Assembly (NCBI GenBank): GCA_038143065.1
Contig: JAYQLI010000035.1
Span: forward strand, 576,001 to 640,000
Direction: 5' to 3'
DNA: 64,000 nt
Source: Rhodospirillales bacterium
GTDB taxonomy: Bacteria > Pseudomonadota > Alphaproteobacteria > Bin95
Numbering within the stretch: position 1 is the stretch's first letter; every line of letters starts with the position of its first letter. The translations under genes were made by a program, and so were the position numbers. Under the pieces are notes generated by a model that searched no databases, had not been told where the DNA came from, and worked only from the letters and a program-made list of their open reading frames with translations. Below are positions 1-64,000 of the stretch, one piece after another.

Positions 1-684
1 TCTGTACAACCTCGTTTCATACTTGCAATTTGGGGGATAGAAACACGGTTTGGAGCTGTTAAACCAACCGTCCCTGTATTACCAGCTGTGGCAACGCTCG
101 CATTCGATCGCCGTAGATCCAAGTATTTTAGACAACAGGTATTTGCCACACTGCGGATGCTGCAAAATAACTACATAGATCTTGAGAGCCTTAAGGGCTC
201 GTGGGCGGGTGCAATGGGACAACCACAGTTCATGCCATCCAGCTATCTGGCATATGCTCAAGATTTTAATGGCGACGGTCGACGAGATATTTGGAATGAT
301 GAGGGCGACGTCTTCGCTTCAATTGCTAATTATCTGGCGAAACACGGTTGGAGAGATGACCAAACGTGGGGACGTGAGATACAAGTCCCCCTCAATATAG
401 CTCAAAATGAGTTTGAAAATCTCGACCCTAAAAATCGAGGTTGTAGGGCAATGAAAAAGATGAGCCACCCAAGATTATTAAGCGAATGGGCTAAAATTGG
501 GGTAACCAAAATAGACGGCTCGCCACTACCTTCCCGAGATTTAGACGCGTCTATGATTTTTCCGGACGGAATAAGTGGCCCCAAATACTTAGTTTATGGC
601 AATTACCGTTCCATACTTCGATATAATTGCGCTCATCTTTATGCTGTTACAGTTGGTGAATTGGCGAATAAATTATGGCGTTAA
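1..684 (+). CDS. mltB: Lytic murein transglycosylase, MltB family (5' end outside window)
   Basis: Frame is open from base 1 (..LAIWGIETRFG..). Motifs GSWAGAMGQPQFMPSSY, DFNGDGRRDIW and SIANYL. Lies upstream of rlpA-dacA. Confidence 0.9.
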   Translation, partial: SVQPRFILAIWGIETRFGAVKPTVPVLPAVATLAFDRRRSKYFRQQVFATLRMLQNNYIDLESLKGSWAGAMGQPQFMPSSYLAYAQDFNGDGRRDIWNDEGDVFASIANYLAKHGWRDDQTWGREIQVPLNIAQNEFENLDPKNRGCRAMKKMSHPRLLSEWAKIGVTKIDGSPLPSRDLDASMIFPDGISGPKYLVYGNYRSILRYNCAHLYAVTVGELANKLWR

Positions 685-1559
685 GCTTGAGGCACATAAT
701 CATCGGTTTTGGGTTTCTAGCGCTATTAGCTGGTTGCAGCACTTCTCGTGACGAAAGAAGTGATGGAATAGATGTGCCATTAAGCCCTCAAGTAACGATT
801 ACCTCTGATGCTACCTCGAATTATAAAATAGGAACGCCGTATAAAATTGCTGGCATTCAATACCAACCTGAAGAGCGCTTCATACACGAGGAAACTGGCC
901 AAGCATCTTGGTATGGTCCTGGTTTTCATAGCCGTTTAACAGCTAACGGTGAACCATTTGATCAACGTGCGATGACAGCAGCCCATCGCACTTTACAACT
1001 ACCATCCATTATTCATGTCACAAATCTGAGCAATGGGCGTACAGCGGTTCTTCGAGTTAATGATCGTGGACCATATCATGCAAACCGTATTCTAGATGTT
1101 TCGGAGGTTGCAGCAGAAGAGTTGGGTTTTATGCGGCGTGGGACCACAAAGGTTAAGATTAAAGTGTTGGAAGACCCAAGCCGAGAAGTAGCAGAGTTAG
1201 CAAGTTCGAATGCGACAATCAAAGAACTAGAGAGCATTCGATTGGCTGCAGCTAATTCTTTTAAGCCTCAAAATTCTTCAATAAGTCGTAAAGTAGAAAA
1301 AAAAGCAGAATACTCTTACGCTGCACAGACCGGAACATTTGTGCAAACTGGAGCTTTTAGTATTGAACAAAATGCCCACAAGCAGGGGCTTTCTTTAAAT
1401 AATTTTGGTCAATATTTGGTCAAAAAGTCAGAATATAAGGGTAAGACTATATTTCTCGTTAGGTTTGGTCCCTTCGAGAATGTACAAGAGGCAAAGAAGG
1501 CACTGTCGCGATTTGCAGTGGCAGGTGCAAAGGATGCACACGTCGTCACAGTGCAGTAA
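675..1559 (+). CDS. rlpA: Septal ring lytic transglycosylase RlpA lipoprotein with C-terminal SPOR domain
   Basis: Lipobox LAGC; ASWYG, TANGE, TAAHRTL, RVNDRGP motifs; C-terminal VQTGAF..VRFGPF SPOR repeat. Confidence 0.93.
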   Translation: MALSLRHIIIGFGFLALLAGCSTSRDERSDGIDVPLSPQVTITSDATSNYKIGTPYKIAGIQYQPEERFIHEETGQASWYGPGFHSRLTANGEPFDQRAMTAAHRTLQLPSIIHVTNLSNGRTAVLRVNDRGPYHANRILDVSEVAAEELGFMRRGTTKVKIKVLEDPSREVAELASSNATIKELESIRLAAANSFKPQNSSISRKVEKKAEYSYAAQTGTFVQTGAFSIEQNAHKQGLSLNNFGQYLVKKSEYKGKTIFLVRFGPFENVQEAKKALSRFAVAGAKDAHVVTVQ

Positions 1560-1572
1560 TAGGAGCAATCTT

Positions 1573-2712
1573 TTGCGCAGATTATTTATATACTTTTCTG
1601 TTCTTAGTTTTTTCGTCGTGCAGCCAAATGCGTCTACAGCGGCATCATTCGATACACTGGCACGCCAAGCTTATATGGTAGATCTAACAACTGGTGCCGT
1701 GCTTTTAGAGAAAGATGCACATTCCAAAATGCCACCGGCTTCTATGAGTAAGCTAATGACGGCATACCTTCTTTTTGAGAGACTTAAAAACGGCAGTATC
1801 TCAATGGAAGACACACTTCCTATCAGCTCAAATGCGTCACGCAAGGGTGGCTCGAAAATGTTTTTGCGCGATGGGGAACGCGTTAAGGTTGAAGATCTAA
1901 TCCGTGGAATAGTCATTCAATCAGGAAATGATGCCTGTATTGCAATAGCTGAGGGACTTGCCGGGAGCGAAGAAGCATTCGCAGAAATGATGAATGCCAA
2001 AGCAAAAGAAATTGGTTTAGAAAACAGCAATTTCACCAATGCTACGGGCTGGCCTGACCCCGAACATTATATGACGGCTGCAGACCTAGTAAAATTAGCT
2101 CAGCGACTTTTTGAAGACTTCCCCGAGTATTACCATTTTTATTCGGAGAGGCAGTTCAGTTTCAATAAAATCACCCAACGTAATCGCAATCCAACGCTCG
2201 GAGTTATCGAGGGAGCAGATGGAATGAAGACGGGTTACACCAGAGCCTCTGGCTATGGTCTAACGGCATCTGCAGAACGTGATGAACGACGCCTAATTAT
2301 GGTTGTAAACGGACTAGAACTCAAGCCAAGCCAGGGCAGCCGAAGCAGAACGACTAATAAATTGGGGATTTGGATTCTTTAAAATTCATGAACTTATTCA
2401 GGCCGGAGAAACAGTTGAAACAGCAGAGCTGTGGTTGGGCCAAAAGCGAACCGTTCCTCTAGTTCTTAAAGAAGACCTTCGAGTAACACTTCCAAAATCG
2501 TCAAAGGCTAAACTTAAAGTTGCAGTTCGCTACGAAGGACCAGTTAAGGCCCCAGTGTATAAGGGAGAAAAATTAGGCACTTTAGTTGTAAGTGCTCCAG
2601 GAATTGAGACAATCGAAGCCAATTATTCGTTGCAGAGACAGTAGAACGTTTAGGACCAGCGGGTCGAGTTATTGAAACCCTTGGTGCTCTCGTAAGTGGT
2701 GCTGGACGCTAG
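1573..2712 (+). CDS. dacA: D-alanyl-D-alanine carboxypeptidase (PBP5/6); two apparent sequencing frameshifts
   Basis: PASMSK (SxxK), SGND (SxN) and KTGYT motifs. AGGAG at 1561 precedes TTG 1573. C-terminal domain continues in ORF 2435..2644 and a third frame to TAG 2712. Confidence 0.88.
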
Positions 2713-2714
2713 TT

Positions 2715-3347
2715 TTGACTAGGGGGCATTTCATAACGCTCGAAGGAGGTGAGGGAGCGGGCAAAAGCACTCAAGCTCAATTATTAAAGAATTTTCTGGA
2801 AAATTAGGGCTTGTCAGTAGTTCTCACGCGTGAGCCAGGAGGATCTCCAGATGCAGAGCGTCTACGAGAAGCCTTACTGGATATGCCAGAACATTTGGGA
2901 ACCTGGACGGCAGACACTGAGTGCTTGATTCATTTTGCGGCAAGGTGCCAGCACATAGCGGATGTTATTAAGCCTGAGCTTTCAAAAGGGCATTGGGTAA
3001 TTTGCGATCGCTTCACTGATTCAACCATCGCTTATCAGGGGTATGCCAGCGGTGTCGATCAATCACGAATTAGATCACTTCAACATTGGGCGCTTAAAGA
3101 TTTTGAACCTGATTTGACAATTATTTTAGACCTTCCTGTTGAAGCAGGATTATCTCGGGCTGCTTCAAGAGGGTCTGCGTCAGATATTTACGAGCGTCGT
3201 ACGAAAGAATTTCACGATTCTGTTAGGGAGGGTTTTCTTGATATTGCCGCCAAGAACCCCACTCGTTGTTATTTAGTGAATGCGGATCAAGAGACCAGCG
3301 TCGTGGCTGCATCTATTAGGCAAGCAATAGACAAGCGATTTGGGTAA
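2715..3347 (+). CDS. tmk: Thymidylate kinase (in-frame TAG at 2805-2807, probably an error)
   Basis: From TTG 2715: MTRGHFITLEGGEGAGKSTQ (P-loop), in the same frame as ORF 2811..3347 (TREPGG, CDRFTDSTIAYQG). Confidence 0.92.
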
Positions 3348-3350
3348 AAT

Positions 3351-4464
3351 ATGGCAAGGAGTAGCTCAAAAGCGACGTCAGTAGAGGAAATCGATGAAGA
3401 TCATCCTCGCTTACAGACGACATGCCTAGAACAAGATGCTCCAGAACGACAATTCATCGAAGCGTATAATCAGCGCCGCTTGCATCATGCTTGGCTCCTA
3501 TGTGGCCCTAAAGGAACGGGCAAGGCAACGTTTGCTTATCGGGCTGCAAAATTCCTGCTAGCAGAAGAAAAAACAGAAATTGGTGGGCTGTTTGGTTCCG
3601 CAGTACCTCCAGAAACCTTAGATCGATCTTCGGATGACCCTGGTTGTCGAAGGGTTGCTGCTGGGTCACATGCGGATTTGACTACATTGGAACCAACAAA
3701 AACAGGTGGGCAAATTATTGTTGAAACAGCGGATAAACTTGCGGCAGCTCTGAGATTAACAGCCTGGGGAGGGATCTTGGAGAGTTGCAATTATTGATGC
3801 TGCGGATGATTTAAATATCTCGGCAGCTAACAAACTTTTAAAACTAATCGAAGAGCCGCCAACAAACACTATTCTGTTTCTAATTTCACATAACCCGGGA
3901 CGTTTATTACCAACTATCAGGTCTAGATGTACTAGAGTTACATTTAATACGCTGAGTTCCGATGCAATAGCCAGGATTCTAACTTTGCGTAGGCCAGAAA
4001 CCTCGGGTGAAAATATCTCCTCCATTATTGAATTGTCGTCCGGGTCAGCTGGCCGTGCTCTGGCATTGTTGGATGGCGGCGGAGCAGAGGCAATTAACCA
4101 ACTAAGCCAAGTGCTCGCCGGTAGACATGGGGCGGGTGTTTTAGCCGCAGAAGGATTGGCAGCATCCCTAAACCGTAACCCATTTCAATATAATGTTGTA
4201 ACAGACAGCTTGATATCTTGGTTAGTTTTAGCGGCAAAACCTCCTTTAGAAGCAGAGTCGGAAGTCGGATTGCCAACTGATATGGTTAAGTTGGCGAACG
4301 CCGCTTCAGTCTTAGGCCCTAAACCCTGGATTGAGCTGTATGAACACGCTACATACCGATTTGAGAGAACTAAAGCTGTCAACCTTGACCCAGCGCAGAC
4401 GCTCGTAGATATCTTAGCTCGCATACAAGCGCTTCTCGCACGTTCCGAGTTGCGTGGTTCTTGA
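3351..4464 (+). CDS. holB: DNA polymerase III delta' subunit (frameshift near 3770)
   Basis: HHAWLLCGPKGTGKATFA; second frame RVAIIDAADDL..LLKLIEEPP..LLPTIRSRC continues into ORF 3985..4464. Sits between tmk and metG. Confidence 0.9.
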
Positions 4465-4505
4465 AACAAATTTTGGCTTTGGCCTCATTAAAAGGAGCTG
4501 GCGGC

Positions 4506-6055
4506 ATGACTGAGCAGCCGCGCTACTACATTACCACACCTATTTATTACGTTAATGACGATCCGCACATCGGTCATGCCTACACCACGTTAGCGTGTGA
4601 TGTGCTTGCGCGTTTTAAACGTCTTGATGGGTATGATGTTCACTTTTTAACAGGAACTGATGAACACGGTCAGAAAGTCGAAAAGGCTGCTGAAGCAGCA
4701 GGCGTAGACCCACAAGCCTTTACCGATGATGTTTCTAAAAGGTTTCGCGACCTTCTTGGAGCGATGAACTTTTCAAACGATGATTTCATTCGAACCACAG
4801 AGCCACGCCATATCGATTCAGTTCAAGCTATCTGGCAACGACTAATCGACCGTGATGAGATTTATCTCGGTGCTTACGCTGGATGGTATGCAGTACGTGA
4901 CGAGGCGTTCTATGGTGAGGGCGAGCTTACAAAAGACCAAGCAGGGCAGCGTCTTGCGCCCACCGGCGCACCTGTGGAATGGGTAGAAGAACCAAGTTAT
5001 TTTTTCCGCTTATCTGCCTGGCAGGATCGTCTTTTAAGGTTTTACGAGGAAAATCAAGACTTTATTGCGCCAAATTCGCGTCGAAATGAAGTGATAAGCT
5101 TTGTGAAGAGCGGCCTTCAAGACCTTTCAGTATCCAGGGTTAGCTTTAAATGGGGGTTCCTGTTCCTGGTGACGAAGCCCATGTGATGTATGTTTGGCTT
5201 GACGCATTAACAAATTACATCACCGCAGCCGGCTTCCCCGATACAGAATCAAATAGCTACAAGCGCTACTGGCCTGCTGACCTTCATATGGTCGGAAAAG
5301 ACATTCTCAGATTTCATACGGTCTATTGGCCTGCTTTTCTGATGGCTGCAGGTTTAGAACCACCCAAGCGAGTATTTGCGCATGGATGGTGGACTAACGA
5401 GGGGCAAAAGATTTCAAAATCTTTGGGAAATGTAATAAGTCCTTATGATCTGGTGGATCGGTATGGCTTAGATCAAACCCGCTATTTCCTTCTTCGTGAA
5501 GTGCCATTTGGCAATGACGGTGACTTTTCAAGAAATTCGATGATCAGTCGCATGAATAATGAGCTTGCTAATGACTATGGAAATTTAGCCCAAAGGGTTC
5601 TTTCAATGATTGCAAAGAATCTGGGCGGCGAAGTGCCCGAACCGCAAGACTTTACCCAAGAAGATAAAGAGCTTTTAGACGCCTCAAATTCATTGCCAAA
5701 AGTTATTCGGCCACTGATGGACACTCAAGCATTCCATGAGGCATTGGAACGTATTTGGGTGGTGATCAGGGCATCGAACGCATATGTGGATCATCAGGCA
5801 CCTTGGGTTTTACGAAAGTCAGATCCTGCCAGGATGGGTACAGTATTGTACGTTTTAGCTGAAACTATTCGGCGACTTGCAATCATGACTCAGCCGTTTA
5901 TGCCAGATTCATCAAGAAAAATGCTTGATCAACTTTCTATCCCGGACGAGGAAAGAACAATCAATGCTGTTTCGAGCGTTAAACTTTCACCAGGAATAGT
6001 TCTGCCAAAACCGGAGGGTATATTCCCAAGGTATATCGACGAGGAAAACGCTTAG
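4506..6055 (+). CDS. metG: Methionine--tRNA ligase (frameshift in G-run near 5152)
   Basis: YITTPIYYVN, HIGH, TGTDEHGQK, YVWLDAL, GKDILRFH, KISKS. Confidence 0.96.
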
Positions 6056-6852
6056 TGCTGTCCCACTTCATCGATAGTCACTGTCACCTTGATCATCTAG
6101 ACGAGCATGCAAGAGCGGAGGCAGTTGGACGTGCCATAAGGGCAGGGGTACGTGGCATGTTAACAATCTGCACAAGTCTTGCATCTTTAAATCAGGTTGC
6201 TCAGATTGCTGCGATGTATAAGCCAAACGTAGCGATGGCGGTCGGTGTCCATCCACATCGTGTTGAAAGCGAAGGTGTTCCAACAGAGGAAGAACTGACT
6301 CAGGTAGGAATGCGGACTGATGTTGCTGGACTTGGTGAAACTGGACTTGATTATTTCTACAATAAAAGCCGTAAGGATTTTCAACAGGAGAGTTTCCGAA
6401 GGCATATCAGGGCCTCTCAAAAAACAAATGTTCCATTCATTGTGCATACCAGAGACGCTGATGAGGATACGATTCAGATTTTAGAAGAAGAGGCCAGTAA
6501 TGGTCATCAAAATGGTGTCTTGCACTGCTTTTCCTCCGGGCGCGCTTTAGCAGAACGCGCTGTAGATCTAGGAATGTATATCTCACTTTCAGGAATTCTA
6601 ACTTTTAATAATGCCAAAGAGGTTCGAGAAATCGCTTCAGACATCCCCTTAGATAGGCTGTTAATTGAAACAGACACCCCATTCCTTGCTCCAATTCCAA
6701 TGCGAGGCAAGCCAAATGAGCCAGCATATGTAGTCCATACGGCTAAGGTTCTTGCTGATTTAAAAGGAATATCAATAGAAACATTAGCCCATGTAACCAC
6801 AGAGAATTTCACGCGTCTCTTTCCAAAAGCAGCTGAGCTCGCAAAAGCATGA
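6055..6852 (+). CDS. tatD: TatD family deoxyribonuclease
   Basis: DSHCHL, GVHPH, GETGLDY, HTRDA, HCFS, ETDTPFLAP. Confidence 0.93.
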   Translation: MLSHFIDSHCHLDHLDEHARAEAVGRAIRAGVRGMLTICTSLASLNQVAQIAAMYKPNVAMAVGVHPHRVESEGVPTEEELTQVGMRTDVAGLGETGLDYFYNKSRKDFQQESFRRHIRASQKTNVPFIVHTRDADEDTIQILEEEASNGHQNGVLHCFSSGRALAERAVDLGMYISLSGILTFNNAKEVREIASDIPLDRLLIETDTPFLAPIPMRGKPNEPAYVVHTAKVLADLKGISIETLAHVTTENFTRLFPKAAELAKA

Positions 6853-7646
6853 AAGTGCGGATTTTAGGCGCCGGAGCATCATCAGGTGTCCCGTATGTCT
6901 CTGGTGATTGGGGCCAATGCGATCCAAGTGAAATAAAGAATAAGAGAAGCAGAGCAAGCATACTTATTGAGTGTAACGGCCAACGAATTGTCGTAGATAC
7001 TGGTCCAGATTTCCGTGCACAGTTCCTCGAAGCCGGCTCAGGTCCAATTGATGCTGTTATTTATACTCATGCGCACGCGGATCATGTCCATGGAATAGAT
7101 GATGTTCGACACATTAACTCTATGATGAAGAAAGAAATTCCGGCGTTTGGATACGAAGAATGCCTAACCGAAATTGCACGCAGATTTAATTACGTCTTTA
7201 AACCCGTAGAACAAAGTCAAGGTTGGTTTAGACCTGCAATGACAGCAAATTCCATTGAAGACGGTGCGGTTTCTATTGGTTCATCTAATCTTCAGATATT
7301 TGAGCAAGACCATGGTGTCTGTAGAACCGTTGGCGTTCGAATTGGAGAAATTGGCTACTCCACGGACGTTGTGCGTTTGAATAAAGCGGCACTTGATACG
7401 TTAAAAGGTGTAAAGACCTGGATAGTTGGTTGCCTTAGGCGTGAAGATCATTTTGTGCACGCTGGGCTTAGTCAGGTGTTGAGGTGGGCGGATGTGATTG
7501 GCCCAGACCGTGTAATTCTGACTCATATGAATGCTACGATGGATTATGCAGAGTTAAGTGCAGAGTTACCATCCGGGGTCGAGCCTGGGTATGATGGCTT
7601 AGAGATAATACCTATAATTTCCCATAATATATCTTATCGGACTTAA
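6849..7646 (+). CDS. MBL-fold metallo-hydrolase (PhnP-like)
   Basis: LGAGASSGVP, DTGPDFR, THAHADHVHG; usual neighbour of tatD. Confidence 0.88.
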   Translation: MKVRILGAGASSGVPYVSGDWGQCDPSEIKNKRSRASILIECNGQRIVVDTGPDFRAQFLEAGSGPIDAVIYTHAHADHVHGIDDVRHINSMMKKEIPAFGYEECLTEIARRFNYVFKPVEQSQGWFRPAMTANSIEDGAVSIGSSNLQIFEQDHGVCRTVGVRIGEIGYSTDVVRLNKAALDTLKGVKTWIVGCLRREDHFVHAGLSQVLRWADVIGPDRVILTHMNATMDYAELSAELPSGVEPGYDGLEIIPIISHNISYRT

Positions 7647-7713
7647 ATCCACAGCAAGCTAAACCTAATCTTAGTCTTCCCCTCGCTAAAATTTCCTGCG
7701 ATCTTTACCGACG

Positions 7714-8520
7714 TTGCCCGAAACAGTGGAGCCCAAAATCTTGGCATACGAAACGATCCTTTACGAAGAAGATGGCCCGATCGCTTGGATAACCCTCAAC
7801 CGCCCTGATCACGGCAATATGTTTAACCAAACGATGTGCCATGAACTAAGAGATTGTATGAACGAAATTCGCCGGGAAACCCGCACCCGGGTGGTTGTAA
7901 TACCTGGCTCTGGAGATCGCTTCTTTTGCATTGGTGGAGAAAAAACCGGTCTAGAAGATACACTTCTCTACCCAGGTGTTTTGCCAACTCTTGAAATTTA
8001 TGAATCTATTGAACGACTTCAGAAACCGGTAATTGCGAGTGTTAATGGATATGCAGTCGGCGGTGGCAATGTTCTGCAAGTAGTATGCGACCTTACAATT
8101 GCTAAAGAGTCTGCGGTCTTTAGGCAAGTTGGTCCAATGATGGGATCGTTTGATGCTGGTTATGGAACTTGGAAACTTGAAGACCTTGTTGGATCCAAGC
8201 GAGCCAAAGAAATGTGGATGTTGAATGACAGGATTTCAGCATCTGACGCAGCAGAGAGAGGCTTAATTAATCGTTGCGTTCCAGACGATAGCCTTAGAGA
8301 AGAGACACGAAAGATGGCGTTAGATGTGTCAGAACGCGGACCTTTTGCATTAGCAGCAATCAAGCACGCGTTCCTGGCGCGTCATGGCGGCGTTGCTGGT
8401 CTATCTAGAGTAACGCATGACCTACTTCTTCGGCCATTCTTGGATACCAAAGAGTCCAAAGAATTAGGTACTAGTTTTAGAGAAAAACGGAAGCCTGATC
8501 CTTCAACTTTCGGACATTAA
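7714..8520 (+). CDS. Crotonase-fold enzyme of the MenB/BadI clade (start may be TTG 7741)
   Basis: ITLNRP, FFCIGGEK, VNGYAVGGGNVLQVVCDLTIA, QVGPMMGSFDAGYG. Confidence 0.8.
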   Translation: MPETVEPKILAYETILYEEDGPIAWITLNRPDHGNMFNQTMCHELRDCMNEIRRETRTRVVVIPGSGDRFFCIGGEKTGLEDTLLYPGVLPTLEIYESIERLQKPVIASVNGYAVGGGNVLQVVCDLTIAKESAVFRQVGPMMGSFDAGYGTWKLEDLVGSKRAKEMWMLNDRISASDAAERGLINRCVPDDSLREETRKMALDVSERGPFALAAIKHAFLARHGGVAGLSRVTHDLLLRPFLDTKESKELGTSFREKRKPDPSTFGH

Positions 8521-8524
8521 AAGA

Positions 8525-10183
8525 ATGCCTGCACGCCCCGTTGGCCCCCTCCTCTCGTTACATCACCCTGAAGTAGCTCAGACCTATTATAAGCAGGGTC
8601 TCTGGACCTCTGAAACTTTCAATGATGCTCTTGAAAGACACGCAAAAACGAGGCCCAACGCTTTTGCAATTCGTGATTCCTCGAGGCGATTAACGTGGAG
8701 TGATTTTGCCGAGCTTGTTCGACGCTATGCAGGACATATGGCAGCTAAAGGAACTGCGCCAGGGGAACGTGTTGGGGTCAGGCTCTCCAATCGTGTTGAA
8801 AGTGTGGCGTCATTCTTAGCTGCAGCACGAATTGGAGCGGTAGCTAATCCTTCACTGCATCAGAATTATGTAACAGGGGATGTCATTTCTCTTCTGAAAA
8901 ATATTGGTGCCAAACTTCTGGTTACCGAGGATAATTTTGGTGTTGATAGTGGAAAAGCAGACCTAGCGGAGGAAGCGGAAAAAATAGAAGGAATGCGTCA
9001 TGTTTTTCGTATTCCAGCCGGTCGGGACAGTGGTGGCCAATTCGATGTTCAAATATCTGAACCTAAACGTTCCGATAGCCCTGATGCGGTATGTTATTTA
9101 GCTTTCACCTCAGGGACTACAGGACATCCCAAAGGGGTTATGCACTCGACAAACACGCTAATGGCGAATGCGAGGGATTTAGTGCGTGATTGGGGACATA
9201 CGGAAAATACGATTTTACTAAGTTTATCTCCCCTAACCCACCACATTGCATGGGTAGCCGTATCTCAAATAATGGATTGCGGCGGTGAATTGGTGCTTAA
9301 TGATCCACCAGCTGGAATGACTGCGCTGGACTGGATGTTGGAAACCCAAGCAACCTACGTTATGGGCGTCCCCACACATGCGATGGATGTTCAGGCAGAA
9401 GCTTACCACCGCGGCCTAGAAAAGCTTGGTAACGTGTCAGTATTTTATATGGCTGGCGCGCAAATTCCTCCAGCGGTAGCAGACAGATTTCGAACACTGG
9501 GCGTACTACCGCAGAATGTTTATGGCATGAGCGAAAACTCGTCACACCAATACACTCTCCCTGCCGATCCAGACAAAGTAATTACTAATACCTGCGGTCG
9601 TGGCGGACCGGCCTATGAAATTAAGATTGTGGACCAAAACGATCCCGATAAAGAAGCAAAAGATGGAGAAATTGGGCAAATTGCCGGTCATGGTGCTTGC
9701 CTTATGTTAGGATATTTTAATAACCAAAACGCTACTGAAGCATCATTCAACCGGCATGGCTGGTTTTTATCCGGTGACCTCGGTCGCATCGATCAAGATG
9801 GGAATTTAATAGTTACCGGTCGCTTAAAGGACATAATAATTCGGGGTGGGCATAATATTCACCCTGCGAAAGTCGAAGATATTGCTATCTCCCATCCTTC
9901 AATTGCAAAAGCAGCAGCTTTTGCTGTTCCAGATGAGCGGTTAGGAGAGAAGGTTTGTCTCGCTGTAATGCCTTCTGGCGTTGAGGCAATTCCAGAAGCA
10001 GAAGTTGTTCTGGAGCACTTGGCTCGAGGAGGACTTTCTCACTATGATATGCCGGAATATTTTTTGATTTTAGACGCCTTCCCTCTGACAGCTTCTGGAA
10101 AAATCTTGAAACGGGAGCTCGTTGAAATGCTTAAGCGCGGTGAAGTCTCTCCCAAACAATGTCGATACAACAGACCTAAATGA
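8525..10183 (+). CDS. Acyl-CoA synthetase (AMP-forming), cyclohexanecarboxylate-CoA-ligase-like
   Basis: FTSGTTGHPKG, YGMSE, SGDLG, GRLKDIIIRGGHNI, TASGKILK. Confidence 0.85.
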   Translation: MPARPVGPLLSLHHPEVAQTYYKQGLWTSETFNDALERHAKTRPNAFAIRDSSRRLTWSDFAELVRRYAGHMAAKGTAPGERVGVRLSNRVESVASFLAAARIGAVANPSLHQNYVTGDVISLLKNIGAKLLVTEDNFGVDSGKADLAEEAEKIEGMRHVFRIPAGRDSGGQFDVQISEPKRSDSPDAVCYLAFTSGTTGHPKGVMHSTNTLMANARDLVRDWGHTENTILLSLSPLTHHIAWVAVSQIMDCGGELVLNDPPAGMTALDWMLETQATYVMGVPTHAMDVQAEAYHRGLEKLGNVSVFYMAGAQIPPAVADRFRTLGVLPQNVYGMSENSSHQYTLPADPDKVITNTCGRGGPAYEIKIVDQNDPDKEAKDGEIGQIAGHGACLMLGYFNNQNATEASFNRHGWFLSGDLGRIDQDGNLIVTGRLKDIIIRGGHNIHPAKVEDIAISHPSIAKAAAFAVPDERLGEKVCLAVMPSGVEAIPEAEVVLEHLARGGLSHYDMPEYFLILDAFPLTASGKILKRELVEMLKRGEVSPKQCRYNRPK

Positions 10184-10288
10184 ATCCCCTTTACTTATCA
10201 TGTTCTTGATATTGGAAATTAGTGATGACCACGAACCCTATATCCTAAATATTTTGATTAATTTTTCGTGATAAATAATTGAAATAAT

Positions 10289-10747
10289 TTAAGTGTTTTG
10301 CCGAAGATTCCAATCTCTGCCGTTAAAGTCCCAATAAGCTAACTGTTTTCCTTCTTCCATCCACTGCCGCCATCTTCCCCGTGCTTTATCACGTGCCGGA
10401 GGATCCTGAGCATCGAAAAGATAGACGCACTTTTCATAACGTTGCCAATTACTTGGCATAGCGTCATCTATCATAATGAGTTTTGAGCGTGGGTCTTCTG
10501 TTTCAGTGACAGAAATCCAAACAGGGTGCTCGTTGGATTCACCATCACCTTTAGCTCCATGTGGAACAAAGCTTGTCGGTTCGAAAGTCCATAACCCACC
10601 ATCTAGTTCGGCTACACGCTCCTGGTCTGCACACAAGACCATTACATGACCAAGTTGACCTTGAGATTCCAAATAATGACCAAGAGCTAAAAATAGTGGA
10701 CGGCCATCAGAATTAAGAAATGCTACTTGACCTTGTCCATTATTCAT
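10289..10747 (-). CDS. holC: DNA polymerase III chi subunit
   Basis: LDGGLWTFEPTSFVPHG, PVWIS, ARGRWRQW; directly downstream of pepA. Confidence 0.85.
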   Translation of the reverse strand: MNNGQGQVAFLNSDGRPLFLALGHYLESQGQLGHVMVLCADQERVAELDGGLWTFEPTSFVPHGAKGDGESNEHPVWISVTETEDPRSKLIMIDDAMPSNWQRYEKCVYLFDAQDPPARDKARGRWRQWMEEGKQLAYWDFNGRDWNLRQNT

Positions 10748-10756
10748 ACAAATTGC

Positions 10757-12248
10757 CTAACTTTCATAGTCTTGAGCTATCAATCTATCTAACAAACGAA
10801 CTCCAAAGCCTACCCCACCTTTTGGGGTGGTTGGTTTGGCTTGGTTGGTCCATGCAACACCCGCGATATCAAGATGCGCCCAAGGAGTGTTATTGGTAAC
10901 AAATCTTTGAATAAATTGCGCAGCCGTAATACTTCCTGCCTCTCGCCCACCCACGTTTTTCATGTCCGCAACGTTAGAAGATAACTGCTTGTCGTATGCG
11001 CTATTGAGCGGCATACGCCAAACTGTTTCACCGGATGCTTTCCCTGCACTGTCTAATTTTTGAGCTAAATCGTCATTATTTGAAAACAATCCGGCATGAG
11101 TGCTGCCGAGCGAAATGATAATCGCTCCAGTGAGGGTTGCCAGATCAATTATTGCAGAGGGATTAAATTTTTTCTGAGCATGCCAAATTGCATCAGCCAG
11201 TACGAGCCTACCCTCGGCATCAGTGTTTATCACCTCTACGGTCTGTCCTGACATCGTCTTTACAATGTCACCTGGCCGTTGAGCGTTTGCAGATGGCATA
11301 TTTTCGACAAGTCCAATTACACCGACCACATCTGCTTTAGCTTTTCTGCCGGCAATAGCAGCCATTGTGCCTACAACAGCCGCAGCTCCGCCCATGTCAT
11401 ACTTCATATCTTCCATACCGCCGGCTGGCTTTATGGAAATACCACCAGTATCAAACGTTACGCCTTTGCCCACTAAAACTAAGGGCTGCTTTACTCCTTT
11501 TCTGCCTCGCCAGCGCATAATGACCATTCTCGCAGGTCGAGCACTGCCCTGAGCTACTCCAAGCAACGCCCCCATTCCCAACTTCGCCATATTTTTATCT
11601 GTAAGAACTTGCACTTCAACACCTAACTCTCGAAGTGCAAGGCATCTAGAAGCAAAGCTCTCGGGGTATAAAATATTAGGTGGTTCCTCGAGAAGATCTC
11701 GGGCTATATGAACACCATCTGCGATTTTATCGTTACTTCGAAAAGCTTACGCGCTTCTTTATTATTTTTTAATTGCATCCTTACTGAATTAAGCGAGGCC
11801 CTGCCCTTATTATCTTCTTTCGATCTGTATTTATTAAAACGATAAGATGCCAGCTTCATACCGAAGGCTATCTCTGATGCAATTATCTCATCGGCGATAG
11901 CTGAACCCTTTGGTGGCGTGCAATCGATTGTTATTTGGCTTACACCACTATTTGATAATCGGGAGAAAAGTTCACCGCCAAGATTCTGAGCATCAAGAAC
12001 GTGGAAATCATCAGGTTTTCCAATACTCATAGCTATGAGACGTTGGTATCCCACGTCCTTCCCTGTCGGAAGGTCAATACATTCGCCTTTTTACCCGTAT
12101 TTCCAAATGCGACTAGCCCACGACTCACCGCACCATTCAGCATGTTATCAGCAGAAGCAGCCGGCCCACTTAACGTTTGGCCATCTCCAAACAGCGTGAC
12201 ATAAGCCCCAGCTTTTGGTATCGAAGGGGTAGTAAATGAAAAGCGCAT
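10757..12248 (-). CDS. pepA: Leucyl aminopeptidase, M17 family (two frameshifts)
   Basis: [40 protein letters not shown]; N-terminal part in ORFs 12033..12272 and 11704..12054. Confidence 0.93.
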
Positions 12249-12407
12249 TTTGACTCCAGCCTTAAAAATCATAACTAGTACGTTATCATAAGCTTACAAT
12301 TGGGTTTGCTCTACTGCCTGCGTCAATCTTATGCCCTTTTGTTTCATATAATTCATCGCCATCTTTCAAAAATTATCGCATACATTTCATAGGATATTCG
12401 TTCCTCT

Positions 12408-13678
12408 ATGAGACTAATGTTGAAAAAAGCCTAGTTTCCTTGATCGCAATTCTCGCCATCTGGTCTCAGGTGTGTGTTTCTGCAAAGGCTCAGCAGCTTG
12501 TTGGCCGGATAGTTGCTTCCGTTAACGATGATGCGATAACCGACTTCGATATTGATGCTCGTGCAAGATTGCTTCTTGCAGCCTCTAATGCTCAACCGAA
12601 CGCTGATTCAATTTCTCGGGCAAGCAGAAGTGCTCTTAATGAATTAATTGACGAACGTTTGAAGATTCAAGAGGCTAAGAGGCTAAATATTGGCGCCACA
12701 GATGATGAGATTAAGGCTGCTGTCCGCACGATTGAAAGAAATAACAATAAAGCGCCTGGGGGTATTTTTCAGGACCTGACCCAGTTGGGTGTACCCTTCG
12801 ATACATTTATTGAGAGAATTAAAGCCTCAGTAGTTTGGCGAAAACTCCTGCGAACACGAGTGTTACCTCAGGTTAAAGTTGCACAAGCTGAGGTAAAAGG
12901 TGCAATTGAGCGAGCTGAAAATTCCGATGGCAAAGTGCTTGTGCGAGTTGCTGAAATTTTTATTCCATACGGGGATGAAAGCGCTCGTTCCAAGGCACTG
13001 GAGAAGGCAGAAGAATTAAGAGCAAAAGCAAAAAACACGAATGCCTTCATGCAGCTTGCAAAACTACATTCGCGAGCCCCAACAGCCACAGTTGGCGGAG
13101 ACTTGGGAGAGATACAAGTAAGCGCCTTAGATAAAAAAATTGGTGTCGTTGCATTAGAGTTGCCACCTGGTTCTACTAGTCCCCCGATTGAAGTCTCCGA
13201 TGGCGTTTATGTCATTCATCTAATTTCTAAACGGAACCTATCAGAAATTAATTCAGGGCAGGAAAAAGTAACTCTTGCGCAAGCGTACACTCGTATTCCA
13301 AGGAATGCAACGATTGATGAAATAAGCAATAGTCTAAAGCAAACCGTTGGGAGCGCCGACACCTGTGATGCATTTGATGCAGCCGCGAAAGGAATTTCTT
13401 CCAATCAGCCCCCGCGAATTATCGATGCAAATATTTCTGATCTACCAGGATTTGTTCTAAAATACGTTACCGGAATGGAAATAGGGCAACAAACTCCTGC
13501 CCTACGAATTAACAGCGGTGTAGTGGTTTTGATGATGTGTGATCGTAAAGTGTCTGAACCTACATCCCAATCAGAACAGCTTATTTCAGATTCCTTGCAG
13601 TTTGAGCGCATTGAACGGCAAGCTGACTCTTACCTACGTGATCTTCGCCGTTTGGCACTTATTGAAATCAATCGGTGA
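12408..13678 (+). CDS. surA: Periplasmic chaperone/peptidyl-prolyl isomerase SurA
   Basis: RIVASVNDDAIT, LIDERLKIQEAKRL, parvulin GGDLG, C-terminal YLRDLRRLALIE. Signal peptide probably starts at ATG 12408 with an A-run slip before ORF 12440. Precedes pdxA-rsmA. Confidence 0.85.
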
Positions 13679-13688
13679 ACCAAAGAAC

Positions 13689-14705
13689 ATGACTAAACCA
13701 ATTGCTATCACAATGGGAGATCCTGCTGGTGTCGGTGGCGAGTTAACTATTTCAGCGTGGTTGGCGAAACATACTAGTTCAAACGCCTTCTATGTTTATG
13801 ACTGCCCTCGCCGACTTCATGCATTAGCTAGACATCTTAAAGTTGATTTAGCAATTGCTGAAATATCACAACCAGAAGAAGCATTTTCCTGCTTTTCTAA
13901 AGCTCTTCCTGTGCTACCGGTTACACTGCCTAGTTTACCAGTTCCAGGACAGCCCAATCCTCAACATGCTGAATTTGCCATTCAATCTATTGAGCTTGCG
14001 GTGAAAGCATGTATGTCTGGGCAAGCTGCTGGAGTAGTTACAAACCCAGTATATAAAAAAAGTTTTTATGACGCTGGATTTAAATATCCCGGACAAACCG
14101 AGTTTGTCGGTGCAATCAGTGACCCATCAGCTCTGCCTTTGATGCTTCTTGCTGGCCCATCTTTAAAGGTTGTGCCATTAACAACCCACTTACCATTGAG
14201 TGACGCAGTGAAGTCTGTAACGTCAGACCGAATAATTACTGTATGCACCGCAATGGCAAAATCTCTTGCTCAAGATTTTGGATTTTCTCCACCAAGGATC
14301 GCTATAAGTGGCTTAAATCCGCACGCAGGTGAAGAAGGCAAAATGGGTACGGAAGAAGTTGAGATTATCGAGCCAGCAATCAAAGCATTAAATGGCCGCG
14401 GGCTATCTGTCGTGGGACCATTAAGTCCTGACTCTATGTTTCATAACGAAGCACGAGAAAGCTATGATGCCGCGCTTTGCATGTATCATGATCAAGCTTT
14501 AATTCCTTTAAAGACATTAGACTTTTACTCCGGTGTGAACATAACATTGGGATTGCCGATAGTTAGGACATCGCCTGACCACGGGACAGCATTCAATATT
14601 GCGGGAACCGGTAGTGTAGATTCTTCAAGTTTCCTAGCTGCTATAGAATTTGCGGAAGCAATTTCAGGCCGCCGAAACGCAACCAAGTCCAATGCCATTA
14701 GCTAA
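13689..14705 (+). CDS. pdxA: 4-hydroxythreonine-4-phosphate dehydrogenase
   Basis: TMGDPAGVG, GLNPHAGE, MYHDQAL, RTSPDHGTA. Confidence 0.95.
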   Translation: MTKPIAITMGDPAGVGGELTISAWLAKHTSSNAFYVYDCPRRLHALARHLKVDLAIAEISQPEEAFSCFSKALPVLPVTLPSLPVPGQPNPQHAEFAIQSIELAVKACMSGQAAGVVTNPVYKKSFYDAGFKYPGQTEFVGAISDPSALPLMLLAGPSLKVVPLTTHLPLSDAVKSVTSDRIITVCTAMAKSLAQDFGFSPPRIAISGLNPHAGEEGKMGTEEVEIIEPAIKALNGRGLSVVGPLSPDSMFHNEARESYDAALCMYHDQALIPLKTLDFYSGVNITLGLPIVRTSPDHGTAFNIAGTGSVDSSSFLAAIEFAEAISGRRNATKSNAIS

Positions 14706-15522
14706 TTTACCGCCAATCCGCGAAGTAATTCGTGCCCATGGTCTTTCTGCTGACAAACGATTTGGACAGCACTTTCTGACTGATCCTAATATCCTGACTC
14801 GGATTGCGGCAGCAGCAGAACCTTTAAATCAAGGGACAATTATTGAGATAGGCCCAGGACCAGGAGGGCTGACGCGCGCACTGCTAGAACGAGGTGCGTC
14901 TAGGCTAATAGTAATTGAAATAGATCCAAGATGCGCTGCAATAGCTAGAGAGATTGCGGAAGAAGAACCTCGTTTAACCGTAATTGAAGGTGATGCATTA
15001 GAAATTGATGTGAAAGATCTTGGTCCGTCTCCAAGGAAAATTGTTGCAAACTTACCGTACAATATTGCAACACCTCTGCTTATAAAATGGCTGCGCACGT
15101 CGGCATATCATTCTGATGCAATAAATCTCATGACGCTTATGTTTCAGCGAGAGGTTGCCGATCGTCTGCTGGCAAAACCTGGCCAAAAGACTTACGGACG
15201 TCTTTCTGTTCTTACACAATGGCGCACGATCGCAAATAAGGTGATGGACTTACCAGCAGGTGCCTTTACGCCCCCTCCTAAGGTGCGTTCTTCGGTTATA
15301 AACTTAAATCCTTTACCTGCTTTGGATGACCCGGATTTATTCCAAGCAATGGAGAGAACAACTGCTGCAGCGTTTGGTCAGCGTCGAAAAATGCTGAGGC
15401 AATCATTAAAAGCCATTAGAAACTCTGAAGAAGTCTTAAAAATTGCGTGTTTAGACGGTTCCAGGCGAGCTGAGACCTTATCTACTGCGGAGTTCGTAGC
15501 TTTAGCGACTGCGGCTGGATAA
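14692..15522 (+). CDS. rsmA: 16S rRNA m6,2A1518/1519 dimethyltransferase
   Basis: KRFGQHFL, EIGPGPGGLT, ANLPYNI, FQREVA, AFGQRRKML. Confidence 0.96.
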   Translation: MPLANLPPIREVIRAHGLSADKRFGQHFLTDPNILTRIAAAAEPLNQGTIIEIGPGPGGLTRALLERGASRLIVIEIDPRCAAIAREIAEEEPRLTVIEGDALEIDVKDLGPSPRKIVANLPYNIATPLLIKWLRTSAYHSDAINLMTLMFQREVADRLLAKPGQKTYGRLSVLTQWRTIANKVMDLPAGAFTPPPKVRSSVINLNPLPALDDPDLFQAMERTTAAAFGQRRKMLRQSLKAIRNSEEVLKIACLDGSRRAETLSTAEFVALATAAG

Positions 15523-16038
15523 CTCCAAACCTTCTTCTCTAATCCGCCTTATCGCCTTATTAGCTGCCTCTTTACCGTAACGCTGACCTATTAATTTACC
15601 TTTATCAATTCCAATTGAAGCTATTGAGCGCATTTGAATTAGCGCTTTTTGTCCAAGAGAGCTTTCATAAAAACTTGATATTTCATTAAGTTCTAAGGTG
15701 GAAAAGCGATCTTTGTAAAGCTCAATTGTGGCATCCAGCATGGCATTCACGACCTTTGGCATAACTGCTTCAAATTCTTCATCTAAAATATCAAAAGCTC
15801 TTCCAGGCATGCCGGGATTGCTCTGCTGTAACTGGCCCATAACACCGGCTATTTCGCTATGATACAGTCCAAAGGCAGTTTCTCTAAAATAAGTAGCAGC
15901 TGCTAAGAGAGCTGCTGCAGCATGATGTAATTGCTCAGCAGTTTCTGTATCTATGCGAAGAGACTGTGAACTTACCGCACCACTGAAAACCAGAAAAAAA
16001 CTGAAAAAAACAAAAACCTTTGATGGGAAGAATTTCAT
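15502..16038 (-). CDS. Exported protein, DUF2059-like
   Basis: Signal peptide; LYKDRFSTLELNEISSFYESSLGQK resembles the DUF2059 core. Confidence 0.65.
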   Translation of the reverse strand: MKFFPSKVFVFFSFFLVFSGAVSSQSLRIDTETAEQLHHAAAALLAAATYFRETAFGLYHSEIAGVMGQLQQSNPGMPGRAFDILDEEFEAVMPKVVNAMLDATIELYKDRFSTLELNEISSFYESSLGQKALIQMRSIASIGIDKGKLIGQRYGKEAANKAIRRIREEGLELSSRSR

Positions 16039-16479
16039 TCAACAATCTCTTAGCAATATTGAGGAGAGTCCTTCTCTTATATTTGAAGGAAGCGCTGTTG
16101 GTCTTATTGTTACCCGATCGACAAAAACGTGCACAAAAAAACCCTGGGCTGAGGGTTTTAAATCATTATCGGCAAATAAACCCACTTCGTAACGAACACT
16201 TGATGTCCCTAGATGAGCTACTCTTAACCCACAATTAATAATTGACGGAAATGTAACAGGCCTAAAATATTGACAGCCACTTTCAACAACAAGCCCGATA
16301 GCCGCGGCATGATCCTTGTCGTGCGAGCATTCAGTCACCAAGAAGCCTGTTAAGCAGCTATCGATAAACCCATAAAATGCCATATTGTTGACATGTCCGT
16401 AGGAGTCCATGTCAGCCCAACGCGTTTGAATTTGCATGAAGTATGTTAAATCCGAACGGCTGAGAGGTTCGCCTGACAT
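16039..16479 (-). CDS. Acyl-CoA thioesterase (4HBT/YbgC hot-dog fold)
   Basis: TRWADMDSYGHVNN, GLVVESGCQY, LGTSSVRY. Confidence 0.88.
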   Translation of the reverse strand: MSGEPLSRSDLTYFMQIQTRWADMDSYGHVNNMAFYGFIDSCLTGFLVTECSHDKDHAAAIGLVVESGCQYFRPVTFPSIINCGLRVAHLGTSSVRYEVGLFADNDLKPSAQGFFVHVFVDRVTIRPTALPSNIREGLSSILLRDC

Positions 16480-16590
16480 ACCTGCTCCTTAAAATAGGTT
16501 AAATTGCTGAAAAATTGCCAAATGCAAATGGACTCTCAATAGCTTTTTGTTATCGTTAAATAATCAAAAATATTATAATTTCTGATACAA

Positions 16591-16781
16591 TTAAGTCTTA
16601 TTTAAAAATAATGACTCAGCGGCATTTAGATCACCTTTTTTCGATCTATTTCCAGCTTAACACGCCCAATTTCGGCTTCTAAGTTTTGCATTAGTTCTTC
16701 TAAATCAACTACAGAGTATGATTCTAAATTTTCACCTATTCGATACCGTAAATCTGGCCTGGGCTCATCTTCTTCAAACAT
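16591..16781 (-). CDS. DUF1192 family small protein (A-run frameshift near the C-terminus)
   Basis: MFEEDEPR..IGENLESYSVVDLEE..LEAEIGRV; the other frame ends ..NAAESLF. Confidence 0.7.
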
Positions 16782-16816
16782 TAAATATCTCCATCTGCGC
16801 AGCAAAGATAACAAGG

Positions 16817-18709
16817 CTAGACGATATTTTTAACCCTTCGCATATCTCCATCACGAACCGTTCGTCCGATCCGGTCTGTATATTCTAGTACTTCAATGGC
16901 AACGTTACGCCCAATGCCTGCTTCATCCTTAAAACTCTGAGCTGTAAAACTTCCATCAATATTTTTAGAGGCAACCTTAGCGGCAATTTTTACTAGCTCA
17001 TCGATTGCCTCATGAGGGAAGAAACGATTATTTGCCACAGGCGCGACTAGCCCCATCCGTGCTGCTCGTTTCAGCAATGCTTCAATTGGCTTGTGATCAA
17101 CACCAATCAAATCTGCCAACTCTCTAACACGTGGAGGACGCAAATTGCCTTCCTTTAGCAGTGGCTCAACCTTATTCCATAACTTTCTTTCTTGATCCGA
17201 AAATTGCACTGTATGCGTTTTTAACGCCAGGCGCCCGCCTGCGCGAGTAATATTACCCGCACTTGCCATACTATCGATGACTGCCCCAAAAAGGCGTGTA
17301 TCAGGGATATCCGCTAGTGTTTGTCGTAATGCTGGGGCTGGAGCGCCAACATCTTCCGGACGTAACTTGTGCCATTGCTCTAAACTAGAGAGAATTTGTT
17401 GTTGAAGATTAAAAACAACTTTTGGGGATGCTAAGATAGCCCCAATGCCTTCTCCAAGCTGAATATGCGAAACTGCCTTTAAAACTTTAGCCTTCATCGC
17501 ATCTGACAGATTGTATGACTTTGAAAACGTTAGCCAATCAACAACAGAGCCATTTCCCAAAATATTTGAAAGTGCGAGGTCGGGATCAGCAGTATTTAAA
17601 GCCGTAAACCTACCTTTTACCCTCCAGCGTCGATAAGGGGGAGCTGGATCAAGGATGCGCCCACCACCAAGTGTTGATTTGGCCTGTTGGTCTCTAATGA
17701 CAAAACGTTCCCAACAAACTGCTGGTATAGTTTTTTCAAGGATGACACGTGCAAATGCTGACTGACCTGGTTCTAGATTTCGGTGCTCAAGCAGTAAGAT
17801 ACGACCTGGAATGTCAGCAGATCCATGATGGAAATGTACTTTTTGTCCATCCTGAAAACCTTTGCCATCCAGGGCTTTAGCTGCAGCTGTTACGTTGACA
17901 TCTAATCTGGAAGTGCTCAGTAGCGCCTCTTCCGCAACTAACCAATCACCACGGCTAATATCTTCAAGTGAGACACCGCTTATATTGATTGCCAAACGTT
18001 CACCGTCTCTTCCAGCATGACTTTCAAGATTTTGTGCATGTATTCCGCGCACACGAACTTGTTTTCCTGAAGGCGCTATACAAATCTTGTCACCAATCTT
18101 AACTGCGCCCGCATACGCTGACCCCGTAACTATCAACCCAACTCCCCGCATTTGGAAAACACGGTCAACAGCTAGTCTAAAACGCCCTTCTGCCGGAGGC
18201 CGAATTAACGATTTTGCTGTTTGGTGAAGGTGCACACGTAAGGCTTCGATCCCGTCTCCGCTTATACTGGAGACCGGAAATACTGGAGAATTTTCTAAAG
18301 GCCCTCCCACCGTGAGGTTCTTTATATCTTCAATTACTCGATCAATACGCTCTTTGTTAGCTAAATCAGTTTTGTTAATCACAATAGCACCGACTGGTGC
18401 ATCGAGAAGATTTAGTATTGCTAAATGTTCGCGAGTTTGGGGCATTACCCCATCGTCGGCGGCGATAACTAATAGGGCCATATCTACGCCGGTGACACCT
18501 GCTAACATGGCTCTAACAAATCGTTCGTGTCCAGGGACGTCAATAAAACCAATACGTGTTGCTGAAGGTCCGGTCATGTAAGCAAAACCAAGATCAATGG
18601 TCATGCCTCTTCGCTTTTCCTCTGGCAAGCGATCAGCATCAACACCAGTCAGTGCCCGCACAAGTGATGTTTTGCCGTGGTCAATATGCCCTGCAGTGGC
18701 GACAATCAT
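16817..18709 (-). CDS. selB: Selenocysteine-specific translation elongation factor
   Basis: [41 protein letters not shown]; long C-terminus ending in the SECIS-binding winged helix ([16 protein letters not shown]). Confidence 0.96.
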
Positions 18710-20094
18710 TTAAAATTGGACCTATCGACATTGGCTTTAATTGCAGAAACGTTGTCCAAACATCTACAATCCAGCCAAAATTTTTTCTTCGTGAATTCTA
18801 CCGATTACTGGGGTAGGCAAATTTCGAAATTGCAACGCAAGTTTTTTAAGCTTTCCACCCGAAGCTTTTTTGAAGAATTTCTGTGTTGAAAGGTCACCGC
18901 AAAGCTATCTAAAACGTCAACAGGTAGTGCTCCGGATCCTATCTGACTCTTGCATGATGCTACTTCTACTTTCCACTCTGGAACATATGAACTTAAAACC
19001 GCAGCTAATGTTTCTGCAATTTCCCTAATTTCGGGCCCTTTACGAGATAAATACCGAAATGTTGGCAAGTTTTCTGCCAATGTCTCATCATTATCATACA
19101 AAGCTAATGTTGCTTCCAACGCTGCCAAAGTAATTTTATCTAATCGAATTGCGCGCTTGAGTGGATTTCTCGAAATTTTTGCAACTAGGTCTTTTCTGCC
19201 TACAATTAGGCCAGCTTGTGGTCCCCCCATTAATTTATCGCCAGAGAAACTGACAATATCAGCGCCATCCAATAATGCCTCTTGAACTGTACGCTCATAA
19301 GGAAGTCCCCAACGCCGCAGATCAACTAAAGCACCAGCTCCTAGTTCATCGTAAAAAGGTATTCCATGCTTATGCGCTAGGGCAGCTAGATCTTTCTCGG
19401 CAACGGATGAAGTGAAACCTTGGATAGCAAAATTAGATGGTCTAACTCTTACTATAATACCTGTTTTATTTGATATGGCATTTGCATAATCACTGAGATG
19501 TGTTCGATTTGTAGCCCCAACTTCACGCAATTTAACTCCGGCTCTTGCCATAACTTCCGGCATTCTGAATGAACCGCCAATCTCCACCAATTCTCCTCGT
19601 GAGATGATAGCTTCCTTACCCCTACTTAAAGAATTTAGAACTGCCATCACCGCTGCTGCATTATTATTTACGGCTATACCAGCCTCAGCTCCAGTAAGGC
19701 GCATTAGCCAGGTTACGACATGACTATCCCTCTCTCCCCTGGCACCACGCTTCAAATCATATTCTAGATTTATAAAACCGGCGGCATTATTCATTGCCGA
19801 CAGAGCAGCATCAGGTAATGGGGCCCTACCCAAATTTGTATGAAGAACAGAACCGGTCAAATTGATGACTGGTTTGATAGATTTAACTTTTCGCTTCGCC
19901 AGAGCTAAAGCTGCAGAGCCAAATATTTGTTCTTCATTCCCCTCGTTATTAGTCCGACAAAAATCCACCGCGGCGCGCAGCTCTTCTGTTGCAGCCTTCC
20001 TGCCGTAAACGGTTATTAGATCCTGCCCCTCTGTGGCGCGAAGGAGCGCATCAATACTTGGAGGCTGCCATGAATGTAGTGCAGGTTTGCTCAT
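18706..20094 (-). CDS. selA: L-seryl-tRNA(Sec) selenium transferase (C-terminal frameshifts)
   Basis: [49 protein letters not shown] (PLP lysine). Restored stop overlaps the selB start (ATGA). Confidence 0.95.
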
Positions 20095-20214
20095 AAGCTA
20101 GATCACACAGAGAGGTTAGGTAAAGAATATCTAGAAGTTAAATTTCGAGAAGTTAAAACTATCCCGTTTGGTGCATCATATTTTCTAGGATTAATCGTTT
20201 TGATCAAAATGTCC

Positions 20215-21508
20215 TCAACCAATTGCATCTCTAACTCGATAGTAGGCAGCAACTATTGATAAAAACCATGGATTTCCGCTGTACATGGGCATTGTCGGAA
20301 AATTCATTCCATCTAATGCTGTAGAAGCAGTAGGATCATTTAGCATTCGAAGACCCAATTTATGACCAAGATACGTGCTCATTGCCACACCCGATCCGAG
20401 ATATCCGCATGCGTAATGAACACCATCTATCATGCCAATGTGCGGCAGCTTATCAAAAGTAAAGCCAAGTTTTCCGCCCCAAGCATGTGTAATTTTTGTT
20501 TTCTCTAGTTCTGGCCACACCTTCAACATAAAGTTGCGCAGATAAGGAGCAGCATCGCTGGCCTCAGAGTTTTTCAGGAGTGGCCTGCCACCCATAAGTA
20601 TCCGCCGCCCGTCATGACTTGCTCGGTAATAATGAACCGTCCGCTTCGTATCAATAATCATATTTCCTCGCGGAATAAGCCGATTGACTTGTGCTTCCGG
20701 CAATTCTTCAGTTGCAATAATTTGACTAGCTACGGGAATTATACGGTTAGTAAGCTTAGGTAATACGCCATCAGTATAACCATTTGCTCCAATAGCAACC
20801 TGCCCTGCCCTCATGACCCCCCGCGCGGTTCTAACAAGAATAGCTTTTCCTTCTCGGCTCAAAGAAGTCACGGATGTTCCATCAATTATTACACCACCAG
20901 CAGTTTTAACTCTCTAGAAGGCCTTGATGAAATTTAGCTGGGTGAATAACTCCATCTCTAACATTAAAGCGACCACCATAATAAAAGCTTGAGCCGATAT
21001 GCTCCGACTGCTGCGAGGCTTCAATTATTTTCACCTCGGCCCCCAGCCTAGAATGCAGGGTATCTGCTTCTGCCTTGAGATAATCTAATTTATTCGGCTT
21101 GTGAGCGCCCACATATCTACCAGACCGAGTGAAATTTGCTTGAATTTGCTCCCGCTCGAGCAAAGCCTCCAAGTAATCAACGCTTGCTTTTCCTTCAAGC
21201 CACAATTGTTTTGCTCGGTCAATTCCAAGCATTTTTTCAGTGTTTTGATACGATAGTTTAAATGGAAAGTTTCCTACACCTCCTCCGTTGCGAGAGCTTG
21301 CGCCATGGCCTGCTTCTGCAGCTTCAAATACAACTACTGATTTTCCACCCCTTAGTGCAGTCAGAGCAGCAGATAATCCAGTATATCCAGATCCAACGAT
21401 AGCTACATCCGCCTCTTTTGGGATTGGTCTGGGTTCACTCTTCCAAAGTGGAAATTCTTCCCACCAAAATGGCTGGTAAGTGGTTCCTGTGAGAGGGTCC
21501 TCAGACAT
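20215..21508 (-). CDS. FAD-dependent amine oxidoreductase (DadA/PuuB-like); frameshift near 20910
   Basis: VAIVGSGYTGLSAA, GASSRNGG, HPAKF, ANGYT, HAWGGKLGFTFDKLPHIG. Confidence 0.85.
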
Positions 21509-21511
21509 TAA

Positions 21512-21982
21512 TTAATCTTCCAACCCCTTCATTAAGCGCAGGGGATTATACTCAAGGACACAATCACCTCTTTGTGTGACTACCCTATTAAGAGTTCTCA
21601 CAAGACCTCTTCCGCCACGACTAGCAGCACGACTTTCAATAACCTCAATTTCAACATGGATCGTATCGTCTACTAACGTTGGGCCCTTAATATCTAAAGT
21701 CATACCCAAAAAAGCAAAACCTGTTTTTTGCAACGTTGACTGCATAACAAGCCCTTCTGCTACTGAAAATACGAGAGCACCGGGAACTATGCGCTTACCC
21801 GTAGGTGAGTCATGTTCGATGTACTCGAGATTATTAAAAAGGACTTCCTGCATTCCTGTTACACCAATGAATGAAATCAAATCACTTTCAAAGAGTGTAC
21901 GTCCTATTGTCTTGAGTTTACGTCCCACGGGCAATTCCTGCCAATAGAACCCCGTTCCAAGTTCCTCGAAATCGCCACCCAC
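21512..21982 (-). CDS. MaoC-family dehydratase
   Basis: GFYWQELPVG..GRTLFESD, RIVPGALVFS, GPTLVDDTIHV. Confidence 0.8.
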   Translation of the reverse strand: MGGDFEELGTGFYWQELPVGRKLKTIGRTLFESDLISFIGVTGMQEVLFNNLEYIEHDSPTGKRIVPGALVFSVAEGLVMQSTLQKTGFAFLGMTLDIKGPTLVDDTIHVEIEVIESRAASRGGRGLVRTLNRVVTQRGDCVLEYNPLRLMKGLED

Positions 21983-22055
21983 AGGAAAATCTCCTCTTCC
22001 ACTGTTTTTTAACTCTATCGTCTATTACTCTAAGAAAAACATAGTGTCATAGAAT

Positions 22056-22250
22056 ATGATCCCGAGACCACCACCTCTTCCCAGAATAAAAAGTCCTTGC
22101 GTGAAGGTGTGTAGGCTTGATTCCAATACTCAATTCTGTGAGGGATGTGGGCGAACTTCAGATGAGGTGGCGCGATGGATTAGGATGACTGAAGCTGAAC
22201 GAGACGCTATCTTAGCAACTCTTCCGCAACGGCTGGTCAGTATCCGGTAG
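22056..22250 (+). CDS. DUF1289 family small Cys-rich protein
   Basis: SPCVKVC..CEGCGRTSDEVARW signature. Confidence 0.85.
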   Translation: MIPRPPPLPRIKSPCVKVCRLDSNTQFCEGCGRTSDEVARWIRMTEAERDAILATLPQRLVSIR

Positions 22251-22708
22251 TTATTTCAAGTAAAATTCCATCTGGATCACGAAAATAAACCGAACCCTTT
22301 GTTGTAGTCCCGTTTTAGATCATAACTAATCCCTTTAGCTTCAAGGGTTCTAATAATTCTCGCAAGTTGGGTTGAGCTAGCCTTCATAGCCAAATGATGC
22401 ATTGACCCAACACCCCTGACTGTCTTGGCTGGACCTTTTTTCGGAAAATCAAAAAATGCCAAAAAATTCTTACCACCCATGTCTAGAAAGATATGAGTCG
22501 AACTCGGCTCATCTCTATTTGGTAAAATTTTATTGAGCGTCATACCCACAATGTTTGTATAAAATTCAATGGTTTGTTCAATGTCTGAACAAATGAGAGC
22601 TAGATGGTCAACACCACCAGTTTGCACTGAAGAAGATCCGGCAGGTTGATTGGTTGGGTGAAATTTTTGAACTAAAGCAGCTCTTTTCAATTCATAATCA
22701 ATTTTCAT
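22237..22708 (-). CDS. VOC/glyoxalase family protein (frameshift near 22297)
   Basis: GVDHLALIC, MHHLA; restored C-terminus SVYFRDPDGILLEITTGY*. Confidence 0.85.
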
Positions 22709-22738
22709 TGCACTACTCGCCGAAGAGTTTTCATACTT

Positions 22739-23761
22739 TCAGGTTGGGTCAGGCGCAATACGGACAAGGAGTTTTCCAAAATTGTCACCTTGAAATAACT
22801 TAACGAAACCAGCAGGTGCGTTTTCCAGACCGTTTATCCAATCTTCTTTATATTTAATACGACCATCATCAATCCATTTCGCCATATGCCTTAAAGCATC
22901 TGGCCATAGATGATGAAAATCATAAACTAAAAAGCCCTGCATTCTTGCTCGCATTGGAATAAAAAAGCGAGTATTTCTAGGAACTAGTTCTGGTTCGGAT
23001 AAATTGTATTCAGCAATTCCACCACACACAGCAATTCTTGCTCCAACTGCTAGGTTTCGTGTGATTGCATCGAAAATATTACCGCCAACATTTTCGAAAT
23101 AAACATTGATCCCGGTTGGAGCCTTATCTTTAAGCGCAATATCTAGATCTTCGGTTTTATAATTTATACAGGCATCAAACCCCAAATCATCCACGACATA
23201 ATGGCATTTAGCTTCCGATCCTGCGATGCCAATCACACGGCAACCCATTATTTTTGCAATCTGCCCTACGATTGCACCCACCGCGCCAGAGGCAGCAGAT
23301 ACAACCACAGTCTCGCCAGGCTTTGGTTCGCCAACATGCAGTAATCCAAAATAGGCTGTCATCCCTGGCATACCAAGCACACCGTTTGCAGTAGATATAG
23401 GTGCTAGAGCCCGATCAATTTTTCTAAGACGTTGTAGAGGAGGAGTTGAGTATTCCTGCCACCCTAATGTTCCCTCAACTATGTCTCCAACCTTGAAGTC
23501 CGGATGCAGTGATACCGCCACCTCACCTACCCCACCGGCAGTCATTACTTCGCCAATCAGAATGTTTGGGGCATAAGTAGCGACGGAATTCATCCGACCC
23601 CTCATGTAAGGATCCAAAGACATAATTATTTGCCGAACTAAGACTTGCCCTGGTCTAGGCTCAGGTATTGAAACTTCTTCCAATCTGAAATTATCAGCGG
23701 ACACCATCCCATTTGGCCTATTGGCTAAAACTACGCGGCGATGGGTCTTAGGCAAGGTCAT
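22739..23761 (-). CDS. NADP-dependent oxidoreductase (CurA/prostaglandin-reductase-like MDR)
   Basis: SLDPYMRGRM, LGMPGMTAYFGL, VSAASGAVG, YFENVGG, GDNFGKL. Confidence 0.9.
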   Translation of the reverse strand: MTLPKTHRRVVLANRPNGMVSADNFRLEEVSIPEPRPGQVLVRQIIMSLDPYMRGRMNSVATYAPNILIGEVMTAGGVGEVAVSLHPDFKVGDIVEGTLGWQEYSTPPLQRLRKIDRALAPISTANGVLGMPGMTAYFGLLHVGEPKPGETVVVSAASGAVGAIVGQIAKIMGCRVIGIAGSEAKCHYVVDDLGFDACINYKTEDLDIALKDKAPTGINVYFENVGGNIFDAITRNLAVGARIAVCGGIAEYNLSEPELVPRNTRFFIPMRARMQGFLVYDFHHLWPDALRHMAKWIDDGRIKYKEDWINGLENAPAGFVKLFQGDNFGKLLVRIAPDPT

Positions 23762-23768
23762 AAACGTC

Positions 23769-24647
23769 TTATCCCTTTAAACCTGCAATTTTGGCAAATT
23801 TTTCTAGTTCAGTCAGATGCGACTTTGGGTCTGGTAAGTCTGAATCAATTGTTCTGAAACTAGCATGTGTCATGCCCAGCTCTTGCCAATTTTTAAGATC
23901 CGATTCCCAAGCCGCATCGCCTCTATTCCAGTGATGGATTGTAGCGTTAAGGCCATATGTTTCGGAGTCACGACCAAACTCGGCCTGCCATTGTGAAATC
24001 CGTTCAAGCAAACGTCGGGTCTCATCATTTGGTTCAGATCTAGGATTTAAAGAATAGCCATCGCCAAGGCGCACAGCGCGGCGAACAGCATTTTCTTCAA
24101 AAGCACCTATCCATATTGGAATTGGTTGTTGAACTGGTTTTGGATTGATCCCCATGTCATTGATGTCATGAAAGTCACCCTTGAAAGTGATGGCTTCTTC
24201 TGTCCAAAGGCGCCGCATTACCTCAATTTGTTCCTCAAAACGACGCGCCCGCGTACCATAGTGCATTCCTAAACCTTGGTACTCTTCAGGACTCCAACCA
24301 ATTCCGCACCCTAGGCGTAAACGCCCTCCAGATAATTTGTCTACTTCAGCAGCCTGCTTAGCAACCAGAGTTGCCTGACGTTGAGGCAATACGAGTACAG
24401 CGGAAGCAAAGGTAATTTTAGTTGTCAGTGCTGCCGCATATGAGAATAGTGTTAATGGTTCATGAAAAGAACGATCCACAGTGTAATAATGGGCCCAAGG
24501 TGCTCCCTTGGATTCACGATTACAAAGCACGTGGTCAATACAAAGGACGTGATCGTAGCCTAGGCCTTCTGCTGTTTGAAAAAAGTCTTTGACCATCGAC
24601 ATATCATCGCCGATTTCAGAGTGAGGGAAGACACATCCTATTTTCAT
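23769..24647 (-). CDS. LLM-class (luciferase-like) oxidoreductase, probably F420-dependent
   Basis: DHV, FHEPLTLFSYAAA, VLPQRQATLVAKQAAEVDKLSGGRLRLGCGIGW, PKPVQQPIPIWIG. Confidence 0.8.
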   Translation of the reverse strand: MKIGCVFPHSEIGDDMSMVKDFFQTAEGLGYDHVLCIDHVLCNRESKGAPWAHYYTVDRSFHEPLTLFSYAAALTTKITFASAVLVLPQRQATLVAKQAAEVDKLSGGRLRLGCGIGWSPEEYQGLGMHYGTRARRFEEQIEVMRRLWTEEAITFKGDFHDINDMGINPKPVQQPIPIWIGAFEENAVRRAVRLGDGYSLNPRSEPNDETRRLLERISQWQAEFGRDSETYGLNATIHHWNRGDAAWESDLKNWQELGMTHASFRTIDSDLPDPKSHLTELEKFAKIAGLKG

Positions 24648-24733
24648 AAGTTACAATTCCTTTTTGAGCTCTAATAGACAGCTAGCTAAAAGATTAAAAC
24701 TTAGCCTAATTAAGCTAGTATTTTTTAGGAACT

Positions 24734-25386
24734 TTAATTTTGCGTTTGTTGCCATCCATCTGGATCGGCAAGGAACGCCTTAACTTCCTTAACTACATCA
24801 GCAGAAAAATATCCATCGGACTCAGCCACCCTTATAATGTCTGACCAAGTGGCAAGTTCATGCAGATCAACCCCAAGCTCTTTGAGGCTAGTGCGGCTTG
24901 CGGAAAGATACCATAATGAAAGACTACAAACGTGTGTTGCACACTTGCGCCAGCAGTTTTCAAGGCGTTGATAAAGTTAATTTTACTTCCTCCATCTGTG
25001 GCAAGGTCTTCAACAAGAACCACACGCTGTCCTTCAGAGAGTACTCCCTCTATTTGAGCCATTCGGCCAAAACCTTTGGGTTGCTTTCTTACATAAAGCA
25101 TGGGCAATCCCATTCGTTCAGCTATCCAGGCTGCAAAAGGGATGCCGGCAGTCTCACCTCCAGCAATCGCATCGATACTTTCATAACCAGCGGCTCGCTC
25201 GATAGATTGGACTGCCAAATCCATCAAACGTGATCTTGCACGAGGAAAGGAAATTAATTTTCGGATATCCACGTAAACAGGGCTTTTACGTCCCGATGTA
25301 AAAACGAATGGATCTTTTCCGTCATACGCATACGCGGCTTTTATCTCGAGCAATATGCGGGCGGCTTCATCTGCAACGGCTGTCAT
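24734..25386 (-). CDS. pyrE: Orotate phosphoribosyltransferase (C-terminal frameshift)
   Basis: [44 protein letters not shown]; restored tail ..[11 protein letters not shown]. Confidence 0.92.
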
Positions 25387-25472
25387 GGAGTGGCGATTTC
25401 CTTAATGGCACTTGGTCTGTATTGTTACGGGCTTATCAGCCCAGATCAGCTGATGTTACCATCGAGATACCA

Positions 25473-26241
25473 ATGTTAGAAACAATTCTTCCGGGTTTAA
25501 CACCTGGTGCAATAACTTATATCGCAATTTGCGCATTTCTTTCCGCAGTATTTCATAGTGTGAGCGGTTATGCCGGAGGCTTAATACTCGCAATTTGTCT
25601 TGCTCCTGTTATTGGCGTGAAGGCAACTGTACCAGTCTTGGCTATGTCTCTACTGGTTTCTCATACAAGTCGTGCATGGGCATTCCGTGGTGGTTTTCAA
25701 TGGCCTCTTTATCGTGATGTTATGATTACAGCCCTTCCTGGAATCATCCTGGGAGCCTCTATCTACAGTCTCCTTCCAATTGAATGGATCGCCGTAGTCC
25801 TGGGGTGTTTTCTACTTGCCGCCGCACCTCTCCGTCGCTTGATGCAAAGAATGGACGTAAAGGTGGGGCGCAAAGCACTTATGGGCGCAGGTGTCCTTTG
25901 GAATTCTTTCTGGCTCGGCCATTGGTGCAGGTATGATACTTGCGCCATTTTTTCTCGCCGCAGGGCTCGCAGGCGAAGCTTTGCTTGGTACCATGGCTGC
26001 CATCGCATTCACCGTTAATGTGATGAAAACAGTGGTATTCAGCAGTTTTTCCGTTCTAACCTTAAACTTAGCATTGGTGGGAGTTGCCGTTGGTGCATGT
26101 ACCGTTCCAGGCAATCTTCTTGGACGTTGGATCGTTAGACATACCCCTATACGAGTTCATGTCTCATTAGTGGAGGCCGTTGTAGCGATTGGCGGCTTAT
26201 ATTTTCTGTGGCTTGCAGCCCAAAAATTTGGGTTTGTGTAG
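25473..26241 (+). CDS. Sulfite exporter TauE/SafE family membrane protein (frameshift near 25897)
   Basis: About 8 hydrophobic segments over two frames, with an SGYAGG N-terminal motif and the repeat FGILSGSAIGAG. Confidence 0.72.
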
Positions 26242-26437
26242 TCAAAGCGTTTCAATTTTAAAACGCTGGTCATGAGGTAAAGTTTATTTTGAAATGGACG
26301 TTTGATGTCTCTCTAACGTGAAAAGATCGGGATAAAGTGTCAAATTTTGAGGAAATTTAACCATTTGCGACATTCAAACCTCTTCGATTAACATTCAACA
26401 ATTAGAAAGCTTATGATTCTAAAGGACCAAATCTGAT

Positions 26438-28122
26438 ATGACCCAGTCTGTTTCTCGCCTGATAACTGAAAGCCTAGAAGCTCATGACGTTGACCAGGTT
26501 TTCTGTGTTCCAGGCGAAAGCTATATCGGTCTTACCTCAACAATGGTTGAGAGAAATTCCGTTCGCGTAATTGTTTGCCGACACGAAGCTGGAGCTGGTT
26601 TTATGGCTGCCGCTGACGGTCGCCTTCGCAACAGAGCTGGCGTCTGTATGGTTTCGCGTGGACCAGGGCTTTCGAATGGAATTGTAGCACTTCATTCTGC
26701 ATTTCACGATGCTACGCCATTGGTAATGCTAATTGGGCAGGTTGAGCGCAAAGATTTCGGTAGAATGGCGCTTCAAGAACAAAATTATTCAGTGTTGCTT
26801 GCTGATATTACAAAGCAGGTTATTGAGGTGAATGAGGCGGACACAGCCTCAGAAGCGATTTCTCGTGCGTTTCATATCGCAGAAAGTGGGACCCCCGGAC
26901 CCGTTGCAGTTATTTTACCAGAAGACATATTCGATGATGAGACTGCAGCCCCTGTTGATGCACCCAGACCTCAGGTTAAAGCGGCTCCGGCTGCTGATGA
27001 TTTAGCATTATTGGCTGATATGCTTAGGAAGGCAGAACGCCCATTAGTCCTTGTCGGTGGTGCTTTGATGGCCGATGCCGTTCGGGACCCAAACACTTTT
27101 TCCGATTTAAATAGGCTAGCTGAAGAATGGGTCTTGCCCATTTCGCCAACTCACCGTCGGCCTCAATTATTTGATGCCCATCACCCAAATTATGGGGGTT
27201 ACATGGGTATTCGTGTTCCGCCTGACCTCATCAATGAAATGAAAAAGCCGACTTAATGATAGCGCTTGGCGAGCGCATGACTGATACCGTCAGCCAATCA
27301 TATAGTTTTCCAACAGCGCCCCAACCTCAGCTGCCACTTGTTCATGTTTGGCCAGATGCCGATGAGGTTGGTCGTGTATTTCGACCCGATTTAGGGATCC
27401 CCGCCAGTCCTCATGAAACCATTAAATCATTACTCGCTCTTGGAACACCTGAGGATGCTTCAAAACGAAAGGATTGGGTCGAGGGTTTAAACACTATTCA
27501 TACTCGTTTGCTTGCTAAAGAATGGAATCCAACTCCCGACGGTGTAAATTTTGCTGCTGTAGTTTGTGAGATAGATAAACACCTTGCTGACGATGCCACA
27601 GTTACATCGGACGCTGGTAACTTCGGAAGCTTCCTTCATCGTTACATAGGTTTTCGACAAGGTCAGGTCTTTTTATCATCCGTGGTTGGAGCCATGGGAT
27701 CAGGAATGCCAATGGCTGTAGCGGCCTGTCTGCGAAGGCCAAATACTCAAGTGGTTGCTTTCATGGGCGATGGTGGTGCCTTGATGATGGGCAATGAGAT
27801 TGCCACCGCGGTTCAATACGGAGTTGCTCCAATTATGGTGATATCAGACAACTCAATGTACGGCACAATTGGAATGCATTCATATGTTAGATATCCAGAT
27901 CGTCCAATTATGGATGGTACACGTCTGACCAACCCGGACTTTGCAGAGTGGGGAAGAACCTTTGGAGCCGTTGGTATAACCATCAACGAAGAATCAGAAG
28001 TACAAGCTAAAGTTGCTGAAGCATTCGCAGTAAAAACCCGCCCAGTCGTCTTGCACTGTAAAACATCAGCTCTGCAAATGAGCGCGTGGCGCACGTATGA
28101 CCGTGCGCCATCAATTCCTTAA
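26438..28122 (+). CDS. ThDP-dependent enzyme, acetolactate-synthase-like (frameshift near 27245)
   Basis: FCVPGESY, CRHEAGAGFMA, SRGPG, GDG-x-DN ThDP motif (MGDGGALM..SDNSMYG). Confidence 0.88.
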
Positions 28123-28134
28123 GGAGTTACTGCC

Positions 28135-29154
28135 TTGGCGCATACAGATAAGTGGCTTTCGTTGCATGAAGAAGAAGTCATAGAACCAGACCTTCCAATT
28201 TGCGATCCTCATCATCATCTTTGGCACGAGCATGGTGGTCGTTTCGTAGAGCCAACCTACCTGTTTGAGCAAATCCATCGGGACGTAAACTCCGGTCATA
28301 ATATTGTTTCCACTGTATTTATTGAATGTGGTGCAATGTTTAAGGGGACAGGACCGGAGCACCTCAAGTGTGTTGGTGAAACCGAGTTCGTGAATGGCAT
28401 AGCTGCCATGAGTGCGTCGGGACGATACGGGGATTGTAGAATTGCAGCGGGAATTGTCGGAACTGCTCCCTTCTTATTAGGAGGGAAGTTAACGGCAGAA
28501 GCTTTAGATGCACAAATCAATGCTGGAGGTGGACGTTTTAGAGGAATACGCCTTGGCGCAACCTGGGATGCTAGCAACGATGTTCCAAATGCTAGGATAA
28601 ACCCTCCAGCAGATATGTATTCCACAAGTAAGTTTCGTGAAGCCTTTAGAGAACTGGCTCCAAGAGGACTATCCTTTGAAGGCTGGTGCTATCACCCTCA
28701 GATCCCTGAATTGACCGCTTTAGCAGATGCGTTTCCTGATGTGACGATCATCCTTGACCACTTTGGTGGCCCCCTAGGAATAGGGCCTTACGCAGGTAAA
28801 GAAGATGAAGTCTTTAGCAATTGGAAAATTAGTATCACTGAGTTAGCAAAGCGCCCCAACGTTATGGCTAAGCTTGGAGGATTAGTTATGGAGGTCAATG
28901 GCTTTGGTTGGGAGCGAGAGCCAAAACCTCCGTCAAGCCAGCAACTAATGGAACGAACACGCCGTTATTATGAAACCACAATAGGTTTATTCGGCGTAGA
29001 ACGGTGTATGTTTGAAAGTAATTTTCCCGTGGACATGATAGCGGGAACTTACCGAACACTCTGGAATAGCTTTAAAAGATTAACAGCTGATTATTCCGGG
29101 GATGAAAAAGCCGCCCTATTCCATGACACCGCAACGAGAGTCTACAGGATTTGA
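28135..29154 (+). CDS. Amidohydrolase_2 family protein (lactonase-like)
   Basis: CDPHHHLW, RFRGIR, ILDHFGGP, KLGG, MFESNFPVD. Confidence 0.85.
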   Translation: MAHTDKWLSLHEEEVIEPDLPICDPHHHLWHEHGGRFVEPTYLFEQIHRDVNSGHNIVSTVFIECGAMFKGTGPEHLKCVGETEFVNGIAAMSASGRYGDCRIAAGIVGTAPFLLGGKLTAEALDAQINAGGGRFRGIRLGATWDASNDVPNARINPPADMYSTSKFREAFRELAPRGLSFEGWCYHPQIPELTALADAFPDVTIILDHFGGPLGIGPYAGKEDEVFSNWKISITELAKRPNVMAKLGGLVMEVNGFGWEREPKPPSSQQLMERTRRYYETTIGLFGVERCMFESNFPVDMIAGTYRTLWNSFKRLTADYSGDEKAALFHDTATRVYRI

Positions 29155-29729
29155 TTACTATTATTATGCATTGTAGTTGCGACCCGGTTCATAAAATTTG
29201 AGTTGTCACCTTTGCATAATAAGTCAGAATTGTCCGCGATCGCTGTGAGTAATGGGTCTAACCAAGCGCCATCTTTTTTTGAGAAGTTACCCAACACATG
29301 ACCTGTAACTCTCTCAGGTCTCCCAGGATGCCCAATACCTATACGAACCCGCCAAAAGTCGGCCCCGCAGTGCTGAACCAGGGAACGGATACCGTTGTGT
29401 CCTGCTGCTCCTCCCCCTTTCCGTACTCTTAACTTTCCAGGATCAAGGTCTAGCTCGTCGTATAGTACGACCATCTGATCGGCACGGAGTTTGTAAAAAT
29501 TCATAGCTTCGCGAGCTGAATGCCCACTTTTATTCATAAATGTCTGTGGCTTGAGTAAGAGAGTACGCACCCCGCCAATACGAGCCTCCGCAACTAGGCC
29601 CTGAAACCGACTGCGGAACGAGCTTGCACTCGCCCGCTCCGCAATACGATCAAGCGCCATAAACCCTATATTATGACGATGACCCGCATATTCCTGCCCA
29701 GGGTTACCAAGCCCAACGAATGTGATCAT
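29142..29729 (-). CDS. pth: Peptidyl-tRNA hydrolase
   Basis: VGLGNPG..RHNIGF, KPQTFMNKSG, GHNGIRS, RIGIG. Confidence 0.96.
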   Translation of the reverse strand: MITFVGLGNPGQEYAGHRHNIGFMALDRIAERASASSFRSRFQGLVAEARIGGVRTLLLKPQTFMNKSGHSAREAMNFYKLRADQMVVLYDELDLDPGKLRVRKGGGAAGHNGIRSLVQHCGADFWRVRIGIGHPGRPERVTGHVLGNFSKKDGAWLDPLLTAIADNSDLLCKGDNSNFMNRVATTMHNNSNQIL

Positions 29730-29764
29730 TCGTGCGGCACCACAAAATCAGGAATTTATAGCGA

Positions 29765-30415
29765 CTACTCATCAGAAGCTGATTCGTCAGCATCCTCTGT
29801 TTCCTCTTCAGAACCAGCAGCTGCCGTTTCCTCAGCTGTTTCAACTACCTTAGTTGGAGCAGCAATGGTTGCTATGGTGAAGTCGCGATCGGTGATTGTT
29901 ACTTCTACGCCTTTTGGCAGGCTTACCGAGCTAATATGAACAGAGTCACCAACCTGGAAACCAGTCAGGTCAACCTCAATTTGCTCAGGTATTGCGTCTG
30001 GACGACAGGACACTTCAATGTCGTACCGGACAACATTCAAAATCCCACCTTCACGCAATCCAGGGCATTCATCTTCGTTAATGAACGATGCAGGGACAGA
30101 TACTGTGATAGTTGCATTTGCTGCAACTCGCAGGAAATCAACATGCATTGCTCTATCGGTAACTGGATGCACTTGCAGGTCTCTAGCAAGCACATTCATC
30201 TTATCGCCTTCAACATCGAGCTGAAATAACTGAGAGAAAAAACCAGATTGTTTTATCAAACGGTTTAACTCAAGCTCCTGAATACCCACCGAAATAGGTT
30301 CAGCTTCTGTCCCGTATACCACTGCAGGGATGATGCCTGCGCGACGTGCAGCTCGCGCAGCACCCTTACCTACGTTTTCACGGCGTGAAACCGAAATTGT
30401 TGTAATATCACTCAT
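29765..30415 (-). CDS. rplY: 50S ribosomal protein L25 / general stress protein Ctc
   Basis: GKGAARAARRAG.IPAVVYG, QVHPVTD..HVDF, acidic tail; AAGGAG SD before ATG 30415. Confidence 0.96.
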   Translation of the reverse strand: MSDITTISVSRRENVGKGAARAARRAGIIPAVVYGTEAEPISVGIQELELNRLIKQSGFFSQLFQLDVEGDKMNVLARDLQVHPVTDRAMHVDFLRVAANATITVSVPASFINEDECPGLREGGILNVVRYDIEVSCRPDAIPEQIEVDLTGFQVGDSVHISSVSLPKGVEVTITDRDFTIATIAAPTKVVETAEETAAAGSEEETEDADESASDE

Positions 30416-30436
30416 AGTACTTTTCTCCTTGCCTCC

Positions 30437-30480
30437 ACCGGACCGGCCTAACGGTTTCCGACTAACCGCAAGCGCCCGGC
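30437..30480 (-). promoter_or_regulatory. GC-rich hairpin in the rplY 5' leader (candidate cis-regulatory RNA)
   Basis: Minus-strand GCCGGG..CGGTT-AGTCGGA-AACCG..TCCGGT folds into an interrupted stem just 5' of the SD. Confidence 0.35.
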
Positions 30481-30545
30481 GCACGCGTTAAACAAGATCT
30501 CACCAAAAAAAGTCGGCAGGTTAAAATCTCGTAAAGAAATGAGCC

Positions 30546-31479
30546 TTAATCAAATAGGCTCGAAACAGATTCCTCTTCATTAATCCGTTTGACAGCCTCC
30601 CCAAGCAAGGGCGCTATCGACAACTGACGGATATTCCGAGCTTCTCTTACAGCTTCTGTTGCCTGAATGCTATCAGTAATAACTAATTCTTCCATAGGCG
30701 ACGCGGCAACACGAGCTACTGCTCCACCTGAGAGCACTCCATGCGTAACATAGGCTGAAACAGACGCAGCTCCTTTTTCCATAAGGGCAACAGCTGCATT
30801 GCATAGAGTACCAGCTGAATCAACAATATCATCAACTAGTATGCAACGACGTCCTTCGACCTCACCAATAATATTCATAACCTCAGACACACCAGCTTGG
30901 GGCCTACGCTTATCAATAATAGCTAACTCCGCATCCAAACGACTTGCTATTGCACGAGCTCTTACGACGCCGCCGACATCTGGAGATATAATAACAAGAT
31001 CATCCCCGCTGTAGCGTTCTCGTATATCTTGAACAAGGACTGGCCGACCGAAAAGATTATCCGTTGGAATGTCGAAAAAATCCCTGAATTTGGCCTGCAT
31101 GTAAATCAAGGGTAAGCACCCTGTCTGCACCTGCAGTGGTTATCAGGTTGGCTACTAACTTTGCGGATATTGGTGTTCTTGGCCCTGTTTTTCGATCCTG
31201 ACGAGCATAACCAAAATAAGGGATAACGGCAGTAACGCGCCTTGCTGACCCTCTACGCAAGGCGTCTAAGCATACTAGCAACTCCATTAGGTTGTCATTT
31301 GCTGGGAACGATGTGCTCTGTACAAGGAACACATCCTCACCTCTCACGTTTTCCTCTATTTCAACAAAAACCTCCATGTCAGAGAACCGTCGAATAGAAG
31401 CAGCAGTCAACTGTAAATTTAAGTAAGCACTAATTGCCGAGGCAAGCGGACGATTACTATTACCGGCTAGAACCTTCAT
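30546..31479 (-). CDS. prs: Ribose-phosphate pyrophosphokinase (frameshift near 31078)
   Basis: [53 protein letters not shown]. Confidence 0.96.
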
Positions 31480-31606
31480 TTAACCCGCTCCCAAGGCCGC
31501 TATTACCAATAAAACAGAACCGGAAGTTTGCACCCCGGCCGGTATTGAAATTGTTTAACTCCGAGTGAGAGGAGTGTAAACGGTGGCTTCATATCTCAAC
31601 GCCGGG

Positions 31607-33294
31607 TCAGAACGCCGCGCTTTCATCTTGATGTACTTTCACCAGAGCTCGATTATACGCCAGCATGATATCTCGCTCGTGAATAACCCCTAAAATCTTT
31701 TTATTTTCCAAGCTATTAACCACAGCAATATGAGCCTCATCCTGATACTCCATCATCTTCAAGGCGTCCTCTAAATTATTGGATGCCTCAAGCATCGGAG
31801 GATTTAGGCGCACGATATCGCGGGCAACTACAAGTGTATCTAATTCCCGATCAAAGGCCTCTGGCGCGAAATCTGATAAAGTAATTGTCCCAATCAGGTG
31901 ATCTTCGCGATCCACAACAAAAAGTTCACCAAACGCTGCGGCTTGAAGTTTTATCCTTACCTCCGACATAGGGATATCAGGATAAGTTCTAGCAAAATTT
32001 TGCTAAGGACCTTTTCGACTTCAATGTCCTGCAATAAATCTGATTCCAATCTATTTTTTGCAACATCAATCCCACGGTCCGATAATTGCCCGCGGAAATA
32101 AGATGGACCGTGAAGGGCGCTGGTCGTCGCAATGGCAGCAACAACTGCAACCATGACAGCAGTTGTAAGAGAATAGTCTGTGGTAATCTCAAAAATCATG
32201 AGGATAGTTGATATTGGGGCTCCAAGTGTTGAAGCTGCGTAAGCACCCATACCTACTAACGCGTAAGCTCTTTCACCGGCAAAAATATCTTCACCAACCC
32301 CCACCATCCCTGGCGCAATTTGACCTGCTATAATACCAAACGCGCCACCGATAACCGCGCCAAGAAATAATGAAGGAGAAAAAATTCCTCCGCCAAATCC
32401 ACTGCCCAAAGTGATCGCTGTAGCGGCAGTTTTTGCAAATATAAGGCCTAATAAAAATACAAAGCCAAATTCCATTTTAAGAGCACTTGAAGTTGCTCCA
32501 TAACCAACCCCCAATACTTGCGGAAAACTAAGAGCAATAAGCCCAATTAAAAAGCCACCAATCATTGGTCTAAAATATTGAGGAATTCGTAACTTATCGT
32601 GAATTTTGGAAACGAATGGGACGGATCTCATAAAGGCGATAGCACACATCGCAGTTATTACGCCCAACAGAGCGAATGCCGGATACTCCCAATATGATCC
32701 GAGATTATAAGGAGCTAACTGGAAAGCTGGATAGGCTCCATAAACCGATCTTGTAAAAGCGGTGGCTAAAACGGACGCTGCAACTGTGGGAGCTAAAGCA
32801 CTCACAGCGTAGTGCCCAATTACAACTTCAAGGGCAAAAAATACGCCTGCAAGAGGCGCATTAAATGCTGCTGCTACTGCTGCTGCTACGCCGGAACCTA
32901 GTAAGATCCTAGCACTTCCTTTGGGGAGCCCCAGTACTTTGGCAAACCATGCCCCAATAGTGGCTCCCAAGTGTACAACTGGCCCTTCACGTCCAGCCGA
33001 TGCTCCTGCCCCAATTGAAGCGGCGTTAACAACCGCGCCATGCAGACCTGTCTTTAGAGACATCTTGCCGCCCGTCAATGCACTAGATTCCATTACCTGC
33101 GCAACACCAACTGGTCGGCCATTTGGCAGAGTAAATTTAGCATAAATGCCAACGAATAAGCCACCAACTGTTGGAGCAGCGATTATCCAATACCAGGGCA
33201 GGTCAGCAAAAAGCTGCCATTGCGTATCATCTGTGAATTTAAAGAACACCCATTGAACTAAAGCTGTGCATTCTCGGAACCCCAGCGAAAGCAA
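31607..33294 (-). CDS. ClC-family anion channel/transporter with C-terminal CBS pair (frameshift near 31975; true start probably about 100 nt further upstream)
   Basis: GASAGREGP, AAAFNAPLAGVFFALE, GGIFSP; CBS domains in ORF 31607..31969. Confidence 0.88.
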
Positions 33295-33413
33295 GCCAGC
33301 TGCTAGTCCAACAAAGAGTGCAGTAATGAATAGCCTTAAGTGCGCATAATCAAATCGTCGGATCTTATCCGCCAGTGTCTTACAAAACGTGGCGAATGGA
33401 CTTAAAATTTGCT

Positions 33414-33899
33414 TTAGCCTTTGCGCCGAATGCCGATAACGCGCCCCACCTGATGAGGTTTGGGCAGCGAACTGTGAAGAGCCAGAGCACCTTGAAGTCG
33501 CTCCTGAAGATCCTTTGGCATTGGAGTGGATCGCCTGGTTTTCATATCGATATGAATACCAATTAATTCGTTAGTGGCGGCGAGATATCCTTTTTCCGCA
33601 TGGTGCATCTCATGAATGTAATGCAAGCGCTTTTCATCACAATCAAGCAAGTAGGTTGTGAAGAGAAGCTGATCTCCCTCCATTACCTCCTGATCATAGG
33701 TTATGTGACCTTCAAGCGTGAATGTAGAGCAATCAGAGGATTGTTTGTATGAGAGACCAAGGCCAAGAGCATCGTAGAAAGCATCTGTTGCCTCATCAAA
33801 AGCCGCTACGTAATAAGCGACATTCATATGTCCATTATAGTCGATCCATTCAGGTCGAACACGGCCAACATATTCTTTGTAAGGTGCAGGAAAATTCAT
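33414..33899 (-). CDS. Thioesterase-family hot-dog protein
   Basis: VRPEWIDYNGHMNVAYY..FDEATD, DEKRLH. Confidence 0.82.
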   Translation of the reverse strand: MNFPAPYKEYVGRVRPEWIDYNGHMNVAYYVAAFDEATDAFYDALGLGLSYKQSSDCSTFTLEGHITYDQEVMEGDQLLFTTYLLDCDEKRLHYIHEMHHAEKGYLAATNELIGIHIDMKTRRSTPMPKDLQERLQGALALHSSLPKPHQVGRVIGIRRKG

Positions 33900-34097
33900 A
33901 ATTTGAAATATACCGACCTCACTACGGGCCGCAACCCATTTTGACATCATACCAAATAACTAGATCAATAAATTTTGTGATCAGAATAAAATTTTAGGTT
34001 AGTAGCAAAGGCAGGGACCTTTATTGTTTTACGCCAGTTTATTTAAATCCTAAAAAACTAAAAATTAGATGCAAAAATTGAAAATCCCCTGAATGTG

Positions 34098-34563
34098 TTA
34101 ACCTTTTCCCCTCGACAGTATGTCATGCCGCTCGCGGATATGAGCTGGCCATTGCGCCTTAATAAAAGCCAAAACTGACAAAATTTCCTTATCAGATAAT
34201 AATTCCTCATAGCCTAACATATCTGTTTGATAGCCAGGGGGAGCAAAAGCTGCTGTCCCATACTTTGTAATCTCGAAGAGTTCTCCATCAGGGTGATGCC
34301 AAGTATGCCCTTCCTCATTATGTGGAGGTGCAGGTAGCCTACCGTTGGCTTTACGCTCACGCCAATTACGCTGACCTTCAAGATTTTTGCCATGACAGCT
34401 CGCACATGCATTTGCATATATGATACCGCCTTGAGCGACAGCCGCATGGTCATCGTATGGGGATCCTCACAGTCTCAGGTCTATTTTGATGAAAGACCCC
34501 TGCCCCTTGAAGGATCGCTAAAACGGAACCAATTGCGGCGAGAGCCAAGATAGCCCATTTCAT
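34098..34563 (-). CDS. Monoheme c-type cytochrome (absent from the ORF track; C-run frameshift near 34460)
   Basis: Manual translation: MKWAILALAAIGSVLAILQG.., then YANACASCHGKNLEG..LPAPPHNEEGHTWHHPD..TDMLGY..FIKAQWP..*; CxxCH plus a distal Met. Confidence 0.85.
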
Positions 34564-34689
34564 CTTTACGCTTCCATGTTGCCTCAAAAGAGATATTTGA
34601 CGATAAATAGATGACGTCAAGGCATGTTTATCTTTACCGCTTAATTAGTCATGCCTAATCTCTAGGCTCATTTATTGGAGATAAGCTTT

Positions 34690-36327
34690 ATGAACGGCGG
34701 GGAAGCATTAGTTGAAACATTATTAGCATGGGGGGTAGATGCTGCATTTTCTGTACCTGGAGAGAGTTACCTGCCAATCTTAAGAGCGGCACAGCGTAAC
34801 TCAAATCGCATCCGATTAATTACCCCAAGGCATGAGTCAGGAGTTACTTTCGCTACTGAGGCGTACGGAAAGTTAACCGGCCGTCCCGCAGTTGGCCTTG
34901 TAAGCCGCGGTCCTGGAGCAACAAACGCCTCGATTGGTGTTCATACGGCACGGCAAGACTCCACCCCGATGCTTTTGATTGTTGGCCATGTCCCTACTGC
35001 CACTAAAGGTCGTGAAGCCTTTCAAGAAATTGACTATCATCAAATGTTTGGAGCAGTAGCAAAGGCGGTTTTTGAGCCAGAACACTCTGCACAAGTTGCA
35101 GAGATTACCGCAAGGGCACTAGCTATTGCCACCAGTGGGCGTCCTGGACCAGTAGTTATCGTGATGCCAAAAGACATCACGGAGGGGGATGCCGGTGAAC
35201 CAAAAATCCCAACACCCATTCCCAGGGCAGTTAGTGCACCGGTATCACAAGCTATTAAAGCAGCGGCGAGCTTGATTGATAAAGCAGAACGCCCGATGGT
35301 TATTGCAGGAGAAATGGTTACAAACGAAGGTGCTCAGTCAGCTTTAATTCAATTTGCAAACTCCACTGGTTGTGCCGTCTCCAGCGCATATCGACGACAG
35401 GATGCAATAAACAATGATCATCCAGCCTATGCCGGACATTTAGAAATCAACCGGGTTAATTGGCAGGAAAAGGCGTTTGCTGATGCTGATCTGATAATCG
35501 CTGTCGGAGCGCGTATGGATGGTATCACTTCACTTGAATTCAGTTTGGTGCGCGATGACCAAGCGTTTATTCATATTTTCCCCGATCCGGATGTACTCGC
35601 AAGGTTGCCGCATACATTGGGACTTCCCACCGACGTTGGTCCAACCTTAACCGCATTATCAGAAGCAGTGTCTCCGCCGTCCAAGGATAGACTCAGTTGG
35701 CGGGATCAAGTTCACTTCTCCTATCTCGAGTTTGCAATTCCTGGTGAAATACAAGTCAAAGGACCAGTCGACATGGCTGTATGTGTCCAGGAAGCTCAAC
35801 AACAGCTAAACGATGACGCAGTCATTCTTACAGATAGTGGTACATTTGCTCGTTGGGTACATCGTTACTACAAATTTAGATCCCCACGTACCCAAGCCGG
35901 GCCAATGTGCGGGGCAATGGGTTATGCGGTCCCAGGAGCCATTGGAGCTGCTGTAGCTCGGCCAAATGCACAAATAGTCGCTTTTGTGGGCGATGGTGGA
36001 TTTCAAATGACTGGGCAAGAGCTTATGACAGCGGTAGCTCACGATCTCCCTATAAAAGTAGTAGTTGCTGATAACGGATCTTGGGGATCAATTATGGTTT
36101 CGCAGCAACGAAGATATGGGGATGAAGGTATTTATGGAACGCGCTTAGCTGCCCCCGATTTCGCTGCGATCGCAAAAGCTTACGGCATGAAATCATGGCG
36201 TGTGGAAGCAACCGAGCAGTTTAAAGGAGCCTTTAGCGAAGCACTTGCTCATGATGGGCCTGCCCTAGTCCATTTAGTTCTAGACGAGAGAGATATTTCT
36301 CCATTCGTTGCTGAGCAATCAGTTTAA
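34690..36327 (+). CDS. ThDP-dependent enzyme, acetolactate-synthase-like (second paralog)
   Basis: FSVPGESYL, RHESG, SRGPGATNASIGVHTARQDSTP, REAFQE, VGDGGFQM..DNGSWG. Confidence 0.9.
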   Translation: MNGGEALVETLLAWGVDAAFSVPGESYLPILRAAQRNSNRIRLITPRHESGVTFATEAYGKLTGRPAVGLVSRGPGATNASIGVHTARQDSTPMLLIVGHVPTATKGREAFQEIDYHQMFGAVAKAVFEPEHSAQVAEITARALAIATSGRPGPVVIVMPKDITEGDAGEPKIPTPIPRAVSAPVSQAIKAAASLIDKAERPMVIAGEMVTNEGAQSALIQFANSTGCAVSSAYRRQDAINNDHPAYAGHLEINRVNWQEKAFADADLIIAVGARMDGITSLEFSLVRDDQAFIHIFPDPDVLARLPHTLGLPTDVGPTLTALSEAVSPPSKDRLSWRDQVHFSYLEFAIPGEIQVKGPVDMAVCVQEAQQQLNDDAVILTDSGTFARWVHRYYKFRSPRTQAGPMCGAMGYAVPGAIGAAVARPNAQIVAFVGDGGFQMTGQELMTAVAHDLPIKVVVADNGSWGSIMVSQQRRYGDEGIYGTRLAAPDFAAIAKAYGMKSWRVEATEQFKGAFSEALAHDGPALVHLVLDERDISPFVAEQSV

Positions 36328-36359
36328 AATAAAATTAGTCTATTTCTGTTAAGAAAGAC

Positions 36360-36389
36360 GCTGATTAGCCCAAATTCTGGGCTGATAGC
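36360..36389 (+). terminator. Candidate hairpin downstream of the ThDP enzyme
   Basis: AGCCCA-AATTC-TGGGCT core with extendable flanks; no clear U-tract. Confidence 0.3.
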
Positions 36390-36560
36390 GGCCCCTAACT
36401 TTGTAATCGGGCCAGAAATCAACCATGCCTCTATTTTTCATTAGGTGAAGAATTTTGTAAAAGTCTTGAATTCAGAGAGCATATCAGGACACTGTTTAGT
36501 GCATCTATGCATTTCCCGGTCAGATGTACATTGGTTAGTTTGAAAAATGCGTTTCTAGGA

Positions 36561-37298
36561 ATGATGAACACGTTAAAGGCATACATTTCCCGGTCACTTT
36601 TTCCGGATGAAGGTGATAAGTCGACAATATTAGAACGTGCTTTATCAGTCGTTATTTTTTTAGCGATTGCTTTGATGGTTCTATACACGGAGCCTCATAT
36701 TCGGTCTAACCTGAAACCTTGGATGCAGACCATTGATTTTATTATTTTTTTAATATTTCTTACTGAATATATTTTGAGAATTTGCTATTGTGGTCGCTTA
36801 AGGAAATACAAGGGTTTTAAAGGTAAAGTAAAATACATTTTTAGTCCGTTAGCGATAGCCGACTTGCTAGCTATTTTACCTAATATCTTATTCTTTGTTG
36901 CTGAAGATCTCGTTTTATTCCGGCTAATTAGGCTCTTCCGTATGCTGAGGATTATAAGATTAGTCCAGAGGAATAGACCTCTTGTGTTGTTTGCTGAATC
37001 GATAATTGCATCTTGGCCGCAGTTAGCGGCAAGTTTAGTTGTTACAATCTTTATGCTCTTCTTATCATCAATACTCCTCTACTTTGTAGAAGGAAACGTC
37101 CAGCCTGAGGCATTTGGAAGTATTCCCAGAGCAATGTGGTGGGCAATGGCTACACTGACTACGGTAGGTTATGGTGATGTCTATCCTATCACCGTAATTG
37201 GCAAGATTTGTGCAGGAGTTGTTGCATTAGTTAGTATCGGGGTCGTAGCTCTGCCTGCTGGCATAATAGCTGCTAATTTTTCAAAAAAATTAAACTAA
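36561..37298 (+). CDS. Voltage-gated potassium channel (6TM)
   Basis: S4 Arg repeat FRLIRLFRMLRIIRL; pore AMWWAMATLTTVGYGDVYP. Confidence 0.92.
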   Translation: MMNTLKAYISRSLFPDEGDKSTILERALSVVIFLAIALMVLYTEPHIRSNLKPWMQTIDFIIFLIFLTEYILRICYCGRLRKYKGFKGKVKYIFSPLAIADLLAILPNILFFVAEDLVLFRLIRLFRMLRIIRLVQRNRPLVLFAESIIASWPQLAASLVVTIFMLFLSSILLYFVEGNVQPEAFGSIPRAMWWAMATLTTVGYGDVYPITVIGKICAGVVALVSIGVVALPAGIIAANFSKKLN

Positions 37299-37386
37299 AA
37301 TAGGGTTTTATGTAATAATACTTTTTATAATTATGAAGATTTGAATTTTTTAAATACCCGCCACTTGGGGGAGGCAACCGAACGTC

Positions 37387-38638
37387 ATGAGCGGTATTCA
37401 ACGCAATTTAGGTGTTAACAAGTCCAGACTCTGGAACATGCACTTAGAGATGGCAAAGATTGGACCCGGTGTAGCTGGTGGTAACAATCGCCAAGCATTG
37501 ACTGACGATGATCGTATAGGCCGAGACCTATTCAAGAAATGGTGCGAAGCAGCTGACATGACAGTTTCAACTGACACGATGGGCAATATGTTCGCACGAC
37601 GATCCGGTAAGGACCAAACTCTATCGCCAGTACTGGCAGGCAGTCATCTAGACACACAGCCAACAGGAGGACGGTTTGATGGAGTTTTTGGAGTATTAGC
37701 AGCCCTAGAGGCCGTACAAACGATGAATGATCTGGGCATTCAAACAGAACGTCCAATTGAAGTAGTCAATTGGACCAACGAAGAAGGCTCCAGATTTGGA
37801 CCGCCAATGATGGGATCAGCTGTTTTTCTCTGGAGCTCTACGTGAGGCCGACGCCAAAGCAACCAAAGACCAGGATGGTTTTACTATGGGAGAGGCACTC
37901 AAAGAGATTAATTATGCAGGAAAAGATCCCACTCAATCTCGCCCAGTACATGCATTTATAGAGTGTCACATTGAGCAAGGCCCTTACTTAGAACGTGAGG
38001 ATAAAGCAATTGGGGTAGTAACTGGTGTTCAAGCAATGCGCTGGTACAAAGCACGTGTGCTTGGAGAGGCGAGGCATGCCGGTACAACACCCCCTTCCTC
38101 ACGAAAAGACGCATTAACAGCAGCTGCTAAACTCGTTCTCAAAATTGATGAAATTATGCAACAACGCGGAGATGCCGGTAGATGCACTGTGGGCATACTT
38201 CAGGCATTTCCGGGGTCTCCAAATGTATGCCCTGATCGGGTTGAGTTCACTGTTGATATGCGAAACCCAACATCCGAAGAACTCAATAAAATGGATCGCG
38301 AGTTAAGAAGAGCTGCAGAGGATTTATACATAGATACTGGCTGCGGAGTGGAAATAGAGGAAATATGGTTTTCAGAACCAGTACATTTTGACCAAACATG
38401 TATAGATGCCATTCGACGCGGTGCTAACGAACACGATCATCCCTGGCGTGATATTATGTCTGGAGCTGGTCATGACGCCGTAAATATGGCTCGGATTGCA
38501 CCATCTGCAATGATCTTTATTCCCTGTAAAGATGGCATCAGTCACAACGAAGCGGAGTATTCTTCACCAGAGGCAATTGCTGCAGGGGCAGATGTACTCT
38601 TATCGACCTTGTTAGAACTTGCCGGACCCACCACCTAA
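37387..38638 (+). CDS. M20 Zn-dependent hydrolase (N-carbamoyl-amino-acid amidohydrolase / beta-ureidopropionase-like); frameshift near 37830
   Basis: GSHLDTQPTGGRFDG, WTNEEGSRF, ECHIEQGP, HAGTTP, SGAGHDA, GISHNEAE. Confidence 0.9.
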
Positions 38639-38697
38639 CACTTCTTGTTAAATCATTGAATTGTTGCCGGTTTTAAGAAATTCTTGGGAATTAAATA

Positions 38698-39960
38698 TTA
38701 CTGTAATTTAAACCGATTAGTCATTCTAGTAGCCATCAACCAAGACAGGCCACACATAGTCAATGCAGTAACAAGACATAAAGTAAGTCCTCCAAACTGG
38801 AAGCTTAGTCCGGATAACAGTGTCCCTAAAAGGCGCCCAGCCGCGTTGGACATATAGTAGAAACCAACATTCATAGTGACACGACTAGAATTGCTAAACG
38901 CTAATATGAGAAAGCTATGAAGTGCGGAATTTAGCGCAAACACTGCACCGAACAGCATTAGACCCAATACAAGACTAATAGAGAGCCATATCTCACCGTT
39001 ATTCCCAAATATTGAAGCACCTACTAATAACATCGGGATTACAGTAAGAATCCCAGCCCATGTGCAGGTAAGCCTCACAAGTATTTCTAATGGCTTGTCT
39101 TTTGCTCTGAGAAGACCAGGAGCTGCTGCTTGTATAGCTCCATATCCAACTATCCATAAAGCCATCCCTCCCCCCACAATAAAAAAGGACTCTCGAGGTG
39201 TAAGGTTAAAATCACCTGTAAGAACAGCGTGAAAATAAATTGGAATCCCAACAACAAACCAAACGTCCCTTGCACCAAACAAGAAGAAACGGGCTGCTGA
39301 TAAACGATTAATATTGCTATCGTTGGAGAAAACCTGGGAAAATTTTGCTTTCTTATTACCAACTGGGAGCCCTGGGGGCATAAAAATTAAGGCTCCCAGT
39401 AGAATGATTAAAAGCCCGACGGCCATTCCTAGAGTGACTACATTAAAATCAAAAGCAGCTAGTAAAGCCGCCCCCACGAAAAAACCAAATCCTTTAAATG
39501 CATTTTTACTTCCGGTAAGAGCAGTAACCCATTTAAAGAGTTGATTATTTCCTTCGTTAGGAGAAAGTAACTTCACTGCGCTTTTAGAGCTCATCTTAGT
39601 TAGGTCTTTGGCTACGCCTGATAGTCCTTGGGCGGCCATTACAAAAATAACTGAGGTGCTGACAGCCCAAGTTGGATCAAGTTGACTCAAGCCCATAAGC
39701 GCAGAAATTTGGAGGAATAAACCACCGTAAAGAGTTTTAGAAAGCCCAAACCTAGCGGCAATCCAACCAGCCGATAAATTGGTTACAATGCCCATAAACT
39801 CATACAGTAGAAACAAATAAGCAAGTTGAATTGGGTGAAACCCAAGGCTATGGAAATGCAGGAGCACAAGCATACGTAATGCCCCATCAGTCAGCATAAA
39901 CGCCCAATAGGCTGCAGTAACTGTTATGTAAGCACCAAATCCGTCTGGTCTTTTTGTCAA
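38698..39960 (-). CDS. arsJ: Organoarsenical efflux MFS transporter ArsJ
   Basis: [73 protein letters not shown]; overlaps the GAPDH stop. Confidence 0.92.
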
Positions 39961-40982
39961 CCAGGATCTCCTATAGAACCAGCCACCATGCTGGTTAACT
40001 CAGCCATACGATTGGCGTACCCCCATTCATTATCATACCAGACTAACACTTTCACTTGTGTTTTATCGACAACCATAGTGGATGGGGCATCGATAATTCC
40101 AGACCGTGGATCATTTACGAAGTCTACGGATACTAATGGCCGTGTTTCATAACCTAAAATACCATTTAAGGGTCCCTCAGAGGCTGACTTCAAAGCAGAA
40201 TTGACTTCCTCAACAGTTGTTCCGCGTTCAACTTCAAAAACACAGTCGGTCAGGGACGCATTGAGTAACGGTACACGAACAGCTAATCCATTTAATTTAC
40301 CCTTCAATTCTGGATAGATCATGGTAATTGCGGTCGCTGATCCAGTAGAAGTTGGAATGAGGGAATTCAGTGCAGATCTCGCTCGACGGAGATCTTTATG
40401 CCCTGTATCCGCTATTCGCTGAGTGTTTGTTACATCATGTATTGTCGTTATAACACCGTGCTTTATTCCAAAGGTTTCATGTATTACCTTAACGACTGGC
40501 GCCAAACAGTTAGTGGTGCAGCTAGCAGCAGTTAAAACGCTATGCTGGTCAGCTTTGTATTCATGATGATTGATACCATAGACAATGTTGAGAGCTCCTT
40601 CTTTGACGGGCGCAGCAACAATTACCTTTTTAACTCCAGCGGAAAAATAAGAATTAAGGGAACTAATATCTCTAAATTTTCCAGTGCTTTCTATAACAAT
40701 ATCGCAGTCCCAGGCTTTCCAAGGAGCTTCAGAAATAGTCGGAAAAGAAGAGTAACCAATTGTTTTTTCGTCGATATTTATATGAGTACTTACAGAGGAA
40801 ATAGTCCTCTCCCAACTTCCATGTACGGAATCGAATTCAAGCAGATGAGCAGACATTGCCGCATCACCTGATATTTCGTTAATTCCTACCCATTCTATGT
40901 CTGGAAGATCAAAGCCTGATCTTAAAACAAGCCTTCCTATTCTGCCGAAGCCATTGATACCAACCCGGACTGCCATACGCAC
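39957..40982 (-). CDS. ArsJ-associated glyceraldehyde-3-phosphate dehydrogenase
   Basis: [45 protein letters not shown]; translationally coupled to arsJ. Confidence 0.92.
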
Positions 40983-41052
40983 TCCCCCTCTGAACAGGCT
41001 TGAGTTTAGAGATGAATGATTGCAGTTTTTTTACATTGTATTGCTAAAAACA

Positions 41053-42418
41053 TCAGTAAGCATGAACCTGATATATTGGCTCAACAGACTGGCCCCACTC
41101 TTCTTCGAAACTTAATAACAGATGATCCGCCGGTGTTTTTCCTGAAGCAACGATTTGATCAAGCATGTCAAGAAAGTGAGCCTCATTAGCACCTGCACTA
41201 TCAATACGTGCCCTAGAATTTAAGCCATCACGAGCGATGCGTAAAACATCTTTAGCGATATCCTGTAAACTATGCTCACCCATCCTAGCCTTCAGTCCAA
41301 CTAATGGGGCATCATTCCGGAGACGCAGTCTATCTTCGGAATTCCAATCTTTGATTAGAGAGAGCGCAGCCTTTTGCGCAGCATCATCATATAATAATCC
41401 AACCCAAAAAGCCGATAGTGCACAGATAGCAGACCAAGGCCCTCCATCAGCGCCCTCATCTCCAAAAAGCGTTTAAGCCTGACCTCCGGAAATGCAGTGG
41501 TAACATGATCAGACCAATCCCCCATATGGGGAATTTCACCCTTTAATTGAGGAAGGTTACCGGTCATAAACGCACGAAAACTCTCACCTGCAACGTCTAC
41601 GTAATTTCCATCACGGTAGGCAAAATACATTGGTACATCGAGCAGATAATCAACATATCTCTCAAAGCCAAAACCATCTTCAAAAACAAATTCAAGCATA
41701 CCGCAGCGATTAGGATCAGTATCTGTCCAAACATAAGACCGCTCGCTAACCCTGCCCGTTGGTGCCCCTTCTACAAATGGGGAATTTGCAAATAGAGCAG
41801 TTGCCAGTGGCTGTAATGCCAAACTGATACGGTATTTTTCAACCATATCCGCTTCGCTTCCAAAATCAAGATTGGACTGGATCGTACAAGTTCGGGTCAT
41901 CATATCGAGCCCACGTGTCCCAACCTTAGGCATATACCGACGCATTACTTTATATCGCCCCTTAGGCATCCAGGGCATATCAGCTTGAGTTCCGGTAGGA
42001 TCAAATCCAAGACCAATCATACCAAGACCAAGATCTGCACAAACTTCTCTAGACTCTTTCAAGTGAGAATTTGCTTCCGCACAGGTCTGATGAAGGGTCT
42101 CGACGGGAGCACCAGACAGCTCAAATTGTCCGCCTGGTTCTAAGGTAATGTTACAGCCATCTCTCGTGAGAGCTATTGTGTTTCCACCCTCCTCAATTTT
42201 ACTCCAGCCAAAACGGTCAGATAAGTTATTGAGAAGAGCTCCAATACTCTCTCTCCCTCGTAAGGAGCCCGAAGTTTACTCTCCAGATCAAACACAAACT
42301 TTTCATGCTCTGTGCCCACACGCCAATCTACTTTTGGTTTGACGCCTGCCTCTAGCCACTCCACTAATTGCCTTTTTGTTGTAATCGGGTCTCCGCCCGA
42401 GCTAGGAGGCGCTGCCAT
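41053..42418 (-). CDS. gshA: Glutamate--cysteine ligase, alphaproteobacterial/plant GCS2 type (multiple frameshifts)
   Basis: [23 protein letters not shown] (read manually near 42110-42150), [27 protein letters not shown]. Confidence 0.92.
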
Positions 42419-42427
42419 ACTTAATAC

Positions 42428-43201
42428 CTAATCCTCACTACCTCTAGCCGCACTGAAATCTCCAATTTTTGCCTGAGCTAGCACTAGGCCAGCTATAGCT
42501 GCTGTCTCAGCCCGCAATATCCGCGGCCCGAGACTAATTTTTCTGACAAATGGTATGTGTGAAAAACCATCTAATTCATCAGAAGTAAAGCCACCTTCTG
42601 GACCAATTAGCAAGCCATAAGAATTACTAGAATAACTATTTAGACTTTCCAGAATTGGAGGGGAGCATCCGGTTTCATCTCCCACAATTAAAATCCGTTC
42701 GTTAGGCCAATTAGATATCAAATCAGGTAAAGACACTGGTTCTTTTATTTTTGGTACATCTAGTCGCTCACTCTGTTCCGAAGCCTCAACTGCAATCCTC
42801 ACTAATCTCTCAATATTTATACGGTCCGAATTAGATCTGCTTGTACGTACTGGGAGCAGTTTGGAAACACCTAATTCAGTGGCTTTTTCGACAATTAATT
42901 CGGTTGGCCCACGCTTAATCATTGAAAATGCCAGCCAAGGTCCATTAGTCTGTTTTTGAATACGAACTCTTAAATCAAGTTTTAACGCCACCTTATCACG
43001 TCCCGTTTGAATCAGACTGGCTAGCCATTCTCCATCAGCTCCATTGAAAATACGTATTTGATCCCCATTTCCTCGACGCATCACATTTAATAAATAGCGT
43101 GACTGGTCACGATGCAGATTTATCACCTGACCTAAGCTAAGCTCGCTCTCGACAAACAACCGCGGCCCTCGATACACCAACAATTTATGCTTCGGATCCA
43201 T
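42428..43201 (-). CDS. rsmE: 16S rRNA m3U1498 methyltransferase
   Basis: YLLNVMR, EKATELGV, EASEQSER, LIGPEGGF, LGPRILRAETA. Confidence 0.95.
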   Translation of the reverse strand: MDPKHKLLVYRGPRLFVESELSLGQVINLHRDQSRYLLNVMRRGNGDQIRIFNGADGEWLASLIQTGRDKVALKLDLRVRIQKQTNGPWLAFSMIKRGPTELIVEKATELGVSKLLPVRTSRSNSDRINIERLVRIAVEASEQSERLDVPKIKEPVSLPDLISNWPNERILIVGDETGCSPPILESLNSYSSNSYGLLIGPEGGFTSDELDGFSHIPFVRKISLGPRILRAETAAIAGLVLAQAKIGDFSAARGSED

Positions 43202-43215
43202 ACAAGGCCTCCAAA

Positions 43216-44187
43216 ATGACTGGAAATAAATCTCTTCAAAAACCAGCGCACATTGAGCGAGCAAATAAAGCGTCTGATATCGTAAGCGAAAGTATCGTTT
43301 TTAGTCAGCTTCCTTCAAGTTGGCATCCTTATATTCGCCTCGCGAGATTAGACCGACCTATAGGAACTTGGTTATTGCTGATTCCATGTTGGCAAGGTCT
43401 AGCGTTGGCTTTTGCTTCAAGTCAATCGTCGTTGGATTGGCAGCTTATTTACTTCGCTATCCTTTTTGCTCTTGGCGCGGTTTTGATGCGCGGAGCAGGA
43501 TGCGCACTCAACGACATTGCGGATCGCAATATAGATGGAAAAATAGCTCGCACAGCACTTCGACCTATTCCGGCAGGCGACATAACTGTTCGACAAGCAA
43601 TAGTCTTTATGATGCTACTAATGTTTGGTGGTGCCTTAGTACTCATTCAGTTTAATTTACCAACCATAATTGTAGGCCTAGCGTCTCTGCCATTTGCAGC
43701 AATTTACCCTTTTATGAAGCGTTTTACTTGGTGGCCGCAACTCTTCCTCGGCATTGCCTTTAATTGGGGAATTCTTGTTGGTTGGACAGCCATCGTTGAG
43801 CAATTATCATGGCCCCCAATCGTTCTATATCTAGCTGGGGTGATGTGGACGCTGGGTTACGATACAATTTATGCCCATCAAGATAAGGAAGATGATGCTC
43901 TTGTTGGTGTGAAATCCACAGCGCGTCTTTTTCAAGCTAAAAGTAAATATTGGATTTCAGCATTTTATGTTTTGTCTATTCTTGGCACAGTCACTGCAGG
44001 TTTTCTAGCTGGCCTGTCGGCACTTCTAATTCTCTTTTTAACGCCATTTGCCTATCACCTAATACGTCAAAGCCTAAGAACCAATTTTAATGAACCAGCA
44101 GAATGCCTGTTGGCTTTTAAATCTAACCGCAATGCTGGGTTTCTGATGTTAGCAGGCATTATCTTGACGAAGTTATTTCAGGCATGA
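43216..44187 (+). CDS. ubiA: 4-hydroxybenzoate polyprenyltransferase
   Basis: RLDRPIGTWLL, NDIADRNID..RT..RP, YPFMKR, YDTIYAHQDKEDD. Confidence 0.95.
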   Translation: MTGNKSLQKPAHIERANKASDIVSESIVFSQLPSSWHPYIRLARLDRPIGTWLLLIPCWQGLALAFASSQSSLDWQLIYFAILFALGAVLMRGAGCALNDIADRNIDGKIARTALRPIPAGDITVRQAIVFMMLLMFGGALVLIQFNLPTIIVGLASLPFAAIYPFMKRFTWWPQLFLGIAFNWGILVGWTAIVEQLSWPPIVLYLAGVMWTLGYDTIYAHQDKEDDALVGVKSTARLFQAKSKYWISAFYVLSILGTVTAGFLAGLSALLILFLTPFAYHLIRQSLRTNFNEPAECLLAFKSNRNAGFLMLAGIILTKLFQA

Positions 44188-44843
44188 CGCCAAAGCAGAT
44201 CAGAAACTTTGTAAAGTCTCACGCCAATCTTTCACATCCAAGTCTTGTAGCAGAATTAAAACTCTGGCTTGCGGACGAGTCTACGGAATTATGGCTTGCG
44301 ACAGAGACAGCTCTCAATTCAATCAATTTACCACCGCCATTTTGGGCGTTTGCATGGTCAGGTGGGCAAGCCATTGCCCGTTTTATTATAGATAACCCTG
44401 AATTAATTTTTAAAAAACGTATACTCGACTTTGGTGCTGGTGGAGGCATCTGCTCATTGGCAGCTGCATATTCAGGATCTAAGGAGGTTGTCGCTGTTGC
44501 CCTCGATCCCTTTGCTGCAATCGTCCAAAGTATGAACAGCGAGGCCAATTCTTTAAAAATAGAAACCGTCACACAAAACGCGTCTGAACTTACCCTTGAT
44601 AATTTCGACATCATTCTTGCCGGGGACGTTTTTTATGACCGGATAGAGTCACGTATTGCAATGGAATTTCTTTTAGAAGCAGTGAAAAACGGAATAACCG
44701 TTTTTATTGGGGATCCAGGTCGAACGTACCTACCTGATTGGCTGAAAACACCAATCGCTAATTACTCAGTCCCAACATCAAAAGATTTAGAGCAGAAGAC
44801 AGTAACCAAAACCGATGTGTGGATGATAACTAACAAAGTTTAA
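44184..44843 (+). CDS. Class I SAM protein-lysine methyltransferase (METTL20/ETF-beta-KMT-like)
   Basis: PPPFWAFAWSGG, ILDFGAGGG, AGDVFYD, GDPGRTYLP. Confidence 0.78.
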   Translation: MTPKQIRNFVKSHANLSHPSLVAELKLWLADESTELWLATETALNSINLPPPFWAFAWSGGQAIARFIIDNPELIFKKRILDFGAGGGICSLAAAYSGSKEVVAVALDPFAAIVQSMNSEANSLKIETVTQNASELTLDNFDIILAGDVFYDRIESRIAMEFLLEAVKNGITVFIGDPGRTYLPDWLKTPIANYSVPTSKDLEQKTVTKTDVWMITNKV

Positions 44844-44994
44844 AGCTTTGAATAATGGCATTTATTGACGCTTGAGCCACTTACATTAGCCATTGACCAA
44901 TTAGCTCTAATAAATTTCTGCCAAATTTTTGCCTTCTAATCTTGCCTTAATAGAGAGTGAAAGGGATCATACAACTTGGCAATTGGCAGAATAG

Positions 44995-47475
44995 ATGAAA
45001 CCATTTTTATCTTCAGCTTTTAAAATTACCTTGCTTTCTGGTTTTTTAGGCGCGCTGATTGCAATCTCCTTTGCCATAATTCTTTCCGAGGATATGGCAG
45101 AAACCTTCCTGATCATGCTGTTTTAGCAAAATACATCCCCCAGATAACAACACGGGTCCATGCTGGTGATGGAAGGATTCTAGCCGAATTTAAAAGAGAA
45201 CATCGACTATTCGTGCCAATAGGAGAGATCCCAGACATAGTTCGAGTTGCGTTCCTCTCTGCAGAGGATAAGGATTTTTATACTCATCCGGGAATTGATG
45301 TTCAGGCACTTACAAGAGCAGTTTTTCTAAACCTAAAATATTTAGCAACTGGTCGCCGATTAGTTGGTGGCTCCACAATAACTCAACAGGTTGCTAAGAA
45401 TTTTCTTTTAACCAATGAGGTTTCATACGAGCGGAAAATTAAAGAAGCAATTCTGGCATTTCGTATAGAACGAGCGCTCACAAAAGAGCAAATTTTTGAA
45501 TTATATTTAAATGAAATTTATCTCGGTGAAGGAACGTATGGCGTTGCTGCGGCAGCAATGACATACTTCGGCAAATCACTGACCGATCTGTCAATTGAAG
45601 AAGCTGCATATCTTGCAGCTTTGCCAAAGGCTCCCAGTAATTATCACCCAATCCGCCAGAATGCCGCCGCCATCGGGCGTCGCAATTGGGTACTAGGCCG
45701 AATGGCAAAAGACGGCTGGATAAGCCAAACTGAGGCAACAAGTTCTAGCGCATCCCCTTTGACCATTACAGGAAGACCAAAGCAAGAACGAGTAATTGCA
45801 TCTTGGTTTTCTGAAGAGGTTCGTCGAGAATTAAAAAATTTATATGGCGAGACTAGTTTATACGGCGGGGGAATGTCAGTCCGTGCAACCATAGATCCCA
45901 AATTACAACATATGGCAGATACGGCATTGGCTGATGGTTTAGAGACCTATGACCGCCGTCACGGCTGGCGTGGCGCAATCTCTACCCTCCCCTTAGATGA
46001 AAACTGGTTTGATAGTCTTAAAAAATATAAGCCCCCTCTCGGCATTCGAGATCGTCATATTGCAGCCGTCATAAGAACAACTCCAAAAGTTGCCTACATA
46101 GGGCTTCAAGACGGGACTTATGGTAGTATCCATTTTGAGGATCTAAAGTGGGCTCGCAAACGCCTCAAACGACAGAGAATTGGCCCCTATCCTAAAAAGT
46201 GTTTCAGACGTTCTAAGCCCAGGGGATGTAGTCACAGTTAGAGAGTTACCGAATATTCAAGAGGATATTCCTGACCTACCTAGAAGATATTCACTTGATC
46301 AAATCCCAAATATAGACGGTGCTCTCGTTGCAATCGATCCTCATACTGGGCGGGTTCTTGCCATGTCTGGAGGATACTCCGCTGACCGCAGCCAATTTAA
46401 CAGAGTTACACAAGCCAATCGCCAACCAGGCTCGGCAATTAAACCATTTATATACCTCTCTGCTCTAGAAGCCGGACACACACCAGCAACCCTGATTTTG
46501 GATGCACCAATCGTAGTAAATATCCCTGGTTATGGGCTTTGGAAGCCCCAAAATTATAGCGGGAAAATCTATGGTCCAAGTCCGATGCGCATTGGCTTGG
46601 AAAAATCACGCAATCTGATGACCATTCGCCTAGCTGAATATATAGGTATCGATAAAATTATCAGCACCGCAGATCGTTTTGGACTTGGGCAGAGAATGCG
46701 TCCTGAACTTGGCTCCGCCCTTGGCAGCGGTGAGGTTACGTTATTAGAACTAACATCGGCTTACGCAATGATAGCAAACGGAGGGCTTAAGATTTCTCCG
46801 TCTTTCATTGATACGGTTCATGACCGGAATGGAAATCTGATTTTTAGGCATGACAATCGTAAATGCCAAGAATGTATTGGTCCCAATGCAGATCCCTTAA
46901 TGCCCCGGAACTCCCAAATGAAAAAGAGAGAGTTGCGGATCCTCTTTATCGCTATCAACTCGTTTCAATGATGCAAGGTGTTGTTGAAAACGGAACTGGG
47001 AGAAGAGTTAAGACTTACAGGTCGACCACTAGCTGGAAAAACTGGAACAACTAATAAATCGTTGGACGCTTGGTTTGTTGGTTTTTCCTCGAACCTTACG
47101 GTGGGGGTATTTGTTGGATTTGATCAGCCAAAAACGCTCGGCCCCAGAGAAGGAGGCGGAAGCGTTGCTGCCCCTATTTTTGGGAGATTTATGCGCGAGG
47201 CTTGGCCTATCCTACCAGGCGCCCCATTTAAAACTCCACCCGGGCTAGAATTTGTCAGAGTTAACCGGCTTAACGGCCTGCCAGCAAAACAAGGCGATAA
47301 GAATACAGTCTTAGAAGCTTTTTTACCTGGAACTATACCCTCTGCAAACGACAATGTAATTGGGGCCGGTCTCAATGAAAATCTTGGCGAAATGATTCCA
47401 TCGATTTTATTTGACGAAGACGGTGACGATGAAGTTCGCGAGCAAGACATCTCAGTTCAAGATCGTACCAATTAA
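44995..47475 (+). CDS. mrcA: Penicillin-binding protein 1A (about three frameshifts)
   Basis: AEDKDFYTHPG, GGSTITQQVAKN, RKIKE, RQPGSAIKP (SxxK), SRN, KTGTTN. Confidence 0.93.
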
Positions 47476-47495
47476 GAGTATTAAGCGTCAGATAA

Positions 47496-47530
47496 ACATC
47501 GTTCATAAAATGTTTTTCATGGACGTATGT
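47496..47530. terminator. Candidate bidirectional terminator between convergent mrcA and rhlE
   Basis: ACATCGTTCAT..ATGGACGTATGT imperfect stem between convergent stop codons. Confidence 0.3.
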
Positions 47531-47592
47531 TCTTTGCTCATTACTCAAATTTCAATTTTTTGACACTCTTGAGCCATGAAAAGTTGGTTCGT

Positions 47593-48924
47593 CTATTTTG
47601 ATCGACTATTTTTGGGCCTGCGCCCCCTTGATCGCTCATTTGCGGGACGGCCATTAGGGCTACGGCTATTAGGGCCACGGGCTTGTTCCTTATCGCCTTT
47701 TTGTCGAGCTCTATGACTAGACGGTCGACGCGGAGATTGCCCACTCTTCGCCTTTTGAAATTTAGTTCTCTTAGGGGATTTCCCTGAGGGAACACCCCTA
47801 ACTCCTTCAGGAAGCAAAGAGACACTGATAAGGCGCTCAATATCCTGCATTAAAGCAACTTCGGCAGGATCATAAAACGTTATAGCAATGCCCTCTTTTC
47901 CTGCTCGCGCTGTACGTCCAATGCGATGCACGTAAGCCTCTGGGGTCACCGGGACATCGAAGTTTATAACGTGAGAAACATTCTCTATATGAATGCCCCG
48001 GGCAGCAATATCAGTAGCTACCAAAATAGGCATTCGTCCATCACGAAAAGCAGAAAGTGCTCTGACCCTTTGAACTTGAGTTTTGTCACCATGGATCGCA
48101 GCTGCAGCAAAGCCGGCAGCTTCGAGTTTCCGACAAACTCGGTCCGCGCCATGCTTAGTTCTTGTAAACACAATTGATCTTTCAACTTTTTCATCAATCA
48201 ATAAATTAGCCAGTTTTTCTGATTTTTCGTGAAATGGTACAGCGATCGCGCGTTGCTCTATTTTTTCTATTGGTTTGGAGGTTGGACCAGCCGCAACCTG
48301 AACTGGATTTTGCAAAAACTCTTGAGCTAGCTCGATGATCTGCCTGGGCATCGTAGCAGAAAACATTATTGTTTGGCGCTTCTTTGGCAAACTCGACATC
48401 AACCGCCGGATAGCTGGCAAAAACCCTAAATCAAACATTTGATCGGCTTCATCTAACACAACGACTTCCGTGTGATCTAAATTAACCGCACCGGCCGCAA
48501 GATGGTCTTCAAGACGCCCTGGGGTAGCAACAACAATATCAACACCTTGAGCCAGAGCTTTTATCTGGGGACGAGGTTTCATTCCCCCAACCACCACTGT
48601 GGTTCGAAGGCGCATATTACGACCATACGCCCGAGCATTTACCGCAATCTGTGAAGCAAGTTCGCGTGTTGGTGCAAGAACCAGCATTCTGCAACGTTTT
48701 GCGCCTGGGGGGCGAGGTTGTTTTGCCATTTTGTCTAGCATTGGGAGAATAAAGGCCGCAGTCTTACCAGTTCCCGTTTGCGCAATACCTATCAAGTCAC
48801 GTCCTTCCAATAGAGGCGGGATTGATTTCTGTTGTATTGGTGTAGGGTTTTCATACCCCTCGCTGACGACCGCACTGAGCAACGGCTCAGCAAAGCCAAA
48901 GTTTGAAAATTCGGACACGAGCAC
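47593..48924 (-). CDS. rhlE: DEAD-box RNA helicase, RhlE-like
   Basis: Q motif PTPIQ, AQTGTGKT, PTRELA, DEAD, SAT, HRIGRTARAG; basic C-terminal tail. Confidence 0.9.
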   Translation of the reverse strand: MLVSEFSNFGFAEPLLSAVVSEGYENPTPIQQKSIPPLLEGRDLIGIAQTGTGKTAAFILPMLDKMAKQPRPPGAKRCRMLVLAPTRELASQIAVNARAYGRNMRLRTTVVVGGMKPRPQIKALAQGVDIVVATPGRLEDHLAAGAVNLDHTEVVVLDEADQMFDLGFLPAIRRLMSSLPKKRQTIMFSATMPRQIIELAQEFLQNPVQVAAGPTSKPIEKIEQRAIAVPFHEKSEKLANLLIDEKVERSIVFTRTKHGADRVCRKLEAAGFAAAAIHGDKTQVQRVRALSAFRDGRMPILVATDIAARGIHIENVSHVINFDVPVTPEAYVHRIGRTARAGKEGIAITFYDPAEVALMQDIERLISVSLLPEGVRGVPSGKSPKRTKFQKAKSGQSPRRPSSHRARQKGDKEQARGPNSRSPNGRPANERSRGRRPKNSRSK

Positions 48925-49387
48925 TCTCTTTCCAACTCATCAGCAGGCGCAGACGAAAAATTTAAAAATGTTTTGGAAGCTTGCGTAAATCAGCCGCCGG
49001 CGAGGCACCATCATGGTGCTATAATTGTCAATGCATACCTTTTTCGACAATGGATGCTTTGTAGTTACCTCCCACGTTTACTGCTCTGCCTTCCATACGT
49101 GAGACGTTCTTATTTTAGGTTTTAACTACGGATCATGAATTAAAGTAAATAGCTTACATACGACGCGGCTAGAGGCCGCGCCTGAACGTATAAACTCTTC
49201 TTTCAGATTGCTTCATCCAAATCTGCTTTTTTGAGCTGAATTTTATGTGCTTTAAAATGTAGTCATACCCAAATTTTTCCGCAGCATTTCTAAGAATGTA
49301 TTGAAAAATTTTTATCCTACTGTCATCACTTGGCTATTAGTACTTTTCAGTTTTAGGCTTAAAAAAACTCACCCCAGGAGATGCAAT

Positions 49388-50137
49388 ATGCCAATTTTTG
49401 AGAATGGTTCCACACAGATTTACTATGAGGAATCTGGCAGCGGCTATCCTATGCTTGTTCTTCCCGGTGGTGGATTAAATGCGACAGTCGAAAATTTAGG
49501 ACATGCAGGCTCATTCAACCCTTTAAAGGAATTTTCAGATACCCATCGGGTAGTTGCATTAGATATCAGAAACGCAAATGGCGGGAAATCAACTGGTCCT
49601 TTAGAACCAGAAAAAGGGTGGGACCAATTCACTGATGATCAACTTGCCCTAGCTGATCATCTTGGTTTTGAAAAATTTGTCGTCACTGGTTTTTGCATAG
49701 GTGGTCCATTGATTTGGAACTTAATCAAGCGGGCACCTAATCGAATTGTGGCGGCTATTCTCGGACATCCCAGCGGTTTCCGCCCTGAAAAGCCAGACCT
49801 GTTCTATCAAAACAACATCAACGGATGGGCGCCAAAATTTTTAGAAACACGAGAGGACGTAACTATGGAAATGGTTGAACGTTTTCTAGCTAACATGTAT
49901 CGAAGCAACCCGGATTTTGTCTTCACCGTTGATCGAGATTTTGTGCGTAATTGCAATATTCCATTGCTAATTATGCCTGATGATGTAGCAGCTCACCCAT
50001 TTGCCTGTGCAATGGAAACTGCCAGACTATCTCCATCCGCAGAGGTAAGTATTTATCCATGGCGAGAACCATCAGGACACATGGAAATAGCCCTCAGACA
50101 TGCAAGGAGCTTTCTAAAAGCTCACACACCTACTTAA
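49388..50137 (+). CDS. Alpha/beta hydrolase with Cys at the nucleophile elbow
   Basis: IYYEESGSG, LPGGG, GFCIGG; AGGAG precedes ATG 49388. Confidence 0.8.
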   Translation: MPIFENGSTQIYYEESGSGYPMLVLPGGGLNATVENLGHAGSFNPLKEFSDTHRVVALDIRNANGGKSTGPLEPEKGWDQFTDDQLALADHLGFEKFVVTGFCIGGPLIWNLIKRAPNRIVAAILGHPSGFRPEKPDLFYQNNINGWAPKFLETREDVTMEMVERFLANMYRSNPDFVFTVDRDFVRNCNIPLLIMPDDVAAHPFACAMETARLSPSAEVSIYPWREPSGHMEIALRHARSFLKAHTPT

Positions 50138-50144
50138 ATTTGGC

Positions 50145-51364
50145 TCACTCAGCCGCGGCCTTTGTTTTCGATGCTGCATCAAAAATTGCACCTGTTTGAT
50201 GCAATTCATGTAGTTCATCTCTTGTGAAGCCCACATCTTCTAAAACCGCTACTGTGTTTGCCCCAGAGTTTGAGGATATAGCCGAACCTCTTGCGGTGTT
50301 TCAGAGAATTTTACTGCAGGTCGCGCATGCCTTACACGACCTTCTGTGGGATGGTCATATTCTTGAAAGATACCCACGGCTTTGAGATGCTCATCTTCAG
50401 CAAGGTGGTCTAAGGGCATGGCGCGGCCATTTGGAATATCGTTTTCTTGAAGCGCTGCAAGTAATTCATCAGTTTTCCAGGAAGCAACAGCTTTAGAGGC
50501 CATTTCATAAAGCTCAGCTATTTTGATGCTCCTAGTTTTAGGATCAACAACTCTCAAGTCATCAACCATATTTTCCTGACCCATCAACTTAAAAAAGTCC
50601 TGCCAATGCTTTGTATTATATGGCAAAATTGAAACATACCCATCTAAAGTTGCATGGGGACGACGATCTGGCGCCATCGCACGAGCATATCCCGTTGATC
50701 CCTCATTAGGAATAAATGTGTGGCCTGCATTATGCTCGATCATATTGAAGCCAACCATCGCCTCTAACATGGGAACTTCAACTAATTGCCCACTTCCCGT
50801 CTTCTCTTTATGGAAAAGGGCTGCAAGTGTTGCATGGGCGCAAAACTGTGAACAAATTTTATCACAAATTGATGCCTTTACGTAGGCTGGAGCGCCATCA
50901 GGGCCTCCCTGCATATCTGCAAGCCCTGAAAGTCCTTGAATAACATCATCGTATGCTGGCCGACGAGCATAAGGACCTTCCTGTCCAAAACCCACAAGAG
51001 CCACGTATACGATTGCAGGATTTGCCACTTTACAATCCTCATAGCCTAGACCCAATCGCTCCATAGCTGCGGGACGGATTGAGGTAATTATTGCATCTGC
51101 ACCTTGAATTAGTTTTAAGAGAGCATCTCTTGCACCAGTTTGTTTGAGGTCTAGAGCTATTGAACGCTTGTTACGATTTGCATTTATAAAAAAATGCCCC
51201 ATTCCAGGATTGCGCATGGGAGCAATACCGCGGGTAATATCTCCATCTAATGCCTCAACTTTGATAACATCGGCGCCATAATCTGCTAAAATCTGAACGC
51301 CATAAGGACCAAAGCCAACAGTTGTTAGATCTAGAATTCGAACTCCATCTAATGGTCCTGACAT
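50145..51364 (-). CDS. CaiB/BaiF family III CoA-transferase (C-terminal frameshift)
   Basis: PLDGVRILDLT, GADVIKVE, NRNKRSIALDLK, GFGQEGPYARRPAYD. Confidence 0.92.
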
Positions 51365-51574
51365 AAAACTGCTCCTTTTTTTGGTCACCCGACCCTAATC
51401 AATAGGATTTTCAGTCGTCTGAAGACGGTCTTATCAAAAAATACAATTATAAATTAAATAAAATTTTATTTAGTTATCTGATAGTCAGCTATCAGAAATT
51501 TTTATTCTACTTAAACCGTAAAAGTGAGAGAGCCGCCATCAAAATTAGGCTGCCAACACTCCCAAAATGTAATC

Positions 51575-52414
51575 TTAGTAGCTTGGGTTAGTAGAGTAAG
51601 GTGTCAGTTGAAGATCATGTGTCCAGACTGAACGATGCTGGCTGTGTAGGTACCAAAAAGCATTTGCAATCTCGCCTGCATCCATAACAATCTCTGGATT
51701 ATCAATTGCTTTTTGAGAGCCCGAGTGCCTGGAGAATCAATTAAGCCATCGATAATTACATTTGCTACATGAATATTGTGTTCTGAATACTCCTCTGTCA
51801 GCACTTGCGCCAATGTCCGCATCATAACTCGTGGATAATATAGAGATTGACCAGTTAGTCGTTTTCGGCCACGCAAAGAGCTGGAGTTATTAGAAATAAG
51901 GAACGTACCTGAGCCACGCTTACGCATCGCGGGCAAAACTTCTTTTGCCACGAGGAATGGACCACGACATGCGATATGCTGGGTCGTATCAAACATCTCT
52001 GTTGGGATATATTCTAACAACTCCATTTCTGGCGGGAGGTCCCGCCCCCTCCAGATAGCCAGCATTGTAGACCAACACTTCTGGATCTCCGGCTTCCTCT
52101 CTTATTTTGGCAAATGCAGCTTGGATTGACTCCTCAGATGAGAGATCAAGCTCAACCGTTAGGGCATCCCCACCTGCGTTATTAATTGCGGCCTCAAGGC
52201 CAGACGCATTAGAGGCAGTGCGGGTCGTCAAGATGGTACGAAAGCCTTCTGAAGCAAACTTTTGTGCAATAGCCCCACCTACACCCCAACGGGCAATAAT
52301 AGGAATATCAGCATCGTCTAGATTTTGACCATGCGCCAACCGCGTGTTGCGTCCGTCCGCCTGCCATTTTGAAGTTGCTCCAATCACCACCGCCACAGGC
52401 TTAGCTTGACCCAT
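51575..52414 (-). CDS. Atypical SDR-family oxidoreductase (two frameshifts)
   Basis: WGVGGAIAQKF, LVYNAG, SLRGR, HVANVIIDGLID; restored tail WTHDLQLTP. Confidence 0.8.
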
Positions 52415-52503
52415 TTTGACCCCCTGCTTTTATTTTAGACCATAGTTTAAGAAATTATTTTCCATAAATAGGAACGCTTAGAGAAGCTCTTTATCTATGC
52501 TCT

Positions 52504-52794
52504 TTATCTTTTAAGTTCGGTTTCGATGAATATGAATTCATAGGCGTTTACGTTGATAACATCATGTTCGACACCAGTTTCACGAAAATAAGGCTGACCA
52601 GCTACTAGATTAACTTCTGTTACTGACCCGTCCGAGGCCTCAATCGACAAAACTCCAGTTGTCATTGGCGTTACCATGTAATCCATTTCGTGTTTATGCC
52701 AACCTGTGGCAGCCCCCGGTGGAAACCGCCATTCTGTAACACGGATACGATCGTTATCGATTAAAATAGTGGGTATTGCAGACACTCTAGACAT
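52504..52794 (-). CDS. Cupin domain protein
   Basis: RVTEWRFPPGAATGWHKHEMDY..GVEHDVIN..FIETELK. Confidence 0.88.
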   Translation of the reverse strand: MSRVSAIPTILIDNDRIRVTEWRFPPGAATGWHKHEMDYMVTPMTTGVLSIEASDGSVTEVNLVAGQPYFRETGVEHDVINVNAYEFIFIETELKR

Positions 52795-52801
52795 AGTGCT
52801 C

Positions 52802-53966
52802 TTAAACCCCTTCGTATTGCCCTAATTCTGCTCTACGTACGATTGCCCAACGATATTGCTCAGGCCATAGAGCAAAGGCGTCTTCTTGCTCTAATGCTTC
52901 TGCCGCGTGGAGCGGCCAGAAAGGATTATGCATAAGTTCACGACCAATGCCGATTAGATCGGCTCTTCCAGCGGATAAAATATCTTCCGCTTGCTGAGGA
53001 TCAACGATACGCCCAACTGCCATTGTGCCAATGTCTGCATCTCGGCGAATTGTTTCTGCATACGGGACTTGGAAGCCTAGAGGTCGTTGCCCACCCTTAG
53101 GTAAAGGACGACCATCATCTTCAGCACGAAACGCTGGAGCGCCAGAAATGCCGCCTGCAGAGCAATCGATCACATCCACCCCTAAGGGATTTAAGTTCTT
53201 TAGCAAGTTTAACTGAGTCCTCGAGACACCAGCCGGCCGTATCAACCGCCGATACACGGAAGAAAAGTGGGAGATTGTCAGGCCATACTGCACGGACAGC
53301 TTCTGTTACCTCAAGCGCAAATCGCATTCTTCCAGCAAGCTCACCTCCATATTGATCATTTCTCTGGTTCGCTACGGGAGAGAGAAAACTATGGATCAAA
53401 TACCCATGGGCTCCATGAATCTCTATCACTTTAAAACCGGCCATTGCAGCGCGCTTTGCTGATGCAGCAAAATCCTCTACTAGGCTGGCAATCTCTCCCT
53501 CTGATAATGCGCGAGGGGTTTCCCATCCATCAGCAACAGGAACTGCCGATGGTGCTACTGTTTCCCAACCGCTGTCGCCCCAACTTGTGTCCCCTACCGA
53601 TACAGGTTTACCACCTGCCCAGGGTGGAGACGCAGAGGCCTTTCGACCAGCATGTGCAATCTGCAATCCCGGCACAGAACCCATCTGCTCTATAAAATTG
53701 GTTGTAGGTTTTAATGACTCTGCTTGCTCATCAGTCCAAATACCTAAGCACTTGGGTGTAATTCGTCCACGTGGCTCTACTGCTGTTGCTTCTGCAAAAA
53801 CCAACCCAACTCCACCGCGAGCAAACGTGGATAGGTGAGCAAACTGCCAATCTGAGGCAAGACCACTATTTGCGGAGTACATGCAAAGTGGAGATAGCAC
53901 CACGCGATTGGGCAGAGTAACACCGCGTAGTTCAAGCGGGCTAAAAAGTTTTGTTGTTTTTGACAT
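52802..53966 (-). CDS. NADH:flavin oxidoreductase (Old Yellow Enzyme, YqjM/NamA-like); frameshift near 53185
   Basis: NRVVLSPLCMY, QIAHAGRKAS, EIHGAHGYLIHSFLSP, GRELMHNPFW. Confidence 0.92.
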
Positions 53967-54131
53967 TTAAGCCTCCAAGTGCATCGTTGTTTAAATCCGT
54001 GTTCTTACAGTACGGCCATCGCCCATTTTAGGTGCGCTTTTCAAACAGGAGTAAAGTTTGCATTGGAGTAAGAATTCCCAGCCACACAAACTAAGCAATA
54101 AAGAGAAAGGTAATTCTCTTTATTTTACATT

Positions 54132-55686
54132 TTATTCCCATTCTATCGTTCCAGGTGGCTTTGAAGTTACATCGTAAGTCACTCGGTTAACGCCTCCCAC
54201 CTCATTAATTATTCGAGTTGCAACCCGGCCTAAAAATTCCATTTCAAACGGATAAAAATCCGCCGTCATCCCATCTGTCGATGTTACAGCCCGCAAAGCT
54301 AGTGCACTTTCATATGTACGCTCATCCCCCATCACCCCTACGGTTGATACAGGCAACAATACAGCAAAAGCTTGCCATATTTCATTGTACAATCCAGCCT
54401 TGCGTATCTCTTCAAGATATATGGCATCAGCTTTTCTTAGGGTTTCTAAGCGACCTTGCGTGATTTTCCCTGGAATTCTTATTGCTAGGCCAGGTCCTGG
54501 AAAGGGATGACGCCCCACAAAAGCATCTGGTAATCCCAACTCACGTCCAAGATCGCGCACCTCATCTTTGAACAACTCTCTCAATGGCTCTAGCAACTGC
54601 AAGTTCATACGCTCAGGCAGCCCGCCAACATTATGGTGGCTTTTAATTGTGACACTGGGCCCACCATCGAAAGATACGCTCTCGATTACATCGGGGTATA
54701 AGGTTCCTTGAGCGAGAAAATCTGCTCCCACCAATACGTTTTGCTTCTGCCTCAAAAATTTCGACAAATAGCCGTCCAATGGTCTTGCGCTTTACCTCTG
54801 GATCCGAAACACCATCTAAATCTCCAAGAAATTTACTTTCTGCTTCAACATGATGCAGCGGAATATTGAAGTGTTGTCTAAATAATGAAACTACCTCTTC
54901 AGCTTCCCCCAATCGGAGCATGCCCGTATCCACAAATATGCACTGTAATTGGTCTCCAATAGCTTCATGGATAAGCACTGCTGCTACAGCGCTATCTACA
55001 CCACCAGACAGGCCACAAATTACTTTCCCGTCGCCGACCTTTGCGCGGATACGAGCAATTTCCTCTTCCCTAAATTTTGCCATTGTCCAGTCACCGGAAC
55101 AAAAGGCGACATTTTTAACAAAATTGCTTATAAGAGCGGCCCCATCTGGCGTATGCACAACTTCTGGATGGAACTGCACCCCAAAATACCCAAAGGCCTC
55201 ATCTGCGATAGCGGCATAGGGTGCGTTAGGCGTTTTAGCAATAACTTTGAAGCCATCAGGCAAAGCTGAAACCGCATCTCCATGGCTCATCCAAACCTGA
55301 TATTTTCCACCAGCCGACCAAACTCCATCGAACAAAGCTGAATTCTCGACAACCTCAATCTGCGCGCGGCCAAACTCACGTTTTTCTGAATTAGTAACAA
55401 GCCCTCCCAGCTGATGAGCCATAGCCTGCTGGCCATAGCAAATACCCAAGACCGGAACGCCTAAATTGAAAACACATTCATCCGCTTGGGGAGCCGATGC
55501 ATTAGTTATGCTAGAGGGTCCGCCTGAAAGAATAATCCCTTTTGGATCATATTCTTTTAGCGTTTCTTGAATAACCTTGTTGAAGGGCCAAATCTCGCAA
55601 TAAACACCTGCTTCCCGTACCCTTCGCGCAATTAATTGAGTTACCTGAGAACCAAAATCGACAATAAGAATACGATCGTGCATCAA
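54132..55686 (-). CDS. guaA: GMP synthase, glutamine-hydrolysing (frameshift near 54740)
   Basis: [42 protein letters not shown]. Confidence 0.97.
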
Positions 55687-55696
55687 AAATCTTTCA

Positions 55697-57241
<1,545 letters not shown>

Positions 57242-57925
57242 TTATTCAAACTTTCTAAAGCCCGTAGCTACAAGGTACATTTCAGCGGAATCAGAGCGGC
57301 TAGCTGGCGGCTTAGCGTGCTTAACTTCTGAAAAATCCTTTTTTAAAAGATCCAATAATTCACTTGGCGCACCGCCTTGAAAAACCTTTACGGCGAATGT
57401 CCCACCTGTCCCAAGTAATTGGGCAGCTACATCATAAGCAGCTTCGGCCAATGCTCCGATGCGAAGCTGGTCAGTGCGCTTATGACCTGTGGTAGAGGGC
57501 GCCATGTCGGATAAAACAGCATCAGCTAGACCGCCAAGAGCCTGGGATATTTTGCCAACCGCCTCATCCGAAAAGATATCTAACTTCAGGATTGTAGCTC
57601 CATCGATTGGATCTACATCCTGTATGTCGACCCCAACAACAGAGCCTCCATTAAGCCTTTTAGCGATTACCTGAGTCCAACCACCCGGAGCACACCCAAG
57701 ATCAACGAACCGACCATTGGGAGATAAAATATTAAAACGAGTATCAAGTTCTGAAAGCTTGAACGCAGCCCTGCTCCTATATCCCTCTATCTGCGCCTTT
57801 TGAACGTAGGGGTCATTGAGTTGCCTCTGCAACCAACGGGCGGATGCATTTGATCGCCCGCGTGCGGTTCTAACTCGAGTTGCTAGCATTCGTGAACCAT
57901 CACCACGCCGGTTTCCTCTAGCCAT
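57242..57925 (-). CDS. rlmE: 23S rRNA Um2552 methyltransferase
   Basis: WLQRQLNDPYV, YRSRAAFKL, DLGCAPGGW, LSDMAP, KPPASR..E; likely start ATG 57925. Confidence 0.95.
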   Translation of the reverse strand: MARGNRRGDGSRMLATRVRTARGRSNASARWLQRQLNDPYVQKAQIEGYRSRAAFKLSELDTRFNILSPNGRFVDLGCAPGGWTQVIAKRLNGGSVVGVDIQDVDPIDGATILKLDIFSDEAVGKISQALGGLADAVLSDMAPSTTGHKRTDQLRIGALAEAAYDVAAQLLGTGGTFAVKVFQGGAPSELLDLLKKDFSEVKHAKPPASRSDSAEMYLVATGFRKFE

Positions 57926-58287
57926 TAGTTTCCTAAATCCTGAGTAATTGGCGGGATTCAGATGAAGATCATTATCATCACAGGCCGCCAGAAGACATAC
58001 TACTTTTGAACAGCCCGTCTGTTTTTCACACGACATGGACCAACCCATCAACAAGATAACGTTTCTCATGCCTGTGCTCGTTGATAATGGAGCTAGAACC
58101 AAAAAGACCTCCAAATCCATACTCACTGTCACTTTTGGTTCTTGCAAGTTTTCGTAATTTCCAAAATAGGGCAGTCATAAATTGTTTGCGAAAATTACAG
58201 TCGGCTTGCGCTTGGCTATACCATCGTTTCCTCGGGTACAAAAGCATAGATCAAAATGAAAAATCCCATAGAATCAAAGGTTAAATA

Positions 58288-58302
58288 TTCACATTTTGTG
58301 AA
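58288..58302. promoter_or_regulatory. Perfect inverted repeat TTCACA-TTT-TGTGAA, candidate operator for the cytochrome locus
   Basis: Seen directly, 75 nt upstream of ATG 58378 in the divergent intergenic region. Confidence 0.4.
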
Positions 58303-58377
58303 GTAACGAGCTTTCGTCCTAGGCAGATGGGTGTTAAGCTTATGCGCAAATTTGAATCTTAGTGATGGAAACGCGCC

Positions 58378-59262
58378 ATGAGACTCTCATTTTCCACTTT
58401 AGTGTTGGCTGGCCTGTTAGGGATCATGTCATTGACATCTACAGGTGCGATTGCTGCTAGCAATGTAGGTCCAAAAAAATGTCAAGAATGCCATCGAGCT
58501 GAGCATGATGTATGGAAAGGTAGCGCGCATTTTAAGGCTTTCCGAGGTGCTCACAAAGCGAAAGGTGCTAAGGAAATAGCCAAAGCATCAGGTGGCGGCA
58601 AATCAATGAGACGAAACCAGGTGTGTGTGGCATGCCATTACACCGAAGTAGGCGGAAAGCCAAAAGCAGGCCCTTCTTGTGAGAGCTGTCATGGCGGCGC
58701 CTCAGAGTGGCTTTCGATACACAATGATAAAGCAATGCCGAAAGAGCAACGATTAGCTGCTGCTAAGGACGCTGGGATGATTCATTCCTCAATGCTTTTT
58801 GAAATTGCTCAAAATTGTAATGGCTGCCACACAATGCAGAATGTAGACCCTGCAATGGCTGGGAAACTCATTGATGCTGGCCATCCTATCAATGGTGATT
58901 ACGAGTTAGTTAAGTATAGCCAAGGTCAAGTTCGGCATCGTTTCTACCCTCCTGACGTCACCGTAAACCAAGAAATGTCGAAGTCCGAATTGGCTAATAT
59001 GTTTCTAACAGGTCATGCTGTTGGTCTGGTTTATGCGACTAACGGTATCGCTAAGTCCGATAATGCCAAGTACAAGGCCGAAATGCAGAAGCGGGTAGAT
59101 GCAGCCACCAAGGCTCTAGGAGCAGTAAAAGATCAAATTCCTGCTGCTAATAAGCTTCTATCAAGCCCTAACGAAGGTAATGCTAGAAGTTTTATTACTG
59201 AAATCACTGGTAAAGATCTATCAGCCGCAGTAGGTGCGATGTTGCCCAGCAGCTACAAGTAA
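58378..59262 (+). CDS. Exported tetraheme c-type cytochrome (c554-like N-terminal domain plus helical C-terminal domain)
   Basis: Sec-type signal peptide ending AIA; four CxxCH motifs: CQECH, CVACH, CESCH, CNGCH. Confidence 0.9.
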   Translation: MRLSFSTLVLAGLLGIMSLTSTGAIAASNVGPKKCQECHRAEHDVWKGSAHFKAFRGAHKAKGAKEIAKASGGGKSMRRNQVCVACHYTEVGGKPKAGPSCESCHGGASEWLSIHNDKAMPKEQRLAAAKDAGMIHSSMLFEIAQNCNGCHTMQNVDPAMAGKLIDAGHPINGDYELVKYSQGQVRHRFYPPDVTVNQEMSKSELANMFLTGHAVGLVYATNGIAKSDNAKYKAEMQKRVDAATKALGAVKDQIPAANKLLSSPNEGNARSFITEITGKDLSAAVGAMLPSSYK

Positions 59263-59428
59263 GGTTTTTAGGGAATTAACCTAGTGCCTCTTATTAAACG
59301 CGAGCTCAAGACCTTAAAACCAAGCTGCAGGTTACCTTTAGTTTTGGGATTTTGTCTTACTGTTGAGGGATCCGGAAAAATATTTGTTAGTTCGCATCAT
59401 CACAGCTTAGGATCTAAAGGAGGACGGG

Positions 59429-61069
59429 TTGGCAGTTGCAACTAGGTTAACAAGGCCTCAACGCTGGGACAGGCCTTTTGACCCTGCGATGTCGCAGAGT
59501 CGACTAGATTTGTTGATGCAGAATTCTGTTATTGATGCGATAGATTCTGAAGCTTTCCCTAAGACAATTCCTCTATCGGGAATTATCGAAAATGATACTA
59601 GATTATTACAATTTTCGGCCGGAGAAATTGTTGTACGTGAAGGGGACTATGGAAATTCAGCTTTTTTGGTACTTTCCGGTAAGGTTCAGGTTGTAATTAA
59701 TCCTCCGCTATCTGCAGAACAAATTGGACGGGAAAACACACCTCCATCTCGATTTAGCAACGCTGTCGCTCAAATATTTAGACGCAGAACGGCACCTGAA
59801 GTTCGTGACCTCAATCGTTATGGACAATTAGGTCTTTCAAACTCGGATCAAACTTCGAATTCAGATAAACAGGCTGTTTTCCTTCAAGATTTTCCGATGA
59901 TATTAAGGGATAGAGACACGGCCGAAATTGGAGAAGGAAGTCTTTTTGGAGAGCTTGCTGCTCTTGGGCGTACACCCCGGTCGGCTTCAATTATTTGCAG
60001 TGAAGACGCTGAACTTTTGGAAATTCGCTGGCAAGGCCTCAGGGAATTACGCAGATTTGATGCTGGATGGCGTCGCCAAATAGACGAAAATTACAGGAAA
60101 AATGCTCTTTTAGCGCACCTTCAGGATACCCCTCTTTTCTCAAAGCTTTCGTCGGAGACTCTCGCTACGATAGCATCAGCTACATTATTTGAGACATATG
60201 GGTCTTTTGATTGGAGTTCTTCTTTTCAGCGGTCTGGAGCAGAAGATGCCCTGCGCAGCGAGCCCGTTATTGCTCGAGAAGGTGAGTATCCCGATGGCCT
60301 ACTCTTAGTGAGAGCAGGTTTTGCGAGAGTTTCCGTCAAGCAAGGTTCTGGGGAGCGAACGCTAACATACTTGGGAGCTGGGGACACATTTGGACTGCAT
60401 GAGTTATATCACGGCTGGCAGGGCTCAGAAGCGCTAAATGGAACAACTCTTAGAGCAATAGGCTATGTAGATGCTCTGAGGGTCCCAACCCACATTCTAG
60501 AGGAACATGTTTTCCCTACGCTTTTATCTGCACCTGACAGTCTTCTAGATTTTGCGCGACGTCCGTTAGCGGAAGACGCAATGCAAGAATGGTTAGTTGA
60601 GCAACGGTTCATCAACGGAACAAAAGGTATGCTCATTAACCTCGATAAGTGCGTGAGGTGCGATGATTGTGTGCGTGCGTGTGCCTCTACGCATGACGGG
60701 AACCCTAGATTTATCCGACACGGTAAGACTCACGATCACTGGATGGTAGCAAACGCCTGTATGCATTGTGCTGATCCAGTTTGCATGATCGGGTGCCCAA
60801 CCGGGGCGATCCATCGATCACTTACTGGAGGATCCGTTGTCATAAATGACGATACATGTATCGGTTGCGGAACGTGCGCTAATTCTTGTCCCTACAATAA
60901 CATTAGATTGGTGGAAATTAGAGATTTAGCAGGTCGGCCTGTTCAGGATGAAGCAACCGGAACACCAATCCGCAAAGCGACAAAATGTGATTTATGCTCA
61001 GGAATTCCAGGCGGCCCTGCATGTGAACGGGCCTGTGCTCATGGCGCGCTACAGCGTGTTAGTTTTTAG
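59429..61069 (+). CDS. Fusion of two cyclic-nucleotide-binding domains and a four-[4Fe-4S] ferredoxin
   Basis: AAAGGAGG SD before TTG. CNB1: VVREGDYGNSAFLVLSGKV..FGELAALGRTPRSAS. CNB2: IAREGEYPDGLLLVRAG..LGAGDTFG. Sixteen Cys in four groups of DmsB/NrfC type. Confidence 0.9.
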   Translation: MAVATRLTRPQRWDRPFDPAMSQSRLDLLMQNSVIDAIDSEAFPKTIPLSGIIENDTRLLQFSAGEIVVREGDYGNSAFLVLSGKVQVVINPPLSAEQIGRENTPPSRFSNAVAQIFRRRTAPEVRDLNRYGQLGLSNSDQTSNSDKQAVFLQDFPMILRDRDTAEIGEGSLFGELAALGRTPRSASIICSEDAELLEIRWQGLRELRRFDAGWRRQIDENYRKNALLAHLQDTPLFSKLSSETLATIASATLFETYGSFDWSSSFQRSGAEDALRSEPVIAREGEYPDGLLLVRAGFARVSVKQGSGERTLTYLGAGDTFGLHELYHGWQGSEALNGTTLRAIGYVDALRVPTHILEEHVFPTLLSAPDSLLDFARRPLAEDAMQEWLVEQRFINGTKGMLINLDKCVRCDDCVRACASTHDGNPRFIRHGKTHDHWMVANACMHCADPVCMIGCPTGAIHRSLTGGSVVINDDTCIGCGTCANSCPYNNIRLVEIRDLAGRPVQDEATGTPIRKATKCDLCSGIPGGPACERACAHGALQRVSF

Positions 61070-61080
61070 AAGGAAACGCT

Positions 61081-61908
61081 GTGGTGCACACCCCTAAATC
61101 AACTTTATCGTTTGGATTGACCTTTTCTCTTGTTGCCGTGTTATGCCTTATAGGTCTAGCCTATTTTTCTCACCAGGAAATGTTGAACCTAAGTGACGCC
61201 TCTTTTGTGACTGTCTGGATACTTCTTGGGATAATGTTTTCACTAGGTATTTTTAATATACGAAAACGTATGTCAGCTCTTCCTCTAGGGCGAGCCGCTT
61301 ACTGGCTGACGTTGCATGTAGTGCTAGGTTTCTTTGCAGTCGGCACATTTCTTGTTCATACTAATTATGTTTGGCCTACCGGAGTATATGAACAGCTGTT
61401 GGCTAGTCTTTTCTGGCTCACAGCAGTCTCAGGGATGTTAGGTTGGCTGTATCAGAGAGCGATACCGCGGCGGCTATCCAGAATCGGGTATGAAGTTATC
61501 TTTGAGCGCGTCCCTGCTGAAATTGCACATCTTCGTGAAGAAGCAGAAGCGGCTGCTCTTGAAGCAGTAGGTAACAGTGGTGAACCAACCTTGGGCCGTT
61601 TCTACTCAGAAACATTAGATTGGTTTTTTCAGCGCCCACGTTTTGCCATATCGCATCTCTTGGGAACTGGTGCTGCTGCTCATTGGCTAGAGCATCGTAT
61701 CGCTGCTGTACGAAGATTGTTAGGTTCTGCCGAACTAAAAGCACTTGATGAAATCGAAAAAATAGCTCAACTAAAGATTTCAGTAGATGCTCACTATGCA
61801 ATTCAACGATCACTCAAACTTTGGGTTTTTGCGCACGTTTTGCTGACTTCAGCAACCCTCTCATTGTCTGTTTGGCATCTCATTTTGGTTCATGTGTACG
61901 CTAGATGA
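61081..61908 (+). CDS. Integral membrane protein with two His-x13-His helices (putative diheme cytochrome b)
   Basis: About 5 TM segments; HVVLGFFAVGTFLVH and HVLLTSATLSLSVWH. Confidence 0.7.
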   Translation: MVHTPKSTLSFGLTFSLVAVLCLIGLAYFSHQEMLNLSDASFVTVWILLGIMFSLGIFNIRKRMSALPLGRAAYWLTLHVVLGFFAVGTFLVHTNYVWPTGVYEQLLASLFWLTAVSGMLGWLYQRAIPRRLSRIGYEVIFERVPAEIAHLREEAEAAALEAVGNSGEPTLGRFYSETLDWFFQRPRFAISHLLGTGAAAHWLEHRIAAVRRLLGSAELKALDEIEKIAQLKISVDAHYAIQRSLKLWVFAHVLLTSATLSLSVWHLILVHVYAR

Positions 61909-63973
61909 CTGATACAACAAACCGATACGATCACGATAGCTCGCCTTATGAACGACCTAATCTTCCCTTCCGCTGTGGGCGAGAGGCGGCGTTTGGGAAA
62001 CCATGCCCCAGAGGGCCCACTCTTAATGGAGCTTGTCAAGGGATCTCAGACTGTACCCCGTTTCAAACGAGAAAATCAGTAGTAGACGAAGAGACTGGCG
62101 AACAACGTGAAATATTACGCTGGGAGTGCCGGAGACCCACATGGGCAGGAGGCCCTTGCTCACAAGGCCCTAAACCGGATGGAACTTGTTCTTGTACCCA
62201 CCCACCCTGCGCGCCTCGCCCCACCATCCGTCGTCAACGTGGACGATGGGCTCTTTTGGCTGTAGCTGCGGTTTTTGCCCTTGCCATTGCACTAATGGGT
62301 TTTGGAGGTGCACCTACGCTACCAAGTTCTATCGATCCCGGACAGCTATCTGGTAAACACGCCCAATTTACGGCAGCTGAGGGTTGCGTGGCATGTCATG
62401 ACAGCCATTCCACCTCGCTCGTTGGATGGGTAGGAGCGGTATTTAGTAAAAATACAATTTCTGACTCCTGTGTTTCATGCCATTCCTTTGGTAAAGAACC
62501 GGTTATTGGAAATGAGCCTTCGAAAAATGCCTTGTTGTTCGCAGCCCATAACTGGAATTTTCCAAATAATCCCGATGCGCTAGCCACTAATTGTCAGGGC
62601 TGCCATACAGAGCATAAGGGTGAACTAGCATCGATTACGCCGTTGGTAGATGGTCAGTGTGCGGGTTGCCATACTGAAAAATTTGACAATTTTTCAAAAG
62701 GACATCCTGAGTTCTCAAATACTTTCCCCAATCAAAATCCGCGCACAATAAAATTTTCTCACAGTAATCACTTAGAAGAGTATTTCGCAGATAGTCGTTA
62801 CAAAGAGCTGGCGCCTAAAGAAAATTGTGTGTCATGCCACACTAAACAGGAAAATGGACGACTGTTACCCGGGAGTTTTGATACTGGGTGTGCTGGTTGT
62901 CATGAGCAAGCCATTCGAGAACAAGGCTTTGCTGTAATTGGTTTGCCTGAACTCAGTGATCCTACACTAACAGCAGATGGCGCTGAAACATGCGGTTTCT
63001 CCCAGGCAGAAATAGAGCCTGCAAAAACTCTAATAAGTGCAATTTCTGACTCTATAAGTTCACTTAATTCAGTATCGGAAGCATTTGAAAGAAATAACTC
63101 CTCAGATCTCCAAACAGCGGTAACTGCAGCCGCAGATACCGCGGACGCGCTCGCTGAAACTAAAACTGAACTTGAGGAGGCTTTTGATCGAGAAGAAGCA
63201 GTTTCGCTGGAATACCTTCCCGAAGTTTTATCATATCTTTTAAAACATCCTTCAGATGATTTAGACGCTTACAGCGAGGATGTTGCAAGCCTGCTAATTG
63301 AGCTTGCTCAAAATGGATATGAACCTCTATCGGAATTGCTCGAAGCGACGGGAGGCTCCGCGAACAATCTTTTGGCGGGTCTCTCTGATGAGCTCGTACA
63401 GCGTGTGGTCTGTGCCTGGACCGCTAACCAGGAATACGAAGCACTTAGAGATCCAGAACCAGGTAAAGGCTGGCAAGCCAGCCCTTATCAAATCAGTTAC
63501 ATGCCGACTGGTCACTCGGATAGCGTTGTTAGAAATTGGATTGAATTTTCTCTTAGTGAGGAGGTTCGTGAGAGTGATTTGGGAAATCAAATTACTGAAA
63601 AAATGCTTCATCCTGCGGATGGACCAGGACGCTGCTTTAAGTGCCATGTTGCCCCGGTATCAGAATCTTCTTTACCGACCGTATCTTGGAAAATTCCCAG
63701 TGAAGACCTGCGACCTTTCACCGAGTTTAATCATACCCCTCACTTGAATGTCTTAAACGTTGGTTCGGGCTGCGCGACTTGCCATCAAAGCGTGGAAACT
63801 TCAAAAGTTACCTCTGGAAAAGAAAAAAAAATTCTCCTTCACACCCTAAAGAATTTGGACCAATTAAAAAATCTGTTTGTAGCGATTGCCATAAAGAAGG
63901 TGGTGTGCAACAAACCTGTGTAACTTGTCATCAATATCATACCGAGCCAACTATCAGAAAACGACAAAATTAA
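61905..63973 (+). CDS. Membrane-anchored decaheme c-type cytochrome with Cys-rich N-terminus (frameshift in A-run 63823-63831)
   Basis: Eight CxxCH in ORF 61905..63923 (CVACH, CVSCH, CQGCH, CAGCH, CVSCH, CAGCH, CFKCH, CATCH) plus CSDCH and CVTCH in ORF 63779..63973; single TM after RRQRGR. Confidence 0.88.
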
Positions 63974-63984
63974 GGAACGACGAC

Positions 63985-64000
63985 ATGACGAACCAGAGCT
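63985..64000 (+). CDS. Probable start of the next gene in the operon (MTNQS.., truncated by the window end)
   Basis: TAAGGA SD-like sequence overlaps the decaheme stop; ATG at 63985. Only five codons are visible. Confidence 0.4.

Follow-up and report, generated by a model that had tools for sequence, protein, structure and literature searches.

A further copy of the ptd gene cluster in a Rhodospirillales bacterium, read as a possibly cNMP-gated electron export chain

Four co-oriented genes at the downstream end of the window, that is the whole stretch of DNA analysed (64,000 nt of the Rhodospirillales bacterium assembly GCA_038143065.1, contig JAYQLI010000035.1, positions 576,001–640,000, forward strand), raise the question of whether they encode an undescribed electron conduit that responds to cyclic nucleotides, as had been proposed from the sequence of the window, and of where such a conduit would carry its electrons. 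All four open reading frames are found on the + strand at the positions claimed for them. The tight coupling described for the last three is also seen, with ptdF starting 11 nt after the stop codon of ptdE and ptdG overlapping ptdF by ATGA, and the probable fifth gene at 63985 does have an ATG there and encodes the pentaheme cytochrome PtdA. The gene order at the locus is D-E-F-G-A-B-C and the window ends inside this complete cluster. Reading past its edge reveals a β-barrel protein, PtdB, and an FAD/NAD(P)H reductase, PtdC, within 7 kb, such that the apparent lack of a porin was an effect of the window edge. No molybdopterin subunit was found in the cluster, either by domain searches or in the survey of neighbouring genes. 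The features are listed below; coordinates at the locus as retrieved (L002) equal window coordinates minus 57999.

58378–59262, + strand: ptdD, 294 aa, predicted exported tetraheme cytochrome c, c554-like, with 4 CxxCH and a hydrophobic N-terminus
59429–61069, + strand: ptdE, 546 aa, two cNMP-binding domains and four [4Fe-4S] motifs, predicted cytoplasmic
61081–61908, + strand: ptdF, 275 aa, five predicted membrane helices and two His-x13-His pairs, putative di-heme b protein
61905–63923, + strand: main frame of ptdG, with a Cys-rich N-terminus of ~110 aa, one TM helix and 8 of 10 CxxCH
63815–63823, + strand: run of nine A, read directly in the sequence, at which the ptdG frame breaks in the assembly
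63779–63973, + strand: tail of ptdG in the shifted frame, with the two remaining CxxCH and the genuine stop codon
63985–64000, + strand: start of ptdA, ATG at 63985, a pentaheme gene that continues past the window (L002 5986–7745)
L002 7778–9364: ptdB, β-barrel in the predicted model
L002 9416–10719: ptdC, FAD_binding_6, NAD_binding_1 and Fer2 domains behind an N-terminal hydrophobic helix

The system cannot be called undescribed, as its composition is that of the ptdABCDEFG operon named by Elbon, Stewart and Glass (2023-24 preprint, bioRxiv 10.1101/2023.11.21.568154). Judged from the sequence and from the descriptions in the available part of the preprint, the seven products match the published component list one for one and the cluster is one more copy of ptd. 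Both contain a pentaheme cytochrome with a C-terminal extra domain, a porin, an FAD/NAD(P) oxidoreductase, a periplasmic tetraheme cytochrome, a cNMP-binding Fe-S protein, a membrane protein termed ‘ferric reductase-like’ and a decaheme cytochrome. The marine or saline habitat is likewise shared, as are the hosts (Alphaproteobacteria, Gammaproteobacteria and nitrite oxidisers). The gene order differs in that it starts here at D, although the circular order is identical. The same part of the preprint gives PtdE two 4Fe-4S clusters, whereas the 16 invariant cysteines observed here indicate four, and places PtdG in the periplasm, whereas here it has a conserved 8-Cys cytoplasmic N-terminus and a TM anchor.

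The gene arrangement is far beyond chance. At 80 loci anchored on PtdE and examined by tblastn, PtdF was found at 79, PtdD at 78 and PtdG at 76, which bears out their co-occurrence in other genomes, and PtdA, PtdC and PtdB were found at 66, 63 and 61 respectively; most of the missing neighbours fall at contig ends. All seven genes are held by 36 of the 38 well-flanked loci (at least 9 kb upstream and at least 10.5 kb downstream), which come from Alpha- and Gammaproteobacteria and Nitrospinota. The order D-E-F-G-A-B-C is the commonest (40/80), and at two well-flanked loci, L048 and L089, D-E-F-G-C stands with neither A nor B in the vicinity. Outside the seven genes, no family is common to more than 11 of 81 loci. 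The record titles of many carriers name aerobic marine lineages, from whose lifestyle respiratory metal reduction is presumably not to be expected, which counts against the export reading given below.

As assembled, ptdG, ptdA and ptdC each lie in two frames, and three frameshifted genes out of seven could mark a decaying pseudogene cluster in this genome. In ptdG the main frame carries 8 CxxCH and the other 2 lie in another frame (63779–63973). A tblastn search with the PtdG orthologue from a related locus (L013) places the frame switch at the nine-A run, and the tail matches residues 710–761 of this 762-aa protein. Contigs from the public runs X1, X5 and X16 are all 2 bases short at L002 5824 (window 63823), and 67 of 68 complete PtdG orthologue ORFs have 10 CxxCH in a single frame. 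The original count of ten hemes therefore stands for the real gene but not for the assembled ORF, which has 8 CxxCH only. The contigs from run X1, which are 99–100% alike (0–1 differences per 600–1050 bases), have a frame-restoring indel at all three places, and the X5 and X16 contigs, which derive from other studies, have it at two of these places. The GMP synthase-like and IMP dehydrogenase-like ORFs upstream are split likewise, which points to indel errors in the assembly. Furthermore, ptdE, ptdF and ptdB are undisrupted and full length in comparison with their relatives, and ptdD aligns from residue 11 onward of the L013 orthologue. Decay of the cluster is, on this evidence, hardly credible. 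Contigs from two RNA libraries cover 23/30 and 25/30 bins of the cluster with 92–99% likeness, and high transcription of ptdAB is reported in the available part of the preprint (bioRxiv 10.1101/2023.11.21.568154). With the frameshifts removed by the short-read contigs, the cluster covered by RNA-library contigs and ptdAB transcription published, the genes are live.

PtdE matches the Pfam cNMP_binding family (88 bits against a cut-off of 27.5) over three stretches, and Fer4 families also match. The three stretches amount to two domains, of which CNB1 is split by an insert of ~65 aa. The ORF has no signal peptide, with neither a twin-arginine signal nor a hydrophobic leader. The Fe-S portion contains four Cys groups of the DmsB/NrfC type, all 16 cysteines being invariant in 81/81 sequences, and it resembles the narH model (E 3e-10, under the cut-off). 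CNB1 carries F-G-E-L-A-A-L-G-R-x-P-R-[TS]-A, which by sequence is the textbook phosphate-binding signature; its G174, E175, R181 and R184 are shared by all 81 sequences. At the Arg position of CNB2, T, S, R and K occur in 50, 14, 7 and 5 of the 81 sequences; the copy in the window has Arg, 74/81 do not, and the Gly-to-Glu spacing is off by two. The genome contains 6 matches over the cut-off to the class-III cyclase domain (Guanylate_cyc).

The pairs H79-x13-H93 and H252-x13-H266 are present in PtdF, and all four histidines are invariant in 77/77 sequences and also in a separate 75-row alignment (A2). The window copy has no Pfam or NCBIfam match; among the 75 members DUF4405 matches 19 (best E 0.0011) and Ferric_reduct matches 1 (E 0.027). 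The AlphaFold model (pLDDT 92.4) is all-helical with a helical insert at 141–215. Foldseek finds no match to it at E ≤ 0.001, and VIA-align gives STEAP4 (Z 7.3), STEAP1 (Z 7.0) and cytochrome b561 (Z 7.3), values within the stated noise range for helical proteins. Because of the blank Foldseek search, the noise-range Z scores and the single Ferric_reduct match, the ‘ferric-reductase-like’ label is weak. PtdE and PtdF dock in the model of the complex, with a score of 0.69 (three runs, 0.71, 0.69 and 0.69) against 0.00 for the best of 3 controls. A score of 0.69 is reached by 58/80 solved complexes and 2/110 mismatched pairs, counts that are approximate with our own alignments. The runs have at least 94% of contacts in common and partner pLDDT is at least 82. 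On the PtdE side the modelled interface consists of residues 404–421 and 526–544 (Cys groups I and IV) together with 109–116 of the CNB1 insert, and on the PtdF side of 62–76, 125–141 and 242–245, flanking H79 and H252. The modelling thus supports an arrangement in which the Fe-S motifs at the end of the PtdE chain sit against the cytoplasmic side of PtdF.

PtdD matches Cytochrome_C554 (Pfam, E 2.4e-10, 41.7 bits against a cut-off of 20.8) and PtdG matches Paired_CXXCH_1 (Pfam, E 2.4e-11); both give weak TmcA and HmcA matches under the cut-offs. The eight N-terminal cysteines of PtdG are conserved in 66–69 of 69 sequences, and a basic stretch precedes its single TM helix. A weak NrfH-like match (E 0.0014) is also observed, and from its sequence PtdG may have a quinol link. 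PtdA contains 5 CxxCH with weak ExtKL, NrfH and c554 matches, the best NCBIfam model being ExtKL (E 9.3e-10, 37.6 bits against a curated cut-off of 250), and it matches cytochrome c552 (PDB 5ze8) at E 1.9e-7. Its signal looks cleavable and there is no lipobox Cys after the hydrophobic stretch. The PtdB model (pLDDT 80.9) has ~20 strands, and porins head its matches in the PDB (E 7e-10, probability 1.00). As modelled, PtdB resembles 18-strand substrate porins (MOMP, OprD/Occ, AlgE) and not the wide MtrB-type sheath, and PtdA may not be threaded through it. In PtdC the N-terminal hydrophobic helix is followed by basic residues.

Parts of this arrangement are reminiscent of known systems. In the NOX, FRE and STEAP proteins electrons likewise pass from NAD(P)H via flavin to two stacked bis-His hemes across the membrane and on to an outside acceptor. 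Membrane helices three and five of PtdF bear the histidine pairs, an arrangement shared with the ferric reductase domain, which in NOX has the same His-x13-His spacing. However, the Ptd chain is split over PtdC, PtdE and PtdF with five Fe-S clusters between, PtdF has five and not six predicted membrane helices plus a cytoplasmic helical insert, and the likeness in fold and sequence is at noise level. NarH-NarI similarly has a cytoplasmic four-cluster Fe-S subunit docked on a five-helix di-heme b membrane subunit, but NarI takes its electrons from quinol and delivers them inward to a molybdoenzyme, whereas ptd is without a molybdopterin subunit and connects to c-hemes on the periplasmic side. 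The Tmc and Hmc complexes of sulfate reducers share the logic of periplasmic multiheme c, membrane di-heme b and cytoplasmic Fe-S. Their Fe-S subunit is HdrD-like with CCG domains and their b subunit NarI/HdrE-like. PtdE, in contrast, combines four clusters of the DmsB/NrfC type with cNMP domains, and PtdF gives no match to a family of the NarI/HdrE kind. Finally, in the ExtHIJKL cluster of Geobacter sulfurreducens a pentaheme of the ExtKL/T. tepidum c552 type is encoded beside an outer-membrane barrel (there ExtI). The ptd cluster is without the rhodanese-like ExtH or ExtJ, and the ext cluster has no known counterpart of the Ptd inner-membrane module. The family link between ExtKL and c552, and the porin gene that adjoins ExtKL in Geobacter, are described in the available part of PMC11976967.

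The locus is best read as a chain for electron export that is fed by NAD(P)H, is possibly gated by cNMP and runs through the complete cluster, a reading to which we give an even chance of being right. PtdC, held by a one-helix inner-membrane anchor, has the domains to pass electrons from NAD(P)H, the probable donor, via FAD to a [2Fe-2S] cluster; synteny suggests that they would then be handed to the four [4Fe-4S] clusters of cytoplasmic PtdE, whose ligands are seen. The Fe-S motifs at the end of that chain would dock on the cytoplasmic face of PtdF, where the observed histidines would hold two bis-His b-hemes as the path through the inner membrane. In the periplasm the carriers would be PtdG, the decaheme with a TM anchor, and PtdD, a soluble tetraheme, after which the pentaheme PtdA with the outer-membrane barrel PtdB would deliver the electrons. 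The acceptor, at the outer membrane or outside it, may be Fe(III), Mn, O2 or another. The invariant PtdE Cys (81/81) and PtdF His (77/77), the strict synteny and the model of the complex are most economically read as the path originally predicted, from cytoplasmic Fe-S through membrane b-hemes to the periplasmic decaheme and tetraheme.

The same inner-membrane chain could instead end in the periplasm, with PtdA as terminal reductase of a small soluble substrate (a nitrogen, sulfur or selenium oxyanion, or a chelated metal) admitted by PtdB as an ordinary porin. This agrees with the matches of the PtdB model to 18-strand substrate channels (MOMP, OprD/Occ, chitoporin and AlgE, E 7e-10 to 1e-7), with the signal of PtdA and its weak Cytochrom_C552 (NrfA family) match (E 7.1e-7) as well as those to the NrfH and NrfB models, and with the frequency of Nitrospinota among the loci found. 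Against it, the five heme motifs of PtdA include no CxxCK, the mark of the NrfA active site, all its family scores are far under the cut-offs, and the genes surveyed around the cluster point to no candidate substrate. In the available parts of the sources, PtdA is assigned to the COG of NrfA and nitrite oxidisers are among the carriers of the cluster (bioRxiv 10.1101/2023.11.21.568154), but ExtKL, its best named relative, is linked to outer-membrane conduits (PMC11976967). We consider a periplasmic end-point unlikely.

Inward flow appears improbable: an external or periplasmic donor would be oxidised at PtdA/PtdB and the electrons would pass through PtdF, PtdE and PtdC to NAD(P)+, as a reductant route in lithotrophs. 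Every cofactor of the chain is reversible in principle, the cluster is present in Nitrospinota, and among the NCBIfam models PtdD comes nearest to the cytochrome c554 of ammonia oxidisers, with a score below the cut-off (E 1.3e-13). By established bioenergetics, however, such flow would be uphill twice, once in entering the negative interior and again in reaching the potential of NAD(P)H; the cluster has no coupling-ion module, and most carriers bear the names of alphaproteobacterial lineages that we take to be heterotrophic. Alternatively, the cNMP domains could be structural or bind another ligand, as CNB-fold domains of the CRP/FNR family bind many, or the whole complex could be a redox sensor without bulk electron flow. 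The departures of CNB2 from the signature are consistent with this, as is the finding that no cyclase or phosphodiesterase gene is conserved beside the cluster in the neighbour survey. Yet all 81 sequences, from several phyla, keep the full CNB1 Gly-Glu...Arg-x-Pro-Arg motif, for which an explanation other than a phosphate-ribose ligand is hard to find. For a sensor, moreover, the twenty-five c-heme motifs, the four Fe-S clusters and the dedicated reductase would be costly equipment. Neither form of this proposal seems at all probable.

In the export chain that we favour, electrons would bypass the quinone pool, and their passage would cost the cell both reducing power and membrane potential. 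It is because of this expense that the CNB1 pocket of PtdE is read as a valve, which would open or close the chain.

The four co-oriented genes at the end of the window, together with the products that the original prediction had named for them, are borne out by both the ORF listing and the family searches. Three further genes follow directly downstream on the same strand, and all seven ptd component types are thereby encoded together, with D, E, F and G inside the window and A, B and C outside it. The cluster is arranged as follows.

Genes of the ptd cluster (window coordinates)
58378-59262, + strand: ptdD, 294 aa, c554-like tetraheme cytochrome with 4 CxxCH and a hydrophobic leader
59429-61069, + strand: ptdE, 546 aa, cNMP_binding and several 4Fe-4S families
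61081-61908, + strand: ptdF, 275 aa, start 11 nt past the ptdE stop
61905-63923, + strand: ptdG, 672 aa as assembled, ATGA overlap with ptdF
63779-63973, + strand: tail of ptdG with the last two CxxCH, in the other frame beyond a run of nine A
from 63985 onward outside the window, + strand: ptdA, pentaheme cytochrome with 5 CxxCH, two frames as assembled
downstream of ptdA, + strand: ptdB, 528 aa, no family match, C-terminus ...KF
downstream of ptdB, + strand: ptdC, N-terminal hydrophobic helix followed by FAD_binding_6, NAD_binding_1 and Fer2, two frames as assembled

PtdD matches the Pfam family Cytochrome_C554 (E 2.4e-10), PtdG gives paired-CxxCH and c3/c7-type matches, and PtdA matches ExtKL, NrfH/NapC, c554 and c552 weakly. 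PtdA contains five CxxCH motifs and PtdD four. For PtdG the predicted decaheme stands as a total of ten motifs; only eight lie in the fourth ORF as assembled and the last two are in another frame, across an assembly frameshift. A promoter and terminator scan of 58000-59500 gave site numbers below, or not above, those in shuffled sequences.

The seven products correspond one for one to the components listed in a preprint by Elbon, Stewart and Glass (bioRxiv 10.1101/2023.11.21.568154), in which the operon ptdABCDEFG is defined. PtdB is described there as a porin, PtdC as an FAD/NAD(P)-binding oxidoreductase, PtdD as a periplasmic tetraheme, PtdE as a cNMP-binding protein with 4Fe-4S clusters, PtdF as a transmembrane 'ferric reductase-like' protein and PtdG as a decaheme, and the carriers given are marine or saline Alpha- and Gammaproteobacteria, Nitrospirales and Planctomycetes. 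The gene order found here is D-E-F-G-A-B-C. By composition and order, the genes of the window are a member of this named but uncharacterised cluster, and the claim that the system was undescribed has to be withdrawn. Literature searches, judged by their listings and with subscription journals outside their scope, returned no other description of the cluster; a later peer-reviewed version, or work that builds on it, may exist.

The assembled sequence of this genome switches frame at three places in the cluster, near positions 5824 (PtdG), 7324 (PtdA) and 10321 (PtdC) of L002, the 20 kb around the window end in which coordinates equal window coordinates minus 57999. In two close-relative loci (L013 and L014) PtdG with 10 CxxCH, PtdA with 5 CxxCH and PtdC are each a single ORF. 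Contigs from four public sequencing runs were aligned to the cluster. At 5824 two bases are absent from every covering contig of the runs X1, X5 and X16, at 7324 the X1 contigs carry an extra C, and at 10321 an extra C is present in the contigs of all three runs. Those of X1, which may be the source sample, are otherwise 99-100% identical over the cluster; X5 and X16 come from other studies. Several neighbouring genes, at window 51604-57235 (- strand) and L002 14278-16282 (- strand), are each broken into a pair of ORFs that overlap or adjoin; from their translations they resemble short-chain dehydrogenase, old yellow enzyme, GMP synthase, IMP dehydrogenase and TonB-dependent receptor genes. 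As the contigs contradict all three ptd frameshifts and neighbouring ORFs are split as well, the frameshifts are attributed to indel errors of the assembly and the ptd genes are regarded as intact. Such errors seem to be frequent in the assembly and bear on the gene calls made from it. The broken frames would otherwise suggest a cluster of pseudogenes, a reading that was rejected and is hardly credible, given that the short-read contigs carry frame-restoring indels at the three frameshifts. Of the 30 cluster bins, 23 and 25 are covered by contigs of two seawater RNA libraries at 92-99% likeness, which lends weak support to transcription in this strain or a close one.

A PtdE pattern scan of a species-representative genome collection yielded 198 relatives or stretches, from which 80 loci with 51-77% identity were retained. 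By record label the carriers comprise Rhodospirillales, Kiloniellales, Kordiimonadales, Minwuia, Xanthobacteraceae, Gammaproteobacteria, Nitrospinota and others, and the PtdE relatives at this identity include MAGs labelled as from oxygen-deficient zones and other marine samples. The seven products of the window were searched against these loci by tblastn, and the missing matches are mostly located at contig ends.

Loci with a tblastn match to each product
PtdE: 80/80
PtdF: 79/80
PtdD: 78/80
PtdG: 76/80
PtdA: 66/80
PtdC: 63/80
PtdB: 61/80

Where at least 9 kb upstream and at least 10.5 kb downstream are available, all seven genes are present in 36 of 38 loci. Among the carriers of the full set are Minwuia records and the complete genome labelled Kordiimonadales bacterium IMCC3096 (CP018227; L055). 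The two exceptions, both in Rhodospirillales records (L048 and L089), are arranged D-E-F-G-C with no A or B within 10 kb, so that the inner-membrane module evidently can exist without the pentaheme and barrel pair. D-E-F-G-A-B-C is the order of 40 loci; another 10, labelled Nitrospina or Nitrospinota with few exceptions, read A-B-D-E-F-G-C. D-E-F-G(-C) and A-B thus act like two modules. When all other ORFs were compared with one another, no additional shared neighbour emerged, the next family occurring in at most 11 of 81 loci and including some antisense ORFs. Across the 81 loci no cyclase, ccm, regulator or iron-uptake gene is conserved with the seven. Of the genes sought in the sequence beyond the window, the FAD/NAD(P) oxidoreductase and a porin-type barrel (PtdB) are indeed present, but cyclase and ccm genes are no part of the unit. 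Past ptdC, at L002 10885-16282 (- strand), lies a set of genes resembling iron-siderophore/B12-type uptake, named from their translations (a TonB-like protein, an ABC ATPase, a permease, a periplasmic binding protein and a TonB-dependent receptor). The ABC ATPase family of this set is present in just 9 of 81 ptd loci; since the neighbourhood is not kept elsewhere, it gives no evidence for a role in iron.

Within the genus of the bacterium, PtdF occurs in 7 of 9 genomes. A second genus gave 4 of 8 and a third 0 of 7, and there was no match in 16 other families of the class. A PtdF profile matched 20 of 401 genomes sampled evenly across the class, the window's own genome counted (examples are G010:C3:53382-54170 and G419:C1:136223-137020), and two genomes, G205 and G403, hold two copies. 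The scores fall into two tiers, of about 360-413 and about 204-266 bits. The second genus, whose homologues are 33-37% identical, corresponds to the lower tier, and ptd may thus comprise two subfamilies. The cluster is widespread and evidently under selection as a unit.

PtdE scores 88 bits with cNMP_binding (PF00027; cut-off 27.5) and also matches Fer4_11 and allied Pfam families. Sixteen cysteines are invariant in 81/81 sequences and fall into four groups (Cys groups I-IV, with the motifs CxxCxxCxxxC, CxxCxxxxCxxxC, CxxCxxCxxxC and CxxCx8CxxxC). Four clusters are therefore expected, not the two assigned to PtdE in the available part of the preprint (bioRxiv 10.1101/2023.11.21.568154). The top NCBIfam relatives are four-cluster subunits of the DmsB/NrfC/HybA type; the best 25 of 65 matches all fall far below their cut-offs (DmsB 53.3 against 214, NrfC 34.1 against 378). 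Beyond the cysteine groups PtdE does not share the features of the DmsB/NrfC type, as it has no leader peptide, and neither a molybdopterin nor an NrfD gene is found inside the ptd cluster.

The first of the two cNMP-binding domains (CNB1) is split by an insert of about 65 aa and carries the signature F-G-E-L-A-A-L-G-R-x-P-R-[TS]-A, in which G174, E175, R181 and R184 occur in 81/81 sequences. We take this signature to be the classical phosphate-binding cassette of PKA/PKG/CAP-type domains. Judged by the PF00027 match and the Gly-Glu/Arg residues of its sequence, CNB1 is a domain with a conserved phosphate-binding cassette. In the second domain (CNB2) the Gly is kept in 79/81 sequences and the Glu, shifted by two residues, in 73/81; the Arg position is occupied by T in 50, S in 14, R in 7 and K in 5 of the 81 sequences, with Arg in the copy of the window. 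CNB2 is probably a non-canonical site. The genome contains six class-III cyclase-domain matches.

PtdF has four histidines (H79, H93, H252 and H266) that are invariant in 77/77 sequences. Its AlphaFold model (pLDDT 92.4, pTM 0.83) consists of four helices within residues 7-134, then an inserted helical region (141-215) and finally a long helix reaching residue 274, and the histidine pairs lie on the third and last helices (predicted helices 3 and 5). The copy of the window matched no family in Pfam or NCBIfam. When the PtdF members were compared with Pfam, 19 of 75 matched DUF4405 (best E 0.0011) and one of 75 matched Ferric_reduct, PF01794 (E 0.027). A PtdF profile gave nothing meaningful against PDB sequences, the best match being an elongation factor (E 0.066), and Foldseek gave zero PDB matches to the model at E ≤ 0.001. 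A wide VIA-align search of the model returned helical bundles only, up to Z 10.8 (chemoreceptor sensor domains), within the stated noise for helical proteins; STEAP4 (Z 7.3), STEAP1 (Z 7.0) and b561 (within Z 7.0-7.3) are likewise inside this noise. An Atlas cluster auto-named 'Ferric reductase like transmembrane component' scored 0.97 with PtdF and is a lead only. With no convincing relative from either fold or sequence searches, PtdF is best regarded as a putative di-heme-type membrane protein of uncertain family, and is not assigned to the ferric reductase domains.

A complex of full-length PtdE and PtdF, modelled with custom alignments, scored 0.69 (runs 0.71, 0.69 and 0.69), with 0.00 for the best of three controls. 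Among solved complexes 58 of 80 attain this mark, as do 2 of 110 mismatched pairs; with custom alignments these counts serve only as a rough guide. The runs have at least 94% of contacts in common, with partner pLDDT of at least 82. In the modelled interface PtdE residues 404-421 and 526-544 (Cys groups I and IV) face PtdF residues 62-76, 125-141 and 242-245, which are loops or helix ends beside H79 and H252. Proteins of this type build an end-of-chain cluster jointly from Cys groups I and IV. The model fits a topology for PtdF with the N-terminus inside, the C-terminus outside and one heme by each face. Residues 109-116 of the CNB1 insert are also in modelled contact with PtdF, which fits a sensor domain placed where docking could be affected.

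The decaheme PtdG has ten CxxCH in 67/68 orthologues. About 100 residues precede its single TM helix, with a basic stretch ahead of the helix. Within residues 1-112 (window 61905-62240) eight cysteines, conserved in 66-69 of 69 sequences, form two Cx9Cx9Cx5-6C repeats. This N-terminus has no family match, an Atlas search with residues 1-112 gave no usable lead, and the available part of the preprint (bioRxiv 10.1101/2023.11.21.568154) makes no mention of it. This cytoplasmic eight-cysteine module may bind a metal or an Fe-S cluster, or may serve in docking.

The PtdB model (pLDDT 80.9) contains a barrel with about 20 long strands past residue 130. It gives 257 PDB fold matches at E ≤ 0.001, of which MOMP is the best (7.4e-10); the top matches are 18-strand porins (MOMP, OprD/Occ, AlgE, chitoporin), and the best 50 are 16-18-strand porins with no MtrB-type barrel among them. 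A C-terminal F is found here (...KF) and in 15/15 homologues among those listed. From the modelled barrel and this aromatic residue PtdB is assigned as a predicted outer-membrane beta-barrel porin. The best named matches of PtdA are ExtKL, below the cut-off, and cytochrome c552 (PDB 5ze8). ExtKL and T. tepidum c552 form one pentaheme family, and extKL adjoins the porin gene extI in Geobacter, according to the available part of a 2025 article (PMC11976967). An Mtr/Pcc conduit, in which an MtrA/DmsE decaheme is held in an MtrB barrel of about 26 strands, was rejected as an assignment: neither PtdG (E 0.0038) nor PtdA (E 9.9e-9) comes near the 192-bit cut-off of the DmsE-family model, and MtrB is absent from the best 50 fold matches of PtdB. 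PtdA/PtdB may work like such a conduit all the same.

An electron transfer chain is proposed, of which the protein domains, the invariant cofactor ligands and the gene synteny are observed. NAD(P)H would be the donor to PtdC (FAD, [2Fe-2S]), which would hand electrons to the four [4Fe-4S] clusters of PtdE; these would pass them to the two b hemes of PtdF, through the contact supported by the model, and so across the inner membrane. PtdG (10 heme c), PtdD (4 heme c) and PtdA (5 heme c) with PtdB would then carry them to a putative acceptor at or outside the outer membrane. We infer both the outward direction and a gating by cNMP. The chain as a whole is about evenly balanced between being right and wrong. 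The wiring first proposed is now better supported, by the invariant ligands, the synteny and the PtdE-PtdF model, even though its undescribed status has fallen.

The donor and acceptor ends could be exchanged in a chain running inwards to NAD(P)+, which the same carriers would accommodate. This is improbable, since it would oppose both the redox and the membrane potential and the cluster has no coupling module; outward flow is favoured for this reason. An outward, quinone-independent chain would dissipate energy, which provides a rationale for a built-in second-messenger valve. That the cNMP domains are not nucleotide sensors, or that the system is purely a sensor, is given a similarly low likelihood; the degenerate CNB2 speaks for it and the invariant CNB1 cassette against it. 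Rather less unlikely is a chain that ends in the periplasm with PtdB as a substrate porin; the fold matches of PtdB to substrate porins speak for it. The outward, possibly cNMP-gated chain to the outer membrane is retained as the working model.

Several known systems resemble parts of this chain. The succession of multiheme c, di-heme b and cytoplasmic Fe-S is like Tmc/Hmc, the four-cluster subunit on a five-helix di-heme b is like NarH-NarI, the route by which NAD(P)H electrons would reach the outside, via flavin and a pair of stacked hemes, is like NOX/FRE, and the cytochrome paired with a barrel is like an Ext/Mtr-type conduit. Ptd would work like these systems without belonging to their families; its scores lie below curated cut-offs, or the fold comparisons are negative or within noise. 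Relative to the available part of the preprint, the new elements are the four Fe-S clusters of PtdE, the invariant CNB1 cassette and degenerate CNB2, the anchored topology and eight-cysteine N-terminus of PtdG, the two-module gene order, the 18-strand-like PtdB barrel and the modelled PtdE-PtdF interface.

A more speculative reading, on which we would not rely, makes Ptd the bacterial equivalent, across two membranes, of eukaryotic NADPH oxidase/ferric reductase, with a throughput set directly by a cyclic nucleotide. As an oxidoreductase independent of quinone, it would move electrons from NAD(P)H to an extracellular acceptor, the nucleotide being bound to its Fe-S subunit. Nitrite oxidisers and aerobic bacteria of the sea would use it to acquire iron reductively or to form extracellular superoxide, and not for respiration; the eight-cysteine N-terminus of PtdG would add another metal site, so far unrecognised, to the entry module. 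The ptd carriers include abundant marine Alphaproteobacteria and Nitrospinota. If electrons from NAD(P)H are exported under second-messenger control, this would be a new route by which bacteria of oxic waters reduce extracellular iron, manganese or oxygen and, if true, the first example in which a cyclic nucleotide acts on an electron-transfer chain itself, and not via transcription or a kinase.

Follow-up and report, generated by a model that had tools for sequence, protein, structure and literature searches.

What might a protein do that joins two cyclic-nucleotide-binding (CNB) domains to a ferredoxin, and with which partners would it work? This question is raised by a gene in a 64,000-nucleotide stretch of DNA from a Rhodospirillales bacterium, the whole of which we call the window. 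A preliminary description had presented the gene product as an unusual class of cyclic-nucleotide effector. The operon has, however, already been described twice, as PCC4 (PMC5566968) and as Ptd (bioRxiv 10.1101/2023.11.21.568154). By gene order and motifs, the gene is the Fe-S gene of a PCC4 subgroup II cluster and at the same time ptdE of ptdABCDEFG. PtdE thus joins a described but uncharacterized family, with architecture and operon known in outline.

Architecture of PtdE and its place in the PCC4/Ptd cluster

The following features lie on the window:

58378..59262, + strand: ptdD, tetraheme cytochrome c554-like, N-terminal hydrophobic signal-like segment (4 CXXCH; PF13435; 1BVB, E 1.1e-9)
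59418..59423, + strand: Shine-Dalgarno sequence AGGAGG, 5 nt 5′ of the ptdE TTG start
59429..61069, + strand: ptdE / PCC4 Fe-S gene, CNB1-CNB2-4x[4Fe-4S] ferredoxin (546 aa, TTG start, predicted cytoplasmic)
59486..60118, + strand: CNB1, about residues 20-230 (fold match of residues 20-225 to 8jsk, Z 14.9)
59702..59917, + strand: family-wide insertion of about 70 aa in CNB1, with conserved E124 and R126
59945..59986, + strand: CNB1 phosphate-binding cassette FGELAALGRTPRSA, intact (residues 173-186; G174, E175, R184 and an extra conserved R181)
60119..60523, + strand: CNB2, about residues 231-365, degenerate pocket
60389-60406, + strand: FGLHEL of CNB2 (residues 321-326), no cassette Arg
60620..61066, + strand: four-cluster ferredoxin, 16 Cys, HycB/HydN/DmsB fold
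61081..61908, + strand: ptdF / PCC4 inner-membrane protein, ferric-reductase-like (two predicted b hemes, H79/H93 and H252/H266)
61905..63973, + strand: ptdG, membrane-anchored multiheme cytochrome with N-terminal 9-Cys domain (ORF ends at 63923)
63985..64000, + strand: start of a further ORF, cut by the window edge, candidate ptdA, as expected from the two nearest loci

The CNB-CNB-ferredoxin architecture proposed in the preliminary description was confirmed by Pfam, motifs and fold matches. PtdE scores 88 bits against cNMP_binding (PF00027, cut-off 27.5) and 33.1 bits against Fer4_11 (PF13247, cut-off 26.2); as claimed, no helix-turn-helix (HTH) family is found among its 15 Pfam hits, and the C-terminus is a ferredoxin. 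The motifs named earlier are all present: the CNB1 cassette at residues 173-186, FGLHEL at 321-326 and 16 cysteines in four groups at 408-536, to which one non-conserved Cys190 is added. The claim that Tat and Sec signals are missing was likewise borne out, since the top 19-residue hydropathy of 1.21 argues against a transmembrane (TM) or Sec segment and the N-terminus lacks a twin-arginine motif. An AlphaFold2 model based on an alignment of 107 sequences (mean pLDDT 91.8, pTM 0.86) resembles CNB folds at residues 20-225 (Z 14.9, rmsd 2.4, 129 aligned) and 218-380 (Z 15.6, rmsd 2.6, 139 aligned), and its C-terminus resembles the HycB-type ferredoxin 7qv7 (Z 14.3, rmsd 3.9, 135 aligned).

Two details had to be revised. 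The insertion in CNB1 (about residues 92-163) has the size reported before and is family-wide (in 78 loci, segment 91-162 spans 64-97 aa, with a median of 70), but it sits in a strand-connecting loop and not in the barrel core; by PKG alignments, we read its probable site as the β4-β5 hairpin. In the AlphaFold2 model it is mostly ordered, with pLDDT below 50 only at 136-145. The assignment to the DmsB/NrfC type holds for the 16-Cys pattern and the fold, but cytoplasmic HycB/HydN types are at least as close by sequence and are among the closest ferredoxins (7qv7_A, E 4.6e-15).

PCC4 was described by He et al. (2017) as a porin, 4-, 5- and 10-heme cytochromes, and a membrane protein with an SGXXG and two WX3HX13H motifs. 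In subgroup II, a PF13247 gene precedes that of the membrane protein; subgroup I lacks the Fe-S gene and keeps the membrane protein and the cytochromes (PMC5566968). PtdF of the window carries all three motifs (W75/H79/H93, S117GMLG, W248/H252/H266), and both His motifs occur in 76/80 best hits of the loci analyzed here, the best 80 of at least 561 PtdE relatives found in a scan of GTDB contigs. A simple hydropathy scan at threshold 1.6 gave four segments in PtdF; the PCC4 membrane protein is described with five TM helices. A 2024 preprint names ptdABCDEFG, states the function of PtdE as unknown and reports high transcription of ptdAB in Alphaproteobacteria of oxygen-deficient zones (bioRxiv 10.1101/2023.11.21.568154). 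Both papers leave PtdE without an assigned function, and a term search for "cAMP" found no occurrence in the main text of He et al. Within open-licence PMC and bioRxiv, a search of the PCC4 and porin-cytochrome literature did not return the Ptd preprint, so the two names appear unconnected. Membership of our locus is based on gene order, motifs and one named homologue: the pentaheme neighbor in L001, one of the two nearest loci, matches the cytochrome c552 5ZE8, in agreement with the PtdA homologue named in the preprint.

The order in the window is ptdD-ptdE-ptdF-ptdG, with ptdF starting 11 nt past the ptdE stop. PtdD is probably periplasmic, judging from its N-terminal hydrophobic segment. 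The ptdG ORF contains 8 CXXCH, and two more lie in another frame (stop at 63971-63973) past an A9 run at 63823-63831; 62/75 clustered PtdG ORFs have 10 CXXCH. The frame break at the A9 run is probably a sequencing indel, as is also suggested by several housekeeping genes of the window that are likewise split. Overlapping or adjacent ORFs that suggest assembly indel errors were seen at 4461-6055, 45213-47475, 52802-57235 and 63823-63831, and the broken genes are, by inspection, presumably guaA-, guaB-, metG-, penicillin-binding-protein- and flavin-oxidoreductase-like. The first 115 residues of PtdG (61905-62250) hold 9 Cys, near-invariant in orthologues, ahead of the TM anchor and are probably cytoplasmic. 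This domain matched no Pfam family and gave no usable match in the ESM Atlas; possibly it is an unrecognized Fe-S or Zn domain.

The window ends 27 nt after ptdG, and ptdABC (pentaheme cytochrome, porin, FAD/NAD(P) oxidoreductase) are absent from it. L001 and L002, the two nearest loci (70% identity), have these genes downstream, and in our locus they would sit past the window edge if the same order holds. A promoter and terminator scan of 57900-64000 gave counts no higher than in shuffled sequences (6 vs 7.8 and 6 vs 6.0), and a search upstream of ptdD and ptdE with consensus boxes for FNR, CRP and σ54 gave only one FNR-like site with two mismatches. Upstream of ptdD, positions 58288-58302 form a palindrome, TTCACA-N3-TGTGAA, that is not a canonical CRP or FNR box.

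Partners of PtdE and the predicted path of electrons

Profile searches placed ptdF in 79, ptdG in 76, ptdD in 74, ptdC in 64, ptdA in 49 and ptdB in 47 of the 80 loci, many of which end at a contig edge. Where at least 9 kb were available on both sides (n=34), C, F and G were found in all 34, D in 32, and A and B in 25 each; the porin is thus present in 25/34 well-flanked loci. PtdE is encoded immediately 5′ of PtdF in 79/79 loci showing ptdF. This pattern points to PtdC-E-F-G as the core of the cluster. PtdC combines FAD, NAD and 2Fe-2S domains with an N-terminal hydrophobic segment; the porin candidate has no Pfam match. Cytochrome c maturation genes (ResB, Ccm) adjoin the ptd clusters of L021, L043, L049 and L066.

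Gene fusions point in the same direction for PtdF. Besides the E-F fusion recorded in one PCC4 genome (PMC5566968), a set of 270 proteins contained clear fusions in P0097, P0123, P0124, P0149 and P0247, and P0161 has a partial one. The PtdC profile detected no PtdE-PtdC fusion in these 270 proteins or among the longer homologues (11 hits). For the L001 pair, a complex of PtdE and PtdC was predicted with an ipSAE of 0.52 against 0.00 for the best control, with at least 80% of contacts shared between runs and a partner pLDDT of at least 84, which weakly supports the pairing. The mark applied to ipSAE is passed by 116/157 solved and 2/215 mismatched pairs, and passes at or below 0.60 comprise 18 solved pairs and both mismatches. 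Weighing against a direct contact, a pass in this low range is more often false than true, and a reductase paired with a ferredoxin may reach the mark through its similarity to structures already solved.

A sister operon joins the two modules on one chain. On the Sphingobium plasmid AP027337.1 (L081:7687-13999), a pyridine-nucleotide flavoreductase is fused to a CNB-CNB-ferredoxin with both CNB pockets intact. The fusion is followed by a cytochrome-b-like protein in which the His motifs of PtdF recur, then by a multiheme cytochrome and by a phosphodiesterase annotated as cpdA. A plasmid search returned only two distant Sphingobium records, at 28% identity. The four genes of the redox operon are annotated as hypothetical only.

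The preliminary description had proposed an electron-transfer subunit of a kind that normally partners a catalytic subunit. Electron transfer is supported, but the partner is most likely PtdC plus PtdF and not an enzyme of the DmsA/NrfA type. PtdE might instead be a β subunit of the DmsB/NrfC type that serves a molybdo-enzyme, hydrogenase or nitrite reductase encoded at an unlinked site, which would agree with its 16-Cys pattern and fold, as in ArrB, NrfC/PsrB and HycB. Its scores, however, are far under the curated cut-offs (DmsB 53.3 vs 214.1, NrfC 34.1 vs 377.6, HydN 48 vs 260 bits), and no catalytic subunit of a molybdo-enzyme, NrfA or hydrogenase recurs as a neighbor in the 80 loci. From 393 de-duplicated flanking ORFs of at least 140 aa, 246 and a few others, the less distant ones, were scanned with Pfam; the only enzymes of this kind among the 246 were a molybdopterin oxidoreductase in L010 and a xanthine-dehydrogenase-type subunit in L011. 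We regard this reading as highly improbable.

Based on cofactors, gene linkage and fusions, we consider it probable that PtdE wires PtdC to PtdF on the cytoplasmic face. Its four [4Fe-4S] clusters would relay electrons between PtdC, a membrane-anchored FAD/NAD(P)H/2Fe-2S protein, and the diheme-b protein PtdF, which would then exchange electrons with the periplasmic decaheme PtdG and further with the tetraheme PtdD or the pentaheme/porin pair PtdA/B. He et al. modeled PCC4 as an inward conduit to quinone (PMC5566968). By likeness to ferric reductase/NOX and Fre-MsrQ systems, we prefer an outward flow from NAD(P)H.

PtdE is not an obligatory wire, since subgroup I does without the Fe-S gene (PMC5566968). 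The same observation favors a reading in which PtdE is a sensor: its clusters would respond to how reduced the PtdF/PtdG chain is, this signal would be integrated or relayed by the CNB (and FHA) domains, and bulk electrons would pass directly from PtdC to PtdF. Fusions of FHA domains to PtdE (P0125, P0127, P0156, P0236 and others) were seen in at least 9/38 scanned relatives and in 9/11 long forms, for which they are the most common addition; in L074, the FHA domain is fused to PtdC (L074:7855-9894). Together with genes for Ser/Thr kinases or phosphatases near L047, L055 and L064, these fusions suggest a second, phosphorylation-based input, and they also agree with a sensor, as does the precedent of CyaC, a membrane cyclase that responds to the respiratory redox state (PMC10463352). 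Against a sensor, Pfam finds no output domain (HTH, kinase or cyclase) in PtdE, and in the sister operon reductase and module form a single chain, whose gene precedes that of the membrane cytochrome. Four-cluster subunits of the HycB/DmsB type, which PtdE matches, moreover serve as wires in solved complexes. We judge the sensor quite unlikely. Some PtdE forms (P0172, P0179, P0180, P0197 and P0203) carry an N-terminal extension of 300-350 aa without a Pfam hit in the top five families listed.

Nucleotide pockets, cyclase neighbors and a possible switch

A homologue search gave 5194 hits (7999 candidates scored), and a search of 50% representatives gave 571 matches at E ≤1e-30. Among the best 150 of these 571, the CNB1 cassette is covered by 137, and CNB2 was counted in 142. 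The G-E-R residues of CNB1 are intact in 104/137; the other 33 lost E only (16), R only (12) or two or three residues (5). In CNB2, G-E plus Arg is intact in 1/142. One intact and one degenerate pocket, as noted in the preliminary description for the single protein, is thus a family trait, but one from which 33/137 relatives with a damaged CNB1 depart. Orthologue conservation of the cassette, on which that description had made its reading depend, was found in the genome loci (best 80 of at least 561 relatives): G174 in 79/79, E175 in 78/79 and R184 in 78/79. Cysteine conservation is a partly circular measure here, since Cys patterns were used to find these loci. The two distant sister proteins P0268 and P0280 kept both cassettes, so that the loss of the CNB2 pocket looks specific to the PtdE subfamily. 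P0268 also has an N-terminal 2Fe-2S/4Fe-4S (Nqo3-like) domain ahead of CNB-CNB-ferredoxin.

G174, E175 and R184 align to PKG cassettes without gaps. The residue after the cassette Arg is Thr or Ser in 78/120, as in the aligned PKG cassettes. CRP also has a Ser at this position, so this residue does not fix the ligand. Among the 120 closest hits, invariance is weak evidence in general, because many columns are invariant there. The equivalents of G, E and R contact ribose and phosphate in CRP and PycTIR (PMC11224242).

We searched all six frames of the 80 loci with a cyclase profile. Class III cyclases were found in 13/80 loci, a raw count over 608,520 non-ptd bases, and Pfam confirmed those of L041, L048, L062, L075 and L078. 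Eight of the 13 lie within 240 bp of the ptd cluster. Seven of these belong to Pirellulales and are divergent from ptdC (L040:5530-7335, L041, L042, L061, L063, L069, L079), and the eighth is 23 bp from ptdG in L048. In the tree, the seven loci fall into one 11-row clade (SH-aLRT 99) and L048 stands apart, which suggests about two origins for the adjacent cyclases. No cyclase match was obtained within the 64-kb window, and none is adjacent to ptd in the 38-row clade that holds it; in L025 of this clade, a PDEase_I match (E 1.4e-7) lies directly 5′ of ptdD. Cyclases and phosphodiesterases near some loci thus support a cyclic-nucleotide (cNMP) reading of PtdE.

The best PDB hit of the L040 cyclase is Cya2 (2W01). 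Its Asp aligns with E488 of Cya2, KYG is common to both, and all seven Pirellulales cyclases share this Asp and KYG. Exchange E488K turns Cya2 from a guanylate into an adenylate cyclase (PMC5995499). The Cya2-like residues in all seven point to cGMP as the putative product in the Pirellulales clade; the remaining cyclases have mostly adenylate-cyclase-like or unclear motifs. A pyrimidine-cyclase reading of the Pirellulales enzymes, prompted by PMC11224242, was dropped, since the best match of L040 is Cya2 and the acidic and KYG positions agree.

Because of its cassette and these neighbors, CNB1 would rather likely bind a 3′,5′-cyclic purine nucleotide (cAMP or cGMP), with CNB2 as a structural domain. 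Alternatively, PtdE could act in this complex as a constitutive Fe-S wire, with the CNB pair as a scaffold or with CNB1 as the sensor of another ligand. Several domains of the CRP/FNR family indeed sense ligands other than cyclic nucleotides. The family-wide loss of the CNB2 pocket, the 33/137 damaged CNB1 cassettes and the lack of a nearby cNMP enzyme in most loci agree with this alternative. Moreover, E175 and R184 are within the 32/376 non-ferredoxin columns conserved at ≥84%, but R181, E198, W201 and G203 equal or exceed them, which fits a constraint by fold or interface. A scaffold is harder to reconcile with a G-E...R at canonical spacing in 104/137 relatives and 78/79 loci, though the twin domain lost its own, and with cyclase and phosphodiesterase genes adjoining ptd or sister clusters in separate lineages. 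On balance, we consider the constitutive wire rather unlikely, although less so than the sensor.

We return to a PtdE controlled by cyclic nucleotides. Binding would shift CNB1 relative to the ferredoxin or to a partner protein, and the electron flow would thereby be turned up or down; based on the compact model and on analogy, we rate such tuning about evenly for and against. Taken together, we propose, with a probability of roughly 45%, that PtdCEFG could form a transmembrane conduit from NAD(P)H to the periplasm that is switched directly by a cyclic nucleotide on its Fe-S subunit, with cGMP as the putative signal in Pirellulales that carry a Cya2-like cyclase divergent beside ptdC. The 33/137 distant relatives without G, E or R in CNB1 weigh against this proposal, and so do the adjacent cyclases with their two or so origins, the 67/80 loci without a cyclase and the lack of ptd-adjacent cyclases in the clade of the window.

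If CNB1 acts as a gate, a membrane electron-transfer chain would be under post-translational control by cAMP or cGMP. Together with the Sphingobium-type operon, this would make a widespread class of cNMP effectors, one that consists of redox complexes of the respiratory type and not of transcription factors, channels or kinases: the cluster occurs in Proteobacteria, Planctomycetota, Verrucomicrobiota, Nitrospinota and others, and its carriers include the cultured or completely sequenced Hwanghaeella grinnelliae (L074) and Uabimicrobium amorphum (L047). In open-licence PMC and bioRxiv, we found no cNMP-gated Fe-S mechanism and no PCC4/Ptd mechanism beyond the two descriptive papers, nor the four-cluster count, the pocket asymmetry, the C-E-F-G core, the cyclase linkage or the gating in print.

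Relation to known systems

Our analysis links the PCC4 and Ptd descriptions. The PtdE of the preprint (bioRxiv 10.1101/2023.11.21.568154) is likewise a CNB and 4Fe-4S protein from the same phyla; its gene has that of a tetraheme cytochrome on one side and, on the other, those of a ferric-reductase-like membrane protein and then a decaheme cytochrome. It is described there with two clusters, whereas we count 16 Cys, that is four clusters, and two CNB domains, one of them degenerate; the accessible text of the preprint does not discuss the pockets. The gene order DEFGABC was seen in 18/80 loci, including the nearest ones, and the ABCDEFG of the preprint in 9/80. With PCC4 subgroup II, the analyzed loci as a set share the 4-, 5- and 10-heme cytochromes, a porin candidate in most well-flanked loci, the membrane-protein motifs and the upstream PF13247 gene. 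Unlike the inward model of He et al., our reading centers on the reductase, which with 34/34 is a steadier partner than the porin with 25/34.

The HycB/HydN/DmsB/NrfC subunits have the same 16-Cys pattern and fold (7qv7, Z 14.3; 6cz7, Z 12.6; 2vpw, Z 11.7). PtdE differs from them by its fusion to two CNB domains, by the lack of a molybdo-enzyme or hydrogenase partner and by scores under all family cut-offs. The tandem CNBs of PKA-R and PKG and CNB-enzyme fusions such as Rv0998 are the best Foldseek hits and share the CNB fold and the G-E...R cassette. In PtdE, however, the packing is another one (TM-score of about 0.2 on the query), the 70-aa insertion is present and an Fe-S wire is attached. 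From CRP/FNR regulators, PtdE differs by ending in a ferredoxin in place of an HTH.

In ferric reductase/NOX and Fre-MsrQ systems, a flavin domain passes electrons from NAD(P)H to a bis-His diheme-b membrane domain, and some NOX enzymes have a second-messenger domain that gates them. The Ptd cluster resembles these systems in its flavin NAD(P)H module and its predicted bis-His diheme-b membrane protein. It differs in that the parts are encoded by separate genes, with a four-cluster ferredoxin and a CNB pair placed between them and periplasmic multiheme cytochromes downstream.
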